A DNA stretch of 52,082 nucleotides from a virus. Positions within the stretch are counted from its first letter, which is position 1. Each line of letters starts with the position of its first letter. Under the pieces are notes generated by a model. That model ran no database searches, was not told where the DNA came from, and saw only the letters and a list, made by a program, of their open reading frames with translations. Below, one piece after another: positions 1 through 52,082 of this stretch. The stretch lies in the IMG/VR virus record IMGVR_UViG_3300045988_090625. One strand, 5' to 3'. The position numbers and the translations under genes are program-made.

Positions 1-94
1 AAAACAAAGAATAAGATAAACAGCATGTGGAGTGGACGCTTAGGACGCAAACAGGCAAGGTGCAAAAATTTATTTAAAACAAAATAAAACAAAA
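1..94. repeat. Left copy of 94-bp terminal direct repeat (identical to 51989-52082)
   Basis: Read directly: aaaacaaagaataagataaacagcatgtggagtggacgcttagg...aaaataaaacaaaa occurs at both window ends. Confidence 0.95.
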
Positions 95-99
95 AGTGT

Positions 100-131
100 T
101 TGACATTTGTTTCGTATTATGTTATTATAAT
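100..131 (+). promoter_or_regulatory. Sigma70-like promoter (TTGACA-N17-TATTATAAT)
   Basis: TTGACA 100-105, 17-nt spacer, TATTAT 123-128 overlapping TATAAT 126-131; 44 nt upstream of ATG 175. Confidence 0.6.
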
Positions 132-174
132 TACAGAACAAAACAAAAAGAAAACAAATTGGAGGAAATAAAAA

Positions 175-939
175 ATGTTAAATAAAATAACTTTTAATAG
201 TATCTCAGAAGTATTGAATTTCATAGATAAACATGAAGTGACAGAAGGATATAAAGCTCATATGGCATCAGTAGAAGGTGTATATTCATTCACAAAAACA
301 AATGATTTTAATGAGGCTATGAACTTATTAAAACATGGATGGGAAAGCGGTGCTCAGAAATTAAATACACAATTAAAAACCATTAAAACATGTGATGGTT
401 ATAAAACAAAACAGTTTTATGGTGTAGCAGGGTATCAGTGTTCAGTACCTAGATACCTGCAAGGAATACCAACAAACATGATAAATAGTAAGCGTGTTGT
501 GACAAAAAACAAAGTCGTAAACATAACGAAAGATATTTGTTATAATGCAGGATGGGATGCGGATAAAATGATTGAACAAGGCGTGAAATTTGTTGAACTT
601 GTAAACAAAATTGAAAGTACAGGAACAAGATGTAATGTGTTTGTTATGCTCGGGGCGCAAAGGTATAATAACAAAGTTTGTTTTAAAATTAAAATAAAAG
701 ATAGTTCACAGAGAATGAACATAAAACAGTTAGCTTTTCCTTTAGCACATCCTAGTATGTTGCGTAGAATATTATTTGCGTTAATGGAAAGGCATGAGAC
801 AACAAAAGATATGTATAACGGTTATGGTAGCCCAATAAGTTTTGATGAACTGCAAAGTGAATTTCATAAAGAATACTTTGTTCCAAGAGAAATCGAAGAA
901 GAGCATATAACAGATGCAAACAAATATTGGTGTGATTAA
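175..939 (+). CDS. Hypothetical early protein; possible degenerate vWA-like partner of the downstream AAA+ ATPase
   Basis: 254-aa ORF, GGAGG RBS 161-165, terminator hairpin at stop. 'KVVNITKDICYNAG' resembles a vWA first strand but lacks DxSxS. Confidence 0.7.
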   Translation: MLNKITFNSISEVLNFIDKHEVTEGYKAHMASVEGVYSFTKTNDFNEAMNLLKHGWESGAQKLNTQLKTIKTCDGYKTKQFYGVAGYQCSVPRYLQGIPTNMINSKRVVTKNKVVNITKDICYNAGWDADKMIEQGVKFVELVNKIESTGTRCNVFVMLGAQRYNNKVCFKIKIKDSSQRMNIKQLAFPLAHPSMLRRILFALMERHETTKDMYNGYGSPISFDELQSEFHKEYFVPREIEEEHITDANKYWCD

Positions 940-957
940 TTTCACACCTTTTGTTTT
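929..957 (+). terminator. Intrinsic terminator
   Basis: GGTGTGA(929-935)/TCACACC(942-948) stem, 6-nt loop, then TTTTGTTTT; overlaps the stop codon of the 175-939 ORF. Confidence 0.7.
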
Positions 958-1031
958 ATTTTTCTTTGTATATAATATTTATATTATATATTTCTTTTAA
1001 TATAAAATATAATTTATTTTAAAAAAAAGTA

Positions 1032-1063
1032 TTGACTTATTAATAAAATTGTAGTATTATAAT
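1032..1063 (+). promoter_or_regulatory. Sigma70-like promoter
   Basis: TTGACT 1032-1037, N17, TATTATAAT 1055-1063; preceded by an almost pure A/T tract 960-1030. Confidence 0.6.
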
Positions 1064-1104
1064 TACATCAAGTAAAACAGATATACAAATTGGAGGACAA
1101 ATAA

Positions 1105-2244
1105 ATGAAAACAAGAAACTTTTTAAACGTAAGATTAAACACAGTAACAAACAAAATTGAATGTGAAACATTAACAGACTTTGGTGTAGTTAAAATCAAA
1201 AGAACACCAAGAAAACATACAGTTGAAATAAGAGAAGAACAGAAACAGGGCATTTATAGTTTTGAAATACAAGGAATTATGTATTGTTATAAAGTAGCTG
1301 ACAAGGATGGCTATATGGAACAGTACAGAGAACCAGTAGATTTTAGAAGTGAAGATAGAACAACAGATGAACTTAGAAAAACAGGAAGGAAAGCAAAAAC
1401 ATCTGTTGAACTTCCAAAAGCAAAAGTAATTGAACCTAAAAAGCCTGTTGTAATCGAAGAACCAAAACAGGAAAATAAAGAAGAAAACAAGGAGGTTCAC
1501 CACAAACAGTATGATACAATTAAAGCATGTATTGAAAATGATATTCCTGTATATCTTGTAGGTGAAGCAGGAACAGGAAAGAACTACACATTGGAACAGA
1601 TTTCATGGGACTTAGGATTGGAATTTTATTTCACAAATAGTATTCAGCAGGAATACAAATTAACAGGTTTCATTGATGCAGGTGGAACATACCATGAAAC
1701 AGAGTTTTATAAAGCATTTAAAAATGGTGGTATTTTCTTCCTTGATGAAATTGATGCAAGTATTCCAGAAGTATTGGTTTTACTAAATGCGGCAATCGCA
1801 AATAGATACTTTGAATTTCCAACAGGTAGAATTGAAGCACATAAAAACTTCCGTGTTGTAGCCGCAGGAAATACAGTCGGAAGTGGTGCTGATGAATTAT
1901 ATACAGGTCGTTTAGTTCTTGACCAAGCAACACTTGATAGATTTGTTATTATTGATTTTGACTATGACAGAAACATTGAAATGCATATTTCAAACAATAA
2001 CAAAGAATTGGTTGATTTCATTGAGGATTTAAGAAAACAAGCTAAAACAAATGGAATTAGAGCAACATTCAGTTATAGATGCATTACTATGGTAACAAAA
2101 CTTGAAAAAGCAAAATTACCATTAGAACAGATTTTGAAAATTGCAGTATTTAAAGGAATGACAGCCGATACAATAAATTGTTTTGCAAGTAATAATTCAA
2201 ACAAATATGGCTATTCGTTAACACAGATTAAAAGGGCGGCTTAA
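1105..2244 (+). CDS. AAA+ ATPase, AAA_5 type (MoxR/CobS/McrB-like)
   Basis: Walker A 'GEAGTGKN', Walker B 'IFFLDEID', 'VVAAGN', 'LDRF'; K/E-rich N-terminal ~130 aa; GGAGG RBS. Confidence 0.85.
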   Translation: MKTRNFLNVRLNTVTNKIECETLTDFGVVKIKRTPRKHTVEIREEQKQGIYSFEIQGIMYCYKVADKDGYMEQYREPVDFRSEDRTTDELRKTGRKAKTSVELPKAKVIEPKKPVVIEEPKQENKEENKEVHHKQYDTIKACIENDIPVYLVGEAGTGKNYTLEQISWDLGLEFYFTNSIQQEYKLTGFIDAGGTYHETEFYKAFKNGGIFFLDEIDASIPEVLVLLNAAIANRYFEFPTGRIEAHKNFRVVAAGNTVGSGADELYTGRLVLDQATLDRFVIIDFDYDRNIEMHISNNNKELVDFIEDLRKQAKTNGIRATFSYRCITMVTKLEKAKLPLEQILKIAVFKGMTADTINCFASNNSNKYGYSLTQIKRAA

Positions 2245-2262
2245 TTGCTTCCCTTTTATTTT
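2232..2262 (+). terminator. Intrinsic terminator
   Basis: AAGGGCGGC...GCTTCCCTT stem with one mismatch, followed by TTATTTTT; overlaps the stop of the ATPase gene. Confidence 0.6.
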
Positions 2263-2296
2263 TATATAAAACAGAACAAAAAGTTTTAAAAATGTG

Positions 2297-2328
2297 TTGA
2301 CAAATGTTCTGGGAAGGTGTATTATAAT
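2297..2328 (+). promoter_or_regulatory. Sigma70-like promoter
   Basis: TTGACA 2297-2302, N17, TATTATAAT 2320-2328. Confidence 0.65.
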
Positions 2329-2375
2329 ATCAGAAACAAGGAAAACACAAAACAAACAAAGAAGGAGAACAAACA

Positions 2376-2744
2376 ATGACAAGAGAAGAAATGTTAAACG
2401 GATTAAAAGAAGCAGGAATGATGGCAGGACAGTTAAGACAGGCGCAGAAATGGTCTGATAAACGAATCGAAAAAGAGTGCATCAGATATGGCATTATTGA
2501 TAACAGAAGTGAGGAAGAAAAAGAGTGCTATGCTCTTATGGCAAAATTACAGGGATTACAGGGACATTTACATGACCTTGTAGATGATTCATTTGATGGT
2601 GACATGATGATGGCAATTTGCACAGATGACTATGCCGCTTGTAGAGAAACAGAACTTACACAGCAGGTTCGTAGAGAAATTGCTGAAACACAGAGCAAAC
2701 TTCAAAAGAATGAATTTTTCAAATTCTTGCATACATATGCATAA
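2376..2744 (+). CDS. Hypothetical protein
   Basis: 122-aa ORF, AAGGAG RBS, first gene after promoter 2297. Confidence 0.7.
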   Translation: MTREEMLNGLKEAGMMAGQLRQAQKWSDKRIEKECIRYGIIDNRSEEEKECYALMAKLQGLQGHLHDLVDDSFDGDMMMAICTDDYAACRETELTQQVRREIAETQSKLQKNEFFKFLHTYA

Positions 2745-2755
2745 AGGAGGTACAA

Positions 2756-2959
2756 ATGTTTGAAAAAATAAAAAAAGCAATTGACCCTATGCCAGATTAT
2801 TATAACTATACAAAGGAATTGATTGAGTTAGAACAAAGGTACAGGGATTTATTCGGAAAAGAAGAATTTGAGGATATGCGTAAACGCTCATATCAATCAA
2901 CAATGCCTTATAAATCGTTTATAAAGGCAGACATGGAAAGAAAGTTACAAGAGGTATAA
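2756..2959 (+). CDS. Hypothetical protein
   Basis: 67-aa ORF, AAGGAGG RBS 2744-2750, tightly packed in operon. Confidence 0.65.
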   Translation: MFEKIKKAIDPMPDYYNYTKELIELEQRYRDLFGKEEFEDMRKRSYQSTMPYKSFIKADMERKLQEV

Positions 2960-2963
2960 AGTT

Positions 2964-3242
2964 ATGGTAGTACAGAAAGAAATTGATTTAAAGGCATTAC
3001 AAAGCGTTGTAGAAGATGCTATGCAAGAGGCAATAGACAATTGTGAAGAAGTAAAAATAAATTTAATTGTAGCACATGATGTTATTGCAGAAATCAAAGA
3101 AGCATCCAAAATTGAAACACAGACAAATAAAAGATTGCTAGGATGTTATGGTTACTATGATGAAAACAAAACAAAATGTACATGCTGTAAACAACAAAAA
3201 AAGAATGTATGGAAGAAAAGGGGCGAAATGATTGGAATGTAA
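2964..3242 (+). CDS. Hypothetical protein (C-terminal CxCC, basic tail)
   Basis: 92-aa ORF directly following the previous stop. Confidence 0.6.
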   Translation: MVVQKEIDLKALQSVVEDAMQEAIDNCEEVKINLIVAHDVIAEIKEASKIETQTNKRLLGCYGYYDENKTKCTCCKQQKKNVWKKRGEMIGM

Positions 3243-3516
3243 TATAATGGGGTGTGATAAAAAAGTTGTAAAAAAAACATGTTATAAAACAAATTATAAA
3301 AACATTGTCATTGTAAAGCTAGAAAATAAATGCTATTCTATTACACATTATCAAACAGGAGTTGCGATTGAATATAACAGATACACTTCAAAACAAAAAG
3401 CATTAGTAAATCTGGATAATGTTGTTCATAGAGTCAGAGAAAGTCTTAAAAGAAATAATATAAAATCTTTTAAACAATATTGTAAACAAAAAAGAATAAA
3501 ACAAATAAACTTTTAA
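3232..3516 (+). CDS. Hypothetical protein
   Basis: 94-aa ORF overlapping the upstream stop; start uncertain (ATG 3232 or 3247). Confidence 0.55.
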   Translation: MECNIMGCDKKVVKKTCYKTNYKNIVIVKLENKCYSITHYQTGVAIEYNRYTSKQKALVNLDNVVHRVRESLKRNNIKSFKQYCKQKRIKQINF

Positions 3517-3517
3517 A

Positions 3518-3964
3518 ATGAGGTATAGCAAAATGAAATTAACAAAGGAACGGGCAATAGCAGAACATAGAAAAATGTGGTTATGGATTTCAAGACAGAT
3601 TATGAAAGATTACTTAGCAAATAGAACAGTAAGAAAAATATATTCTTATAAATGTGATTATTTGAATAAAGTTTATCCTAATGAGATAATATCTTATAAA
3701 TGTTTTTGTTGTGAATATGTAAGACAGACAAGCGAAAATCGCTATAGCTATAAAGATTGTGCATTATATTGGAACTGCTATAAAGATTGTCCGTTGTATT
3801 GGAATGATGACCGCACAAAGTATACATGTGGTGAACATTTGAGTTATTATGAAATTATAGCAATTACAACAAGTACATATCGTACTTTTTGTGGATTTAA
3901 AGAAGCAAAAAGGATGGCAAGAATGGCTTACAAAATAGCAATGTTAGAGGAAAAAGAACAATGA
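3518..3964 (+). CDS. Cys/Tyr/Trp-rich hypothetical protein with tandem 'YKDCxLYWN' duplication
   Basis: 148-aa ORF. ATG 3533 fits the GAGG RBS (3520-3523) better than 3518. Confidence 0.65.
   Translation: MRYSKMKLTKERAIAEHRKMWLWISRQIMKDYLANRTVRKIYSYKCDYLNKVYPNEIISYKCFCCEYVRQTSENRYSYKDCALYWNCYKDCPLYWNDDRTKYTCGEHLSYYEIIAITTSTYRTFCGFKEAKRMARMAYKIAMLEEKEQ
3747..3806 (+). repeat. Two tandem 30-bp units inside the coding region
   Basis: gctataaagattgtgcattatattggaact / gctataaagattgtccgttgtattggaatg, 25 of 30 identical by hand alignment. Confidence 0.85.
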
Positions 3965-4713
3965 ACAAAAGAACAACTAAGTGGTACAGAAAAAATGAAG
4001 CAGAATTAATGAAGCGTTTAGGTTTTAAACCAACACGCAATAGTGGTGCAACATGGATAGATAAAGCAGATGGACAGAACGACCATTGTATTTGTGAACT
4101 TAAAAGCACTGACAAAGCATCTTTTACAGTAAAGCAGGAGTATTTACATACACTTGAAGCAAATGCCATAGAAGCTCATAAATTGCCTGTATTTGCGTTT
4201 CAATTCATTAACAGGGATGAAGTATGGCTTGCAATAAAAGAATCTGATATAGAAGCATTTAAAAACCTTGTGCGGTATTCTGTATTAGAAGAATTGGCAG
4301 AAGGAGATAGAAACTATACGATTCCAGAAGAGTTACAAAAAAAGTTTGGTAAGAAAGAATTACAGGAAGAATTGGAAAGCAATGGTTTTTATCTATCTCC
4401 ATTATTGGAAAAAGAAGAGCAGGAAAATAATTCAAAAAAGTTATTGACAACTGAAAATAAAAGTGATACTATAATGGGGAAGGGGAAAGGGGATAGGGTT
4501 GAAGCTGTTAGCTTCATGCCAGAACCTAAACCAATAGATAACAATGATATTGATAAAGCTAATACAGATAAGATAAAACAAAACTTATTAGCAAGAAACA
4601 AATATATGTTGTCTAAACAAACAGAACAAGAAGAAATACAAGAAAGAAGGAGAGAAGAACAAAGAGAAAGGAATAGAACATATTGGAAAAGAAATTCAAA
4701 CAAAAAGGGATAG
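3961..4713 (+). CDS. Putative PD-(D/E)XK nuclease (Hjc/resolvase-like) with K/E-rich C-terminal half
   Basis: 'NSGATWIDKADGQNDHCICELKST' fits a D...E-x-K nuclease core; ATGA overlap with the upstream gene. Confidence 0.5.
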   Translation: MNKRTTKWYRKNEAELMKRLGFKPTRNSGATWIDKADGQNDHCICELKSTDKASFTVKQEYLHTLEANAIEAHKLPVFAFQFINRDEVWLAIKESDIEAFKNLVRYSVLEELAEGDRNYTIPEELQKKFGKKELQEELESNGFYLSPLLEKEEQENNSKKLLTTENKSDTIMGKGKGDRVEAVSFMPEPKPIDNNDIDKANTDKIKQNLLARNKYMLSKQTEQEEIQERRREEQRERNRTYWKRNSNKKG

Positions 4714-5078
4714 CAACTTTTGAAGGGTTGTCTATTGGAAAAAACAAAACAGTACAAGTAAAGTTTAAACTCAGATATGATGAAATTCTTACTTCGGTAG
4801 AATTATTACAGGGTTTAAACAATGATATTACTGTACATGCTAAAGGTGCTACCGGAAAGGCTCAGAACCTTGGGTTGTTTACTATTGGAGCAGTAAACTT
4901 TGACAAAGATGGTAATGCAACAATACCTTTTAAAGCACTTGTAGATAATGTTAATCTGGATGCTATTTGTAACTTAGTTGATGAAGAATACATTCAGTTA
5001 CGTTTTATGGCAGTATTAGAATTGCCAGATGCAAATGTAGAAGATGCAGAAGGAGGTGAGGACGAATGGCAAGATTAA
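4683..5078 (+). CDS. Hypothetical protein
   Basis: 131-aa ORF beginning at TTG 4683; start uncertain, overlaps upstream gene by 31 nt. Confidence 0.55.
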   Translation: MEKKFKQKGIATFEGLSIGKNKTVQVKFKLRYDEILTSVELLQGLNNDITVHAKGATGKAQNLGLFTIGAVNFDKDGNATIPFKALVDNVNLDAICNLVDEEYIQLRFMAVLELPDANVEDAEGGEDEWQD

Positions 5079-5359
5079 GTTACACTGAAATCTGTAAAGA
5101 ACGTATCAAAGAAAAAAGGAACATTGTTATTTCTGAAACATTTGATAGCGAAGGCAAATTCATGGGTTATTCAGTAACAGAACAGCTTGTAGCAGAAGAA
5201 AATGGGAAAGAAGTAAATGTATTCCTTAAAAACAGCCTTGGTATTTTAGATGACAATGGATTACTTGGGCTTTACAATGCAATAGAATATGCATGTGAGA
5301 AAGCAGGGTTAATTCAGTTTAATGTTCCAGAAGAACAGAAAGAAGAAAATACAAATTAA
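5066..5359 (+). CDS. Hypothetical protein
   Basis: 97-aa ORF, GGAGGTGAGG RBS 5052-5061. Confidence 0.65.
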   Translation: MARLSYTEICKERIKEKRNIVISETFDSEGKFMGYSVTEQLVAEENGKEVNVFLKNSLGILDDNGLLGLYNAIEYACEKAGLIQFNVPEEQKEENTN

Positions 5360-5362
5360 GTA

Positions 5363-5391
5363 TTGACAAATAAAACACAAAATGTTAAAAT
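5363..5391 (+). promoter_or_regulatory. Sigma70-like promoter with extended -10 (TGTTAAAAT)
   Basis: TTGACA 5363-5368, N17, TAAAAT 5386-5391 preceded by TGT; followed by ~110-nt leader containing (TCAAA)x3. Confidence 0.55.
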
Positions 5392-5503
5392 GTATTTGTA
5401 ACAAATAAATACACACATTAAACTCTATTCAAATCAAATCAAACACAAAAGAAGAACCATTCACTAAGCTAAAATCAAGAAAAAGAAAAGAGAGGTAAAA
5501 GAA

Positions 5504-6235
5504 ATGGCAAAGAATTGGACAGCTTATGAAGCCGCAAAAGAAATTTATGGAGACAACAAAGAGAACATTGCAGAGATTGGAAGCAGATTTCCATTATTCG
5601 CAAGAACAATCGCAATCTTGAACAATGATTATGTTCTGGATATTCTGAAAGCAATTCCGAAGGTTACTGCAAGAGTTGTTGAAACTGGTCTGAAAGAAAT
5701 GGAAGTTGACGCAGACGTTGAAACAGATGCAGAAACAGAAGTGGAGGAAAAACCAGTTAAAAATACAAAGAAAACAAAATCAGCAGTAGAAGAGGATGAC
5801 GCAGAAGGAACATATGAGAGCATGACAAGCAAAGAGCTGTATGCACTGTGCTGTAAGAGAGGTATTTCTTCCAAGTGCAAATCACGTTCCAAAGATGCAT
5901 TGATTGAACTGTTAAACAAATATGATGCAGGCGAACTTGATGATGAGCCGAAAGCCAAAGCAGGTAAGAAAACAAAACCGGCAAAAAAAGCAGAGCCAGT
6001 TGAGGATGATACAGAAGATGAAGACTGGGACGATGACGATGACGAAGAGGAAGAAGAGAAAGACCCATATGCAGGTAAAACAGCCAGAGAACTGTTTGCA
6101 ATGTGCAAGGAGCGTGGTCTTAAAACAAAACCAAAACAGTCAGCAGAGAGTTATGCAAAACTTCTGAAAGAGGATGATGCGGCAGACGCAGATGATGAAT
6201 CTGAGGAAGATGAAGATGACGAATGGGAAATCTAA
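5504..6235 (+). CDS. Highly acidic protein with two HeH/SAP-like motifs and a '...DEDDEWEI' tail
   Basis: 243 aa; 'MTSKELYALCCKRGISSKCKSRSKDALIELL' and 'KTARELFAMCKERGLKTKPKQSAESYAKLL'; D/E tracts; C-terminal ~100 aa paralogous to C-terminus of ORF 41107-41919. Confidence 0.75.
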   Translation: MAKNWTAYEAAKEIYGDNKENIAEIGSRFPLFARTIAILNNDYVLDILKAIPKVTARVVETGLKEMEVDADVETDAETEVEEKPVKNTKKTKSAVEEDDAEGTYESMTSKELYALCCKRGISSKCKSRSKDALIELLNKYDAGELDDEPKAKAGKKTKPAKKAEPVEDDTEDEDWDDDDDEEEEEKDPYAGKTARELFAMCKERGLKTKPKQSAESYAKLLKEDDAADADDESEEDEDDEWEI

Positions 6236-6240
6236 AACAA

Positions 6241-6270
6241 ATTTGAAGTAATTTGAAGTAATTTGAAGTA
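6241..6270. repeat. Three perfect tandem 10-bp repeats (ATTTGAAGTA)x3
   Basis: Read directly at 6241-6270 inside the ORF-free gap 6236-6408. Confidence 0.95.
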
Positions 6271-6408
6271 GTAACAAAATAATAACGGATATTCTGAGTA
6301 AACACCTATACAGAATCGTGCATAAACATAATCTGATATTTCAAAGGGCAGGCGGCAGGGAAACTTGTTAGTCTGCTTTTATTTTTAAAACAAAAGGAAT
6401 AAAGCAAT

Positions 6409-6792
6409 ATGAAAACAGATGACATTTTAAACATTGATGCAGATAAAGAAGAAGGAAAAAGAACCTTAAACAAATTTCTGTGGAAAATAAAGCCATTAAA
6501 AACAAAAGCAATGAAGCAGGGAATACCGCCTAAAGCAGAGTATTTGCCCTTAGAATTGATTGAAACAGCCATACATGGATTGTGTAGCCATTATGGATAT
6601 AGAACGCAAGGAATAGGCAGTTATTTTAATTCTGACGTGTTTCAGTTTTACACAACATGTGTAATGGATGAAAAGAGACAATGGCTTGGAAACGTATATG
6701 GTAAAACATTGTGGGAGATTGAAGCAAAAACATTAATAAAAATATATGGATTAATTCTGGAACAGAAAGGAAGAGAAAATGAAAACAGTTAG
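6409..6792 (+). CDS. Hypothetical protein
   Basis: 127-aa ORF, AAAGGAA RBS; overlaps the RNase H start. Confidence 0.65.
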   Translation: MKTDDILNIDADKEEGKRTLNKFLWKIKPLKTKAMKQGIPPKAEYLPLELIETAIHGLCSHYGYRTQGIGSYFNSDVFQFYTTCVMDEKRQWLGNVYGKTLWEIEAKTLIKIYGLILEQKGRENENS

Positions 6793-7261
6793 CTTTTATA
6801 CAGATGGAGCGTGTAGTGGAAATGGAAAGAAAGAAGAAGGAGCAGGCAATGGTGGCTGGGCTTATGTAGAATGTACAAAGTGCGATTCTGGAATTAAAAC
6901 AAAGGTGGTATCTGGAAACAAAACAAACACAACAAACAATGAAATGGAACTTACAGCAGTATATAAGGCGTTAGTAAAGTCCTTAAAAGCAGGCTATGAA
7001 AATGTAACGATCTATACAGATTCGGCTTACATCGTAAACGCTATAACAAAGGGTTGGTTGTGTAAATGGCGTATTAATGGTTGGCAGACTGTGGAAGGAA
7101 AACAAATTAAAAATAAACAAATATGGGAAAAGATGTTTAAGCTTATATATGAGAAAAACATTAAGCTCACTATGGTAAAGGTAAAAGGGCATAGTACAGA
7201 TATGCTAAATGAATTAGCAGACAATGCCGCAGTCAATGCAAGATTAGAATTGGAGAAGTAA
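6779..7261 (+). CDS. rnhA: Ribonuclease HI
   Basis: 'FYTDGACSGN', 'NNEMELTA', 'IYTDSAY', 'GHS...NELADNAA' match the RNase HI D-E-D-D layout. Confidence 0.9.
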   Translation: MKTVSFYTDGACSGNGKKEEGAGNGGWAYVECTKCDSGIKTKVVSGNKTNTTNNEMELTAVYKALVKSLKAGYENVTIYTDSAYIVNAITKGWLCKWRINGWQTVEGKQIKNKQIWEKMFKLIYEKNIKLTMVKVKGHSTDMLNELADNAAVNARLELEK

Positions 7262-7265
7262 AGCA

Positions 7266-7631
7266 ATGTTAATAAGTGAAAAAGTGCTTGAAAAAACATT
7301 TACAGCAGAAAAGATGAAAGATGCTTATTTGAAAGCATGTAAGTGGGTAAGCAGTAACATTATTGCAATAAACAATTTTGAAAATGTGACAATTAAATAT
7401 GTGAAACAGTCCGAGGGGGTAGTTAAAACAGTAAAGGTTATATTGTATATTACGACAGAAGAAAAAGAAGTGTTTGAAAGGACATGCAACATTTGCAGAG
7501 AGTGTTCATCATTATTTTATTTAGCAGAAAACAAAAACAAATGTGCAAGTTGTGCAATAGAACCATATAGAAAAAGGGAACTTGAAAAGTTGAAAAACAT
7601 AAAAGAAGGATTGAAAGGGAAAATATTATGA
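7266..7631 (+). CDS. Hypothetical protein with C-terminal CxxC...CxxC
   Basis: 121 aa; 'CNICREC...CASCA'. Confidence 0.6.
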   Translation: MLISEKVLEKTFTAEKMKDAYLKACKWVSSNIIAINNFENVTIKYVKQSEGVVKTVKVILYITTEEKEVFERTCNICRECSSLFYLAENKNKCASCAIEPYRKRELEKLKNIKEGLKGKIL

Positions 7632-8047
7632 AATACTGGGTTGAAACAAAAGAAAAGAAACAGAAAAGAAACATTAAGAGCATTTTAAAACAAACATTGA
7701 TTGAACAAACAAACATTATATGCTCATTTATGAAACCAACAAACATTGCAATCATGGTTCAGTTCCTTGTACCTTGTTTTTTGGTAGCGTTAGGATGCAG
7801 TTATGTTACAGCATTAGTAGTGAGTGCCATTACAACGTATTTAACGGCTTATTTAAGGGTTTTAAATGATGTAATGAAAGAAAGTACCAATCATATACCA
7901 ATACCGCCTAGAAAGTTCATAGAAGTTGATAGGGATGGCTTTATAGGATTAAAGAATAAGAATGAAATGCCAGAACTATTACAATATCTGTATGAATTAG
8001 AAACATATTTAGAAAGTAAAGGACGTATTAATAATGGGACGGATTAA
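7628..8047 (+). CDS. Predicted membrane protein
   Basis: 139 aa; hydrophobic stretch 'IAIMVQFLVPCFLVALGCSYVTALVVSAITTYLTAYL'; ATGA overlap with upstream gene. Confidence 0.6.
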   Translation: MKYWVETKEKKQKRNIKSILKQTLIEQTNIICSFMKPTNIAIMVQFLVPCFLVALGCSYVTALVVSAITTYLTAYLRVLNDVMKESTNHIPIPPRKFIEVDRDGFIGLKNKNEMPELLQYLYELETYLESKGRINNGTD

Positions 8048-8207
8048 TAGTGCGCCATGTTTGAAGTGTTCAGATAGAAAAATAGGATGTCATGGCGTAT
8101 GTGTGGATTATATAGAATTTCAGAAAAAACAAAAGCAATTAAGAAAATCAAAAGAAACAGAAAGAATAAAAAGGTCAGCAACATTTAGACCAAAATATTT
8201 TAAATAA
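8034..8207 (+). CDS. Small Cys-rich basic protein (57 aa; below the ORF-track cutoff)
   Basis: My translation: MGRINSAPCLKCSDRKIGCHGVCVDYIEFQKKQKQLRKSKETERIKRSATFRPKYFK; AAGGA 10 nt upstream. Confidence 0.5.
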   Translation: MGRINSAPCLKCSDRKIGCHGVCVDYIEFQKKQKQLRKSKETERIKRSATFRPKYFK

Positions 8208-8233
8208 AAATCACATTTCAAACAAAATAATAG

Positions 8234-8262
8234 TTGACAAACAAATAGAATAGCAGTATAAT
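8234..8262 (+). promoter_or_regulatory. Sigma70-like promoter (consensus TTGACA-N17-TATAAT)
   Basis: TTGACA 8234-8239, TATAAT 8257-8262. Confidence 0.65.
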
Positions 8263-8265
8263 AAA

Positions 8266-8342
8266 GGCAGGTAATAGGAAAGGGCATAAAAAGGATGAAT
8301 GTCTGAGAAAAGGGTAGCCTATAAATACCTGCCTTTTATTTT
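8266..8342 (+). terminator. Structured ~70-nt leader ending in an intrinsic terminator
   Basis: GGCAGGTA(8266-8273)/TACCTGCC(8326-8333) plus TAGG(8275-8278)/CCTA(8318-8321), then TTTTATTTT; starts 4 nt after the -10. Confidence 0.65.
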
Positions 8343-8386
8343 AGAAAACAGTGCAGTGTTCCAATATTAAAAAGGAGCATTAAAAC

Positions 8387-8962
8387 ATGGGAAAAAGAAA
8401 AGGACAAGCACCAGTAACTTACCTTGATGGGACGTTAGACAAATATAATTTGAAAAACAGAACACCAGAAGAAAGGAAAGCATTTGCAAAGAAAGGTGCA
8501 GAAACAAGAAAAAAGAACAAAGAAGAAAAACTGGCATTGCAGAAAGTAATGCGAACATTGTTAAGCATGAGAGTAAGTTCTGATAAACAAAAACAGGTTT
8601 TAAAACAAATCGGTTTTGAAGATTCAGAACTAACAAACAAAACATTGCTCATGACAGCATTATTCAAAAAAGGATTAACAGGTGATGTTAGTGCAATCAA
8701 AGAAATAACAGATATGATGGACAAGTTAGAGTTGTTCGAAAGTGGAAAGGATGTAAGACAGCAACCGGTGATTATCAATCTTGTACCAACAGGAGAACCA
8801 ACACCAATAACAGAACAAGACGAACAGGACATCTGGAAAGCAGAGAACGGTATTCCATTAACAGATACAAAAAATATGGAAGAATGGAACACAGATGATT
8901 CTGAAATATGGAACGAAGAAGTAAACGAAGATGACTGGGGAAATGAAGTATATGACGGTTAA
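8387..8962 (+). CDS. terS: Putative terminase small subunit
   Basis: 191 aa; basic N-terminus, 'TLLMTALFKKGLTGDVSAIKEI' resembles Firmicutes-phage TerS helices, acidic C-terminus. Separated from terL by 3.3 kb. Confidence 0.5.
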   Translation: MGKRKGQAPVTYLDGTLDKYNLKNRTPEERKAFAKKGAETRKKNKEEKLALQKVMRTLLSMRVSSDKQKQVLKQIGFEDSELTNKTLLMTALFKKGLTGDVSAIKEITDMMDKLELFESGKDVRQQPVIINLVPTGEPTPITEQDEQDIWKAENGIPLTDTKNMEEWNTDDSEIWNEEVNEDDWGNEVYDG

Positions 8963-9120
8963 TAAAAGTGCTTTATAAAGCATTTAAAAGCCCATATACA
9001 GATTTTTTATTATACAGGTATATAAGTGTAAAGTAAAAGAAATAAAACCCTTATATAAAGCGTATAATAAATAACAAATATATTTCCTAAAACAGTAATA
9101 AAACAGGAGAACATAAAACA

Positions 9121-9765
9121 ATGGAACAATTAAACATTAAATATAAACCAATAAAGGAATTAAAACCTTATAAGAAAAACGCAAAGAAACATCCGAAAGA
9201 ACAGGTTGAAAGAATTATGAACAGTATTAAGCAGTTCGGGTTCTTTGAACACAGGGCAGTAGCAATTGACAAAGACGATTATGTGGTTGAAGGTCATGGA
9301 AGAATACTTGCGGCAAAGAAAGCAGGACTTACACAAGTGCCTACAATCTGTTTAGATGATATGACTGAGGAACAAATAAAAGCATGGCGTTTGATTGAAA
9401 ACAAAACAGCAGAATCAAGTTATGACGAAACATTGATTAATGAAGAAATCAACGAACTTCTAAAATCAGACATTGACATGGAAGTGTTTGGATTTAGTAT
9501 TGATGCACTGGAAGATGAAACAATAGAAGTTGAACCAGATGTACCATTCACAGAGATATTGAACGAAGAGAACAATTACATTGTGTTGAAGTTCAATAAC
9601 AAGATTGATTGGCTCAATGCTATGGGATTGTTTGGAATCGAGAAAGCAAAGGCGTACCCAACAAAGAAGGAAGGGAACAAGAAGTCATTCGGTATGCGAG
9701 CAGGAGTAGGAAGGGTGCTAGACGGACAGAAAGCGTTAGAAAGGGTGCAGGGTAATGAAGTATAA
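9121..9765 (+). CDS. ParB-like nuclease domain protein
   Basis: 'KPIKELKPYKKNAKKHPKEQVERIMNSIKQFGF...VVEGHGRILAAKKAGLTQVP' matches the ParB N-terminal domain pattern. Confidence 0.8.
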   Translation: MEQLNIKYKPIKELKPYKKNAKKHPKEQVERIMNSIKQFGFFEHRAVAIDKDDYVVEGHGRILAAKKAGLTQVPTICLDDMTEEQIKAWRLIENKTAESSYDETLINEEINELLKSDIDMEVFGFSIDALEDETIEVEPDVPFTEILNEENNYIVLKFNNKIDWLNAMGLFGIEKAKAYPTKKEGNKKSFGMRAGVGRVLDGQKALERVQGNEV

Positions 9766-10564
9766 GGGGAAAGAAATCATTGTTGCTTGTCCGTCTTATA
9801 AACGGTATAAGGTGGAGACGCTAAGTTATATTCCTTTCTGTAAAGTTTATGTTGCACCAGAAGAGTATGAAGCATATCTGGATTTCAACCCGAAACATAC
9901 AGAAAACATTGTGAAGTGTCCGAAAGGTGTACAGGGAAATCTGTGCAGAGTAAGGAACTACATTCTTGATACAGAATTTGAAAATGGTGCAGACATTGTG
10001 TTATTGATTGATGATGATTTAAGAGCCATAGAACATTTTGAAATGTCAGATGATGGAACATATGCGTATGAGAAAGTAAAAGTAAAATCAGATGAATTAC
10101 TAGACTTCTTATATCGTTATTCCTTATTGTGCCATGATTGGGGTTTTAAATTTTGGGGATTGAATTGTAATAGTGATACAATGTCCTATCGGCAGTATTC
10201 TCCATTCAGCACCACATCCTATATAGGTGGTCCGTTCCAGTGTTTCTTAAAAGGGAATGAGCTTAGATATGATGAAAGATTACCGTTGAAAGAAGATTAT
10301 GACATGACCTTACAGAACATGAACCTGTATAGAGGTGCATTGCGGTTAAACAAATATCATTATGTTTGTAGACAGTCAGAACAAAAGGGCGGTTGTGCAA
10401 TGTACCGTAATATGGAAAGGGAAAAAGAACAGTTTGAGTTGTTGAGGCAGAAATGGGGAAGCAACATAGTAAGACTGGACACATCAAACAAAGGACGAAG
10501 CAAAAAGAACAGAAAGTATATAGACTATAATCCGATTATTAAGATACCAATAAAAGGCATATAG
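9755..10564 (+). CDS. Putative GT-A-fold glycosyltransferase
   Basis: 269 aa; 'ADIVLLIDDDL' DxD-type motif, 'LKEDYD' second acidic motif; overlaps the ParB-like gene by 11 nt. Confidence 0.5.
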   Translation: MKYKGKEIIVACPSYKRYKVETLSYIPFCKVYVAPEEYEAYLDFNPKHTENIVKCPKGVQGNLCRVRNYILDTEFENGADIVLLIDDDLRAIEHFEMSDDGTYAYEKVKVKSDELLDFLYRYSLLCHDWGFKFWGLNCNSDTMSYRQYSPFSTTSYIGGPFQCFLKGNELRYDERLPLKEDYDMTLQNMNLYRGALRLNKYHYVCRQSEQKGGCAMYRNMEREKEQFELLRQKWGSNIVRLDTSNKGRSKKNRKYIDYNPIIKIPIKGI

Positions 10565-10571
10565 CAGAGAG

Positions 10572-10598
10572 GGGCAGAACATTGTTTCTGTCCTTTTT
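10572..10598 (+). terminator. Intrinsic terminator
   Basis: GGGCAGAA(10572-10579)/TTCTGTCC(10586-10593) with one G-U, loop CATTGT, then TTTTT. Confidence 0.7.
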
Positions 10599-10627
10599 AT
10601 TTTATTATAAAATATTTACAATAACTG

Positions 10628-10655
10628 TTGACTTTCTGCTATGTTGTGTTATAAT
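10628..10655 (+). promoter_or_regulatory. Sigma70-like promoter
   Basis: TTGACT 10628-10633, 16-nt spacer, TGTTATAAT ending 10655. Confidence 0.55.
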
Positions 10656-10704
10656 ATAATCATCAAAGGAAATAAGAAAACAAAAAAGAGAAGGAGAGAA
10701 AACA

Positions 10705-10857
10705 ATGAAGAAAGAGTTTATCAAAAACAATAATTTAACAGGAATGGTTAGAGAACTTGTTGAGGGTTTGGGAATGAACAGTGTAGATGCAATTGAATAT
10801 GTTTATGATATGAAAACAATGAGCAATGAAGAGTTTGCTAAAAAATATTTAAAATAA
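10705..10857 (+). CDS. Small hypothetical protein (50 aa; not in track)
   Basis: MKKEFIKNNNLTGMVRELVEGLGMNSVDAIEYVYDMKTMSNEEFAKKYLK; GAAGGAGAG RBS; own promoter. Confidence 0.6.
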   Translation: MKKEFIKNNNLTGMVRELVEGLGMNSVDAIEYVYDMKTMSNEEFAKKYLK

Positions 10858-10860
10858 TTA

Positions 10861-10888
10861 TTGACATAGCAACAAAAGGAGATACAGT
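10861..10888 (+). promoter_or_regulatory. Sigma70-like promoter (weaker -10 TACAGT)
   Basis: TTGACA 10861-10866, 16-nt spacer, TACAGT 10883-10888. Confidence 0.45.
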
Positions 10889-10936
10889 TTAACAAAAGAA
10901 GAATTTGAAGCATTGTAGTAAATAGGGGGTAGCAAA

Positions 10937-11098
10937 ATGAATGATACACAGAAGAATTATAACATATTGTTAGATGCAATTAAAACAAACAATATTAGTG
11001 CAGAGGATTTACTTGATGCATTTACAAATTGGCATGGGTTACAGTTATTAGATGATGATTTCATTGAGTTTTTAAAAGATGAACAAATTATCTATTAA
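10937..11098 (+). CDS. Small hypothetical protein (53 aa; not in track)
   Basis: MNDTQKNYNILLDAIKTNNISAEDLLDAFTNWHGLQLLDDDFIEFLKDEQIIY; AGGGGG RBS 7 nt upstream. Confidence 0.6.
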   Translation: MNDTQKNYNILLDAIKTNNISAEDLLDAFTNWHGLQLLDDDFIEFLKDEQIIY

Positions 11099-11102
11099 AC
11101 TG

Positions 11103-11131
11103 TTGACAAAACAAAACATAGATGGTATAAT
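11103..11131 (+). promoter_or_regulatory. Sigma70-like promoter
   Basis: TTGACA 11103-11108, N17, TATAAT 11126-11131. 18-mer TTGACAAAACAAAACATA is identical to promoter 50897. Confidence 0.65.
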
Positions 11132-11177
11132 AAAGTTACAAAGTTGATAGAGAACAAACATTGAAGGAGTAGAGATT

Positions 11178-11321
11178 ATGGTACAGGTTGCATCATTGTT
11201 AAGGAGAGGACAGTATAAGAGAGCTGAAAGAGAGGCGTTTAGACGCAGGATAAATTATTTTGATTTTACGGAGCTTGTAAAAAGGTTCTATAAAGGTTCT
11301 ATTGATGATATAGAACTATAA
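11178..11321 (+). CDS. Small basic hypothetical protein (47 aa; not in track)
   Basis: MVQVASLLRRGQYKRAEREAFRRRINYFDFTELVKRFYKGSIDDIEL; AAGGAG RBS 8 nt upstream. Confidence 0.55.
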   Translation: MVQVASLLRRGQYKRAEREAFRRRINYFDFTELVKRFYKGSIDDIEL

Positions 11322-11343
11322 ACAAATAGGAGGGTGTTAAAAC

Positions 11344-11538
11344 ATGGTAATTAATGATTTAATGGATTTAATTAAAAAGTTGTTTGGTAATCATTATGAG
11401 AAGGTCACTGTTATTGATTCAGGTGATAGAACTGAGCATAAAGTGGAAGAAATGACAGTTAAGGAACTGAAAAGTTATGACATAAACAAAATAGACGAGA
11501 TAACAGCATATGGGGGTGATATATATATTTACTTTTAA
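11344..11538 (+). CDS. Hypothetical protein
   Basis: 64-aa ORF, TAGGAGGG RBS. Confidence 0.65.
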   Translation: MVINDLMDLIKKLFGNHYEKVTVIDSGDRTEHKVEEMTVKELKSYDINKIDEITAYGGDIYIYF

Positions 11539-11640
11539 AACAATTTGACAGGTGGTTAAAGTCATTAAAACACATTACAATAAAATCCCTTTCCAAGTTG
11601 TGGTGAGTAATCAAACACTGGCAGATGAAAGCCACAACAT

Positions 11641-11711
11641 TGCCCTATGGTGTAAAGGTAGCACACAAGAATTTGACTCTTGTAATACTGGTTCGATTCC
11701 AGTTAGGGTAG
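11641..11711 (+). tRNA. tRNA-Gln (anticodon UUG)
   Basis: Hand-folded cloverleaf. Acceptor TGCCCTA/TAGGGTA (U1-A72, G73 as in bacterial tRNA-Gln). D stem GTGT/GCAC. Anticodon stem CAAGA/TCTTG with loop AT-TTG-AC. T arm ACTGG-TTCGATT-CCAGT. No encoded CCA. Confidence 0.85.
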
Positions 11712-11715
11712 TTAT

Positions 11716-11787
11716 GGGGAAGTGGCGCAGTGGTAGCGCATTGGTCTTATAAACCAGTGGTCATGGGTTCGATTCCTTTCTTCCTAT
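11716..11787 (+). tRNA. Putative tRNA-Ile (anticodon UAU), imperfect stems
   Basis: D arm GCGC-AGTGGTA-GCGC. Anticodon stem TTGGT/ACCAG with loop CT-TAT-AA. T loop TTCGATT. T stem has one U-U mismatch; acceptor GGGGAAG/CTTCCTA has G1-A72 mismatch and G2-U71. Confidence 0.55.
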
Positions 11788-11839
11788 TAGGCGAAAGCCT
11801 TGGAACATATTAACAAAGAACAAATAAGGAGAAACAAAC

Positions 11840-12187
11840 ATGGAAAACAAAGAAGTAAAAACAAACGTAACAAATGAAGAATTAATGCAGAAAGTTGTAG
11901 GTCTTGAAAAAGAGCTTAAAAGAGCAAATTCAAACATTGCACTTGCATTAACAACATTGACAACAGTGTATGCATATGAACAGACTAAGTTAAAACAGAA
12001 AGTAAAAGAAGGAACTGCAACAAACACAGAAAAAGAAATCAACAGATTATACAAGTATGCAGACATTGCAATAAATGGAGCAGTAAAAGAACAGCAGAGC
12101 AAAATGCTTAAAGAATTAAAAGAAAATGGTGAACTTGAAGCGTTTGAAAGTTTCAGCAGTATTATTGATTCAATTTTTGGATTTTAG
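11840..12187 (+). CDS. Hypothetical coiled-coil protein
   Basis: 115-aa ORF, AAGGAG RBS, K/E-rich heptad-like sequence. Confidence 0.65.
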   Translation: MENKEVKTNVTNEELMQKVVGLEKELKRANSNIALALTTLTTVYAYEQTKLKQKVKEGTATNTEKEINRLYKYADIAINGAVKEQQSKMLKELKENGELEAFESFSSIIDSIFGF

Positions 12188-12190
12188 GCA

Positions 12191-12220
12191 TTGACAAACA
12201 TAAAGCAAATATGATATAAT
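12191..12220 (+). promoter_or_regulatory. Sigma70-like promoter
   Basis: TTGACA 12191-12196, 18-nt spacer, TATAAT 12215-12220. Confidence 0.55.
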
Positions 12221-12233
12221 AAAAGAAACAAAG

Positions 12234-12264
12234 GGCAGGTACATAAATGATGTATCTGTCTTTT
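12234..12264 (+). terminator. Terminator-like hairpin in the terL leader
   Basis: GGCAGGTACAT(12234-12244)/ATGTATCTGTC(12250-12260), 11 bp with two G-U, loop AAATG, then TTTT. Confidence 0.6.
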
Positions 12265-12298
12265 GTGGTATTATAAAAACAAAGTGAGGTAAACAAAA

Positions 12299-13648
12299 AT
12301 GCAAGCAGATATTAAAGTATCTGAGCGTTTTGCATCATTTTTAACAGATTGGGATTATACAGAGTATTTGCTTATAGGTGGGTATGGAAGTGGGAAGAGT
12401 TACCACATCGCATTAAAGTTTATTTTAAAACTATTGGAAGAAAAGCGGACAGCATTGGTAGTTAGACAGGTAAAGGAAACAATCAAAGATTCATGTTTTG
12501 CACTGTTTAAAGATATACTTGAAACAATGAACATGCTTTCTGATACAACAACAAATAAAACAAAAGCCATAGATGGAAAAGTAATAGCAGTTAGTTCTCC
12601 AATGGAGATAAGATTTCCAAACGGTTCAAAAATCATATTTAGAGGTGTTGACAATCCAGAGAAATTAAAGTCAATTCATGGAGTTTCAATGGTTTGGATT
12701 GAAGAGTGTTCAGAAGTAAGATATGATGCTTATACAGAACTATTAGGACGTATTAGGACACCAAACAAAACATTATACACGTTTCTGTCTTGTAATCCAG
12801 TAGGGAAAGAAAACTGGGTTTACAATACGTTCTTTACACATTTGGAAGAAAACGGAGAAACAACAGTTATTTGTGATGAAAATAGATTTTACAGGGCAGG
12901 GACATTGGTCATAAATGGAACATACTATCATCATAGTGTACCAACAGATAATCCATTTTTACCAAAAGCCTATATTGAAAGATTGGATAAATTAAAAATG
13001 TCCGACCCTCGTTTATGGGTAGTAGCAAGGTGGGGACGTTTTGGTGCTAATGGAACAAGAGTTTTACCACAGTTTGAAATTGCTAGAAATTCAAAACAGT
13101 TTGTAAATGCAGTAAACAGTATTACATCACAGTATCACTTCTTTGGTTTGGACTTTGGATTTGAAACATCATACAATGCACTTATAAGTTGTTGTGTTGA
13201 TGATGCAAACAAAATCTTGTACATCTATGATGAAGTATACAGAAACAAAATAACAGACGATAAATTCAGCAATCTTGATTCTGTAAATAAAACAATGGAA
13301 CGTGCAGAAAGATGTAACAAACCAATATGTGCAGATAGTGCTGAGCCTAAAACAATCCAGTATTATAGACAGCAAGGTTTTAACATGTATGGATGTAAAA
13401 AATACATTGGAAGTAGGTTGGCAAATACAAAGAAAATAAAACGATTCAACAGAATAGTATGCTCACCAAAATGTAAAAACACTATAAGGGAATTAAAGGA
13501 CTTAACCTATGCAAAGGATTCAAAAGGAAATGCTGTTTATGATGAATTTAATATTGACCCACATACATTTTCTGCTTTGTGGTATGCGTTAGATACATAT
13601 ACAGTAGCCGATATAAAGGAAATAAAGACGAATAGCAAGGCAGGATGA
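12299..13648 (+). CDS. terL: Terminase large subunit (PBSX/XtmB-like)
   Basis: Walker A 'GGYGSGKS', Walker B-like 'MVWIEECSE', C-terminal nuclease-type acidic motifs 'GLDFGF', 'CADSAEP'; 449 aa. Confidence 0.9.
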   Translation: MQADIKVSERFASFLTDWDYTEYLLIGGYGSGKSYHIALKFILKLLEEKRTALVVRQVKETIKDSCFALFKDILETMNMLSDTTTNKTKAIDGKVIAVSSPMEIRFPNGSKIIFRGVDNPEKLKSIHGVSMVWIEECSEVRYDAYTELLGRIRTPNKTLYTFLSCNPVGKENWVYNTFFTHLEENGETTVICDENRFYRAGTLVINGTYYHHSVPTDNPFLPKAYIERLDKLKMSDPRLWVVARWGRFGANGTRVLPQFEIARNSKQFVNAVNSITSQYHFFGLDFGFETSYNALISCCVDDANKILYIYDEVYRNKITDDKFSNLDSVNKTMERAERCNKPICADSAEPKTIQYYRQQGFNMYGCKKYIGSRLANTKKIKRFNRIVCSPKCKNTIRELKDLTYAKDSKGNAVYDEFNIDPHTFSALWYALDTYTVADIKEIKTNSKAG

Positions 13649-13683
13649 TAAAGTATAAGGGTGAATGATTAAAACCGCTTAAA

Positions 13684-13962
13684 ATGGCAAATATGAAGTT
13701 AGAGAGGTATTCTAAAATGTTAAAAAATGCAAACAAAAAATTAGAACAGATTAAAACATTTAAAAATGTACAGGAGAATAATTTAGAAGATAATTACATG
13801 GTAGGTCTGTATAATGGTATGGAATTAGCAGTATCAATCTTGGAGGATAGAAAGCCTAAATACAAATCATGTATAAACAAAACAGAAGTAATTGAAACAA
13901 AGGAAACAAAACAAAGTAAAGGTCGTACAGTGTTTAGTGGAGAAAGGAGAATAAGCAAATGA
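13684..13962 (+). CDS. Hypothetical protein
   Basis: 92-aa ORF after terL. Confidence 0.6.
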   Translation: MANMKLERYSKMLKNANKKLEQIKTFKNVQENNLEDNYMVGLYNGMELAVSILEDRKPKYKSCINKTEVIETKETKQSKGRTVFSGERRISK

Positions 13963-14237
13963 AAGATGTAAAACAGTTAAATTTAACAGCAGGAAAACAA
14001 ACATTATTTGAAATGAAATTAAAGCGTTCACAGTTTTTGGTGAAGAATTTTACAAGCAATCAAATTACAGTAAAGCTCGGAGACAATGATTCTTACAGTG
14101 TAATTGGTGCAGGAAGTTGGGAGCGTATATTTAACAATGTGGAAGATAAAACAACAGGAATGGCAGAAGCAACAAACATTGTTAAGATTACAGCGGTAGA
14201 AGGTGGGCTCGTTGAGGTTGCAAGTGTTGATTTTTAA
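13959..14237 (+). CDS. Hypothetical beta-rich protein preceding the fibre gene
   Basis: 92-aa ORF, ATGA overlap with upstream gene. Confidence 0.6.
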   Translation: MKDVKQLNLTAGKQTLFEMKLKRSQFLVKNFTSNQITVKLGDNDSYSVIGAGSWERIFNNVEDKTTGMAEATNIVKITAVEGGLVEVASVDF

Positions 14238-14256
14238 AAAAGGCAGGTGAAGCATT

Positions 14257-16263
14257 ATGTCTATAAAGAAGCAATCAGAACAACAAATTTATGGCAGAAA
14301 TGATATGATAATGTTAGAACAAAATAACAAAATTTATGGTAGTCTTGGGTTAGCTGACAGATATGTTATGAAAACAGAAGAAGGAGCAAGATTGATATTG
14401 AGTAACCCAAAACTAGGTAGTTTTGATGATGTGTTAACAGAGTTCAATATTTATGGCATGAGTAAGCAGGTTACAACAACAGGGGCACAACTCTTGAATA
14501 TAGAACCTAAAGAAACAACAGTTGAAAATGGAATTGTATACAGAATCAATTATGATGGAACAATCGAGTTAAGTGGAACAGCAACAGCGAACACATATAT
14601 CTTGGTAGCGACTTTGGATGAAAGTCTTGACGGAAAAACAGCATTCCTGTCTGGTGCAGTCACAGATAAGGTTTTTATCGGCATTACAGATTTGGAGGAT
14701 GATGGAACAACTGTTGCAGATTTAGGTGATGGAATCTCTTTTACATTTGTGGAAAATGGTACTACGAAATATGTGGGAATTTCGGTAGACAGAGGTACAA
14801 CCGTAAATAACATCATAAAACCAATGCTTAACCTTGGGACAACAGCAAAGACTTGGGAAAAATATACAGGTGGTATGCCTGCACCGAATCCAGAGTATCC
14901 ACAGGAGATAGTTAGTGCTGGACAGAAATTGAGTACAGGCAAAAATCTTATCAACGTAGATGATTACTATTCTGCATATAAACAGTCTGATGGAACATAT
15001 AAATCAAAAACAGCTACTTTAAATAATATTAGAATATCGTTGAGTGAGTTTGTTGGAAAAGAAATAATGATTAGTGTTGAATTAACAGTTGGAGTAAATA
15101 CTACTGGTGTATATTTAATGTATGTTAGTTCAGAACAAAATCATATTAATGGTTCAGTTATAAGAACTGGATTGACAGGAAAAAGTCTATTAACAGTAAC
15201 ACCTGCTTCAAATACAGATTATTTCGTTATTTCATATGGTGATGGAAATGGTGATGTTACGTTTTCGGAATTACAATTAGAGTTAAGTTCGGTTGCTACA
15301 AGTTACGAACCATACACTGGCGGAGTACCAACATTATATCAGAAAGATATTGAAGTGAGAGTGACTGGGAAGAATTTGTTTGATGCAAATGATGTGAGTA
15401 AAGGGTATGTTAGTGATGATAGTGGAAACAATATTGTAGCAACAAATTCGTATTGCAGTAATTTCATTGCCGTGAGTGCTAAGACAAAATATTATTTATA
15501 TTCGAGTCAGGATAGTGGTAGATGGGGTGCATTTTACGATTCAAGTAAAACCTTTATTTCTGGAATATCGCCAGATAAATACAACACTGTTTTTGAAACG
15601 CCAGAAAATGCCGCATATATTCGATTTACAGTAGATTATAATAATAATAATCCAGATTTTGCAAGGAATGTAATCTTTGCAAAATCTACAATTGCAGTTC
15701 CATTTGAACCATACCATGAGCCACAATCCCTCTCCATCAGCACGTCAACAGGACTTCCAGCTATTCCAGTGGACACAGATGGTAATTACACCGATGTCAA
15801 TGGTCAGCAGTGGATAGCGGATTATATTGACCTCAAGCGTGGGAAATATGTGCAGAGAGTGTGGCAAAAGACGTTTGATGGGAGTGAGGATGAAGAGTGG
15901 AAAAAAGGTGGTATAAATTATATACATATTGAATGTTTACCAGTTGCAATGAGTAGTAGGAAAGGATTTTGCAGTCAATATATAGTAGGTGACGATACAC
16001 GTGGTATAAGAATTGGTAATCGTAATGTATCGCTGATAATTTTTGACGATTTTTCGGATGAAAATGCATTATCAAATTTCAAAGCCCACATTGCAGAACG
16101 TCCGCTTAAAGTAATGACATACCTCGATACACCAATCGAACGTGACCTAACGCAAGAAGAAATCGAGACATACAAGAATCTTGTAACATACGCTGGAACA
16201 ACAATTGTGGAGAATGATACAGAATGTTATATGAAGATAACATATATGGCAAAAGGTAATTAA
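14257..16263 (+). CDS. Tail fibre / receptor-binding-like structural protein with three repeated modules
   Basis: 668 aa, G/T/S/N-rich. Module boundaries: 'WEKYTGGMPAPNPEYPQEI', 'YEPYTGGVPTLYQKDIE', 'FEPYHEPQSLS'. Followed by the lysis cassette as in PBSX-type prophages. Confidence 0.6.
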   Translation: MSIKKQSEQQIYGRNDMIMLEQNNKIYGSLGLADRYVMKTEEGARLILSNPKLGSFDDVLTEFNIYGMSKQVTTTGAQLLNIEPKETTVENGIVYRINYDGTIELSGTATANTYILVATLDESLDGKTAFLSGAVTDKVFIGITDLEDDGTTVADLGDGISFTFVENGTTKYVGISVDRGTTVNNIIKPMLNLGTTAKTWEKYTGGMPAPNPEYPQEIVSAGQKLSTGKNLINVDDYYSAYKQSDGTYKSKTATLNNIRISLSEFVGKEIMISVELTVGVNTTGVYLMYVSSEQNHINGSVIRTGLTGKSLLTVTPASNTDYFVISYGDGNGDVTFSELQLELSSVATSYEPYTGGVPTLYQKDIEVRVTGKNLFDANDVSKGYVSDDSGNNIVATNSYCSNFIAVSAKTKYYLYSSQDSGRWGAFYDSSKTFISGISPDKYNTVFETPENAAYIRFTVDYNNNNPDFARNVIFAKSTIAVPFEPYHEPQSLSISTSTGLPAIPVDTDGNYTDVNGQQWIADYIDLKRGKYVQRVWQKTFDGSEDEEWKKGGINYIHIECLPVAMSSRKGFCSQYIVGDDTRGIRIGNRNVSLIIFDDFSDENALSNFKAHIAERPLKVMTYLDTPIERDLTQEEIETYKNLVTYAGTTIVENDTECYMKITYMAKGN

Positions 16264-16264
16264 C

Positions 16265-16582
16265 ATGAGTGAAGCAGAAGTCATAGGCACTATGATTATA
16301 GGGTTATCAGCTATTGTTGGGTTGTTTTTGTCTATATACAAACCATTAAGTGATAACACAAAAGCAATGACAATCCTCACATCAAACATAGAACATTTAG
16401 CAGAGAAGATAGATGAACAAAATAAAAAAATTGAAGAACAAGAAAAAGCATTGTTACAGTACAAAGACCATATGAGAGATTCGCAAAAAAGGCAATGGGA
16501 CAAGTTAGATGAACATGAAAAAACATTACAACAAGTAAGCCATGCACTAGAAATGTGCAAACAAGAACATGAAAAGGAGTGA
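16265..16582 (+). CDS. Membrane-anchored coiled-coil protein of the lysis cassette (XhlA/BhlA-like role)
   Basis: 105 aa; N-terminal TM 'VIGTMIIGLSAIVGLFLSIY' then charged coiled coil; position before holin. Confidence 0.45.
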   Translation: MSEAEVIGTMIIGLSAIVGLFLSIYKPLSDNTKAMTILTSNIEHLAEKIDEQNKKIEEQEKALLQYKDHMRDSQKRQWDKLDEHEKTLQQVSHALEMCKQEHEKE

Positions 16583-16589
16583 CAAACAT

Positions 16590-16817
16590 ATGTTTAAAAA
16601 TTGTGTATTTAAAGCAAATGTAGATACCGTAGAATGGATTAAAAAAGCAGGAGTAAGAGCAATCAAAACAGTGGCACAAACAGCAGTAGCATTAATTGGT
16701 ACAAGTGCATTTTTGGAAGCTGTGGATTGGAGAATGGTGGTATCTGGTGCAGTGTTAAGTGGCATTATAAGCGTATTAACAAGTATTGGTGGTATTCCAG
16801 AAGTAGAAGCAAAATAA
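16590..16817 (+). CDS. Holin (LL-H-family-like)
   Basis: 'IKTVAQTAVALIGTSAF...WRMVVSGAVLSGIISVLTSIGG', two hydrophobic helices. ATG 16590 chosen (GGAG 16576-16579) over track start 16569. Confidence 0.65.
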   Translation: MFKNCVFKANVDTVEWIKKAGVRAIKTVAQTAVALIGTSAFLEAVDWRMVVSGAVLSGIISVLTSIGGIPEVEAK

Positions 16818-16860
16818 ATGGCTCAAATTGGCATATAAAGCGTTTAGGAGGTATGCATAA

Positions 16861-17898
16861 ATGAAAATCAGTGTAAGTGCAGGTCATAATCCAAGTGGAA
16901 AAATTGCATGTGGTGCATGTGATTTGTTAGATGAATCGTGGGAAAATAGACTTATCACAGGAGAAATGGTAAGTATTCTAAAACAAAGTGGTGTAACAGT
17001 TTGGGACGATACAGAGAACAATGGAACAGGAAAAAATGATGTTCTAAACAAATGTATTCGTAAAACAAATTCGCATGGTGTTGACCGTTCTTGTCAAATC
17101 CATTTAAACAGCGGAAGAAATGACAATTCTGGTGATGGAAAACAAGCAGGATTTGAAGTATGGTTATGCGGTACAAATAACGGAAAAGCTGAGATCGCAG
17201 AACTTGCCAGAAAGAACATGGTTAAACTTGGATTTGTTGACCGTGGAACAAAAGTAACAAATAAACTAAAGTATTTGAACAGAACAACATGTCCTGCATT
17301 GTTATTTGAAGTTTGTTTTGTCGATGATAAAGACGATTATGATTTGTATAACAAAGTAGGTTATAAGGCTGTTGCAAAAGCATTAGCATATGCAATGATG
17401 GGAAAGGAATTAAACATTGGAGAAGTAATGAATAATGGTTTTACAGGTTTGTCAGATACAGCAGATGTGGATGGCAATTGGTACTATTATGAAAATGGTA
17501 AAAAGTCAAACAAAACAACTGTTGCAAAAAACAAAAATGGTTGGTGGCATGTTATAAATGGAAAAGTAGATTTTACATCAAACACTGTTGCCAAGAATGA
17601 GTTTGGTTGGTGGAAGATATTCAATGGCGCTGTTGATTTTGGTTATACTGGAATCGCACAAAATGAAAACGGATGGTGGAGAATCGAAAACGGAAAAGTA
17701 AACTTTGATTATACAGGTTTGGCAAAAAATGAAAATGGATGGTTCTACCTGCAGGGAGGCGCAGTAAACTTCAATTATACTGGACTGGCACAAAATGAAC
17801 AAGGAGTATGGTTTGTTCACAATGGAAAAGTAGATTTTAATTATACTGGAACATTAGAAACAAAAGTAAATGTTTCTGGTGGAAAAGTTCAGTTTTAA
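16861..17898 (+). CDS. Endolysin: N-acetylmuramoyl-L-alanine amidase with C-terminal wall-binding repeats
   Basis: '[10 protein letters not shown]', 'IHLNSG', 'GFEVW' fit Amidase_3; six ~22-aa repeats 'NGWWxIxNGKVDFxYTGxAxNE'; AGGAGG RBS. Confidence 0.85.
17473..17856 (+). repeat. Six tandem ~66-bp coding repeats (CW_binding_1-like)
   Basis: [10 protein letters not shown].. / [13 protein letters not shown].. / [13 protein letters not shown].. / [13 protein letters not shown].. / [13 protein letters not shown].. / [13 protein letters not shown].. Confidence 0.8.
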
Positions 17899-17904
17899 AA
17901 CAAA

Positions 17905-17927
17905 GGGGTGGCGAAAGCCGCCCTTTT
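17905..17927 (+). terminator. Intrinsic terminator (GAAA tetraloop)
   Basis: GGGGTGGC-GAAA-GCCGCCC followed by TTTT. Confidence 0.85.
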
Positions 17928-17963
17928 ATATTATATAATATTATTATATTATTAAATAATATA

Positions 17964-17992
17964 TTGACTTATAATAAATGTTATGTTAAAAT
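17964..17992 (+). promoter_or_regulatory. Sigma70-like promoter with extended -10 (TGTTAAAAT)
   Basis: TTGACT 17964-17969, N17, TAAAAT 17987-17992; same -10 block as promoter 5363; A/T-only tract upstream. Confidence 0.6.
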
Positions 17993-18041
17993 ATATACAT
18001 AAAATAAATAGCTATTTTTAAAGAAAGGAAACAATATAGAC

Positions 18042-19616
18042 ATGTCAAAAGAAATAAAAGATGAACAACAAAGGGCTGATGTTGTATTAGCCTTAAAAAG
18101 TTTTCCTTATTTTGTTTTGAATAAGGAAGTAGAACAAGGATTGAATCTTTATAGACAGGAACTTTTAGAGATTCAAAGGAACTATATCAGTTATAGAGAA
18201 GGAGCAAGGTTTTATCCAATCGGAACAGCAGGAGATTATATTCCAAGTAGAATTAATTTCAAAATCGCAAAAACCTTACTTGATAAAGAAGCACGTTTTA
18301 TGTTTAGCCAAACACCAGAAATTAATGTGGTGGGAAATGACACATCAGATGAAGAAGAACAAGTTTTAGCACAATATCAAAAAGTAATTGATGAAGTTAT
18401 TAAAAATAGCAAGTTCTCAAAGAAATTGATTCAGAGTGCAAAAGATTGTTTCATCGGAAAAAGAATTGCAATACTCGCAGACATTTCAGAGCAGGATGGA
18501 ATTAAGTTACATTTTTATAATGCATTACAATTTTATTTTGAAACAGATTATGATACAGAAAGATTGACAAAGTTTGTTAGTTTTGAAAACGTAACACAGA
18601 GTAGAACACAAAGGGAGAGAAGATTTTTAGTAAATAAATATTATGAAAGTAATGGAACAATTTATTTCAGTTCTATTTTGTATGATGGTTCTGGAAAAGA
18701 AATTGAAGTTTTGTTTGAAGAACATTCGTTAGACCTTGAACACATTCCTGCTGTCATCATAACAAATGATGGAACATTAGAGGATAAAATGGGAGTATCG
18801 GAGATTGAGGACTTAATGGATGAAGAAAGCGGTTTTTCAAAATTGGCAAATGCGGATGTCGACAGTGAACATAAGGGAATGAACCCTATTCGTTATACAG
18901 TTGATATGAATGGTCAAACAACAAAGAACCTTAATTCTGGAGCAGGTGCGTATTGGGATTTAAAGAGTGAACAAAACCAGAATGAAGTACATCCCAGCGT
19001 TGGAATGATTGCACCAGCTATGAACCATGTAGAAGCAGTTAAAACAACATTAGACAGAATTAAAACATCTATGTATGGACAGTTGGATGTTCCAAACATT
19101 TCTGAGGAAACAATGGCAGGAACAATAACTAGCGGAAAAGCATTAAAGGCATTGTATTATCCACTGCAAGTAAGATGTGATGAAAAGATGAAAACATGGA
19201 TTCCTGCACTTGAAACAATATTTATGCATGTAATTTCATTGGCAAAGCTAAACAGCGAAATTATAAAGGAATTGTACAAAGTAGAATCGTTACAAGACAT
19301 ACAGTATACGATTAACGTGGTAGAACAATATGCATTAATGGAAGATGAACAAGAAGAAAAAGATAATGACATTGCGGAAATTAATGCAAATGCACGAAGC
19401 AGAAAGTCTTATATCAAAAAGTGGCGCAAGGATGAATTTAAAACAGATGCACAGATTGATGAAGAGTTGATGCAGATTGCATTAGAACAAAATATGTTCG
19501 ACACATTAAGTATGAACACAAATGTACAAACAGAATTGAACAAACAGCAAACAGAACAAACAGTTGAAGAAGGAATTGAAAAAATTGATGTTCAAAATAA
19601 ATTAGAAAATTTATAA
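18042..19616 (+). CDS. Portal protein (SPP1 gp6-like)
   Basis: 524 aa; precedes a MuF/gp7-like gene; acidic coiled C-terminus; size and order typical. Confidence 0.75.
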   Translation: MSKEIKDEQQRADVVLALKSFPYFVLNKEVEQGLNLYRQELLEIQRNYISYREGARFYPIGTAGDYIPSRINFKIAKTLLDKEARFMFSQTPEINVVGNDTSDEEEQVLAQYQKVIDEVIKNSKFSKKLIQSAKDCFIGKRIAILADISEQDGIKLHFYNALQFYFETDYDTERLTKFVSFENVTQSRTQRERRFLVNKYYESNGTIYFSSILYDGSGKEIEVLFEEHSLDLEHIPAVIITNDGTLEDKMGVSEIEDLMDEESGFSKLANADVDSEHKGMNPIRYTVDMNGQTTKNLNSGAGAYWDLKSEQNQNEVHPSVGMIAPAMNHVEAVKTTLDRIKTSMYGQLDVPNISEETMAGTITSGKALKALYYPLQVRCDEKMKTWIPALETIFMHVISLAKLNSEIIKELYKVESLQDIQYTINVVEQYALMEDEQEEKDNDIAEINANARSRKSYIKKWRKDEFKTDAQIDEELMQIALEQNMFDTLSMNTNVQTELNKQQTEQTVEEGIEKIDVQNKLENL

Positions 19617-19623
19617 AAAGTTG

Positions 19624-19652
19624 TTGACTTTTATTTCTGTCTGATATATAAT
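19624..19652 (+). promoter_or_regulatory. Sigma70-like promoter between portal and MuF genes
   Basis: TTGACT 19624-19629, N17, TATAAT 19647-19652. Confidence 0.6.
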
Positions 19653-19704
19653 AAAGACAAGTTAAGAGAGAACAACAAAAACAAATGTGAAGGAGAACAA
19701 AGAA

Positions 19705-19995
19705 ATGAAACAGTATTTTACATCAAAAAGAGTAGTAGAGTTGGACGTATACGCAGAAGCAAAATACACAGCAAGTAAGGAAGTATTTGAAAATGAAAAA
19801 CGTGTTCAGTATGAAGGTGCAATTGCTTTTGAAGTGTTAAGCGGTGAGAAAGCAGAAGCATATGAAAAACTTTTAGGTGATGATATGAAAGATATGATTG
19901 ACGATTACCATGAGTATTTAGTAATCTATTTTGATGATTGTACAACACTTACATATAAGAATAGTTATGTTGACATGTTTTCATTTCCAATGTAA
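19705..19995 (+). CDS. Hypothetical protein (moron-like insert in the head module)
   Basis: 96 aa from ATG 19705 (GAAGGAG 19689-19695); the track starts at GTG 19687. Confidence 0.6.
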   Translation: MKQYFTSKRVVELDVYAEAKYTASKEVFENEKRVQYEGAIAFEVLSGEKAEAYEKLLGDDMKDMIDDYHEYLVIYFDDCTTLTYKNSYVDMFSFPM

Positions 19996-20039
19996 AATAA
20001 AGGTGGTGAGATAAAATACCAGATAAAGCAAAATTCGTT

Positions 20040-20945
20040 TTGAAAAATGCTGAACAGGTCAGAAACAATTTGACAATGCAACAGCAAAAGAAAATCAGAA
20101 AATTGTATTCTGACCTGTATCAAGACATAACAAAACAAATAAATAAACTAGGACAAAAAAATCTCAAGACACAAAACCTTGTGATTTTGAGAAGAAATAT
20201 AAATGAGCGTATTAAGCAGTTAAGTGATGACATTAAAAATGGAATCGTAACTGATATGCGAACACAATCTATCGCAGTAGTTGAGGATTGCAGAACATTT
20301 CTAAAACAATGTGGATTTCAAAACATACATGAAGCGTTTCAGTATGTACCAGAACAAATAATAGAAAACATTTATACAGGAAATGTATATCAAAATGGAT
20401 GGACGTTTTCAAAAGCAATTTGGAGAATGGAGGAACAAACAAGAGGAAAGATAAATACAATAGTTTCAAAAGGTGTTGCACAAGGAAAAAGTGCTTATGA
20501 AGTTGCAAAGGATGTTGAAAAGTATGTTGACCCTAGTGCAAGTAAACAAAGCAAAACAATAAAATGGAAAAATCCGAAAACAGGAAAAACGGAAACATTT
20601 TATTTCGGAAAGGTTGATTATAATGCACAAAGGTTAGCAAGAACACTTATAAGTCATGCGTATCAGCAGAGTTTTAAAAGGGTGAACGAAAAAGACCCGT
20701 TTGTAACAGCGTATATATGGCATAGCGCAGGAATACATGGTAGGACGTGTGATTTGTGCCTTGACCGTGATGGGCGTATGTTTACCAAGGATACGTTGCC
20801 AGACGACCATCCAAATGGTATGTGTACTTTTGAAGCATATATCCCTTATACAATGAATGAAATAGGAGATAAAATAGCAGATTGGTATAATTCGCCTGTC
20901 GGTACTTATCCAGACATAGATGCATATGCCGAGGATTTTATGTAA
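20040..20945 (+). CDS. Minor head protein, Mu F / SPP1 gp7 family
   Basis: 'RTLISHAYQ', 'WHSAGIHGRTCDLCLDRDG', 'DDHPNGMCTFE' fit the MuF C-terminal pattern. Start uncertain (TTG 20040, no good RBS). Confidence 0.75.
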   Translation: MKNAEQVRNNLTMQQQKKIRKLYSDLYQDITKQINKLGQKNLKTQNLVILRRNINERIKQLSDDIKNGIVTDMRTQSIAVVEDCRTFLKQCGFQNIHEAFQYVPEQIIENIYTGNVYQNGWTFSKAIWRMEEQTRGKINTIVSKGVAQGKSAYEVAKDVEKYVDPSASKQSKTIKWKNPKTGKTETFYFGKVDYNAQRLARTLISHAYQQSFKRVNEKDPFVTAYIWHSAGIHGRTCDLCLDRDGRMFTKDTLPDDHPNGMCTFEAYIPYTMNEIGDKIADWYNSPVGTYPDIDAYAEDFM

Positions 20946-20977
20946 TAAAGGTAACAAAGAAAGGAAAGTAAAAACAA

Positions 20978-21391
20978 ATGGAAATTAAGAGAATTTGCAA
21001 CAAATGCGGATGTATAAATAAATTGGATAGCGAAACAACAATGCACAAAGATTGTTGGACAGAAGATGGAGATTACATCAGATTGACATATTACAAATGC
21101 AAACAGTGTGGTGAGGTAATTCCATTACAGTTGGATAACCAAGAAACAATAAACATTTTAGGAGAATACAAAAAGTTGTTTAAAAATGCACTCATGAAAC
21201 GTATTAAAAAGCAGACAGTAGGAAAGAAAGCGCAGAGAAAAAGTGAAAAGTTCACAAAGCAGTTAAGAAGTAAAAGAGCCATGTTACAGGACATTTATAA
21301 CGGCAAAAAATTATTGGATGAAAATAAAAATATTTTCATAAATGCATTGACATTTCCGAAAGTAGGTGATATAATCAATGGTGAAATGTGA
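20978..21391 (+). CDS. Zinc-ribbon protein with basic helical tail
   Basis: 'CNKCGC...' and 'YKCKQCGE' (4 Cys), then K/R-rich region; 137 aa. Confidence 0.6.
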   Translation: MEIKRICNKCGCINKLDSETTMHKDCWTEDGDYIRLTYYKCKQCGEVIPLQLDNQETINILGEYKKLFKNALMKRIKKQTVGKKAQRKSEKFTKQLRSKRAMLQDIYNGKKLLDENKNIFINALTFPKVGDIINGEM

Positions 21392-21695
21392 TAAATGTAA
21401 GAAAGAGTTTAACGAGCGTATTTATGAACAAAATAAAAAGTTCGGAAACTTGAAAGTAACAAAAACATTTTTGATGTGTCCGTATTGTCATACAAAGTTT
21501 ACAATTTGTTTTGATACGGATGCAACATTATCAAAAAAGAAACAAATTAGAAAGAACACAGCACTGTTAAAAACAATAACAGATGAGAGGGAGTACAAGA
21601 AACAAGTAAAAAATATTGAGAAAAGAAAAAAGAAACTTGAAAGAGAAATGAAGATTTTACAAACAAAATATGCAAGAGATTTCATGGAGGAATAA
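21378..21695 (+). CDS. Zinc-ribbon protein with basic coiled-coil tail (same architecture as upstream gene)
   Basis: 'CDKCKKEF' and 'CPYCHTKF', then 'KKKQIRKN...KRKKKLEREMK'; 105 aa. Confidence 0.6.
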   Translation: MVKCDKCKKEFNERIYEQNKKFGNLKVTKTFLMCPYCHTKFTICFDTDATLSKKKQIRKNTALLKTITDEREYKKQVKNIEKRKKKLEREMKILQTKYARDFMEE

Positions 21696-21697
21696 AA

Positions 21698-22366
21698 ATG
21701 GCAGACTTAGGAACAGATACAGGTAAAACAAAAACAGTTGAGGATAAAACAACAGAAGTTGTTGAAGAGAAAAAAACAGCAGAACAGCAGAAACAAACAG
21801 AGCCAGAAAAAAAGGTTGATGTTGAAGTTGATGTTGAAAAAGTAAAGTCAGATGCTTTACAGGAGTTTTTGGAAAGTCTTGGAGTTGAGGACAAAGAGAA
21901 ATTACAAGGCATTGTGACAAAAGCAAAAGAAGAAGAGGACGCAAAGAAATCAGACCTTGAAAAAGCAAATGATACACTTTCTGAAACATTGAAGCAGTTA
22001 GCGGCAGAGCGTGAAGCAAGAGTTTTATCTGATGCAAAACTTGAAGCAGTAAAACTTGGAGCAAGACCAGAAATGGTTGATGACCTTGTAATAATTGCAA
22101 AAGCTAAGGTAACAAAGGACAAGGATGTTTCAACAGTTATTGCAGAAATCAAAGATAGCGAAACAGGAAAGTTCTATTTTGCAAATGAGGAAGAAGAAGT
22201 TGAAACAAAGAAAAACAACGTAACACGCAAACGTGCAACAAAACAAAAAACAACAGAAGATGGCAAAAAACAGGGTGATAATAAAGAAGATAACGATGAT
22301 ACATTTGCAAGTCGTTATTTTGGAAACAAACGTAAAACTCAGAGAGAGAGCCACTTCTTTAAATAA
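21698..22366 (+). CDS. Scaffolding protein
   Basis: 222 aa, E/K-rich helical, immediately upstream of decoration and capsid genes. Confidence 0.7.
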   Translation: MADLGTDTGKTKTVEDKTTEVVEEKKTAEQQKQTEPEKKVDVEVDVEKVKSDALQEFLESLGVEDKEKLQGIVTKAKEEEDAKKSDLEKANDTLSETLKQLAAEREARVLSDAKLEAVKLGARPEMVDDLVIIAKAKVTKDKDVSTVIAEIKDSETGKFYFANEEEEVETKKNNVTRKRATKQKTTEDGKKQGDNKEDNDDTFASRYFGNKRKTQRESHFFK

Positions 22367-22386
22367 AACAAACAGGAGGTTATAGG

Positions 22387-22782
22387 ATGTTTAATAACAC
22401 AGGAGTTACACAAACAAAATATAATGATACAACTCAGATTTTGATTGACCCTAGCAATTATTTTGCAATGGGTATCGTAGTAGATGATACATGCGGAGTT
22501 GCAGACAGTACAACAGGTAGAAAAATTGCAAAAGCAGGTACACCAGTCACAGGTGATATTAACGCAAGAACAACAGCGTTTACCCCAGCTGTTACAACAA
22601 CAGGAACATCAAATGCGGTTGGAATTTTACTGCATGATGTTGACCTTACACAAGGAGACAATAATGGAGCAATTCTTTTATTCGGATTTGTAAACATGAA
22701 CAGAATTGATGCTACAACAAAAGCAAAAATCACAAATGAAGTAAAAACAGCACTTAGCAAGATTACATTTGTAGCTTGTTAA
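22387..22782 (+). CDS. Head decoration-like protein
   Basis: 131 aa between scaffold and capsid genes (lambda D-E order); 'GILLHDVDLTQGDNNGAILLFGFVN'. Confidence 0.5.
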   Translation: MFNNTGVTQTKYNDTTQILIDPSNYFAMGIVVDDTCGVADSTTGRKIAKAGTPVTGDINARTTAFTPAVTTTGTSNAVGILLHDVDLTQGDNNGAILLFGFVNMNRIDATTKAKITNEVKTALSKITFVAC

Positions 22783-22807
22783 AACAAAACAGGAGGAATA
22801 AAAACAT

Positions 22808-23845
22808 ATGTCAATTTTTGATTTAATTACAAGCGTAGAAATCGTTGCATATTGGGAAGAAATGTTACAAAATGAGCCGCCATATTTAGGCGAAGAACTT
22901 TTTCCAGATGAACAGAAACTTGGACTTGATTTACAATGGCTTAAAGGTGCTACTGGTTTGCCAGTAGTATTAAAACCGTCAGCATTTGATGTGCAGGCAA
23001 TTCCGAGAAAGCGTATCGGTTTTGAAAAACTTACCGCACAAATGCCATTCTTCAAAGAATCGAAGTACATTGATGAAGAGTTACGGCAGGAATTAAACAA
23101 AGTCCTTGAGACAGGAAACAGTGCATACATTGATGTCATCATAAACAGAGTATTTGTAGATGAAATGGATTTATTAAGAGGTGCGAGAGCGCAAAGAGAA
23201 CGTATGCGAATGATGATGCTTTCCACAGGTACAATTGAAATTGAAGGAAATGGACAGGCTTACACATATGATTATCGTATGCCAGAGAATCACAAGAAAA
23301 ATGCAACAAAGGCATGGAGTGACCCGACAGCAAACATCATTGAAATGATTCAAGAGGGTATTGAAACAATCGAAGAGGATGCAGGTGTAACAATTACAAG
23401 AGCGGTTTGCTCAAGTAAAATTCTTGGCTATTTCCGTAAAAACACAGAAATTAAAAAATCCATTGCAGTAATTACAGACGGCGAAGGACATATTTCTGAT
23501 AATAAAATTCTTACTTTCTTGTCTGATGAATTAGGCATCCAGATTGTAAAGTATGACAAAAAATACATTGATGAAGATGGAACAAAACAAAGATTTATCG
23601 AGGACGATGTATTTGTTATGTTTCCAGATGGCGCACTTGGCAATACGTGGTTTGGAACTACACCAGAACAGTCTGACCTTATGTCAAGTGGAGTTGCAAA
23701 TGTAACAATTACTGACACAGGTGTTGCAGTTACAACGATGACAAAAGCAGACCCAGTAAATGTCGAAACAAAAGTAACACAGATTTGTCTGCCAGACTTT
23801 CCAACAGCTGACCAGATTTACATTATTGATGTGGATGGCGAATAG
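22808..23845 (+). CDS. Major capsid protein, lambda gpE family
   Basis: 345 aa; 'VMFPDGALGNTWFG' and 'KADPVNVETKVTQICLPDFPTADQIYI' parallel lambda gpE 'FLPDNTMVLGNT' and 'GDPAREFTMIQSAPLMLLADPDEF'. Confidence 0.8.
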   Translation: MSIFDLITSVEIVAYWEEMLQNEPPYLGEELFPDEQKLGLDLQWLKGATGLPVVLKPSAFDVQAIPRKRIGFEKLTAQMPFFKESKYIDEELRQELNKVLETGNSAYIDVIINRVFVDEMDLLRGARAQRERMRMMMLSTGTIEIEGNGQAYTYDYRMPENHKKNATKAWSDPTANIIEMIQEGIETIEEDAGVTITRAVCSSKILGYFRKNTEIKKSIAVITDGEGHISDNKILTFLSDELGIQIVKYDKKYIDEDGTKQRFIEDDVFVMFPDGALGNTWFGTTPEQSDLMSSGVANVTITDTGVAVTTMTKADPVNVETKVTQICLPDFPTADQIYIIDVDGE

Positions 23846-23857
23846 GAGGTCTGAACA

Positions 23858-24211
23858 ATGGCATTTGTAAAAGTTAGAAAAGCAATCGGAAAAAGATTTG
23901 ATGGAAAGCCTATTAAGGTAAGCAGTAAAGCATATGAAAACATTTTCAAGAAAAAAGGTTATGTTCTTGTTGATGATGATGGAAACAGAATTGAAAAAGA
24001 AAATGATTATTCACAGAATAAAATGTTGAATGAATCAGATTTCGGTGAAGAAGAAGTCCAACAGAAAGTAGATGAAATTCCAATTTCTGAAATGAACAGC
24101 GCACAGTTAAAACAGTTTGCGAAAGAACATGACATTGATACGTCAAGTGCAAGCAATGTGAAAGAAGCAAGACGCATTATTCAAAAAGCAGTAAGAGAAG
24201 GAAATGTTTAA
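23858..24211 (+). CDS. Hypothetical protein with C-terminal HeH/Rho-N-like motif
   Basis: 'MNSAQLKQFAKEHDIDTSSASNVKEARRIIQKAV'; 117 aa. Confidence 0.65.
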   Translation: MAFVKVRKAIGKRFDGKPIKVSSKAYENIFKKKGYVLVDDDGNRIEKENDYSQNKMLNESDFGEEEVQQKVDEIPISEMNSAQLKQFAKEHDIDTSSASNVKEARRIIQKAVREGNV

Positions 24212-24233
24212 ATAAAACAGGTTGGAGGTTGGC

Positions 24234-24485
24234 ATGATGGATGTGTTAGAACAATTAAAATTTAACTTGCGTGAAAAACAATGTCCGTATTTTGAGGATG
24301 AAGAACTTTTACAGCTTTTGTCTATGTACGACAATGATGTAAAAAAGGCGAGTTACAATGGGTTACTAATGAAAGCCGAAGTAACAGGTTTGAGTGTTAG
24401 TGGACTTACGACAAAAGACAGTTCAAGTTATTTCAAAATGCTCGCTTCCAACTATGTTGAAAGTAATACAGGTGTTTTGAAATGA
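24234..24485 (+). CDS. Head-tail connector (gp6-like)
   Basis: Position; 'FEDEELLQLLSMYDND'. ATG 24234 follows GGAGG 24224-24228 (track begins at TTG 24222). Confidence 0.55.
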   Translation: MMDVLEQLKFNLREKQCPYFEDEELLQLLSMYDNDVKKASYNGLLMKAEVTGLSVSGLTTKDSSSYFKMLASNYVESNTGVLK

Positions 24486-24856
24486 AACTAAAGAAGTATG
24501 AACAAAACAAGGTAAAAAGGGAAATCAAAACACATGGTTCTGACTATTCATTTTACAGAACAGGTAAAGACGAATATGGAGAACAAACAGAAGAAAAAGC
24601 ATTGGTTTGTGAGTTGTGCGGATTATTTCACACAACGAGCGGTTACAGGACAAAAAACGTGTCTGATGGAAATGTAACACACTCAAAGGCACAACCAATG
24701 CTTTTGTGTGTTTATGATGATGCAGAACAGGTACAGATTGGTGATGTTGTAACAATGAACCAAAACAATTACATTGTAACAGCAAAAACAAATATTTGCG
24801 AAGAAAACATACTAGCAGACATATCATTGGAGTTGGTGCTGAATGGCAAAAATTAG
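24482..24856 (+). CDS. Head closure / head-tail adaptor
   Basis: 124 aa, ATGA coupling, position in connector block. Confidence 0.5.
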   Translation: MKLKKYEQNKVKREIKTHGSDYSFYRTGKDEYGEQTEEKALVCELCGLFHTTSGYRTKNVSDGNVTHSKAQPMLLCVYDDAEQVQIGDVVTMNQNNYIVTAKTNICEENILADISLELVLNGKN

Positions 24857-25199
24857 ATTTGATGCAAGTGAGGTTTTAGAAAAACTTAGCAATTTGGAAT
24901 CAAAGTCGGATATAGCAATCAAGATTTATGCACAAGAAGGGGCAAAGAAATTTGAGAACTATGCAAAAGTAAACAGAAGATGGACAGACAGAACAGGACA
25001 TGCAAGACAAAGGCTCACAGGTTTTGTTGAAAAACTACCACAGACTGTAAGGATTTACATATCGCATGGTGTTGATTATGGAATATATCTGGAATTAGCG
25101 CACGAAAAAAGATATGCTATATTACAAGAAACAGTAAATAAAAACAGCCAAGAAATTCTTGACGGGTATATAGATATGATTGGTAAAATGAGAGTATAG
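24843..25199 (+). CDS. HK97 gp10-like tail/neck component
   Basis: 'GAKKFENYAKVNRRWTDRTGHARQRLTG' resembles the gp10 family signature. Confidence 0.6.
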   Translation: MAKIRFDASEVLEKLSNLESKSDIAIKIYAQEGAKKFENYAKVNRRWTDRTGHARQRLTGFVEKLPQTVRIYISHGVDYGIYLELAHEKRYAILQETVNKNSQEILDGYIDMIGKMRV

Positions 25200-25203
25200 A
25201 AAA

Positions 25204-25566
25204 ATGGAAAAAGGTATTTTAAAACAAATACATGACTGTTTAACAAGCAATGGCTTTAAAACTTATTTTCCATCACAGAAGCAGGGTGAATGTTTAGAGC
25301 CGTACATTGTCATAAAATTAGATGGAACATATGATTTATTAACAGTATCGAGTGAAAGACCGATATACACAATTATGGTTTATGTTCCAGAAAACAGATA
25401 CAGTATTTTTGAAACAATAATTTTTGATGTAAAACAAACATTAAAAAAAATGTACCCTACGATTATGTATATAGGGAATGAAACACCATCATATTATGAT
25501 GAAAATGTAAAGGCAAACATGGTATCATTTCAGTATTATGGATGCAGAAAAAAAGAAAACTTTTAA
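25204..25566 (+). CDS. Tail completion protein
   Basis: 120 aa, position before tail tube gene. Confidence 0.5.
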   Translation: MEKGILKQIHDCLTSNGFKTYFPSQKQGECLEPYIVIKLDGTYDLLTVSSERPIYTIMVYVPENRYSIFETIIFDVKQTLKKMYPTIMYIGNETPSYYDENVKANMVSFQYYGCRKKENF

Positions 25567-25581
25567 CAGGAGGAAACAAAG

Positions 25582-26262
25582 ATGGCAACAACAAAAAAGA
25601 AATTAGAATCAATTCCAACAATTGACGTATCACTTGTGGTCATTCGTGTTGGTGATACAGATAGTGGAACAGAATATGCACTTGACACAGCAAACCAAAT
25701 TGCGGTAGATGTACAGACGGAAACAACAGATGCTGTCAAACTCATTAAACTTGGAAAACTGTTAGCACAGAAAGGCGCAGTAACAACAGTAACAGGTATA
25801 CAAATCACACTTACAGATAATGTATTTAGCCCAACAGTGGCAAAAATTTTACAGGGTGGAACAATCACAGGAAAACTTAGCGATAACACGCTTGTATATA
25901 CTCCACCTGTTGCCGGAAGTGATGAAAAAGGTGATGTGTTCGAAATGGACACATACTCAGCACAGTATGATGCAAGTGGTCAGATTGTAAGATATGAAAA
26001 AGTAACATATCCAAACTGCCAAGGAACACCGTTCGGAGTTGGTTCACAAGATGATACATTCCGTGTTCCAGAGTATATAATCAACAGCGCACCAAAAACA
26101 GGAGAAGCACCGTACAAAATTTTATATGTTGCACAGTTACCAGATTTCACATCATCAACAGTTCCAGAGTATAGCGCATTAAGTGATGACCAAGGAACTA
26201 GAGCAGTGCAGAGTGACTATGTTAATGATGGAGAACAAGTTACAGCAGTTTCTATTCATTAA
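25582..26262 (+). CDS. Major tail (tube) protein
   Basis: 226 aa, T/V/G-rich, AGGAGGA RBS, followed by chaperone pair and tape measure. Confidence 0.65.
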   Translation: MATTKKKLESIPTIDVSLVVIRVGDTDSGTEYALDTANQIAVDVQTETTDAVKLIKLGKLLAQKGAVTTVTGIQITLTDNVFSPTVAKILQGGTITGKLSDNTLVYTPPVAGSDEKGDVFEMDTYSAQYDASGQIVRYEKVTYPNCQGTPFGVGSQDDTFRVPEYIINSAPKTGEAPYKILYVAQLPDFTSSTVPEYSALSDDQGTRAVQSDYVNDGEQVTAVSIH

Positions 26263-26304
26263 CAAATGAATAACAAAAAAGAACATTAGAAAGGAAAGAA
26301 AACA

Positions 26305-26718
26305 ATGGCAACAAAAAAAGAGAAAGAATTGAAAGTAACGGATATTGAAACATTAGTAAAAAGTGCAAGTGGAGAAATCGTACAACTTCCAAGTTTTACG
26401 GAAAGCGTACCATTTATCGCAAGAGTAAAAAGACCGAGTTTATTGGGACTTGTAAAGTCTGGTAAAATCCCAAACAATTTGCTTGTTAAAACAAATGAAC
26501 TTTTCATACAGGATGGAGCAGGATTCGACACAGAAGATAGCAATATGATGGCAGACCTTTGTGACGTACTTGAAATGATTGCAGGAGAAACACTTGTAGA
26601 GCCGTCATACAAAGATTTGACAGCCGCAGGAGTAGAATTAACAGATGAACAATTGATGGCATTATTTAACTATTCGCAAAGAGGTGTAGCGGCATTAGAA
26701 TCCTTTCGTACAGAGTAG
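26305..26718 (+). CDS. Tail assembly chaperone (G-like)
   Basis: 137 aa, acidic, directly between tube and tape measure. Confidence 0.65.
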   Translation: MATKKEKELKVTDIETLVKSASGEIVQLPSFTESVPFIARVKRPSLLGLVKSGKIPNNLLVKTNELFIQDGAGFDTEDSNMMADLCDVLEMIAGETLVEPSYKDLTAAGVELTDEQLMALFNYSQRGVAALESFRTE

Positions 26719-26740
26719 CAGAATTGAATCAGTTTTAGCA

Positions 26741-26941
26741 ATGTGCAAAACATTCAAGTGTTTGCCAAGCGATGTTTTAAACATAGAAGATGAATACACA
26801 GCATTTTGTTTCAATGAAGCCTGTGTAAACATTATAGCACATTTGCAGAATGAAGAAAAACCACATTACATAGAACAAGGAAGAGAACAGAAAGCAAAAC
26901 ATTATACGACATTTAGTGATTTTATTGAAACAATTAAATAA
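26741..26941 (+). CDS. Second chaperone ORF (T-like); possibly expressed as a frameshift fusion
   Basis: 66 aa. Its frame is open from 26699 and overlaps the last 17 nt of the upstream ORF in the +1 frame. Confidence 0.5.
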   Translation: MCKTFKCLPSDVLNIEDEYTAFCFNEACVNIIAHLQNEEKPHYIEQGREQKAKHYTTFSDFIETIK

Positions 26942-26961
26942 ACAAACAGGAGGAAAAAGCA

Positions 26962-29745
26962 ATGGCAGTAAACATGGGTTCAGCCGTTGCTTTTCTTGAA
27001 TTAGATACTTCCAAGTTCAGTAAAGGCTTTCAGAGTGCTTTCAATGACTTGAAAGTATTCGGTTCTAAGACAGCAACGGCAGAACAAAAAATAAAAGGTT
27101 TATCAAGCTCAATGAGTACAGTTGGAAGTACATTAACAAAAAATGTAACACTTCCATTGGCAGGAATTGGAGCGGCATCATTGAAAGTTGCGACAGATTT
27201 TGAAAGTGGAATGGCAGAAGTAAAAGCAATTTCTGGTGCTACTGGTGAGGATTTTAAAAAGTTATCAGATAAAGCAAAACAAATGGGCGCAACGACAAAG
27301 TTTAGTGCAACACAGGCGAGTGAAGCGTTTAAATACATGGCAATGGCAGGTTGGGACACCAACGACATGCTGAATAGTATTAGCGGTGTAATGAATCTTG
27401 CGGCGGCATCTGGTGAGGATTTAGCAAGTGTTTCAGACATTGTTACAGATGCAATGACAGCTTTTGGTTTGTCGGCAGATGGAACAAGTAAAGTATTAAA
27501 AGATGGTTATTCTAAAGAGGTATCAAACGCAACAAGGTTTACTGATGTTTTAGCAAAAGCGTCAAGCAGTTCAAATACAAATGTTGCGTTAATGGGTGAA
27601 ACTTTTAAATATGTTGCACCAGTGGCAGGAGCATTAGGCTATTCCGTAGAAGATACAGCAACAGCAATTGGTTTAATGGCTAATAGTGGAATTAAAGGAA
27701 GCCAAGCAGGTACGGCACTTAGAAGTACATTATCGAGACTTGCAAAACCAACTAAACAAGTACAAGCGGTAATGGATAAATACAACATAAGTCTTGTTGA
27801 TTCGCAAGGACAAATTAAACCATTAAAACAATTAATGGAAGAATTAAGAGCAACATTCGGAAACTTGTCAGAAGCACAACAAGCAAGTGTTGCGGCATCG
27901 TTAGCAGGACAAGAGGGAATGTCTGGATTAATGGCAATCGTTAATTCAAGTGATGAAGATTTTAACAACTTGTCGGATGCAATTTATAATGCAAATGGTG
28001 CATGTGATGAAATGTCCGAAACAATGTTAAACGCAACAAAAGGTAGTGTAGAACTTCTTAAATCGGCTTTAGAAGGCGCAGGAATTGTTATAGGTGAAAG
28101 ATTACAACCATACATTAGAAAGCTTGCAGAATGGATTCAGAAGCTTGCAGAGTGGTTTACAAATTTGTCGGATAAACAATTAGATTTTATCGTAAAAGCA
28201 GGATTAATCGTTGCGGCAGTCGGTCCAGTTTTGCTTTTGTTTGGTTCGCTTTTGGAACACATTTTAAAAATACACAGTGCATTTAAAAAGATGGGAAAAG
28301 TCATTGAAAGTGTAAAGTTAATATTGGCAGGCGTATCTGCACCAGTCGTTGCAATAATTGCAATAATAGGAGTTCTTGTTGCGGCTTTTGTAACATTGTG
28401 GCAAACAAATGAAGAGTTCCGAAACAAAATGAAATCAATCTGGGATGAACTTAAACAAGTATTTGTTGATTTTAAAAACAAACTGGAAGAATTAGGTATT
28501 GATTTTGGTGCGATAGCTGATGGAATGAAAAAAGCATGGGAAACATTTTGTAACATTTTAGCCCCACTTTTTACAACAACATTTCAGACGATTGTAGATT
28601 TTATAAAAGGTGCGCTTGATGTTATACTCGGAGTAATTGGTGTGTTTGTTGGAATATTTACAGGTGATTTTGACCAAGCCGCAAATGGTGTCTATGAAAT
28701 ATTTAGCGGTTTTGTTGATTTCTTTAGTAATTTATTCGGAAACATAATTGATTTGATAGCAGGAGTTTCAGAAGCCCTTGGATTTGAAGGTGCGGCTGAG
28801 AAATTGGAAAATTTTAAAAATGTTGTACAAGAAAAAATTGAAGTTGTAAAAGGAATAATTGCGGCATTTCCACAGTTTATAGTTGGAATAATTCAAACAA
28901 TTATAAGTTTCTTTACAGAAACAATACCAAATGTGCTTAACACATTTGTAACAGAAACAGTACCAAACGCATTAGAAGAGTTGAAAGCATTCCTTGACCA
29001 ATTACCGTATATGTTAGGGTATTTAATAGGTGAATTGATAGCATTAATTATTCAATTCGGACAAAATGTTTTAGGCTGGATAGAAACAGAAGTTCCGAAA
29101 ATGATACAAAATGTAATCAGTTTTGTGGAAGAACTTCCAAGTAAAATCTGGAATCTTTTGTTACAAGTAGTACAAAAAGTCATTGCATGGGGTTCACAAA
29201 TGGATGCAAAAGCGCAGGGCGTATCAAGACAATTTGTTGCGGATTTTATAACATATGTTAAGGAGCTACCTAACAAGCTGTGGGAAATTATAAAACAATT
29301 GCCAGAAAAAGTAAAATCTATTAAAACAACAATGAAACAGGCAGGCAAGGACATTATTACAGCTTTGTGGGAAGGAATTAAGGCAATAGCAAGTGGGGTA
29401 TTGCAATGGGTCGAAGATTTTGTAGGAAAGATAGAAAGTTTCTTCCGAGGTATTATTGATGGATTTAACAGCGTTAAGAACAAAGGTTCAGAAGCAAATG
29501 AAATAAGTAAATCTGTAAATGGCAGACATGCAAATGGTTTAGACTATGTTCCTTTCAATGGCTATGTTGCAGAACTTCATAAAGGTGAGAGGGTGTTGAC
29601 AGCAAAAGAGAATAAAGAGTATAATAAAAGAAATGCAACAGGGAATGGTGGAGATACATTTAATTTTTATAATACGAAACCAAATCCATATGAGTATGCA
29701 AGACAGATGAAGCAAGCGAAGAAAGAATTGCTTTACGGCATTTAA
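26962..29745 (+). CDS. Tail tape measure protein (TP901-type core)
   Basis: 927 aa; 'LKVATDFESGMAEVKAISGATGEDF...ATTKFSATQASEAFKYMAMAGW'; hydrophobic central segments; C-terminal 'HANGLDYVPFNGYVAELHKGERVLT'. Confidence 0.9.
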   Translation: MAVNMGSAVAFLELDTSKFSKGFQSAFNDLKVFGSKTATAEQKIKGLSSSMSTVGSTLTKNVTLPLAGIGAASLKVATDFESGMAEVKAISGATGEDFKKLSDKAKQMGATTKFSATQASEAFKYMAMAGWDTNDMLNSISGVMNLAAASGEDLASVSDIVTDAMTAFGLSADGTSKVLKDGYSKEVSNATRFTDVLAKASSSSNTNVALMGETFKYVAPVAGALGYSVEDTATAIGLMANSGIKGSQAGTALRSTLSRLAKPTKQVQAVMDKYNISLVDSQGQIKPLKQLMEELRATFGNLSEAQQASVAASLAGQEGMSGLMAIVNSSDEDFNNLSDAIYNANGACDEMSETMLNATKGSVELLKSALEGAGIVIGERLQPYIRKLAEWIQKLAEWFTNLSDKQLDFIVKAGLIVAAVGPVLLLFGSLLEHILKIHSAFKKMGKVIESVKLILAGVSAPVVAIIAIIGVLVAAFVTLWQTNEEFRNKMKSIWDELKQVFVDFKNKLEELGIDFGAIADGMKKAWETFCNILAPLFTTTFQTIVDFIKGALDVILGVIGVFVGIFTGDFDQAANGVYEIFSGFVDFFSNLFGNIIDLIAGVSEALGFEGAAEKLENFKNVVQEKIEVVKGIIAAFPQFIVGIIQTIISFFTETIPNVLNTFVTETVPNALEELKAFLDQLPYMLGYLIGELIALIIQFGQNVLGWIETEVPKMIQNVISFVEELPSKIWNLLLQVVQKVIAWGSQMDAKAQGVSRQFVADFITYVKELPNKLWEIIKQLPEKVKSIKTTMKQAGKDIITALWEGIKAIASGVLQWVEDFVGKIESFFRGIIDGFNSVKNKGSEANEISKSVNGRHANGLDYVPFNGYVAELHKGERVLTAKENKEYNKRNATGNGGDTFNFYNTKPNPYEYARQMKQAKKELLYGI

Positions 29746-29760
29746 AGGTAGGTGAAAAAA

Positions 29761-30699
29761 ATGATTAAAAACGTAACAATTACAAACAAACAAACATATG
29801 AACAAATTGAAATAGGTGCGAAAGCACCTTTTGTTTTAGACAGTATTGATTGGGGAAGTGCATCAGTAGAACAAACAGGTTACAGAGTTCCGTTTCAAAT
29901 TGGCGAGTTTAAAACAGGGGAAGTTGTTGGAACTAGACAAGTCAGCATAGTTGGTTATGTTGTTGCTGATGATGTAACAGGGGTAGGAAAGTCTTGGAAA
30001 CAGTATTATGAAGATTGCGAAAAAAAAATCGAAGAAAACAAATTGTTGCTTGACAAATTATTTTCTATATATTATAATGTGAGTATAGAAACAGGAGAGT
30101 ACAGGATAGAAGGAGTACCAACAACAGCGGTGAAATATTCAACAAATGAAGAGGACAACAACGAAGTATTTTGCATGTTTTCGGTAGTTTTAAAATGTTT
30201 CAATCCAATGTTTGTAAAAGGTGGGACGAAACAAACACAGCTTGCAACAACAAGTGGTAAGTTACATTTTCCATTGATTATAAAGCAGGGTGGTGTTGTT
30301 TTTGGGGAAATAATAAAAAGGAGAAGCGTACCAATATTAAATAGTGGCGATTCGGATGCAGGATGCTTGATAACGATATTTGCTGATGGTGGAATCGTAA
30401 AAGACCCAAAGATATACATTATACAAACAGAAGAATTTTTGGAATTTAAAGATGTCACGTTGCAACCGGGGGATTATATAACAGTAACAACAGAAACAGG
30501 GAAAGAAAATGCAATCTTGCATGATGCATCTGAAACAAAAGAAATAAACGTAATAGGTCATCTAACAAATGATAGTAAGTTCATAAAAATAAAAAAAGGA
30601 ACTTATGATTATGCATATAGTGTTGATGAACAATATATGTCAAATGTAGATGTTAAAATCGAATTTGAAGAACAGTATTTCAATATAAGAGGGATGTAA
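29761..30699 (+). CDS. Distal tail protein (Dit)
   Basis: Position after tape measure; ~313 aa. ATG 29761 after AAAGGTAGGTG (track begins at GTG 29752). Confidence 0.65.
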   Translation: MIKNVTITNKQTYEQIEIGAKAPFVLDSIDWGSASVEQTGYRVPFQIGEFKTGEVVGTRQVSIVGYVVADDVTGVGKSWKQYYEDCEKKIEENKLLLDKLFSIYYNVSIETGEYRIEGVPTTAVKYSTNEEDNNEVFCMFSVVLKCFNPMFVKGGTKQTQLATTSGKLHFPLIIKQGGVVFGEIIKRRSVPILNSGDSDAGCLITIFADGGIVKDPKIYIIQTEEFLEFKDVTLQPGDYITVTTETGKENAILHDASETKEINVIGHLTNDSKFIKIKKGTYDYAYSVDEQYMSNVDVKIEFEEQYFNIRGM

Positions 30700-30700
30700 G

Positions 30701-32317
30701 ATGATTGAAATTTTAGATAGTTTTTTGAAAAAGGTCGACATACTCAGAAAATATACATATGCTCAGTATACAGAAGAATTTAGAGGAATTGGAAGTTTTA
30801 AAATTAATGTTCCAATAATTGAAGAAAACAAATATCTTTTAGATGAAACCGAACAATATTATGTTTTGTTTGACACAAAAAGAAATGGGAAAAATAAAAA
30901 AATTCTAGGAATTGTTGACAAAGTTGAAAAAGAAGCTGATTCGGACTACGATAATCAATATACATTGTCTGGTAGAATGGCACAGTTTGTTTTAAACAGC
31001 AGGGTAATAAAAGGAACATTTTCTTATTCTGGTAATACTGCAAACTTTGTAAGCGGAATAATATATGACAACATTTTAAAGAACAAAGATGATAGATATA
31101 TTCCAATTAATATAAGTCTTGAAGATGCAACAAAGTTAAATAATCAGTGCAGTAAAATTGATAAGCAAGTTACAGGCGGTTATATATGGGATGAAATAGA
31201 ACCTGTGTTAGAACAGGATGGGCTTGGACTTATAATTGAACCGAACATTATAACCGAAAAAGTTATTGATGGAAACAAAACAAACATAGAAGGATTATCA
31301 TTAACAATAACACTTGGGGCAGATAGAAGAAAGTGGAATAAGGAAAACAATATTTCAGTTGTTTTTTCGCAAAGTCTTAGCAACATTAGTAGGACATCAT
31401 ATACAAGGGACACAACAAATTACACAAATGTTGCATATACAGCCGGAGAGGGAGAAGAGGAAAGCCGAAAATGGTATGAGATTGAAATAAATAGTGATGT
31501 AAAAAGCAAAAACAAAAAAGGAATAGGTCGTAGGGAACTATGGATTGATGCAAGGGACATTCAAAGTGTACAAGATGATAAGACTCTGACGGATAAAGAA
31601 TATGAAACGCTAATAAAGCAAAGAACGAATGAAAAAGCGGCAGAAGCAACGGAAACAAGAACATATGAATCAACATTAACCGAGCAAAACAAACAGTATG
31701 TTTTTGGAATTGATTACAACATCGGAGATTGGTGTACAGTAATTGATAGCGAATTAGAAAAAGTGCTAGATGTGCAAATAGTTACAGTTGTGCATACTAT
31801 ACAAGGAACAGGAACACAAGAAATTATTGACGTCGGATTTTCATACGGTTTAAAACAAAACATGGATGTATTGAAGGAAACAAGGGAAAGTGCAAATAAA
31901 ATCGAGAACAATAATGTAAACATAAAGTATCTTGACAATAAACAAAAGACATTGGATAATAGGGTTGAAAATCTTGAAAATGGATTGGAACAACTTCCGA
32001 CAATACCAGCTGACGAATTTACTTTGTCGAACGATGGAGAATGGTACAAATATGGGAAGAGGACATTCATAAAATTGAATGGTTTGTATGTTGGAGATGT
32101 GGCAAGCTGTCCATATCCACCAAAGGGAGGAAATGTGTGGCAGTATGTTATTTTGTTAAACATGAATAACGGAACATGGTGGCATGGATTTATGAAAATT
32201 AGTATTGATGGCAGTGTTTCATTCAAAACAATAGCAAGCATTGGAGCAACAGATTTATATGATTGTACAGGAAATAATTTTACAGTGTATGGATATGTTG
32301 ACTTTTTCAATGAATAG
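30701..32317 (+). CDS. Tail-associated protein (Tal / siphovirus Gp37-like)
   Basis: 538 aa; N-terminus 'MIEILDSF...FRGIGSFKINVP' typical of this family; coiled-coil then C-terminal head domain. Confidence 0.65.
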   Translation: MIEILDSFLKKVDILRKYTYAQYTEEFRGIGSFKINVPIIEENKYLLDETEQYYVLFDTKRNGKNKKILGIVDKVEKEADSDYDNQYTLSGRMAQFVLNSRVIKGTFSYSGNTANFVSGIIYDNILKNKDDRYIPINISLEDATKLNNQCSKIDKQVTGGYIWDEIEPVLEQDGLGLIIEPNIITEKVIDGNKTNIEGLSLTITLGADRRKWNKENNISVVFSQSLSNISRTSYTRDTTNYTNVAYTAGEGEEESRKWYEIEINSDVKSKNKKGIGRRELWIDARDIQSVQDDKTLTDKEYETLIKQRTNEKAAEATETRTYESTLTEQNKQYVFGIDYNIGDWCTVIDSELEKVLDVQIVTVVHTIQGTGTQEIIDVGFSYGLKQNMDVLKETRESANKIENNNVNIKYLDNKQKTLDNRVENLENGLEQLPTIPADEFTLSNDGEWYKYGKRTFIKLNGLYVGDVASCPYPPKGGNVWQYVILLNMNNGTWWHGFMKISIDGSVSFKTIASIGATDLYDCTGNNFTVYGYVDFFNE

Positions 32318-32353
32318 TAGTATGATATGTATATAAAACAAAGGAGGTTAATT

Positions 32354-33430
32354 ATGGCAGAAAATAGTGGTTTTTTTAATGCAATCGAAACAGCAGGAGT
32401 GTATGACCGTGTATATGATGCGAGTGATTTTGCAAAGCTGTTTAGTTTGTTTATGACGAATGGTGTGTTCGTAAATCCAACAGACCAATTAAAGGTCGTT
32501 GCAAAATCTGGATTAACAGTAACAGTAAAAGCGGGACGTGCTTTTATTGATGGGTATTGGTATGAACTGACAGAAGATACAATCATAACAATGAGTTCTA
32601 ATACAAGTGCATACCCTATCAATTCAGTTGTGACATGTAAACTGGATAAGAGTAAAAGAACAATTAAAATTGATAAAAGGGATGCAGTTGTGAGTACAAA
32701 TCCTGTTAATACAGACACAATACATGAACTTGTACTTGCAGTCATAGCAATAGGGGTAGGGGTCAGCACAATAACAAATGCTAACATAACAGACACAAGG
32801 GCGAACAACAATTATTGCGGATTCGTAACAGGAGCGGTAAAACAAATTGAAACGACAGATTTGTTTAATCAGTTCGAAGATGCTTTTGGTGCATGGTTTG
32901 AAAAAATGAAAGACCAACTTTCAGAAGATGCGGCAGGAAATTTACAAAACCAAATTGATGGCATGTCAATACAGGATTATTATTCGCTTGACAAAATTCC
33001 TGTAACAGTGAATAATACAAGTGCTACAAGTAAAGCAACATTTCTGCTTGGTTCTGTTGGCGGCTTAGTTATTGGAGGGCTGACAGATGGAATATATTGT
33101 GTTTCTATCGCACTGAAATGGAAAAGCGGGACAGCACCTTTTGAGGGTAAAGTAGCAAATGTCAAAGCAAGCATAACAAAAAAACAAAACATTGCAACGG
33201 ATGGTTTACAGCCGGTAGATGTGATAGTTAGAAGCTATGAAACATCTACTGTGATAGCAAGCAATGGGACAGTATTAATCACGTTTGTATTACCTTTAAA
33301 AATTGCAAATGATAATACGCTGGTGGTTAGAGTTTCAGATATTGCAGGTAATATCGTAATGCCATCAAATGCAAATAATTTGATTTATGATGTTACAGCA
33401 ACTTTCGAGAAATTTTTGAGCGATTATTAA
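32354..33430 (+). CDS. Tail fibre / receptor-binding protein
   Basis: 'SGFFNAIETAGVYDRVYDASDFAKLFSLFMTNGVF' is a common Firmicutes-phage fibre N-terminus. ATG 32354 after AAGGAGG (track starts 32327). Confidence 0.65.
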   Translation: MAENSGFFNAIETAGVYDRVYDASDFAKLFSLFMTNGVFVNPTDQLKVVAKSGLTVTVKAGRAFIDGYWYELTEDTIITMSSNTSAYPINSVVTCKLDKSKRTIKIDKRDAVVSTNPVNTDTIHELVLAVIAIGVGVSTITNANITDTRANNNYCGFVTGAVKQIETTDLFNQFEDAFGAWFEKMKDQLSEDAAGNLQNQIDGMSIQDYYSLDKIPVTVNNTSATSKATFLLGSVGGLVIGGLTDGIYCVSIALKWKSGTAPFEGKVANVKASITKKQNIATDGLQPVDVIVRSYETSTVIASNGTVLITFVLPLKIANDNTLVVRVSDIAGNIVMPSNANNLIYDVTATFEKFLSDY

Positions 33431-33446
33431 AAGGAGAAAAGAAACA

Positions 33447-33752
33447 ATGGATGATGAATTAAACAAACTCATGTTTGAAACACAAAAACAATATAAGAAG
33501 TCGAACAAATTAAAAGATAAAATCATTATCTTATTAACAGTATTAATGTTTGCAGAAGCAGTAATCTTTTATGGTGGGTTCGTTTGGTATGAAAGTCAGT
33601 TTGATTATGTGTCAACAGAACAAAGTACAGAAACGCAGGATGTTGATGTTTCAACGAGTGGAGAAAATGCAAACGAAGAATACAATGACAATGATATACA
33701 GGGAAATCAATATAATGGCAATGCCGTACATAATGAGGGCGGTGAGCAATAA
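33447..33752 (+). CDS. Single-pass membrane protein with acidic C-terminus
   Basis: TM 'IIILLTVLMFAEAVIFYGGFVW'; 101 aa. Confidence 0.6.
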   Translation: MDDELNKLMFETQKQYKKSNKLKDKIIILLTVLMFAEAVIFYGGFVWYESQFDYVSTEQSTETQDVDVSTSGENANEEYNDNDIQGNQYNGNAVHNEGGEQ

Positions 33753-33901
33753 TGGCAAAAGCGAGCGTACACGTAACAAAGTCTACAACGAAAACACACA
33801 CAACAGTTAAGGTTGGGAAGTCACGAAACAAAAGTGGCGGTAATCCAAACAGATGCCCTGTTTGTGGCAAATTCACATCGAAAGGTGGGAGTAAGGCATG
33901 A
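33752..33901 (+). CDS. Small basic protein with one CxxC (49 aa; not in track)
   Basis: MAKASVHVTKSTTKTHTTVKVGKSRNKSGGNPNRCPVCGKFTSKGGSKA; TAATG and ATGA coupling on both sides. Confidence 0.5.
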   Translation: MAKASVHVTKSTTKTHTTVKVGKSRNKSGGNPNRCPVCGKFTSKGGSKA

Positions 33902-34131
33902 ACAAGGAACAGAGAGAAGTTAGAAAAAGATTAAAAGGAATAAACACCGTGAAACAATTTGAAGAAATGCTGGATAGCGTTTTGATTTCAGAAGAAGAGA
34001 GAAGAATCTTAAATCTGATTTACAAAGAACAAAAGCCGTTCTCAATAGTAGCAGATGAAATCGGAATATCTGAAAGAACGCTAACAAGAAAACACGCAAA
34101 GTTACTAATGAAAATAGGAAGTATGTTTTGA
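33898..34131 (+). CDS. Sigma-70 region-4-like HTH transcriptional regulator
   Basis: 'EERRILNLIYKEQKPFSIVADEIGISERTLTRKHAKLLMKI'; 77 aa, too short for a full sigma factor. Confidence 0.6.
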   Translation: MNKEQREVRKRLKGINTVKQFEEMLDSVLISEEERRILNLIYKEQKPFSIVADEIGISERTLTRKHAKLLMKIGSMF

Positions 34132-34135
34132 TTAA

Positions 34136-34160
34136 GGGACACCGAAAGGTGTCCTTTTTT
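34136..34160 (+). terminator. Intrinsic terminator (GAAA tetraloop)
   Basis: GGACACC-GAAA-GGTGTCC followed by TTTTTT. Confidence 0.9.
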
Positions 34161-34247
34161 ATTTGTCCTTTTATTGGCGTTTATGTGGCATATATAGCGG
34201 TTTGAATTTGATATATTATAAGCATACAAGGAAGGAGGGAAAAACCG

Positions 34248-34709
34248 ATGTATGGAGTAAATAACAGCATACAACAGCAATTGGCACAAAATAGAATGAA
34301 CCAACTTGAGACACAATATAACAATATGTTTCCACAACAATATATGCAACAGCCAATGCAAATGCAACAACAAATGCAAGTACCACAGTACCAACAGCAG
34401 AATGTACAAACATTAAAAGGCAGACCAGTATCAAATGTGGATGAAGCAAAGGCAAGCATGATTGATTTAGATGGAAGTTTGTTTGTTTTTCCAGATGTAG
34501 CAAATGGTTGCATTTATACAAAACAAATAATGCTTGATGGAACAGCAGAGTTCAAAACATATAGAATTGTTGGTGAACAAAAACCAAAACAAACAAATGA
34601 TGAATATGTTTTACGTTCAGAGTTTCAAAAACAATTACAATGTATAAATGCAGAACTTAAAAGATTGAGAGGTACAGAAAATGAACATGATGAATATGTT
34701 TCAGAATAA
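34248..34709 (+). CDS. Hypothetical protein with Q-rich N-terminus
   Basis: 153 aa; 'QQYMQQPMQMQQQMQVPQYQQQN', then a globular region 'LKGRPVSNVDEAKASMIDLDGSLFVFPD'; GGAAGGAGGG RBS. Confidence 0.7.
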   Translation: MYGVNNSIQQQLAQNRMNQLETQYNNMFPQQYMQQPMQMQQQMQVPQYQQQNVQTLKGRPVSNVDEAKASMIDLDGSLFVFPDVANGCIYTKQIMLDGTAEFKTYRIVGEQKPKQTNDEYVLRSEFQKQLQCINAELKRLRGTENEHDEYVSE

Positions 34710-34863
34710 CCCAATGTTTCAAAGGGCACAGCAAATGGTACAAGGAAAGTCGGAAAAAGAAATAGAACAAATTGCAAGTAATTTGTGCAAACAAAGAGGA
34801 ATAAACATAAACGATGCTTTTGAACAATTTAAACAATTCAAAAGCCAATTCGGTATCAAGTAG
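34681..34863 (+). CDS. Small hypothetical protein (M/N/Q-rich N-terminus)
   Basis: 60 aa; GAGAGGT RBS 8 nt upstream; overlaps upstream gene by 29 nt. Confidence 0.55.
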   Translation: MNMMNMFQNNPMFQRAQQMVQGKSEKEIEQIASNLCKQRGININDAFEQFKQFKSQFGIK

Positions 34864-34916
34864 GTATAAGCGTATAAAAGCGTTTATATAAATAAAATTT
34901 TTTAGGAGGTAACATT

Positions 34917-35615
34917 ATGAGTATGGACGGAAATGGACTTAGCGTAGCCGATGCATTAGCACTTGGAAGGGACAACGACGGAATGTTTGGTGATGGCAAT
35001 GGCAGTTGGATTTTCTTCCTTTTCTTTCTCCTTGCATGGGGTGGAAATTTTGGAAACTGGGGAGGTAATGGAATGAACAGCACAGCAAGCGCATATACCG
35101 ATAGCGCAATCCAGAGAGGATTTGATAACCAAGCAGTCATGAACAAACTTAACGGTCTGGAAAATGGTATTTGTGATGGTTTTTATGCTGTCAATACTTC
35201 CTTGCTTAATGGCTTTAATGGAACACAACAGGCAATTAACAACGTAGCAGTTGCAGGTATGCAGAACACAAATGCATTAGCAACACAGCTTTCCGATTGT
35301 TGTTGCACAACACAAAGAAGTATTGATGCAGTACGTTATGAAAACGCTAGAAACACCTGTGACATTGTAAATGCTATTAAAGCAGATGGTGATGCAACAA
35401 GAGCATTAATGACACAGAATGAAATTCAGAGTTTGCGTGACCAGTTACAAAATGCAAACTTCCAGTTAAGTCAGCAGGCTCAGAACGCAACACTGATTGC
35501 GACATTAAGACCTACACCAATTCCTGCATATCAGACATGTTCACCATATGAGAGTGCTTACATGTACTCAAGATGTGGATGTGGAAATAGCTATAATACA
35601 GGATGCGGCTGTTAA
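34917..35615 (+). CDS. Membrane protein with Gly/Trp/Asn juxtamembrane tract, N/Q-rich helical region and Cys clusters
   Basis: 232 aa; TM 'SWIFFLFFLLAW', 'GGNFGNWGGNG', 'DCCCTT', C-terminal 'CGCGNSYNTGCGC'; TAGGAGG RBS. Confidence 0.7.
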   Translation: MSMDGNGLSVADALALGRDNDGMFGDGNGSWIFFLFFLLAWGGNFGNWGGNGMNSTASAYTDSAIQRGFDNQAVMNKLNGLENGICDGFYAVNTSLLNGFNGTQQAINNVAVAGMQNTNALATQLSDCCCTTQRSIDAVRYENARNTCDIVNAIKADGDATRALMTQNEIQSLRDQLQNANFQLSQQAQNATLIATLRPTPIPAYQTCSPYESAYMYSRCGCGNSYNTGCGC

Positions 35616-35659
35616 AAAGGTCAAATAGTGATTTATCCGCTTTATGCGTGAATTTGTAG

Positions 35660-35687
35660 GGGCGGTGATTAAACCGCCCTTATTTTG
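35660..35687 (+). terminator. Intrinsic terminator inside the orphan cluster
   Basis: GGGCGGT(35660-35666)/ACCGCCC(35673-35679), loop GATTAA, then TTATTTT. Confidence 0.75.
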
Positions 35688-35730
35688 GCATATAATGGCT
35701 TATAAAGGTATTAGAAAGGAGCATAATAAA

Positions 35731-36105
35731 ATGGCATGTAGTTTATACAACAATAATGGTTATGGCTGTGGCGGTTGTGTACATTTTGTAAAAACAAATA
35801 GCGTAACTCTTACAGACAATGTTTTGATTTTAAACATTCCACAGGCAACATATTCAAACAAAGAAAAAGTATGTATTTGTATTGCACAAGCAATTCCAGA
35901 AGTGACAAGTGCAGATACAGTAGCAGTAACAATTGGAGCAGGAGCAACACAGTATGTGCTTAGAACAAAGTGTGGAAACAATGTTCATGCCGACCAGTTA
36001 CGAAGCAGAAAAGTATATCACACAAATGTAGCAACGGATGTTGGAACTTTTATGGTATCAAGCTGTGAACTTAATGGGACAGCATTTAATTTCCCAACAA
36101 TTTAG
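35731..36105 (+). CDS. Cys-rich beta-type hypothetical protein
   Basis: 124 aa from ATG 35731 (AAAGGAG RBS). The track start 35644 lies inside the terminator. 'MACSLYNNNGYGCGGCVHF'. Confidence 0.65.
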   Translation: MACSLYNNNGYGCGGCVHFVKTNSVTLTDNVLILNIPQATYSNKEKVCICIAQAIPEVTSADTVAVTIGAGATQYVLRTKCGNNVHADQLRSRKVYHTNVATDVGTFMVSSCELNGTAFNFPTI

Positions 36106-36118
36106 GAGGTGAACAAGA

Positions 36119-36868
36119 ATGACAATTAATGAATCACAGTACAACAAACAGAACATGAATGAAACAAACATGGCAATGCAGGATGAACAGCCTTGGAATG
36201 TTGAAACAAGTAAAAGAACAAACTATATGAACAGAACAGGAATGACGGACAGGGAAAAAGAACAAAAGGCAGAGGAAATTTATCTGAAATTAGATGAACA
36301 TATGCAGAAAGCACTTGCATTGCATGAACAGTTAGCAGATTATTTTTGTTTCCTTGGTTTGCAGGGATTCAAACGTAAACTGGAATATCAGTATATGTGC
36401 GAAGTAGCAGGCAAAAGGAAGTTGCATCACAAGTACGTAAATATGCATCATAAATTAATTCCTATGCGACAGGTAGAAGTTCCGCACCTTATTCCAAACG
36501 AATGGAGCAGATATACAACACTTGACGTGAATGACAACGTATTGCCTAAGTATGTCAAGTCTGCTATGGAACAATACAAAGAATGGGAAGAAAAAACAAA
36601 ACAGCTGTATGAGGATTTATGGCAGGAGTGCATCGCATATGGAATGACAGCGGATGCTGAATATATTTCAGACCTTGTTTCTGACGTAACAAAAGAAATT
36701 AAGAAAGTAAATAGAATGTGTGAACAGCTTAATGGAACAGGATATGATGCAACAGCAATTCATACAATGCAAGATAAGTTCCATGAAAAATACAAAAAGA
36801 AATACGAAGATGAATACACAGATAAAACAATTCGTAAAATGAAGAAACAAAATAAAACAAATGAATAA
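36119..36868 (+). CDS. Hypothetical helical protein, weak ferritin-like resemblance
   Basis: 249 aa; 'LADYFCFLGLQGFKRKLEYQYMCEVAGKRKLHHKYVNMHHKLIP' loosely parallels ferritin helices A-B; AGGAGGTG RBS. Confidence 0.65.
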   Translation: MTINESQYNKQNMNETNMAMQDEQPWNVETSKRTNYMNRTGMTDREKEQKAEEIYLKLDEHMQKALALHEQLADYFCFLGLQGFKRKLEYQYMCEVAGKRKLHHKYVNMHHKLIPMRQVEVPHLIPNEWSRYTTLDVNDNVLPKYVKSAMEQYKEWEEKTKQLYEDLWQECIAYGMTADAEYISDLVSDVTKEIKKVNRMCEQLNGTGYDATAIHTMQDKFHEKYKKKYEDEYTDKTIRKMKKQNKTNE

Positions 36869-36872
36869 CCTT

Positions 36873-36935
36873 ATAAGCTATATATTATATAATATAATTA
36901 TATTTATATTATGTTTTATATAGCTTATTTTTTTA
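36873..36935 (+). terminator. A/T-only long hairpin plus T7 run (terminator or structural element)
   Basis: ATAAGCTATATA(36873-36884)/TATATAGCTTAT(36917-36928), perfect 12 bp, 32-nt A/T loop, then TTTTTTT. Confidence 0.55.
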
Positions 36936-36972
36936 TGTTTAAAAATAAATTTAAAAATATTTAAAATAAGTG

Positions 36973-37000
36973 TTGACTTTTATGTTCATTGTGTTATAAT
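36973..37000 (+). promoter_or_regulatory. Sigma70-like promoter
   Basis: TTGACT 36973-36978, 16-nt spacer, TGTTATAAT ending 37000. Confidence 0.6.
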
Positions 37001-37053
37001 AAAATCAAGTTAAGGAACTAAACAAAATAAGAAAACAACAGAGAGGTAAGAAT

Positions 37054-37395
37054 ATGAAGAAAAGAACATTTAAAACAGAAATGAAATTAGACTTACGTCA
37101 GCCAAGATTAAACAAAAATAATACCATTGAAGAGTACACGGAACAATTGATAGACAAAAATGAGTATCACAATATAAAGGCAGTTTGTTCAATGGCTTTT
37201 ATTATGAACAACACAGAGTTTGAATGTTTTAAAAATAGTCTATTAAAAGATTATGACTTCTTAAAAGATGTTCCTTGTGGATGTGAGAAAGATTATACAC
37301 AGTATGTTGTGATGATTGTAAACGAAGAAACAAAACAAAAGTTTTTTGTAAATACACAAGGTTATAGTTATGCAAGATATTGTTTATTTGATTAA
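37054..37395 (+). CDS. Hypothetical protein
   Basis: 113-aa ORF, GAGAGGT RBS. Confidence 0.65.
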   Translation: MKKRTFKTEMKLDLRQPRLNKNNTIEEYTEQLIDKNEYHNIKAVCSMAFIMNNTEFECFKNSLLKDYDFLKDVPCGCEKDYTQYVVMIVNEETKQKFFVNTQGYSYARYCLFD

Positions 37396-37412
37396 AAAAA
37401 AATATAATTAAG

Positions 37413-37444
37413 GGGTTGACAAGTTCAACCCTTTGATATATAAT
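37413..37444 (+). promoter_or_regulatory. Hairpin-embedded promoter
   Basis: GGGTTGA(37413-37419)/TCAACCC(37425-37431) stem contains the -35 TTGACA 37416-37421; N17; TATAAT 37439-37444. Confidence 0.6.
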
Positions 37445-37496
37445 TAAGACATAAAGAACAAGAGAAAACAACCGTAGAAGAAAAGGAGAAAATAAA

Positions 37497-37802
37497 ATGA
37501 GTAAATATGTAAAAAGAGGAACACTGGTAATTGACAAAGAGACAAACAAGAAGATGTACCCAGTAGGAAAATGGAACACTTATTCACATGTGTTCTATAA
37601 CTACAATGATAGATGTTTCAATAACATGATGGAACAGAACACAGAAAAGAGTGAAAAACAGTTTGAAACAGCCGAGAGATTGCTGGAACTGTTCGAGAGA
37701 AATCCGAGAGTGAATGACATTGTATATGCATACTATGAGGATTATAGAAAAATGCGCGATGTAATTGAAGCGTATGTGTTTAGACATGGTGGAAGAATTT
37801 AG
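37497..37802 (+). CDS. Hypothetical protein
   Basis: 101-aa ORF, AAAGGAG RBS. Confidence 0.65.
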   Translation: MSKYVKRGTLVIDKETNKKMYPVGKWNTYSHVFYNYNDRCFNNMMEQNTEKSEKQFETAERLLELFERNPRVNDIVYAYYEDYRKMRDVIEAYVFRHGGRI

Positions 37803-37810
37803 TTAAAAAA

Positions 37811-37860
37811 GTTTTGATTATACTATTGACAAATAAAAATGTTAGTAGTATAATCAAAAC
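37811..37860. repeat. Perfect 14-bp inverted repeat bracketing a promoter
   Basis: GTTTTGATTATACT 37811-37824 and AGTATAATCAAAAC 37847-37860, 22-nt spacer. Confidence 0.9.
37826..37854 (+). promoter_or_regulatory. Sigma70-like promoter
   Basis: TTGACA 37826-37831, N17, TATAAT 37849-37854 (the -10 lies inside the right arm of the inverted repeat). Confidence 0.6.
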
Positions 37861-37901
37861 ATAAAATAAAACAGAGGACAAGTTGGAGGAGAAAAACAGA
37901 A

Positions 37902-38189
37902 ATGAAAAAATTTACACAGTTTTCAAAAGTAGCAATCATTGATAAGGATGGAAATACAAATCCTTGGTGTGGAACAAAGAATGATGATGAAAGCAACTAT
38001 CTGACATTCAAATATTGGCACAAAGGAAACTATGAAAGAATCTATGTAAATGATTATAAGCGAAGAACAGTAGGTTACATTGATTTAGCAACAGAGGAAA
38101 TTGTTTCAGATTATTCAAACAACAGTGACTATGTAAGAACAATGAACTTTTTCTTAGAAAATTATGAAATTGATGTTGACAACAAATAA
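37902..38189 (+). CDS. Hypothetical protein
   Basis: 95-aa ORF, TTGGAGGAG RBS. Confidence 0.65.
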   Translation: MKKFTQFSKVAIIDKDGNTNPWCGTKNDDESNYLTFKYWHKGNYERIYVNDYKRRTVGYIDLATEEIVSDYSNNSDYVRTMNFFLENYEIDVDNK

Positions 38190-38204
38190 AAAGTGTGGTA
38201 ATAT
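38176..38204 (+). promoter_or_regulatory. Sigma70-like promoter (TGGTAATAT -10)
   Basis: TTGACA 38176-38181 inside the end of the upstream ORF, N17, TAATAT 38199-38204 with TG at 38196-38197. Confidence 0.5.
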
Positions 38205-38245
38205 ATAATCACAGAAACAAAGAAAACAAATTGGAGGAAATAAAA

Positions 38246-38431
38246 ATGAAAGATAATAGAATTGTGAGAGCAGAACTTTTAAATGATGAAACAAAGAAGC
38301 CGCTACTGGATGCGGTAGAAGAACTTAGAAAACAGGTTCTTGGAGAAAGCAAAATAAAATATCCAGAGCAGTATGTCGTTGAAGTAAATGGCAAAAGATA
38401 TGACAAGAGATTTTATAAAGGAGCAATGTAA
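38246..38431 (+). CDS. Hypothetical protein
   Basis: 61 aa from ATG 38246. Its 26-nt leader plus RBS is identical to that of gene 175-939. The track start 38195 lies in the promoter. Confidence 0.6.
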   Translation: MKDNRIVRAELLNDETKKPLLDAVEELRKQVLGESKIKYPEQYVVEVNGKRYDKRFYKGAM

Positions 38432-38550
38432 TGAAAAAAAGAAAGTTGTCCAGATGGACAAAAGAAGCAATAGAAACTATTGGAACAATAGTAATAACAA
38501 TTGCAATGGGATATGCAATGTTAATAATTTTTGGATTATTTTTTTGTTGA
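38431..38550 (+). CDS. Small membrane protein (39 aa; not in track)
   Basis: MKKRKLSRWTKEAIETIGTIVITIAMGYAMLIIFGLFFC; AAAGGAG 7 nt upstream; stop overlaps the next -35. Confidence 0.5.
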   Translation: MKKRKLSRWTKEAIETIGTIVITIAMGYAMLIIFGLFFC

Positions 38551-38575
38551 CAAATAAAATATTATGTGTTAATAT
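38547..38575 (+). promoter_or_regulatory. Sigma70-like promoter (TGTTAATAT -10)
   Basis: TTGACA 38547-38552, N17, TAATAT 38570-38575 with TG 38567-38568. Confidence 0.55.
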
Positions 38576-38611
38576 ATAAGAGTAGTAAATAGCAAACAGG
38601 AGGAACATACA

Positions 38612-39241
38612 ATGGAATACAATAACATGAAGGTTGCAGAGTTAAGAGAGGAAAGCAGAAAAAGAGGATTAACGCTTGAAAGCAAAGGACACAAATTCAC
38701 AAAGGCAGAGTTAATTGAAAGATTAACAAAATATGACCTCGAAAACAAAGATACACAGGTAGATATTGATAAAAAGACTTCTGAGTGTGTAGAAGTGACA
38801 GAGGAAACAAAACGGGAAAACAAAACAAACAAGGTAACAAAAGTTTATCATGCAGAAAATGTTGAAAACAAAATTTCATTTGCGAAAACGCTTGATGAAA
38901 TTATTGAAAAGTATGGACATGAAAAACAGCAGAGAGTGTATGATGAAAACCTTATGGTTGGTTCATTAGTTGTATTCATGCACTATGTAGAAGCAAAAGA
39001 TGGAAACATCTATAAAAAACTTAGAACAGCGAAAGTTGTTGGAGTAAACAGAAAACAGCGTAAAGTAAGAGTAAAAACATTACTTGGAACAGAATTGGAG
39101 TTGCTTTTCTCAGATTTGTTCTATATCAGAAAGGATGATGAAAGAAGTTCATACCCTATGGACATCAAAGAGTTTTTGAGAAACAAGAGAACTGAGAAAG
39201 GACGGGCGTTGATTAATGAAAAACTCAACTACAACAATTAA
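38612..39241 (+). CDS. HeH/SAP-motif DNA-binding-like protein
   Basis: N-terminal 'MKVAELREESRKRGLTLESKGHKFTKAELIERLTKYD'; 209 aa; AGGAGGA RBS. Confidence 0.65.
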   Translation: MEYNNMKVAELREESRKRGLTLESKGHKFTKAELIERLTKYDLENKDTQVDIDKKTSECVEVTEETKRENKTNKVTKVYHAENVENKISFAKTLDEIIEKYGHEKQQRVYDENLMVGSLVVFMHYVEAKDGNIYKKLRTAKVVGVNRKQRKVRVKTLLGTELELLFSDLFYIRKDDERSSYPMDIKEFLRNKRTEKGRALINEKLNYNN

Positions 39242-39767
39242 AGCCAGCATAAAACGGTTATATGAATTACAGCAGGAGAAGAAGAACTTCGACAAATACT
39301 ATAATGAAGTGAGAAACAAAGAGCAGGTAAGTATTTCAAATTTCATGTTTTCAAACCTTGAAAAAGGAACTGAAACATTTGAAATAACTTTAGATGATGG
39401 TTATGAATACTACAAGGATAACAAACAGTTGAAAATAACAAAAGTAAGAACAAAGAAAATTATTTGGTTACTTGATAAACTGAAAGAAAAGTTGTCAAAG
39501 GAAACGCAGAAACAAGTTATCAATAAAATGTATACAATCAAAGATTTCAATGGACTTGTAAAGTATCTAAAAGCGTGTGGCGTTGATGCAAAAAAGTTTA
39601 AAAAATACATTGAAGTACAGGAAGAGTTGAACGAAGCAGAGTTGAACAGATTGTATGAAGTGGGTAAAATTAGCAAAAAAGAAATAAACGGTTGCTATGA
39701 GTTAAAACTTGGAGAGCCTTATATAAGAATCACAGAAAAGAAACAGGGACATGAAGAGGATTTATGA
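39216..39767 (+). CDS. Hypothetical protein upstream of primase
   Basis: 183-aa ORF, K/E-rich. Confidence 0.6.
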   Translation: MKNSTTTIKASIKRLYELQQEKKNFDKYYNEVRNKEQVSISNFMFSNLEKGTETFEITLDDGYEYYKDNKQLKITKVRTKKIIWLLDKLKEKLSKETQKQVINKMYTIKDFNGLVKYLKACGVDAKKFKKYIEVQEELNEAELNRLYEVGKISKKEINGCYELKLGEPYIRITEKKQGHEEDL

Positions 39768-40716
39768 TGGCAAAGACCTAGCAAGAGTATTAATCTACTA
39801 CGGATTAGTATATGACATAGAGCAAGCAGAGTTCAATATAATTTGTCCTTTCCATGATGATATAAACCCTAGCATGAGAATAACTTTAAATGATGGTACA
39901 TTTTACTGTTTTGGATGTGGAGTAAACGGAAATGCCTATGACTTTGTAAAATTTGCAAATCCAGAATTAAATGAATTACAATGTTGTATTCTTTTAGAAC
40001 AAATAATAAACAGTGAAGAAATAAAACAAATCAATGTAAAGTATAAAAAGAAAAGAAAGAAAAACAATAAACAAGCATTGATTGAAGCACACGATTATTT
40101 TTATGGATTAAAAAGCATTGATTGGAACAAAGCCGAAACAAAAGAACAAGTTGAAACACTGGACTATATGAAGCAAAGAGGTTTTGATGCAAGAGCGTTG
40201 AACATAGCAGATTGTAGAACAAATTACAATGTAGCTTATCCGTTTGTTTTTCCGATTCTTGACAATGGAAAGTTCAAAGGGTGGGTTGGCAGAACAACAA
40301 ATAAATACACAGCGCAGAAACGTAAGTATTTGTACAATGATGGTTTTAGGAAGCGTGAAACATTGTGCGGAACATATGAAAAAAATAGCGTAGTATTTTT
40401 GTGTGAAGGATTTATGGATTATTTGAGCATTAAAACAAGGGGACATGTAAAAAATGTTTGTGCATTACTTGGATGGCATTTATCAGATGGACAGTTAGAA
40501 AAGTTAAAAGCGCAAAACATAACAACAGTTGTCTCGGCATTGGATAATGACAAATGTGGAGAAAAAGGAACTGAACTTTTGAAACATTATTTCAATGTTG
40601 TGAGATTTCCATATCCAGAAGATAAAAAGGATTGTGGGGAAATGTCTGAGGAAGAAATAAAAATGGCTATACGAGCCGTTAAAAGGAGCATAAAGGCACA
40701 TGAATATTGTGATTGA
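39751..40716 (+). CDS. DNA primase (DnaG-like: CHC2 zinc finger plus Toprim)
   Basis: 'CPFHDDINPSMRITLNDGTFYCFGCGVNG' and Toprim 'VVFLCEGFMDYLS...ALDNDKCGEKG'; no helicase domain. Confidence 0.85.
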   Translation: MKRIYDGKDLARVLIYYGLVYDIEQAEFNIICPFHDDINPSMRITLNDGTFYCFGCGVNGNAYDFVKFANPELNELQCCILLEQIINSEEIKQINVKYKKKRKKNNKQALIEAHDYFYGLKSIDWNKAETKEQVETLDYMKQRGFDARALNIADCRTNYNVAYPFVFPILDNGKFKGWVGRTTNKYTAQKRKYLYNDGFRKRETLCGTYEKNSVVFLCEGFMDYLSIKTRGHVKNVCALLGWHLSDGQLEKLKAQNITTVVSALDNDKCGEKGTELLKHYFNVVRFPYPEDKKDCGEMSEEEIKMAIRAVKRSIKAHEYCD

Positions 40717-41083
40717 AGTAAAAATGAAAATGGTTGCATATCATAAATTAACGATGCAAAAATTAAATATTGACAAAGTAATCCGAAGGGAATATAATGA
40801 GGACAGCGAAGAATATAAAACATTGGTTGAAATGTATGAGCCAGTGTTCAATATGAAACGTGAAGAAAACAAAGATGATTTTGATGCAAAACTTGCAGAA
40901 TCAATCGGAAAGGATGCAGGAGAACAATTAATTGAATCAGTTGAAAAAATTGCAAAAGTCTATAAAGAAACAATCTTAAATGATAAAAATGGCTGGATTG
41001 AATTTGGAGGTTGTGTTTTCAGTGCAAAAGACTTTTGTGCATTACAGATTGATGATTATAAAGTAAGAGTATCAAAAGCGTAA
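40700..41083 (+). CDS. Hypothetical protein
   Basis: 127-aa ORF in the replication module. Confidence 0.6.
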   Translation: MNIVIEVKMKMVAYHKLTMQKLNIDKVIRREYNEDSEEYKTLVEMYEPVFNMKREENKDDFDAKLAESIGKDAGEQLIESVEKIAKVYKETILNDKNGWIEFGGCVFSAKDFCALQIDDYKVRVSKA

Positions 41084-41106
41084 AACAAACAGGAGGATTT
41101 AAACAA

Positions 41107-41919
41107 ATGGGAAAAATTAGTATTTCTAAAATCAAAAGTGAGATTCAGAAAAGCGGTAACAGCAAAGGAAAGTTTATGTTCTTCAAAGATGGAACAAAGT
41201 ATAGAGTTCGTTTCCTCTCAGATATGGAAGAAGGACTTGAGGTTAAAATGCATGACAGTTTTGCGTTAGGTGTAAATGTTCCATGCCAGGAACAATATGG
41301 GCGTGAATGTGAGTATTGTGAGGATGAAAACCTTAGAACAAGAAACATGTATGCATGGAGTGTGTACGATTATGAAAGCAAGGAAGTAAAGATACTTTTC
41401 TTTGCAGTAAATCAGTGTTCGCCAATTCCTTCAATGGCATCATTATATGAAAGCTATGGAACATTATGTGACAGGGATTATGAGATTAAGCAGGTAGGTT
41501 CACAGCAAAACAAAACATTTTCGGTCATTCCGCTTGACAAGATGAAATTCAGAAATACAAAAGTAAAAGCACTTTCCGACAGTGCAATTTTAAAATACAT
41601 CGACAAGGCTTATCCGGCTGATAACAGTGAGGATTTAGAGGAAGAGGATGAGCCAAAGAAAAAGCCAAACAAAACAAAAACAAAGACAAAAGCAAAATCT
41701 GAACCTCAGGATGATGATTGGGAAGACGATGAAACAAACGAAACAGACTATGAAAGTATGAAACCGCAGGAACTTTTCAAACTCTGCAAAGAACGTGACA
41801 TTGATTGTAAACCAAGAAAATCAAAAGAATACTACATTGACCTTTTGGAAGAAGCAGACGAAGAAGAAAACAACGATGATTGGGAAGATGATGATTCAGA
41901 GGATGAATGGGAGGAATAA
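41107..41919 (+). CDS. Putative ssDNA-binding protein, T4 gp32-like, with HeH motif and acidic tail
   Basis: 'H-x10-C-x7-C-x2-C' (MHDSFALGVNVPCQEQYGRECEYC) resembles the gp32 His/Cys3 zinc site; C-terminal 'MKPQELFKLCKERDIDCKPRKSKEYYIDLL' and '...DSEDEWEE'. Confidence 0.6.
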   Translation: MGKISISKIKSEIQKSGNSKGKFMFFKDGTKYRVRFLSDMEEGLEVKMHDSFALGVNVPCQEQYGRECEYCEDENLRTRNMYAWSVYDYESKEVKILFFAVNQCSPIPSMASLYESYGTLCDRDYEIKQVGSQQNKTFSVIPLDKMKFRNTKVKALSDSAILKYIDKAYPADNSEDLEEEDEPKKKPNKTKTKTKAKSEPQDDDWEDDETNETDYESMKPQELFKLCKERDIDCKPRKSKEYYIDLLEEADEEENNDDWEDDDSEDEWEE

Positions 41920-41922
41920 AAA

Positions 41923-42147
41923 ATGTTTATCACAAGAAGAAGATTTGAACAGGAATTGCGAAGAGCAGAAGCAAAAGGCAGAAGAGAACAGCGTATGGAA
42001 ATGGAAGCAGAGAGCCGTATGAGTGCAATTAATGCAGACATGTGGAACTCATACAGCAACCTTGCAAAAGAGTGTGACGTAATTCAGAACAGGATTGGAC
42101 GTATTGAAAGATACCTTGATATGTGTTCTGATGAAAAAGCAAATTAA
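41923..42147 (+). CDS. Hypothetical basic coiled-coil protein
   Basis: 74-aa ORF, GGAGGA RBS. Confidence 0.6.
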   Translation: MFITRRRFEQELRRAEAKGRREQRMEMEAESRMSAINADMWNSYSNLAKECDVIQNRIGRIERYLDMCSDEKAN

Positions 42148-42158
42148 AAACAATTTTA

Positions 42159-42190
42159 GGGTTGACATAGTTCAACCCTTTTGTTATAAT
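42159..42190 (+). promoter_or_regulatory. Hairpin-embedded promoter (near-copy of 37413-37444)
   Basis: GGGTTGA(42159-42165)/TCAACCC(42172-42178), then TTTT; -35 TTGACA 42162-42167; N17; TATAAT 42185-42190. Confidence 0.65.
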
Positions 42191-42232
42191 AGAGAAAAGA
42201 AAACAAGAAAACAAAAAGGAGTGACGGAAAAA

Positions 42233-44953
42233 TTGAATTTTTTCGATTTACATAGGCATGATGAATACTCATTATTTGATGGATTCGGAAAACCAGAGCA
42301 ACTTGTACAGGTTGCGAAGAAACTTGGTTACAGGGCATTAGGAAGTAGCAATCATGGTTCTATTAGTGGATTAATAAAACATTATCAGGCTTGTAATGAA
42401 GCAGGTATAAAACCAGTAATGGGGTGTGAAGTGTATTTTCAGCCAAAGTTCAATAAGGAAAAGCCACAGAGAAAAAGCTACCATTTAAATCTGTTTTGCA
42501 AGAATTTACAAGGTTATAAAAATTTATGTCATATAATGACGATAGCAAACACAGAACAATTTTATTACAAACCAATTGTTGATTTTAAACTTTTGGAAAA
42601 GTACAGCGAAGGGATTATTTGTACAACAGCTTGTATTGCATCAGCAACATCACAAGCAATCATAAATGGAAACAAACAAACAGCTGAGAAATTATTAGAC
42701 AAGTTCCAGAGTATTTTTGGAAAAGATTTATATGTTGAGATTCAGCCATATAAAATTGACAAAAAAGGAACGCAACAAAGAACAGACTATGTTATGATGG
42801 GAATTGCGAAACAAAAACATATTAAATGTATTTTGACAAGCGATTCACATTTTGGAAGTAAAGAAGATTTCGATACATACTGTAAAATGCATGAAATCGG
42901 TAAAACGACATTGGATGTAAAGAATACCTATTCAGAGCGTTATATGCCATCAGAATATGAAATCATGGAACGGTTCGCTAATCTATATGCAAAGAAATTT
43001 AAAAACGCTTTTGGATTGGCTGAGCGTTTTGTAGACAACATGAAAGAAATCTATGAAAAAGTAGAAGATAATATTTTAGATGGACTTGAACTTGAATTGC
43101 CAGACCTTGGGTTGGAAGATAGTAAACAGGAATTGTTAAATCTTGTAAAACAAGGGTTGAAACAAAAAGGCAAATCAAACAAACAATATATACGAAGATG
43201 TAAACATGAACTTGATGTAATTAATTATCATGGGTTTGCAGATTATTTCCTTATAGTAAGGGATTACATTAACTGGGCGAAAGAACATGGAATAGAAGTA
43301 GGAAAAGGACGTGGTTCTGTGTGTAATTGTGAGGTAGCATATGCAATAGGAATCACAGATGTTGACAGTATTAAATACAATCTTGATTTTAGTCGTTTTA
43401 TGCGTAAAGAAAAGAAAACCTTGCCAGATATCGACATTGATTTTGAAACAGACAGACGACAGGAAGTTATTGATTATGTAATAAGTAAATACAAAGGAAA
43501 AGCAATACAGATATGTTCCTATGGTATGTATGGGATTGATAACCTTGTAAATGACCTTGCAGGAGTTTGTGGACTTAAAACAACAAAGGAAGTGGATGAA
43601 TATGAAGCCAGAGAAAACAAACAAACAATTGCAGAAATTAAGTCATACATTAGAACATTTGTAATGGATGATGAATTGAACATACAAGCATTACAGGCAG
43701 GTTATAGAACAATAGAGTTTAATGAAAACCATGATAACATTATAAAACATTTTTGCAAGTTGTATGGTAAAATTAAATATCTTGGCAAACACGCCGCAGG
43801 TGTTGCAGTAGTTGGAACAGATATATCCAACTACACATGTATTATCATGCGTGACAGAAAAACAGGTGCATTAAGTTCATGTTTTGATAAGGATGACCTT
43901 GAACATATTAATTGTGTAAAGTTTGACATGTTAGGACTTAAAACAATGTCAGAAATGCGTGAGTTAGAAGAACAAACAAAACATAAGATTACAGAAGCAG
44001 ATGAACAGGACGAAGCAGTTATTGAAGGATTCAGAAAAGGAAATACGGATGGTATTTTTCAGATGGAAAAATCAGCACCTAGAAAAATCCTTGACATGAT
44101 ACATTGTGATTGTATCAATGATATTATAGCCGTAAATGCTTTAAACAGACCCGCACCGCTACAATTACATATGCACGAAACATATGCACATAACAAACTA
44201 TCTGGTAAAGTTGACACAAACACACCGTATTACAAATACACGAAAGAAACATATGGAACAATGCTATACCAAGAACAAACAGTAGAAGTAGCACAGAAAG
44301 TTGGACATTTGACAGCACAACAATCTTTTGATATGCTTAAAATAATGAAGAAAGCGGAGAACCTTACAAAACCAGAATACGTTCCAATTATTGAACAAAT
44401 GAAAAAGGACTTTTACAAAGGATGCAGACAGGAAGGACTAACAAAAGAACAAACAGATAGCATATGGGCGAGTATGTTAATATATGGATTTAATAAAGGA
44501 CATTCCACAGGTTATGCATTAATTAGTATCGACCAGATGTATTACAAAGTGTATTATCCAACAGAGTTTTGGTACGTGAAAATGAAGTATGCAAACAATG
44601 ATGCTGACATTTTTAAGTATTCAGAGTGTGCAGTAAAAGATGGTGCAATAGTAATGTTGCCTCATGTAAACTACACGGCAAAAACATCAATACGAAAAGT
44701 AGATGGCGAAAAAGTAATCCAACAGGGATTGAGTATCATTAAAGGTGTAGGAGATAAAGCGGCAGAGACAATAGCGCAGGAGCGTTTAAAAGGCTCATTT
44801 AAGGACTTTGATGATTTTTATGATAGATGTAAGGGTCGAAGTGTTACAAGCCGTGTAATCGACATTCTGAAAGAGCAGGGAGCATTGGAGTTCAACAAAC
44901 AAAAATACCTTTCAAGAGTAATCAAATATAACAGCACATTAATGGCGAGGTAG
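42233..44953 (+). CDS. dnaE: DNA polymerase III alpha-type replicative polymerase (PHP plus pol domains)
   Basis: PHP 'FFDLHRHDEYS'; 'GKGRGSVCNCEVAYAIGIT'; catalytic 'LPDIDIDFE'. TTG 42233 after AAAGGAG chosen because the track start 42095 lies upstream of the promoter. Confidence 0.9.
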   Translation: MNFFDLHRHDEYSLFDGFGKPEQLVQVAKKLGYRALGSSNHGSISGLIKHYQACNEAGIKPVMGCEVYFQPKFNKEKPQRKSYHLNLFCKNLQGYKNLCHIMTIANTEQFYYKPIVDFKLLEKYSEGIICTTACIASATSQAIINGNKQTAEKLLDKFQSIFGKDLYVEIQPYKIDKKGTQQRTDYVMMGIAKQKHIKCILTSDSHFGSKEDFDTYCKMHEIGKTTLDVKNTYSERYMPSEYEIMERFANLYAKKFKNAFGLAERFVDNMKEIYEKVEDNILDGLELELPDLGLEDSKQELLNLVKQGLKQKGKSNKQYIRRCKHELDVINYHGFADYFLIVRDYINWAKEHGIEVGKGRGSVCNCEVAYAIGITDVDSIKYNLDFSRFMRKEKKTLPDIDIDFETDRRQEVIDYVISKYKGKAIQICSYGMYGIDNLVNDLAGVCGLKTTKEVDEYEARENKQTIAEIKSYIRTFVMDDELNIQALQAGYRTIEFNENHDNIIKHFCKLYGKIKYLGKHAAGVAVVGTDISNYTCIIMRDRKTGALSSCFDKDDLEHINCVKFDMLGLKTMSEMRELEEQTKHKITEADEQDEAVIEGFRKGNTDGIFQMEKSAPRKILDMIHCDCINDIIAVNALNRPAPLQLHMHETYAHNKLSGKVDTNTPYYKYTKETYGTMLYQEQTVEVAQKVGHLTAQQSFDMLKIMKKAENLTKPEYVPIIEQMKKDFYKGCRQEGLTKEQTDSIWASMLIYGFNKGHSTGYALISIDQMYYKVYYPTEFWYVKMKYANNDADIFKYSECAVKDGAIVMLPHVNYTAKTSIRKVDGEKVIQQGLSIIKGVGDKAAETIAQERLKGSFKDFDDFYDRCKGRSVTSRVIDILKEQGALEFNKQKYLSRVIKYNSTLMAR

Positions 44954-44957
44954 CAAT

Positions 44958-45146
44958 ATGAACATATTAGAGAGTTATGTAACAAACATTACATATGAAC
45001 ATGAGAAATTTTTAGATGATAAAACAAAAGTGTATGAAATAATTTGTGACGTTAATTGCTATGGATGTATTGAAAAGCAAAAACATATTATATTATCGTT
45101 TGAAGATTACAAGATGGTAAAAGAAAAGGGATATTATTTAGCATAG
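44958..45146 (+). CDS. Hypothetical protein
   Basis: 62-aa ORF, GAGGT RBS. Confidence 0.6.
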   Translation: MNILESYVTNITYEHEKFLDDKTKVYEIICDVNCYGCIEKQKHIILSFEDYKMVKEKGYYLA

Positions 45147-45168
45147 TAAAATAGTGAGGTAAAGAAAA

Positions 45169-45549
45169 ATGAAGGAAAATACAGGATTAAGACAAGATGC
45201 TTTTAAGGACAAGGAATTTCAGATTGAAAAACATGTAAATCCAGAACATTATAAACAGCAATGTTCATTTGAATGTATTGACACAATGATTATGGTGTTC
45301 GGAGCGAAACATACAGCAGAATATTGCGTGACAAATGCATATAAATATGTTTGGAGACATAAGTTCAAAAACAAACTTGAGGACTTGAAAAAAGCAGAAT
45401 GGTATTTAAACAAATTTGATGAACTTGTAATTTATTGTGAAACAAAGTTTGTGACAGATACAATAGAAAGTCGTTACTTGGAAATTGCAACAAAGCTTAG
45501 AACATTAATGGAAAAAGGAATTGAAGAATATGAAAAAAGGATTAAATAA
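45169..45549 (+). CDS. DUF3310-like phage protein
   Basis: 'NPEHYKQQCSFECIDTM...VTNAYKYVWRHKFKNKLEDLKKAEWYLNK' matches the pattern I associate with DUF3310. Confidence 0.6.
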   Translation: MKENTGLRQDAFKDKEFQIEKHVNPEHYKQQCSFECIDTMIMVFGAKHTAEYCVTNAYKYVWRHKFKNKLEDLKKAEWYLNKFDELVIYCETKFVTDTIESRYLEIATKLRTLMEKGIEEYEKRIK

Positions 45550-46450
45550 AGAAGGTATTTTACGATTATGCAATGAGATTGATAAGAAAGAACAAGGTTC
45601 TGTATACAGTCTTGGAAGTAAAACGGATGCACTTAAAATAGCACGTTGGAGTACAGGTCTTATTGACCTTGACAACATCATTGGTGGTGGTGTACCAAAA
45701 GGTCGTGTCATTGAGATATTCGGTGCAGAAAGCGCAGGAAAAACAACGCTTGGATATCAGTTATGCGCTCAGCATGAAATGTGCTTAGATATTCCAATTG
45801 AAGGTACGTTTGATGCGGAACGTGCAAAACTGTTTGGAAACAGACCAAAACAAATGCTTGTGTATAGAGCAAGATATGGAGAAAAAGCATTTAATCGTGC
45901 TATTAGATTTGCAGAAGAAGGAATCCCATTAGTAATGATTGACAGTGTTCCGTCAATGCAACCAAAGGATGATATAGACAAAATAAGAAAAGCAGTAAAT
46001 ACAGACAGTGAACAGGAAATGCGTATCGGAGGTGTTGCAAGATTAATGGACAAGTATTTGCCAACACTGGAAGATGTGATTGAGCAAACAGGAACAACAG
46101 TCGTATTTATTAATCAGATTCGTGACAAAATGAACGCATTGCCTTTTGGTGACAATATTCAGACACCGGGCGGTCATAAATTGAAACATAGTGCATCATT
46201 AAGAATACAGGTTGCAAGAAAAGGTTGGATTGAGATACCCAATCATAATCCATTTAATACAGAAGCAAAAGAGCGTATCGGTATTGTGATGAAAGTAAAG
46301 GTTGTAAAATCAAAAGTATGTAATCCGATGCAGTCTTGTGAAATCCCTATGTTTTTTGAGCGTGGTTTTGTAGATTTTGCAGAACTTGACAGCACAAGAA
46401 AAGAAATCATGGAAGAACACAAAAAGAAGTATAAGGAAATGCTTAGTTGA
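45521..46450 (+). CDS. RecA/RadA-like recombinase ATPase
   Basis: Walker A 'GAESAGKTTL', Walker B-like 'PLVMIDSV', 'VVFINQIR'; 309 aa. Confidence 0.75.
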   Translation: MKNMKKGLNKEGILRLCNEIDKKEQGSVYSLGSKTDALKIARWSTGLIDLDNIIGGGVPKGRVIEIFGAESAGKTTLGYQLCAQHEMCLDIPIEGTFDAERAKLFGNRPKQMLVYRARYGEKAFNRAIRFAEEGIPLVMIDSVPSMQPKDDIDKIRKAVNTDSEQEMRIGGVARLMDKYLPTLEDVIEQTGTTVVFINQIRDKMNALPFGDNIQTPGGHKLKHSASLRIQVARKGWIEIPNHNPFNTEAKERIGIVMKVKVVKSKVCNPMQSCEIPMFFERGFVDFAELDSTRKEIMEEHKKKYKEMLS

Positions 46451-46611
46451 TGCACAGATACATAATTACATTTAAACGCAAAACGATTGATGGCTATACA
46501 ATAAATAACTTTTTTGTTTATGCTACAACACAAGCAAAAGCTGTCAATCGTTTTTGCAAAACAACAGGGCATAGCAGAACAGTAATCATATCTGTATATA
46601 AAATGGAGTAG
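46450..46611 (+). CDS. Small hypothetical protein (53 aa; not in track)
   Basis: MHRYIITFKRKTIDGYTINNFFVYATTQAKAVNRFCKTTGHSRTVIISVYKME; TGATG coupling to the RecA-like gene; fills an otherwise empty 164-nt gap. Confidence 0.5.
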   Translation: MHRYIITFKRKTIDGYTINNFFVYATTQAKAVNRFCKTTGHSRTVIISVYKME

Positions 46612-46614
46612 AAC

Positions 46615-47466
46615 ATGGGATTATTAGAAGATATAAAAAAGGATGCAGAGAAGAGTTTCACAAAAATACAAAGTACAGAAGAACAACAAATAGAACATAT
46701 GTTGAATGGATTGTTTTACCTTGACAAAAATATTCCAGAAGAACTTAAATTCCTCAAGTCAGTAATGACAAGGGGAGCAGAAACACAGGAAAGAAAAGGA
46801 TTACATGCAAGTGCAATCATTGTATCAGATGATAAATTTTGTTACAGGCAACAGGTGTTATCATTGTTTTACAAACAATTACAAGGTGAACAAACAAAGG
46901 TAGGATTAAAACGTATATTTGCAGAGGGTGATGCAATACATGAGAAGTGGCAAAGGTTATTTATAAGAGGTGGGCTGTGTAAGCCGTTAGATTGCGATTT
47001 TAGCCGTTTTGATGATGATTATGATTTATCATATACGCCAGACATTATATGCGCTATTCCAGAGGATTATAAGCTTGAAAGCGTATATGATGATAACGTA
47101 AAGAAAATACCTTATGTCATTGAAATTAAAAGCGTAAATACATTTACATTCAAAAAACAAAAGTATCATGCAAGCGGAAGAAAACAATGCCAGCTATACA
47201 TGTACTTAACAGGAATCCACAACGGCATTGTTTTATGTGATGATAAAAACACGCAAGAGTTTAAAGTGTACAAGTATGAGTATAATCCAAGTGAAATAGC
47301 ACCGTACATTAGAAGATTAGAACAAATACAGGAACATAAAGACGGGCTAACAAATAAAAACAAATTAGTTAAGCGGCACAAACAATGTTCATGTTATGGA
47401 AGTAAAAAGGTGCAGGAATGTCCTATGCGTGATGTATGTTTTAGATTATCAAAAGAAAGGATATAA
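46615..47466 (+). CDS. PD-(D/E)XK exonuclease, Cas4/RecB-like with Cys cluster
   Basis: 'PDIICAI', 'VIEIKS', 'QCQLYMYL'; one N-terminal Cys ('DKFCYRQ') plus C-terminal 'CSCYGSKKVQECPMRDVC'. Confidence 0.7.
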   Translation: MGLLEDIKKDAEKSFTKIQSTEEQQIEHMLNGLFYLDKNIPEELKFLKSVMTRGAETQERKGLHASAIIVSDDKFCYRQQVLSLFYKQLQGEQTKVGLKRIFAEGDAIHEKWQRLFIRGGLCKPLDCDFSRFDDDYDLSYTPDIICAIPEDYKLESVYDDNVKKIPYVIEIKSVNTFTFKKQKYHASGRKQCQLYMYLTGIHNGIVLCDDKNTQEFKVYKYEYNPSEIAPYIRRLEQIQEHKDGLTNKNKLVKRHKQCSCYGSKKVQECPMRDVCFRLSKERI

Positions 47467-47468
47467 AA

Positions 47469-47702
47469 ATGGAAATTGATAAAAGTACACCAGAATTATT
47501 AGAACGAGAGAAAATAAAAGTAACAGAAGCAGAAGTAATTGTTAGAAGATGCAATACAGGTTTTTATTTTGAAATTAAATATAAAAGGGTAGGAGAAGAA
47601 AATTATAATATTGGCTATGGGTCATGTAATATTCATGTGGTATTTGATTGGTTAGACAAATGTTTTGAAATTGTAAAAGAGGAACATCAATGGAATTTCT
47701 AA
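47469..47702 (+). CDS. Hypothetical protein
   Basis: 77-aa ORF, AAAGGA RBS. Confidence 0.6.
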   Translation: MEIDKSTPELLEREKIKVTEAEVIVRRCNTGFYFEIKYKRVGEENYNIGYGSCNIHVVFDWLDKCFEIVKEEHQWNF

Positions 47703-47893
47703 TAAACTTTTTAATATTTGAGATAATATGTATAGCAATTTTATTTATTGTCGTATGGGTTATTTTAACGAATTATATCATATCATATTTGAGAGACATT
47801 AGCAGATTAGTAGACAAAGGATTTGAAAACATAGAAAAGGCGATATATGATAGTGCTGAAAGAATAATAAAATATTTAGACAAAAGGGATTGA
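47690..47893 (+). CDS. Small membrane protein
   Basis: TM 'FLINFLIFEIICIAILFIVVWVILTNYII'; 67 aa; stop lies inside the following hairpin/promoter. Confidence 0.6.
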   Translation: MEFLINFLIFEIICIAILFIVVWVILTNYIISYLRDISRLVDKGFENIEKAIYDSAERIIKYLDKRD

Positions 47894-47918
47894 CATTGTG
47901 CAATCCCTATGTTATTAT
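47886..47918 (+). promoter_or_regulatory. Hairpin-embedded promoter
   Basis: GGGATTG(47886-47892)/CAATCCC(47901-47907); -35 TTGACA 47890-47895; N17; TATTAT 47913-47918. Confidence 0.55.
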
Positions 47919-47960
47919 ATAGACATAAACAGGAAAACAAACAAGAGAGGTAAAACAATT

Positions 47961-48191
47961 ATGAAGAACAACAAAGAAAAATCAAAAGTTGAAAAGTCTA
48001 TTGAAAGAAAAATGAAAGCGAAAGGCTTTGAGGTAACAATGTTAAAGCAGTATATTAGTAAAACTATATATGTTATTTCAAAAGATGGAGTTGAGCAGAA
48101 AGTAGAAGTTCCATCTAACGTAACAGATACAACATTATATGCTAATATGCTATCAGAGTTATTTCGAGTGTCAGTGGGAATAAATGGCTAA
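47961..48191 (+). CDS. Hypothetical protein
   Basis: 76 aa from ATG 47961 (AGAGAGGT RBS); the track start 47898 falls in the promoter. Confidence 0.6.
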   Translation: MKNNKEKSKVEKSIERKMKAKGFEVTMLKQYISKTIYVISKDGVEQKVEVPSNVTDTTLYANMLSELFRVSVGING

Positions 48192-48591
48192 ATATTGTAA
48201 AGCATATGCACTCCAAGTAACATATCTTGATTGCTTGGAGTGCGAAACAAAAGAATGTAAAGTAAAGAAGGTGAACAAAATAGAACCGATGTTAATTATG
48301 CCAGAACAATTTGTGTATATGGTATTTGCAAGCAAAAGGGAAGGTTATACAGAAAACATTGTATGCAAGTGTAAAGTACGGAACATAACAGTATACAATG
48401 ACAAAAACATATATAGTATGGATTTAATAAAAGTTGTATGCGGTTCTGACAAAGCAAAAGACATAGGAAAATGGGTAACAACATTTATGTGCGAAAATGA
48501 AAACATAAATACAGGCATTAGAATTAAACCGAATCGTTACCCAGTATTTACAGAAAAGGAAATATGCAAACAATGGCTAAAACAAAAATAA
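48184..48591 (+). CDS. Hypothetical Cys-containing protein
   Basis: 135-aa ORF; 'CKAY...CLECETKECK'. Confidence 0.6.
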   Translation: MAKYCKAYALQVTYLDCLECETKECKVKKVNKIEPMLIMPEQFVYMVFASKREGYTENIVCKCKVRNITVYNDKNIYSMDLIKVVCGSDKAKDIGKWVTTFMCENENINTGIRIKPNRYPVFTEKEICKQWLKQK

Positions 48592-48845
48592 AGTTTGGTG
48601 ACATATTAGAAATTAGTGGAAAAGAAAAAGCAGTGTATTGTGGAAAGTTAGAATCCAGAATAGGTGGTCATCATAGGTTGCTATTTTTTAACAGAAAAGC
48701 ATATCAAGTGCAGTATGTGCAGGATAGCTTTTTCGAGAGATTAAAGCAAAGGGGCGTAACTGTTAAAGTAATAGGAAGTAACAAAGAAGTTGCAGAAGAA
48801 TGTAGGAAAAAGGAGAAACAAAAGTATGGTAGAATCGTGTTTTAA
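48564..48845 (+). CDS. Hypothetical protein
   Basis: 93-aa ORF. Confidence 0.55.
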   Translation: MQTMAKTKIKFGDILEISGKEKAVYCGKLESRIGGHHRLLFFNRKAYQVQYVQDSFFERLKQRGVTVKVIGSNKEVAEECRKKEKQKYGRIVF

Positions 48846-49278
48846 TTGTTTTTACCTAAATAGAGAACAAAAGGAAGTAAATGAAAATGGTAACATTCAG
48901 TATGGATGTGATAGCAATGGAAGGTTTGGTTTTGTTCCATTTACAGTAAAATCTGAAAAGGAACTGAAAACTGGTGGTTGTTCTGATTGGATTGGTAACA
49001 AAATAAAAGTCGGAACAGAATTTTTATTAAACAATACAGTTTGTTTTTACTGTGGTAGCATAAAAACAAGTAATGGCAAAAAGTATTTAGTGTATAATGC
49101 TTCAACATATGTTCAAAATGGTTTTTATGTTGATATGGTAGAGCAAAATTGGTTTGCAAAGCATAAGAGAGAAATAAAAGTTAAAAGACAAACAAAAGAA
49201 CAAATTGAAGCATTGAAACAAACAGCGAGATTGTATAAAAAGAGGATAATAAAACGTGAAGAAGAAAACAGAGGATAG
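48826..49278 (+). CDS. Hypothetical protein
   Basis: 150 aa from ATG 48826 (AAAGGAG RBS); the track begins at 48790. Confidence 0.6.
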   Translation: MVESCFNCFYLNREQKEVNENGNIQYGCDSNGRFGFVPFTVKSEKELKTGGCSDWIGNKIKVGTEFLLNNTVCFYCGSIKTSNGKKYLVYNASTYVQNGFYVDMVEQNWFAKHKREIKVKRQTKEQIEALKQTARLYKKRIIKREEENRG

Positions 49279-50023
49279 AAACTATAAAAAGAGATTTGAA
49301 AAAGGTTTTAAAATGTTGTGCGGTTCAAAATCAACATACCAAGTGTGGTCTGATTGTATGGCATTGTTTGCAATAACATTAGCAAACCAAAGTATTCTAC
49401 CAATGACTAAATCAAAACAATTCAAGGACATATGGGATAAAAGGGAAAAAGAATACATGAGAATCATTAACAATTATTCGAAGAAAGAACAGAAACTTTT
49501 TCCTCAAATGTTTGCATTAATTGTTGAGGAATTAGAAGAAAGACCGAACCAAGATTTATTAGGCGAATTGTACATGATGTTGCAAATATCTAACAAAAAT
49601 GCAGGTCAATTTTTTACACCTTACAGTATTTGTGAAGTAATGTCAAAGTTGACATTTGACAGAAAAGAACTTGGAAAAACAGTACATAAGAAAGGTTATG
49701 CAAGTGTATATGATTGTGCTTGTGGCGCAGGTGCAACATTAATAAGTGCAAGTGAACAATGTAAGAAAATGTTCAAAAAATATAATTACCAGAACCATGT
49801 TTACTTTGTAGGGCAGGACATAGACATAACATGTGTTCATATGTGCTACATACAGTTAAGTTTGCATGGATTGGCAGGCTATGTAATACACGACAATTCC
49901 CTTATTAAACCAGAACCAAAACTGCCAGAAGATATAGAAAAAATCTGGTTTACACCAGTATGGTTCACCGATGTTTGGACGTTAAGAAGATTGTTTCATA
50001 AACAGGATATTTTAGGGAGATAG
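49256..50023 (+). CDS. HsdM-like N6-adenine methyltransferase homologue lacking the (D/N)PP(F/Y) motif
   Basis: 'GQFFTPYSICEVM', SAM motif I 'VYDCACGAGATLISA', 'GQDIDITCVHMCYIQLSLHGL'. Protein ends ~40 aa later with no NPPF/DPPY. Alternative start ATG 49313. Confidence 0.6.
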   Translation: MKKKTEDRNYKKRFEKGFKMLCGSKSTYQVWSDCMALFAITLANQSILPMTKSKQFKDIWDKREKEYMRIINNYSKKEQKLFPQMFALIVEELEERPNQDLLGELYMMLQISNKNAGQFFTPYSICEVMSKLTFDRKELGKTVHKKGYASVYDCACGAGATLISASEQCKKMFKKYNYQNHVYFVGQDIDITCVHMCYIQLSLHGLAGYVIHDNSLIKPEPKLPEDIEKIWFTPVWFTDVWTLRRLFHKQDILGR

Positions 50024-50027
50024 AACA

Positions 50028-50645
50028 ATGAGTAAAGTTGTAATAGGAATAGACGAAAGTTATACAAGAACAGGAGTAACAATTTTAAAAGACAAACAAA
50101 TAATTTGTATTCATTCTATTAATTTTGAAGATTGCAAGACAAATGTTGACAAGCGCAGACATTTAGATGTATATTTAAGGCAACAAATAAACAGATTAAG
50201 GAAAAAGAATTTTGATGACATCACGATCATTGTAGAACGTATCAGATTGCGTTCACAAGGGTTTTTATCAGAAGCATATATAAAAGCCACAGGAGCATTA
50301 TTATCTGTAATCATAGCAATAGGGCAAGATTACAATATACCTGTGTATAGTGTTGATACAAGGTCATGGAAATCGCAAGTAGTAGGTGATAGCAAGCCAT
50401 TACAAAATTCATATGGAATCAATCCAGAGAAGTACCGTACAATCGTTTATTTGAAGCAGAAAGGGCTTTTGAAATACATAGTGGAGGAATACAAGGGCAA
50501 AGGCACAAAAGGCGTTATAAACGTCAAAATAGACGGTCAGAAAGTGCCTTGTAAAATTAATGATGATATGGCAGATTCATATTGTATTGCTATGTATGGA
50601 TTCTTACCAGAAACAAAACAAAAGTTAAAGGAGGAAAAATTTTAA
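50028..50645 (+). CDS. RuvC-like Holliday junction resolvase
   Basis: 'VVIGIDESYTRTGVTIL' (first catalytic Asp/Glu) and C-terminal 'NDDMADSYCIAMYG'; 205 aa. Confidence 0.65.
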   Translation: MSKVVIGIDESYTRTGVTILKDKQIICIHSINFEDCKTNVDKRRHLDVYLRQQINRLRKKNFDDITIIVERIRLRSQGFLSEAYIKATGALLSVIIAIGQDYNIPVYSVDTRSWKSQVVGDSKPLQNSYGINPEKYRTIVYLKQKGLLKYIVEEYKGKGTKGVINVKIDGQKVPCKINDDMADSYCIAMYGFLPETKQKLKEEKF

Positions 50646-50833
50646 TGTTTAACAAAATTGATGAATTAAGGGAAGAAGCAATGGAAGCAGAAAAATATTC
50701 TTGTGACGATTCTTTATGTAAATTTGCAGGAACAGAATATTGTATTAAGGAATCTTGTGGTACTTGTAAATTACATGGTTGTAGAGGATGTAAACATTTT
50801 GAAGAGTGCATAAAAGAAGGGCTATTAAATTGA
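50645..50833 (+). CDS. Small Cys-rich protein
   Basis: 62 aa from ATG 50645 (AAAGGAGGA RBS, TAATG coupling); 8 Cys incl. 'CGTCKLHGCRGCKHFEEC'. Confidence 0.6.
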   Translation: MFNKIDELREEAMEAEKYSCDDSLCKFAGTEYCIKESCGTCKLHGCRGCKHFEECIKEGLLN

Positions 50834-50846
50834 TGAATGAATTAAA

Positions 50847-50873
50847 GGATGCAGAAATGCATCCTATTTTTTA
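50847..50873 (+). terminator. Intrinsic terminator (GAAA tetraloop)
   Basis: GGATGCA-GAAA-TGCATCC followed by TATTTTTT. Confidence 0.85.
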
Positions 50874-50896
50874 TTTAAAAATATTTCATTTTGTTA

Positions 50897-50928
50897 TTGA
50901 CAAAACAAAACATAAGTAGTATTATAAT
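50897..50928 (+). promoter_or_regulatory. Sigma70-like promoter
   Basis: TTGACA 50897-50902, N17, TATTATAAT 50920-50928. Confidence 0.65.
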
Positions 50929-50972
50929 ATCAACAAGTAAAACAAAGCAAACATAAAGGAAGGAAAAACAAA

Positions 50973-51215
50973 ATGAAAACATTAGCATTACAGAAAATTA
51001 TCGAAAGAAGAAATTTTTTATTAGGAAGAATCGCACATAGAGTTGAACAGTTGTGGAAAAGTGAAATAGATGTAGAGGACTTTGCAATATATTATAGAGC
51101 CTATAAATCAGAATTTAAAGGTTATATAGATAGTATGAGAGATATGGAAATCATAACAAATGAAGATAGAGAAAGGTTATATGATAGTTTCATTGAGGAA
51201 ATAGATAATATCTAA
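50973..51215 (+). CDS. Hypothetical protein (single-gene unit)
   Basis: 80-aa ORF with its own promoter and terminator; AAGGAAGGA RBS. Confidence 0.65.
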   Translation: MKTLALQKIIERRNFLLGRIAHRVEQLWKSEIDVEDFAIYYRAYKSEFKGYIDSMRDMEIITNEDRERLYDSFIEEIDNI

Positions 51216-51223
51216 TAAGATTT

Positions 51224-51250
51224 AGGAAGTCGAAAGGCTTCCTTTTCTTT
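51224..51250 (+). terminator. Intrinsic terminator (GAAA tetraloop)
   Basis: AGGAAGTC-GAAA-GGCTTCCT followed by TTTCTTT. Confidence 0.8.
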
Positions 51251-51359
51251 ATAAGGCTTTAAATAGCATAATAAGGTGTTTATTTATCCATTTAATAAAA
51301 TTGTATATTGAATGCATTGAAACGTCTTAAATCGTAAAATATGAGGTTATAAAGGTATT

Positions 51360-51953
51360 ATGAAAAAGTTCAAAGGAAAAACATTTGAAGAATATAAAAT
51401 GTACGCACAAAAGCGTAGGTCAAAAAGCAAAATATGTACCATTATGGATAAAGAAATAAAAGCATACAGAAATAGGTATAATGATGTGCCATTATTAAAT
51501 GGTAGCATAATGAGTGACAGTGCAAACAATCCATATTTGTATATGTGTACAATCGGTGATGGATTTGTAGAAGATGGCAAAACATATATGACAGGAAATT
51601 ATTATACAATCTATATGTATTCTGGTGTAAAAGGTGTAACAATATACAAGGCACTAAGCAAGTCAATAAATCAACGGTGCTTTGTTTGTGGTAATAGTCC
51701 AGAGATATTTGGCTATAATCATTTTAGTGCAGGATGCAGGGTATATGAAGAAATGGAAGTATCGGAAGTAGTAACAAAGTTATGCAATAAAAATTGGATT
51801 GAATATTATAATGTGCAGAAGAACAAACCAAACATAATGTTTTTGAAACAAATGAAACAAAGGCTAATAAAGATTTTAGAATATAACAAAATAATATATC
51901 GAAAACAAAATGGAAAATATGAAGATTATAAATATTATGGCTTAATAAAATAA
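51360..51953 (+). CDS. Hypothetical Tyr/Lys/Asn-rich protein
   Basis: 197-aa ORF. No TTGACA-type promoter in the 109-nt upstream gap; weak RBS; 'CFVCGNSPEIFGYNHF' is the only motif-like element. Confidence 0.55.
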   Translation: MKKFKGKTFEEYKMYAQKRRSKSKICTIMDKEIKAYRNRYNDVPLLNGSIMSDSANNPYLYMCTIGDGFVEDGKTYMTGNYYTIYMYSGVKGVTIYKALSKSINQRCFVCGNSPEIFGYNHFSAGCRVYEEMEVSEVVTKLCNKNWIEYYNVQKNKPNIMFLKQMKQRLIKILEYNKIIYRKQNGKYEDYKYYGLIK

Positions 51954-51958
51954 AAGTG

Positions 51959-51987
51959 TTGACATAAAAACATAAATAATATATAAT
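51959..51987 (+). promoter_or_regulatory. Sigma70-like consensus promoter firing into the terminal repeat
   Basis: TTGACA 51959-51964, N17, TATAAT 51982-51987; the terminal repeat starts 2 nt later. Confidence 0.65.
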
Positions 51988-51988
51988 C

Positions 51989-52082
51989 AAAACAAAGAAT
52001 AAGATAAACAGCATGTGGAGTGGACGCTTAGGACGCAAACAGGCAAGGTGCAAAAATTTATTTAAAACAAAATAAAACAAAA
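51989..52082. repeat. Right copy of 94-bp terminal direct repeat
   Basis: Identical to 1-94 by direct reading. Confidence 0.95.

Follow-up and report, generated by a model that had tools for sequence, protein, structure and literature searches.

What is transcribed from a perfect host-type promoter when the RNA that follows it can fold, before any gene is reached, into a stable helix that ends in a run of U residues? The locus that raises this question lies in a viral genome of 52,082 nucleotides (IMG/VR record IMGVR_UViG_3300045988_090625). The whole of this stretch, which we call the window, is a tailed-phage genome of ~33% GC with almost all of its genes on the + strand. A first-pass annotation, made from the sequence alone, had placed at this locus a consensus promoter, a structured leader and a terminator directly upstream of terS, and had likened the layout to lambda PR'-tR'.

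Promoter and served operon

As had been claimed, the promoter matches the sigma-70/sigma-A-type consensus at all 12 positions (Table 1). It is not special within this genome; 11 perfect promoters and many 11/12 sites, all on the + strand, occur in the window, where ~0.1 perfect promoters are expected by chance according to our estimate from base composition, and one of the perfect promoters lies directly upstream of TerL. In other parts of the window, terminators overlap the next promoter (42158-42179, 47885-47908 and 37413-37431).

Table 1. Features of the leader, of the operon that it precedes and of the TerL leader in the window
Feature	Position	Strand	Sequence, basis or description
Small Cys4 protein gene, 57 aa, basic tail	8034-8207	+	Last gene before the promoter
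Promoter, sigma-70/sigma-A type	8234-8262	+	-35 TTGACA 8234-8239, 17-nt spacer, -10 TATAAT 8257-8262; 12/12 match
5' arm of the long-range (terminator) helix	8266-8278	+	GGCAGGTA 8266-8273, a, TAGG 8275-8278; pairs in the MFE fold with 8318-8321 and 8326-8333
Predicted transcription start	8268-8271	+	Most likely A8269, 7 nt past the -10 element; within the 5' arm of the long helix
Three-way-junction leader RNA, ~57 nt	8277-8333	+	Covariance model R1, 55.3 bits, E about 1e-12; covariation
P0 closing helix	8277-8280 with 8330-8333	+	2-3 bp; only two firm pairs
P1 hairpin	8282-8287 with 8299-8304	+	
L1, loop of P1	8288-8298	+	GGAU 8293-8296 nearly invariant (47/48 variants)
J1/2 junction strand	8305-8312	+	A-rich
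P2 hairpin, 4 bp	8313-8316 with 8326-8329	+	
L2, loop of P2	8317-8325	+	GCC...AAA
3' arm of the long helix	8318-8333	+	CCTA 8318-8321 (inside L2), taaa, TACCTGCC 8326-8333 (P2 3' strand and P0 3' strand)
U tract	8334-8342	+	TTTTATTTT, directly after the helix; read from the sequence
Shine-Dalgarno sequence and start codon of gene X	AAGGAG 8372-8377; ATG 8387-8389	+	Read from the sequence
Gene X, 191 aa	8387-8962	+	Basic N-terminus, helical core, acidic C-terminal tail ending DDWGNEVYDG
ParB-like nuclease-domain gene	9121-9765	+	Pfam ParB_N, PHROG
TET-associated glycosyltransferase (TAGT) gene	9755-10564	+	Pfam TAGT, PHROG
Terminator closing the unit	10567-10598	+	Terminator scan; strong
Promoter and terminator-like hairpin upstream of TerL	Promoter 12191-12220; hairpin 12228-12267	+	Promoter scan (12/12), fold

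The gene downstream of the leader, here called gene X, had been taken for terS. This assignment was supported neither by Pfam, PHROG or PDB profile searches nor by an AF2 model searched with Foldseek, and the gene is not adjacent to terL. Gene X matches only phrog_2412, a PHROG family of unknown function, and has no match to a Pfam family (the TerS families included) or to a PDB sequence. Its AF2 model (pLDDT 66) has no significant PDB match in Foldseek and one significant match in BFVD (E = 9.5e-05), to an unnamed protein, and none of the 115 homologues carries an informative name. Gene X is not demonstrably terS, and a divergent TerS is still conceivable.

TerL (12299-13648) begins 3.9 kb past the start and 3.3 kb past the end of gene X; the ParB-like gene, the TAGT gene, small ORFs, tRNA-Gln and tRNA-Ile lie between them, and the portal and capsid genes come after TerL. 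Inside the unit that starts with gene X, no further terminator was found in the window before the one at 10567, beyond which the next promoter follows at 10628. Because TerL and the later genes have consensus promoters of their own, the operon served by the leader is gene X/ParB-like/TAGT and not the whole late region.

Upstream of the leader lie genes for RNase H (6779-7261), two Cys-rich proteins and a membrane protein. An ORF with the pattern PC..C..R...CH..C, as in the Cys4 protein, is found directly upstream of the promoter in 8 of 10 other representative loci and also in the phage CS266P3; of the two exceptions, the L264 sequence ends before this position and L293 retains only a C-terminal remnant. 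The Cys4 protein has no Pfam or PHROG hit, and a homologue search returned close relatives only, none of them named; as a trans-acting partner of the leader it is a speculative candidate.

A covarying three-way junction in the leader

The ~40 nt between the arms of the long helix had been described as a loop matching no riboswitch. The absence of a match held, but the relatives reveal that this stretch is not a mere loop and contains a conserved junction element. Four of them (L003, L264, L265 and L266) share one order of sequence blocks after an equivalent promoter: the series opens with GGAG or GGAA and continues with a hairpin, a linker rich in A with AGU at its end, G(G/A)UAGCC, 3-11 nt, AAAU(A/G)(C/U)C and then U(G/A)CC. 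In these four, the P1 stem differs yet stays complementary and its loop keeps GGAU.

For the wider comparison, gene X homologues were gathered from IMG/VR, metagenomes, Logan assemblies and one MAG. A plain MAFFT alignment (A2) put P1 out of register, and N-padded structure-guided alignments were used instead, namely A3 (15 variants), which was the first and became the basis of covariance model R1, and A5, which holds 48 of the 64 distinct variants, all 64 of which parse to one three-way-junction architecture. The covariation score was 0.61 in A3, compared with 0.17 in shuffles, and 0.68 in A5, compared with 0.21 in shuffles (0/500) and at most 0.18 with slid partners. Double-sided changes were observed in 12 of the 15 pairs of A5. 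Paired cells amounted to 99.4% in A3 and 97.6% in A5, with P1 and P2 100% paired in the latter; these percentages lean towards the model, as both alignments were fitted to the structure and the parser demanded P2 complementarity, a bias that is mitigated by covariance-model hits independent of the P2 filter and by the variety of the pair types (up to six per position in P1 and P2). P2, for example, takes the forms GGUA:UACC, GAUA:UAUC, GGUA:UGCC, GACA:UGUC, AACA:UGUU, AAUA:UAUU, GUUA:UAAC and GAUG:CAUC, and a G:C to A:U exchange occurs in P0 in L318, L322 and L389.

Of 162 related gut-phage loci, about 158 contained one match each to model R1; every match was on the + strand, 150-450 nt upstream of gene X (250-320 nt upstream in the L005 group). 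In the window, R1 matched once (hit span, 8271-8337), and the next best hit there with filters off reached 15 bits. A specific pattern scan of IMG/VR returned 31 hits, 29 in contigs of the gene X family and two chance hits in coding DNA. The loose patterns AGGATGAA..GGTAGCC and GGTAGCC..ATACCTGCC were discarded; each gave >115 hits, almost all by chance, the real ones being window-like contigs and L003. The cultured Clostridium phage CS266P3 bears the motif in an unannotated gap, and a search of GTDB genomes for prophages or hosts found a single MAG contig, which is probably the phage itself. The RNA motif is real, new, supported by covariation and specific to this phage family, whose members are ~45-53 kb phages of human-gut Clostridia.

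The pairs also bear on the level at which the element works. G-U pairs are frequent (e.g. 17 cases of U-G at a single P2 position and 21 at the pair closing P1), so that the structure is specific to the + strand, the other strand having A-C mismatches at these positions. An element acting as DNA, such as a pac site, an origin or a protein-binding site beside the packaging gene, would suit a position next to a gene of terS-like build at the boundary of the replication and packaging modules. However, such an element would explain neither the compensatory changes that keep the hairpins and the frequent G-U pairs, nor the fixed position ~10 nt after the promoter, and we regard it as extremely improbable.

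In 153 of 163 loci, the motif follows a promoter of the form TTGAC[AT]-N16-18-TAnnnT at a fixed distance, and the spacing between the -10 element and P0 is 8-16 nt in the relatives, a range that includes the 14 nt of the window. The motif begins ~10 nt downstream of the consensus promoter and 1-9 nt past the predicted start site. The first ~10 nt after this start are variable and A-rich, and conservation sets in at the GGAG of P0; no conserved -10-like pause element (TAnnnT) was found in the initially transcribed region across the family. Two short reading frames of the leader, MNV* and one of 23 aa that starts at 8299, were dismissed because they are not conserved in L003.

The junction fold alone has an energy of -2.8 kcal/mol; its helices are too weak by themselves, and tertiary contacts or a partner would be needed. 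Around 17 unpaired or closing nucleotides are invariant or nearly so, GG in L1 and CC in L2 could kiss, and two of the three junction strands are only 0-1 nt long. As the first-pass annotation had anticipated, no known riboswitch or other family matched the leader when the window and 20 relatives were scanned with Rfam 15 (4227 models); only tRNAs reached the gathering threshold (two in the window), and nothing relevant appeared at E <= 10 in 8100-8500 of the window. DUF2815 RNA (RF03084) scored 18.1 bits (E = 0.87) against a gathering score of 41.2 and was rejected; the match rests mainly on AGGGTAGCC and the ribosome-binding site, and it is not recurrent, being absent from the L005 leader at E <= 10 and reaching the gathering score in no relative.

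Terminator-like hairpins and possible control of the operon

The long-range helix and the U tract exist in the window as described, the sequence and the MFE fold being in agreement. The RNA from 8263 to 8345 has an MFE of -23.1 kcal/mol, formed by the long helix and an inner hairpin, and a fold z-score of -3.61, none of 200 shuffles being equally stable. Judged as an intrinsic terminator, the stem 8266-8278/8318-8333 followed by TTTTATTTT at -23 kcal/mol has the expected parts, and the ~40 nt that it encloses are atypical. Transcription usually starts 6-9 nt past the -10 element. RNAs that begin at 8263 or 8266 form the long helix (-23.1 and -20.8 kcal/mol, respectively); a start at A8269 removes the three G-C pairs adjoining the U tract, and RNAs starting at 8269-8271 fold without the long helix, at an MFE of -11.2 kcal/mol, into P1 and a weak hairpin that takes in some of the U tract. 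With A8269, the predicted start, falling within the 5' arm, it is mainly transcripts reading through from the upstream operon that should form the full terminator. The GC stem and the U tract are present together in such read-through transcripts, and their joint presence in the promoter's own transcripts is doubtful. The ~70-nt terminated RNA that had been predicted is accordingly doubtful for this promoter, whose transcripts probably begin in the 5' arm and lack three G-C pairs beside the U tract. Moreover, as the junction and terminator folds share the strand 8326-8333, they are mutually exclusive in the window.

Comparison of the leaders separates these two folds. Whereas the homologous leaders (structure-guided alignments and R1) gave strong covariation for the junction inside the presumed loop, the long helix itself is confined to near-identical sequences (the window, L001, L002, L268 and L269) and shows no covariation. 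The nearest non-identical relative, L264 (72% protein identity), has a separate hairpin and no long helix, and thus provides no comparative support; the long helix appears to be young, with no covariation support of its own.

The order of elements in the family is the Cys4 small-protein gene, the consensus promoter, 8-16 nt, the junction motif, a spacer, a hairpin, the ribosome-binding site and gene X. In essentially all lineages of the relatives, a separate GC hairpin with a U-rich tail lies 35-55 nt upstream of gene X, and the spacer that separates the motif from the gene measures anything between 53 and ~355 nt. This spacer holds, in many lineages, a domain of 100-200 nt that is closed by a long-range helix of 12-16 bp (e.g. 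L302); minus-strand mini-ORFs in this variable domain are not conserved and were set aside. The window clade represents a minimal form with neither the spacer domain nor the separate hairpin, and only in this clade is the terminator fused onto the motif, the long helix ending 54 nt upstream of the ATG, about where the relatives carry the separate hairpin (in this comparison mostly 22-50 nt from the gene, and 74-78 nt in the L295 group). Several of the relatives' hairpins have poor U tracts (e.g. CUAAAAGUGUAUUU and CUAUAAGUAUAUAU); these hairpins are terminator-like only, and could alternatively be stabilisers or processing sites. No promoter for gene X was seen downstream of the hairpin in the family leaders. 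Of the earlier analogy with lambda PR'-tR', the layout of promoter, RNA, terminator-like hairpin and gene is thus upheld by the family, but terS and a scope covering the whole late region are not.

The strongest rival to the reading that we prefer takes the long helix to be the terminator of the upstream (early/middle) operon, overlapping the next promoter, and the junction to be a 5'-UTR operator or stability element unrelated to termination. It would be bound, in one form of this reading, by the gene X product, the upstream Cys4 protein or a CsrA-like GGA-binding protein. The predicted start inside the 5' arm agrees with it, since only upstream transcripts form the full terminator, as does the fact that neither sequence reading nor a terminator scan found a terminator in the gap from the stop codon (8207) to the promoter (8234), other terminators of the window also overlapping the next promoters. 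The motif lies always at the extreme 5' end, and its helices are too weak to fold alone. In CsrA/RsmA sites, GGA stands in a loop; (A/U)GGAU in the P1 loop and GGAG/GGAA in the 5' strand resemble such sites. However, the hairpin of the other lineages is located downstream of the start and the motif, where the promoter's own transcripts meet it, a generic stabiliser needs no nearly invariant loop and junction nucleotides, and binding of the CsrA type leaves the conservation of P2, L2 and J1/2 unexplained. We consider this reading unlikely, although deserving of serious attention.

A structured leader close to the promoter, which the first-pass annotation had proposed, is confirmed by sequence, fold and relatives; the suggestion that it is a riboswitch or attenuator is weakened, as the motif 3' strand and the terminator 5' arm do not co-evolve. 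Indeed, family-wide antiterminator pairing between them was rejected, matched pairs being no more complementary than mismatched ones (-3.9 and -4.2 kcal/mol, respectively; 29 lineages, P = 0.81). A small-molecule aptamer with the terminator as its expression platform could explain why the three-way junction is compact, has ~17 nucleotides that vary little or not at all and has two potentially kissing loops, and why the aptamer 3' strand of the window is also the terminator 3' arm. In the MFE fold of L003, the motif 3' strand pairs with the terminator 5' arm in the manner of an antiterminator, L265 and L331 are similarly complementary, and the DNA-modification enzymes of the operon use metabolites. 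Nevertheless, no Rfam class matched even at E < 10, P0 is limited to 2-3 bp, the distance from motif to terminator is highly variable and often includes a large inserted domain, the antiterminator pairing did not co-evolve across the 29 lineages, and, if a local switch is assumed, L003 and the window follow opposite logic. A riboswitch is therefore improbable in our judgment.

The leader might also be an abundant stand-alone sRNA (~65-75 nt here and up to ~300 nt in relatives) that acts in trans, as a protein sponge or in anti-defence, with gene X expressed by leakage. A perfect promoter followed by a terminator before any ORF, the conserved structure and the parallel with lambda 6S RNA would all be expected of such an RNA. 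Yet the terminator fold of the window destroys the junction, the promoter's own transcript probably lacks the full terminator, no separate promoter for gene X follows the hairpin, and the strict linkage of the motif to the gene X leader, once per genome, is typical of a cis element; we find an sRNA quite improbable.

Because the junction fold lies inside a transcription stop signal in the window, it probably controls whether the operon is read. Our best guess, which we advance tentatively, is that the motif is a cis-acting leader that governs whether the terminator is passed, working as put or nut do and not as a riboswitch does. The host-type consensus promoter would fire and, after a few unpaired nucleotides, the ~57-nt junction would form at the start of the RNA. 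Weak by itself, it might be held by tertiary contacts or by a partner, which could be the RNA polymerase, a phage protein or a host protein, and the folded junction would let the polymerase pass the hairpin into the gene X/ParB-like/glycosyltransferase unit. Its effect would be exerted at a distance, as with HK022 put or an RNA-plus-protein site of the nut/conAn type, with no riboswitch-style alternative pairing. In the window, the separate hairpin would have been replaced; here the 5' arm (8266-8278) is predicted to pair with the junction's own 3' strand (8318-8333), ahead of the U tract, and the complete terminator would be present only in transcripts of the upstream operon, the promoter's own probably starting at A8269.

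The variable spacer and the lack of family-wide complementarity favour action at a distance over a local switch, and three features together, a constant spacing from the promoter, a variable spacing from the hairpin and unpaired nucleotides that hardly vary, point to a factor-dependent element that acts on the polymerase at a distance. Some observations fit control of read-through less well. Read-through transcripts also carry the motif, so that in the relatives an element like put would not set them apart, and, with no further terminator in the unit of the window before 10567, processivity is not obviously needed. No antiterminator protein was recognised among the neighbours (no Pfam hits, no PF17362), and in the TerL leader a hairpin occurs without the junction motif, the copy described above being the only one in the window.

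The hairpin of the TerL leader has an energy of -22 kcal/mol (z = -5.9) and lies 32 nt upstream of TerL; its 5' arm, AAAGGGCAGGTA, resembles 8263-8273. CS266P3 has the same promoter-hairpin layout before its TerL, with a different sequence. This second module, here and in CS266P3, shows that terminator-like hairpins close to promoters recur as a device in this phage group, which keeps the PR'-tR' idea alive in a general form. A bolder version of terminator control, which we think distinctly unlikely, is that the junction belongs to a new class of processive RNA antiterminators, which would join put, EAR and conAn2 as a fourth and would be the first of them in phages of Gram-positive gut anaerobes. 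It would load onto RNA polymerase after promoter escape, alone or with the Cys4 protein, pass the gene X terminator and those at 10567-10598 and 12228-12267, and set the timing of the DNA-modification and packaging genes.

The motif is compact, backed by covariation and absent from Rfam 15, and it occurs in the leader of a single operon only; the family of human-gut Clostridia phages that carries it is widespread. Since cultured phages (CS266P1-4 on Clostridium_AP sp. DA266) exist, it is directly testable. If it does control read-through, it would add a rare RNA-based antitermination or attenuation device and would show how an operon with DNA-hypermodification enzymes in it can still be timed by phages that rely on many consensus host promoters; if it proves to be only a protein operator or stabiliser, it would still be a new, well-defined RNA family for gut-virome annotation. 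The motif is embedded in a terminator in the window clade and separate from it in the relatives, a natural experiment that could distinguish a local switch from action at a distance.

Comparison with known regulatory systems

In architecture, the leader resembles the tuning-fork riboswitches of the purine type, with a three-way junction, two hairpins with GG/CC loops and a place in a 5' leader before a terminator. It differs in having no RF00167 match, a P0 of 2-3 bp, a P2 of 4 bp, two junction strands as short as 0-1 nt and no conserved expression platform.

With lambda PR'-qut-tR' and Q, the locus shares a strong, constitutive-looking promoter, a terminator between this promoter and genes at the early/late boundary, and a small regulator-sized gene immediately upstream of the promoter. 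However, the conserved element here is a covarying RNA rather than a DNA Q-binding element with a sigma-dependent pause, and the unit comprises three genes only, the later genes having their own promoters. The seven flanking ORFs (6779-10564), whose Pfam matches are RNase H, ParB_N and TAGT only, include no recognisable Q homologue.

The conAn system of Gram-positive conjugative plasmids consists of a small protein gene (ConAn1, Pfam pXO2-34, PF17362) and an RNA element ahead of terminators, and the conAn2 RNA has 20-bp inverted repeats around a 238-bp core (PMC8191782). The order of small protein gene, structured RNA and terminator is the same in our phages, and the 100-200 nt domain of the relatives, with its long-range inverted repeat of 12-16 bp, recalls conAn2. 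In contrast to conAn, a promoter here separates the protein gene from the RNA, the window lacks the large domain and the core measures ~57 nt, not ~380 nt; the ConAn1 domain PF17362 was found neither in the ORFs of 7266-8207 nor in gene X (Pfam, E <= 0.01).

HK022 put (putL/putR) works as RNA only, suppressing termination through the zinc-binding domain of the RNA polymerase beta' subunit without a protein factor. It is ~70 nt long, forms two stem-loops and lies just after PL (PMC9378689). Sequence and structure show no evident homology between put and the motif, whose helices are much shorter and whose third, closing helix makes it a junction; moreover, the host here is a Gram-positive anaerobe, and there is one copy per genome. 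Nevertheless, both are phage-encoded elements of ~60-70 nt with two stem-loops, placed right after a strong promoter and upstream of terminators, P1 and P2 being the two stem-loops of the promoter-proximal ~57-nt element in the present case, and the motif, like put, would work in cis on the transcribing polymerase over a variable distance.

Consensus promoters and overlapping terminator-like hairpins

We found 11 perfect promoters (TTGACA-N17/18-TATAAT) in the window, all on the plus strand, as compared with an estimated 0.1 or so expected from base composition, which represents a large excess. Promoters with 11 of 12 matches were numerous and were likewise located exclusively on the plus strand, and some of the consensus promoters lay within structural genes. 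At three sites, the promoter that comes next has its –35 TTGACA within the stem or loop of a terminator-like hairpin; these hairpins look like compact terminator-promoter overlaps. The coordinates of these and other features are summarized in the table.

Features of the window and of related phage loci (L-numbers); empty cells, nothing recorded
Feature	Location	Strand	Context
Perfect promoters	8234, 11103, 12191, 21347, 29596, 30050, 37416, 37826, 40770, 42162, 51959	+	
Terminator-like hairpins	42158-42190, 47885-47918, 37413-37444		overlap next promoter
Perfect promoter, then directly terminator-like hairpin	12191-12301	+	before TerL
121-aa Cys-rich protein, CxxC...CxxC	7266-7631		upstream of promoter/leader
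57-aa Cys4 protein, basic tail	8034-8207		upstream of promoter/leader
ParB-like nuclease-domain and TET-associated glycosyltransferase (TAGT) genes	9121-10564		transcription unit of gene X, 3΄ of gene X
Adjoining tRNA-Gln(TTG) and tRNA-Ile(TAT) genes	11640-11788		between modification unit and TerL
Leader insert	L302 2830-2935; also L305, L326, L331, L342, L389, L005		motif to gene X

The leader insert in relatives

In many relatives, an insert of 100-200 nt, closed by a long-range helix of 12-16 bp, follows the conserved three-way-junction motif; it frequently includes a CCUCC-like, C/U-rich stretch with AAAG after it. The window contains no such insert. A scan of 20 relatives against Rfam gave no family match at or above the gathering score. 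A weak match to the DUF2815 RNA at window 8311-8389 (18 bits, E 0.87), which rests on AGGGTAGCC and the ribosome-binding site, was judged to be due to chance; at E<=10, this family had no match in the leader of L005, the sole relative's leader searched at that threshold.

Genes around the leader

The ParB-like and TAGT genes that follow gene X suggest a DNA hypermodification module; one relative (L264) carries two TAGT genes. tRNAs 3΄ of gene X are also present in relatives. Neither of the small Cys-rich proteins could be assigned to a family, and the position of both is kept across the phage family. Farther upstream, a very acidic 243-aa protein (5504-6235), which had only weak PHROG matches, contains a basic segment in two copies, ELYALCCKRGISSKCKSRSKDALIELL and ELFAMCKERGLKTKPKQSAESYAKLL. 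In the alignment of the gene X family (gene X, window 8387-8962), the acidic C-terminal tail, which ends in (D/E)(D/E)WG(N/T)(D/E)VY(D/E/N)G, is nearly invariant and is preceded by a variable acidic linker; this tail looks like a docking peptide.

The promoter-hairpin module before TerL

The terminator-like hairpin preceding TerL (12228-12267) has a 17-bp stem (–22 kcal/mol, z –5.9), and the TerL start codon lies 32 nt 3΄ of it. Its 5΄ arm, AAAGGGCAGGTA, is similar to the 5΄ arm at 8263-8273 in the long-range helix of the leader. The same promoter-hairpin-TerL order, with a different sequence, was observed in the cultured Clostridium phage CS266P3 (L403 7369-7497).

Follow-up and report, generated by a model that had tools for sequence, protein, structure and literature searches.

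In the 52,082-nucleotide stretch of viral DNA analysed here (the window), five consecutive genes at 34165-36868 are enclosed by two transcription terminators, which raises the question whether they form one functional unit and what this unit might do. An earlier note had described them as an orphan cluster to whose genes no function could be assigned, located in a slot for lysogenic-conversion cargo. All five ORFs were found in the ORF listing as given there (p1-p5), and since many homologues were identified for each of them, they are considered genuine genes and not chance ORFs. Together with the two genes upstream, the region contains:

TM101, 33447-33752, + strand: 101-aa type-II-like membrane protein with a K-rich N-terminus, one TM and an acidic C-tail
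p0, 33898-34131, + strand: 77-aa sigma-70 region-4-like HTH protein, first gene of the conserved module
p1, 34248-34709, + strand: 153 aa; the N-terminus is Q-rich, a core of ~50 aa is conserved and the C-terminal tail is coiled-coil-like
p2, 34681-34863, + strand: 60-aa Met/Asn/Gln-rich small helical protein
p3, 34917-35615, + strand: 232 aa, with WIFFLFFLLAWGG, CCC and a C-terminal CGCG..GCGC; candidate stalk
p4, 35731-36105, + strand: 124 aa with 7 Cys, an 8-strand beta-sandwich in the AF2 model with a Cys-rich N-terminal peptide; candidate knob
p5, 36119-36868, + strand: 249 aa, predicted ferritin fold with a 45-aa disordered N/Q/M-rich N-terminus; variable sixth gene

What the window carries at this site is one copy of a syntenic gene module that is widespread among gut phages. 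Its conserved core consists, in order, of p0, p1, p2, p3 and p4, followed by a variable sixth slot, and this order and spacing are repeated in ~80 species-level gut genomes or MAG contigs and in cultured Clostridium perfringens phages; Dulem virus 36, XP41-N3 and bajarodcaudo virus 5 match the window in both respects. Among 85 loci (80 GTDB loci surveyed), p1 was present in 76 (~0.7 kb 5' of p3), p2 in 56, p0 in 55 (~1 kb 5' of p3), p4 in 55 (~0.75 kb 3' of the p3 start) and p5 in 12, whereas DUF7841 occupied the sixth slot in 37. The genes are thus strongly co-conserved, which together with the conserved terminators bears out the view of the earlier note that they form a discrete, terminator-partitioned unit; the note had named a lack of co-conservation as grounds for refutation, and the cluster passes this check. 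Its borders have to be redrawn, however, as the conserved module also includes the upstream p0, and p5 is a variable accessory: it is not core because it occurs in so few loci, with the unrelated DUF7841 or other proteins found elsewhere. Neither are the genes orphans, since the p3 family comprises >7,700 protein clusters at 90% identity and the p1 family 728 representative clusters at 50% identity.

At least 135 GTDB species-level assemblies, counted by the presence of p3, carry the module, and so do crAss-like phages; p3 relatives were also present in virus records assigned to Methanomassiliicoccales (archaeal). In the crAss-like, Bacteroides and archaeal-virus records the profiles detected p3 (plus DUF7841) only. 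The hosts assigned to the carriers are monoderm, diderm, wall-less and archaeal and include non-sporulating ones (Bacteroides, the hosts of crAss-like phages, methanogens), although host assignment by MAG is unreliable where phage contigs are concerned. The habitats of all carriers are gut or anaerobic. Cultured carriers are the C. perfringens phages XP41-N3, 17DYC, CPD1 and HMD-PC1 and, for p3 alone, Bacteroides phage C3_41T2LP. The module is very widespread in gut phages yet undescribed: no description was found in a literature search, and no described function in Pfam, PHROGs, NCBIfam or PADLOC. To this extent the earlier statement that the genes cannot be assigned a function still holds, p5 with its ferritin fold being the exception.

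The module closes the late (tail/lysis) region, and in relatives holin and endolysin genes are found directly upstream. In the window, Dit, Tal and RBP-like genes precede it at 29752-33430, and a separate complete lysis cassette lies at 16265-17898. In Bacteroides phage C3_41T2LP the module sits amid recombination genes and not structural ones, and in XP41-N3 it is preceded by an antirepressor gene; such locations away from the structural genes count against a fibre.

Folding of the intergenic regions and a search for promoters gave the following elements:

34134-34157, + strand: terminator between p0 and p1, a 10-bp stem followed by a T-run (z = -3.7)
34175-34197, + strand: TGGC-N7-TGGCATATATAG motif, tentative candidate for a phage-specific promoter of p1-p2-p3
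35638-35680, + strand: intergenic element between p3 and p4, with a small hairpin CGC-TTTAT-GCG (35638-35648) followed by a terminator hairpin (35658-35680) that has an 11-bp GC stem and then TATTTT (region z = -3.8)
35686-35707, + strand: TGGC-N-TGGCWTATAWAG motif, second copy, tentative candidate for a promoter of p4-p5
36873-36935, + strand: long A/T hairpin followed by a U-run, with a 23-bp stem and U7 at 36873-36928 (dG = -23.4, z = -7.9); closing terminator of the late region

Both bounding hairpins and the internal terminator, which had been noticed before, were confirmed. A terminator-like hairpin was present at the p0-p1 junction in 26 of 38 related loci (68%), compared with 74 of 700 background junctions (11%). 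Against the same background, the junction between p3 and the knob gene carried such a hairpin in 25 of 46 loci with p4 (54%) and in 15 of 23 loci with a BclA-like gene (65%), while the frequency was 0% at the junctions between p1 and p2 and between p4 and DUF7841. Conserved terminators therefore divide the module into p0, p1-p2-p3 and p4-p5. If stalk and knob simply made up a fibre at 1:1, a terminator that reduces the knob relative to the stalk would not be expected. As stated in the earlier note, a good sigma-70 promoter is lacking: on the + strand of 34165-36868 no sigma-70-like site scored above 9/12. Consensus early sigma-70 promoters are located directly 3' of the module at 36973 (36973-37000), 37416 and 37826. 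The TGGC motif has 3 exact pattern matches within the window against 0 expected, located before the endolysin gene, p1 and p4, and its conservation was found to be absent in relatives.

The first gene of the module, p0, matched phrog_36 (transcriptional regulator) at 2e-9, Sigma70_r4 (PF04545) at E = 1e-4 with 22.2 bits (curated cut-off 24.1) and TIGR02937 at E = 1.7e-6 with a score under the curated cut-off, whereas the matches to RinA (E = 0.007) and ArpU (0.087) were both weak and under their curated cut-offs. p0 is probably a late regulator. Like the RinA/ArpU late regulators of phages of Gram-positive bacteria, it is a small sigma-r4-like HTH protein encoded next to late/lysis genes, but with 77 aa it consists of region 4 alone and its gene is located at the end of the late operon, not upstream. 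Plain virion parts do not usually come with an HTH gene of their own or with separate transcription units. TM101, homologues of which are encoded just 5' of p0 in 14 of the 85 loci, is only loosely tied to the module.

The conserved core of p1 follows the pattern RPVSS..EA..IDxDGS..F..D....IYTKQ...DG....Y.L and the protein matches phrog_21718, but searches of Pfam and the PDB gave no match. Homologues of p2 were found at the same position in Dulem virus 36, bajarodcaudo virus 5 and XP41-N3 (E = 3e-15 to 4e-12). None of p1-p5 matched the defence and exclusion models of PADLOC.

p3, for which more than 7,720 relatives were counted, was found in 135 GTDB species genomes as well as in crAss-like and archaeal-virus records, and it matched phrog_16490 at 3.8e-32. 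It starts with an acidic tail that carries a conserved motif, followed by a short hydrophobic segment flanked by W/G and a Gly/aromatic-rich linker, and continues with a long N/Q-rich helical/coiled-coil region, an RPxPxPAY motif and a Cys-rich C-terminus (GCxC). According to the alignment columns, W..WGG, CCC, C148, RPxPxPAY and the terminal GCxC are invariant from Clostridium phages to crAss-like phages. The hydrophobic core measures only ~11-15 residues between two Trp, and its flanks show no charge bias; because the core is so short, it is uncertain whether p3 is a single-pass membrane protein. Structural databases returned coiled-coil signals only, and sequence matches to proteins of the fusion-protein/spanin type were insignificant (E = 0.46). 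Homologues in crAss-like records are annotated as 'spike protein/glycoprotein', a label that is attributed to the resemblance of the p3 architecture to class-I fusion proteins and i-spanins. The different p3 tail types showed no visible co-variation with the type of knob.

Although a longer ORF starts at 35644, it crosses the terminator, and all p4 homologues begin at the MAC of 35731. C3, C13, C16, C48 and C50 are invariant and the N-terminal Cys cluster is conserved (e.g., MACKxxCxLC, MTCNRRCNCC); inspection of the sequence revealed neither a signal peptide nor a lipobox. The AF2 model (pLDDT 80) is a beta-sandwich that in BFVD matched first members of its own family and then the tip domains of tail fibres, RBPs and collagen-like fibres (Foldseek E = 1e-5 to 1e-3); for these fibre tips the probability was 1.0 yet TMq just 0.4-0.6, so that the similarity is moderate (TM about 0.5). 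Nothing significant was found in the PDB (best E = 0.04), where a weak alignment to a chain of the Pa193 baseplate/tail-fibre complex was seen. p4 had no Pfam match, including to BclA_C, C1q and DUF3992. Consequently, it was rejected both as a BclA C-terminal/C1q-TNF-like knob, with no match to PF18573 and no BclA or C1q among the PDB Foldseek matches, and as an Ena subunit, which it resembles in its Cys-rich N-terminal peptide but not by a DUF3992 match or by Ena structure (Foldseek). This lack of BclA, C1q and Ena matches in Pfam and the PDB also counts against a fibre reading. In 24 related loci, however, the p4 slot holds a BclA-C/C1q-like protein instead. Of these occupants 15 of 23 matched PF18573, and in PDB profile searches they matched solved BclA/C1q structures (F-BclA-CTD 9H38, 3twi, 2z5w and 1wck); these replacements contain few Cys.

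Tentatively, the module is interpreted as encoding a late-made fibrillar assembly that consists of a Cys-crosslinked stalk (p3) and a knob (p4). p3 would oligomerise via its long N/Q-rich coiled coil to form the stalk, which would be anchored by the short hydrophobic Gly/Trp segment near its N-terminus. p4 would provide a fibre-tip-like beta-sandwich, in whose stead other phages would use the BclA-C/C1q-like domain, and its Cys-rich N-terminal connector might dock onto the Cys-rich C-terminus of p3 by disulfides or a bridging metal, resulting in a stalk-and-knob fibril on the virion or on the membrane of the infected cell. This p3-p4 contact is proposed solely because the Cys-rich termini are adjacent. 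The terminator after p3 would lead to more p3 than knob, p1 and p2 might act as cytoplasmic N/Q/M-rich assembly or adaptor partners, and timing might be set by p0 or by read-through from the late operon. p5 would be an optional cage-type add-on with a ferritin fold, with which phages of strict anaerobes could plausibly deal with metal or oxidants.

The closest parallels to such a fibril are the BclA/L-BclA/F-BclA tip fibrils and Ena appendages of Bacillus and Clostridia, in which a trimer-type beta-sandwich knob also ends a fibrous stalk. In Ena/L-BclA, Cys-rich N-terminal connectors covalently couple BclA-like fibrils to the fibres (PMC12357932), which the N-terminal peptide of p4 recalls, and in the 24 loci mentioned above the knob gene encodes a true homologue of the BclA_C/C1q type. 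In contrast to these systems, the putative stalk p3 is a separate coiled-coil protein and not a collagen repeat on the same chain, the p4 of the window matches none of the families concerned, and the module is phage-encoded, located in the late region, devoid of an exosporium leader and also present in phages assigned to non-sporulators. Of the exosporium-like resemblance suggested in the earlier note, the Cys-rich peptide and the BclA_C/C1q-like occupants of the p4 slot are upheld, whereas a link to host sporulation is unlikely because relatives occur in phages assigned to the non-sporulating Bacteroides, to hosts of crAss-like phages and to methanogens. With the tips of phage tail fibres and RBPs, p4 shares the alignment of its model to distal beta-sandwich domains, and the module comes after the tail genes; however, p4 is a stand-alone protein of 124 aa with moderate similarity, the window already contains Dit, Tal and RBP-like genes, and the module is sometimes found apart from structural genes. 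A bolder version, in which the fibrils form an exosporium-like nap with p3 as polymeric or abundant stalk, p4 or BclA-like proteins as knobs and p1 and p2 as assembly factors, and in which the role is environmental and not host-specific, is unlikely. If true, such a nap would be common to phages of Clostridia and Negativicutes, crAss-like phages of Bacteroidota and possibly methanogen viruses, and it could serve gut adhesion, or the hardening and protection of progeny when phages of anaerobes meet oxygen.

Instead of forming a fibril, the products might assemble as a membrane-embedded late complex on the host envelope, a possibility that the earlier note had touched on with superinfection exclusion or another envelope-acting system and that is judged rather unlikely. 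p3 would then be a single-pass protein with an extracytoplasmic fusogen- or spanin-like coiled coil that, together with TM101, modulates lysis timing, completes envelope disruption or blocks superinfection, with p1, p2, p4 and p5 on the cytoplasmic side. The conserved hydrophobic segment of p3, the location of the module directly 3' of holin and endolysin genes in relatives, the TM101 and XhlA-like membrane proteins before it, and the rare TGGC motif shared by the endolysin gene, p1 and p4 in the window are consistent with this. The hydrophobic Gly-rich segment near the N-terminus of p3, its heptad-like helical region and its conserved Cys also recall class-I fusion proteins and i-spanins, but p3 lacks both a second membrane anchor and a lipoprotein partner, its hydrophobic core is short and without charge bias in the flanks, and the TGGC motif is not kept in relatives. 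Since p4 lacks a lipobox and a signal peptide, it does not provide an o-spanin partner; p3/p4 was therefore rejected as a spanin pair, also in view of the length of the p3 core and of carriers that infect the monoderm C. perfringens. Furthermore, the window already has a complete lysis cassette, and an envelope-specific role is unlikely because the assigned hosts range from monoderm and diderm to wall-less and archaeal.

The fold of p5 bears on another explanation. Its AF2 model (pLDDT 84.8; helices 44-78, 82-110, 142-173, 177-205 and 211-234) is a four-helix bundle with a long B-C loop and a short fifth (E) helix, the top 50 Foldseek matches in the PDB were all ferritins (E = 6e-5, target TM 0.78-0.84), and hhalign against AfFtn/EcFtnA gave E = 3.2e-5 with a probability of 73%. 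In a PDB profile search ferritins were 4 of 5 matches, but at E = 0.17-0.57, and Ferritin was not matched in a Pfam search. From the model it is confidently predicted that p5 has a ferritin fold. E95, E157 and E193 are invariant and correspond to E50, E94 and E130 of ferritin (EcFtnA numbering), whereas Y24 is replaced by H69, H53 by G98 (variable) and E17 by M62, the last assignment being derived from a register count along helix A outside the region aligned by hhalign. A complete ferroxidase centre (E17, Y24, E50, H53, E94, Q127, E130) was thus rejected: the site-B glutamates are kept and the site-A ligands replaced. p5 further differs from bacterial and archaeal ferritin (Ftn) in its disordered extension and in being part of a non-metabolic module where it is interchangeable with DUF7841.

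It is quite improbable that the module as a whole is a redox or metal system for phages of strict anaerobes, in which p3 and p4 would use their Cys clusters to ligate Fe-S or metal and the storage or detoxification of iron and oxidants by p5 would protect replication or progeny under oxygen exposure. The invariant glutamates of p5, the invariant CCC and terminal GCxC of p3, the CxxC and CxC of p4 and the habitats of the carriers would agree with such a system, and ferritin-superfamily genes (Dps, Mn-catalase) of gut 'Gratiaviridae' phages have been interpreted as conferring oxidative-stress tolerance (PMC8008677). However, p5 is not core and its site-A ligands are replaced, low-Cys BclA_C-like proteins can stand in for p4, and profile searches gave no match to an Fe-S or rubredoxin-type family. 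That the genes are accessory 'moron' or lysogenic-conversion cargo mimicking spore-coat or exosporium proteins of the host, as their location at the end of the late region, their own terminators and their spore-coat-like make-up (Q-rich and Cys-rich proteins, a ferritin fold, a BclA_C-like protein in relatives) might suggest, is highly improbable, as the module keeps a constant place and gene order in the late region of ~80 species-level genomes from many phage lineages, with only the sixth slot varying, carriers include phages of non-sporulating hosts, no PADLOC or toxin family was matched, and no integrase was seen when the translated ORFs of the window were inspected by eye, which is not a dedicated search.

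None of the core proteins of the module falls into a Pfam or otherwise named family, although as a gene set they rank with the more widespread ones of phages in animal-gut metagenomes, and assigning a role to them would annotate thousands of 'hypothetical' genes. Because cultured carrier phages exist, the module is directly testable. The ferritin-fold p5, whose metal site is altered, is also of interest in its own right for the question of how phages handle metals or oxidants, and the role of the module could expose a new structure of the virion or cell surface, or a new late function shared by phages of anaerobes.

The cluster at 34165-36868 belongs to a late-region module with conserved, fixed synteny and a conserved terminator architecture. 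Its five open reading frames, its two bounding hairpins and its internal terminator could be confirmed in the window, as could the absence of a good sigma-70 promoter. The earlier note had regarded the cluster as an orphan, which does not hold, since the module is conserved with the same gene order in relatives. The true start of p4 is at 35731, because the homologues all open with M-x-C and the longer reading frame runs across the terminator.

Genes of the module in the window
33898-34131, + strand, p0, sigma-70 region-4-like helix-turn-helix protein, 77 aa
34248-34709, + strand, p1, Q-rich protein
34681-34863, + strand, p2, 60 aa
34917-35615, + strand, p3, proposed stalk, 232 aa
35731-36105, + strand, p4, proposed knob, 124 aa
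36119-36868, + strand, p5, predicted ferritin fold, 249 aa

In tblastn searches against phage records, p3 was found in 38 phages, p4 in 14, p1 in 10, p5 in seven and p2 in four. Three phages, Dulem virus 36, C. perfringens phage XP41-N3 and bajarodcaudo virus 5, share the complete five-gene set with its order unchanged; bajarodcaudo virus 5 also has a p0 homologue (E = 1e-10) directly 5' of the set. A collection of 5.8 billion proteins contains more than 7,720 relatives of p3, none of them named or carrying a Pfam domain, and the p1 core is represented by 728 clusters at 50% identity. GTDB, scanned with one genome per species, yielded 135 p3 relatives, and 80 of these loci were retrieved, mostly from phage-like MAG contigs of 35-55 kb and in some cases from prophages within contigs of 0.28-2.5 Mb. 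Profile searches, run iteratively on the open reading frames of 85 loci, gave the counts and positions below, from which it is concluded that p0-p1-p2-p3-p4 is the core of the module.

Homologues of the module genes and their position relative to the p3 start
p0, 55/85 loci, -1.0 kb
p1, 76/85 loci, -0.7 kb
p2, 56/85 loci, -0.3 kb
p4, 55/85 loci, +0.75 kb
p5, 12/85 loci, after p4

At least 14 crAss-like phages likewise have p3 by itself, under the label 'spike protein/glycoprotein' or 'outer capsid protein/viral fiber'; the spike annotation goes back to a match with the coronavirus spike heptad repeat. Further p3 homologues are present in the cultured Bacteroides phage C3_41T2LP (4989-5906), among recombination genes, as well as in two viruses whose host is given as Methanomassiliicoccales, e.g. 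Caudoviricetes sp. vir215 (4878-5759). In the crAss-like, C3_41T2LP and Methanomassiliicoccales virus records the profiles detected only p3, with DUF7841 in addition in one record. With Foldseek, p4-like counterparts did turn up in crAss-like phages: a protein of 114 aa in cr271_1 and one domain of a protein labeled 'DUF7841'.

The terminator-bounded and internally split layout noted for the window proved to be conserved in the family, with p0, p1-p2-p3 and the knob with the sixth gene forming three separate blocks. Terminator-like hairpins, detected with a simple perfect-stem rule, were strongly enriched at the p0/p1 and p3/knob junctions, as follows.

Terminator-like hairpins at gene junctions
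p0 and p1, 26/38 loci
p3 and p4, 25/46 loci
p3 and BclA-like gene, 15/23 loci
p1 and p2, 0
p4 and DUF7841 gene, 0
other junctions (background), 74/700

The p3-p4 intergenic region carries a small hairpin (CCGCTTWWWGCG), then TGA and then the terminator hairpin (35638-35680 in the window). This order of the two hairpins is shared by the window, the relative L005, Dulem virus 36, bajarodcaudo virus 5 and XP41-N3; the double hairpin is at 9285-9335 in L001, 6826-6870 in L004 and 6625-6670 in L002. The arms change jointly, with CCGC/GCGG in the window versus CCTC/GAGG in XP41-N3. This joint change of the arm sequences of both hairpins hints that they may pair alternatively, i.e. at attenuation. 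No Rfam match to a structured RNA family was obtained for the intergenic regions of the module.

Two slots of the module vary. The p4 slot is filled by a different family in 24 loci, and of its 23 scanned members 15 hit Pfam BclA_C, with a best E of 8e-9. A profile of the family also matches F-BclA-CTD (PDB 9H38, E = 2.5e-5) and BclA structures (PMC12357932). The knob-type beta-sandwich gene is interchangeable with a BclA-C/C1q-like gene. Co-variation of the type of p3 tail with the type of knob was not evident across the loci. The sixth slot holds DUF7841, following the knob gene, in 37 loci, a ferritin-like p5 in 12 loci, and other families elsewhere, among them Tyr/Arg/Gly-rich proteins (clusters c8 and c14). 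In loci L010-L083 the DUF7841 gene and the other neighbors in this region lie some +1.2 to +2.2 kb from where p3 starts. That DUF7841 or the other families are diverged ferritins was rejected, as the hhalign probabilities were ≤3%. In 17 loci a protein of ∼122 aa follows farther downstream; by its conserved Cys...His...Asp pattern it resembles a small cysteine peptidase. In a metagenomic protein of 212 aa (P0263), Sigma70_r4 (PF04545/PF08281) is joined to the C-terminal 62% of p5 with 81% identity; this is either a p0-p5 fusion by deletion, in which p1-p4 were lost, or an assembly chimera.

The AF2 model of p5 is confident (pLDDT 84.8) and its top 50 PDB neighbors are all ferritins, while profile-profile alignment (hhalign) with AfFtn/EcFtnA gave E = 3e-5. 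Three invariant glutamates, E95, E157 and E193, correspond to E50, E94 and E130 of ferritin, H69 takes the place of Y24 and a variable residue that of H53; M62 was aligned to E17 by a manual count of the helix-A register, outside the region aligned by hhalign. The N-terminal ∼45 residues are disordered and N/Q/M-rich. As modeled, p5 is a ferritin fold without the canonical ferroxidase center, and it is an accessory gene of the module. Ferritin-superfamily genes in gut phages were already known (PMC8008677).

The p4 model is an eight-stranded beta-sandwich (pLDDT 80) with no significant neighbor in the PDB. In BFVD it matched members of its own family first, and then C-terminal tip domains of many tail fibers, RBPs and collagen-like fibers (E = 1e-5 to 1e-3, TM ∼0.5). 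C3, C13, C16, C48 and C50 are invariant, and the N-terminal Cys cluster is family-wide. Membership of p4 in Ena or BclA was rejected, with support from neither Pfam nor the PDB.

Encoded 5' of the knob gene, p3 is an abundant coiled-coil, Cys-rich protein. A hydrophobic W...WGG, CCC, C148, RPxPxPAY and a terminal GCxC are common to its homologues from Clostridium phages through crAss-like phages. A canonical transmembrane helix is not established, because the hydrophobic core is short (∼11-15 residues) and its Gly/aromatic flanks have no charge bias. Database matches of p3 are coiled-coil noise, and homology to viral spikes was rejected, the match to the coronavirus spike heptad repeat being insignificant (E = 0.46). 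No known family or solved relative was found for p1 and p2. p1 had been likened to GerQ/SepF/Sm-like proteins, a presumed resemblance that was dropped since nothing in Pfam matched any of 61 diverse members and nothing in the PDB matched a profile. p0 is similar to region 4 of sigma factors and has a weak likeness to the late regulators RinA/ArpU.

The window is a phage genome of ∼52 kb with 33% G+C and all genes on the + strand, and is probably complete, since related contigs of 52.4-52.7 kb are known. In its late region the terminase area is followed by portal, capsid and tail genes and an RBP-like gene (32327-33430, phrog_1220). Between the latter and p1 lie a 101-aa membrane protein (33447-33752) with an acidic C-tail ending in NAVHNEGGEQ, a 49-aa Lys-rich ORF (33752-33901) with a CPVC motif, and p0. 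Homologues of the first two were found in 14 and four loci, respectively, and both stand 5' of p0 in a subset of relatives. Directly 3' of the module, consensus sigma-70 promoters at 36973, 37416, 37826 and onward mark the opening of the early/replication region; 36973-38575 holds five near-consensus promoters (two of them 12/12), each ahead of a small gene.

Lysis genes and TGGC motif copies in the window
16265-17898, + strand, lysis cassette: XhlA/Rz-like TM protein, holin (phrog_443) and amidase endolysin (phrog_435) with cell-wall-binding repeats
16819-16840, + strand, intergenic, TGGC motif 5' of the endolysin gene
34175-34197, + strand, intergenic, TGGC motif 5' of p1
35686-35707, + strand, intergenic, TGGC motif 5' of p4

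In relatives the endolysin and holin genes lie immediately 5' of the module. In the window the cassette lies 5' of gene 18042-19616, taken as the portal gene from position and size only, away from the end of the tail block, and therefore appears to have been relocated. The module is not a disguised lysis cassette, given this separate holin and endolysin. There are exactly three copies of the motif TGGC-N5-8-TGGCWTATAWAG, versus 0 expected, and those ahead of p1 and p4 lie just past module terminators. Neither L005, a relative with 95% identity, nor any of the 86 loci carries it, and motif sharing between two intergenic regions of one locus was not above the cross-locus control. A family-wide p0-dependent promoter was therefore rejected, and the motif is a lead specific to the window; judged by its positions, it could act as a very-late promoter, specific to the phage, that ties the module to lysis.

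Neither the databases Pfam, PHROGs, NCBIfam and PADLOC nor the searchable literature, including work on DUF7841, phage BclA_C, crAss ferritin and C. perfringens virion proteomics, yielded an account of the module, and as a system it appears undescribed so far. A known defense or exclusion system was rejected, as PADLOC gave no match. As rivals to the reading preferred here, the module could instead act at the membrane in lysis or exclusion, serve in redox or metal handling, or be conversion cargo. In the preferred arrangement, p3 would form an oligomeric stalk, anchored via its hydrophobic segment, and the knob would join it via the adjacent Cys-rich termini. This would be similar to the attachment of BclA-like fibrils to Ena fibers, which are coupled by Cys-rich connectors (PMC12357932). 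p1 and p2 would help assembly, timing would be set by p0 or by late read-through, and the assembled product would end up either on the virion or at the membrane of the cell. Host assignments come from MAG binning and record annotations, and MAG-derived host names should be read cautiously; the carriers share a gut/anaerobic habitat and differ in host envelope type, which argues for a role independent of any one envelope architecture.
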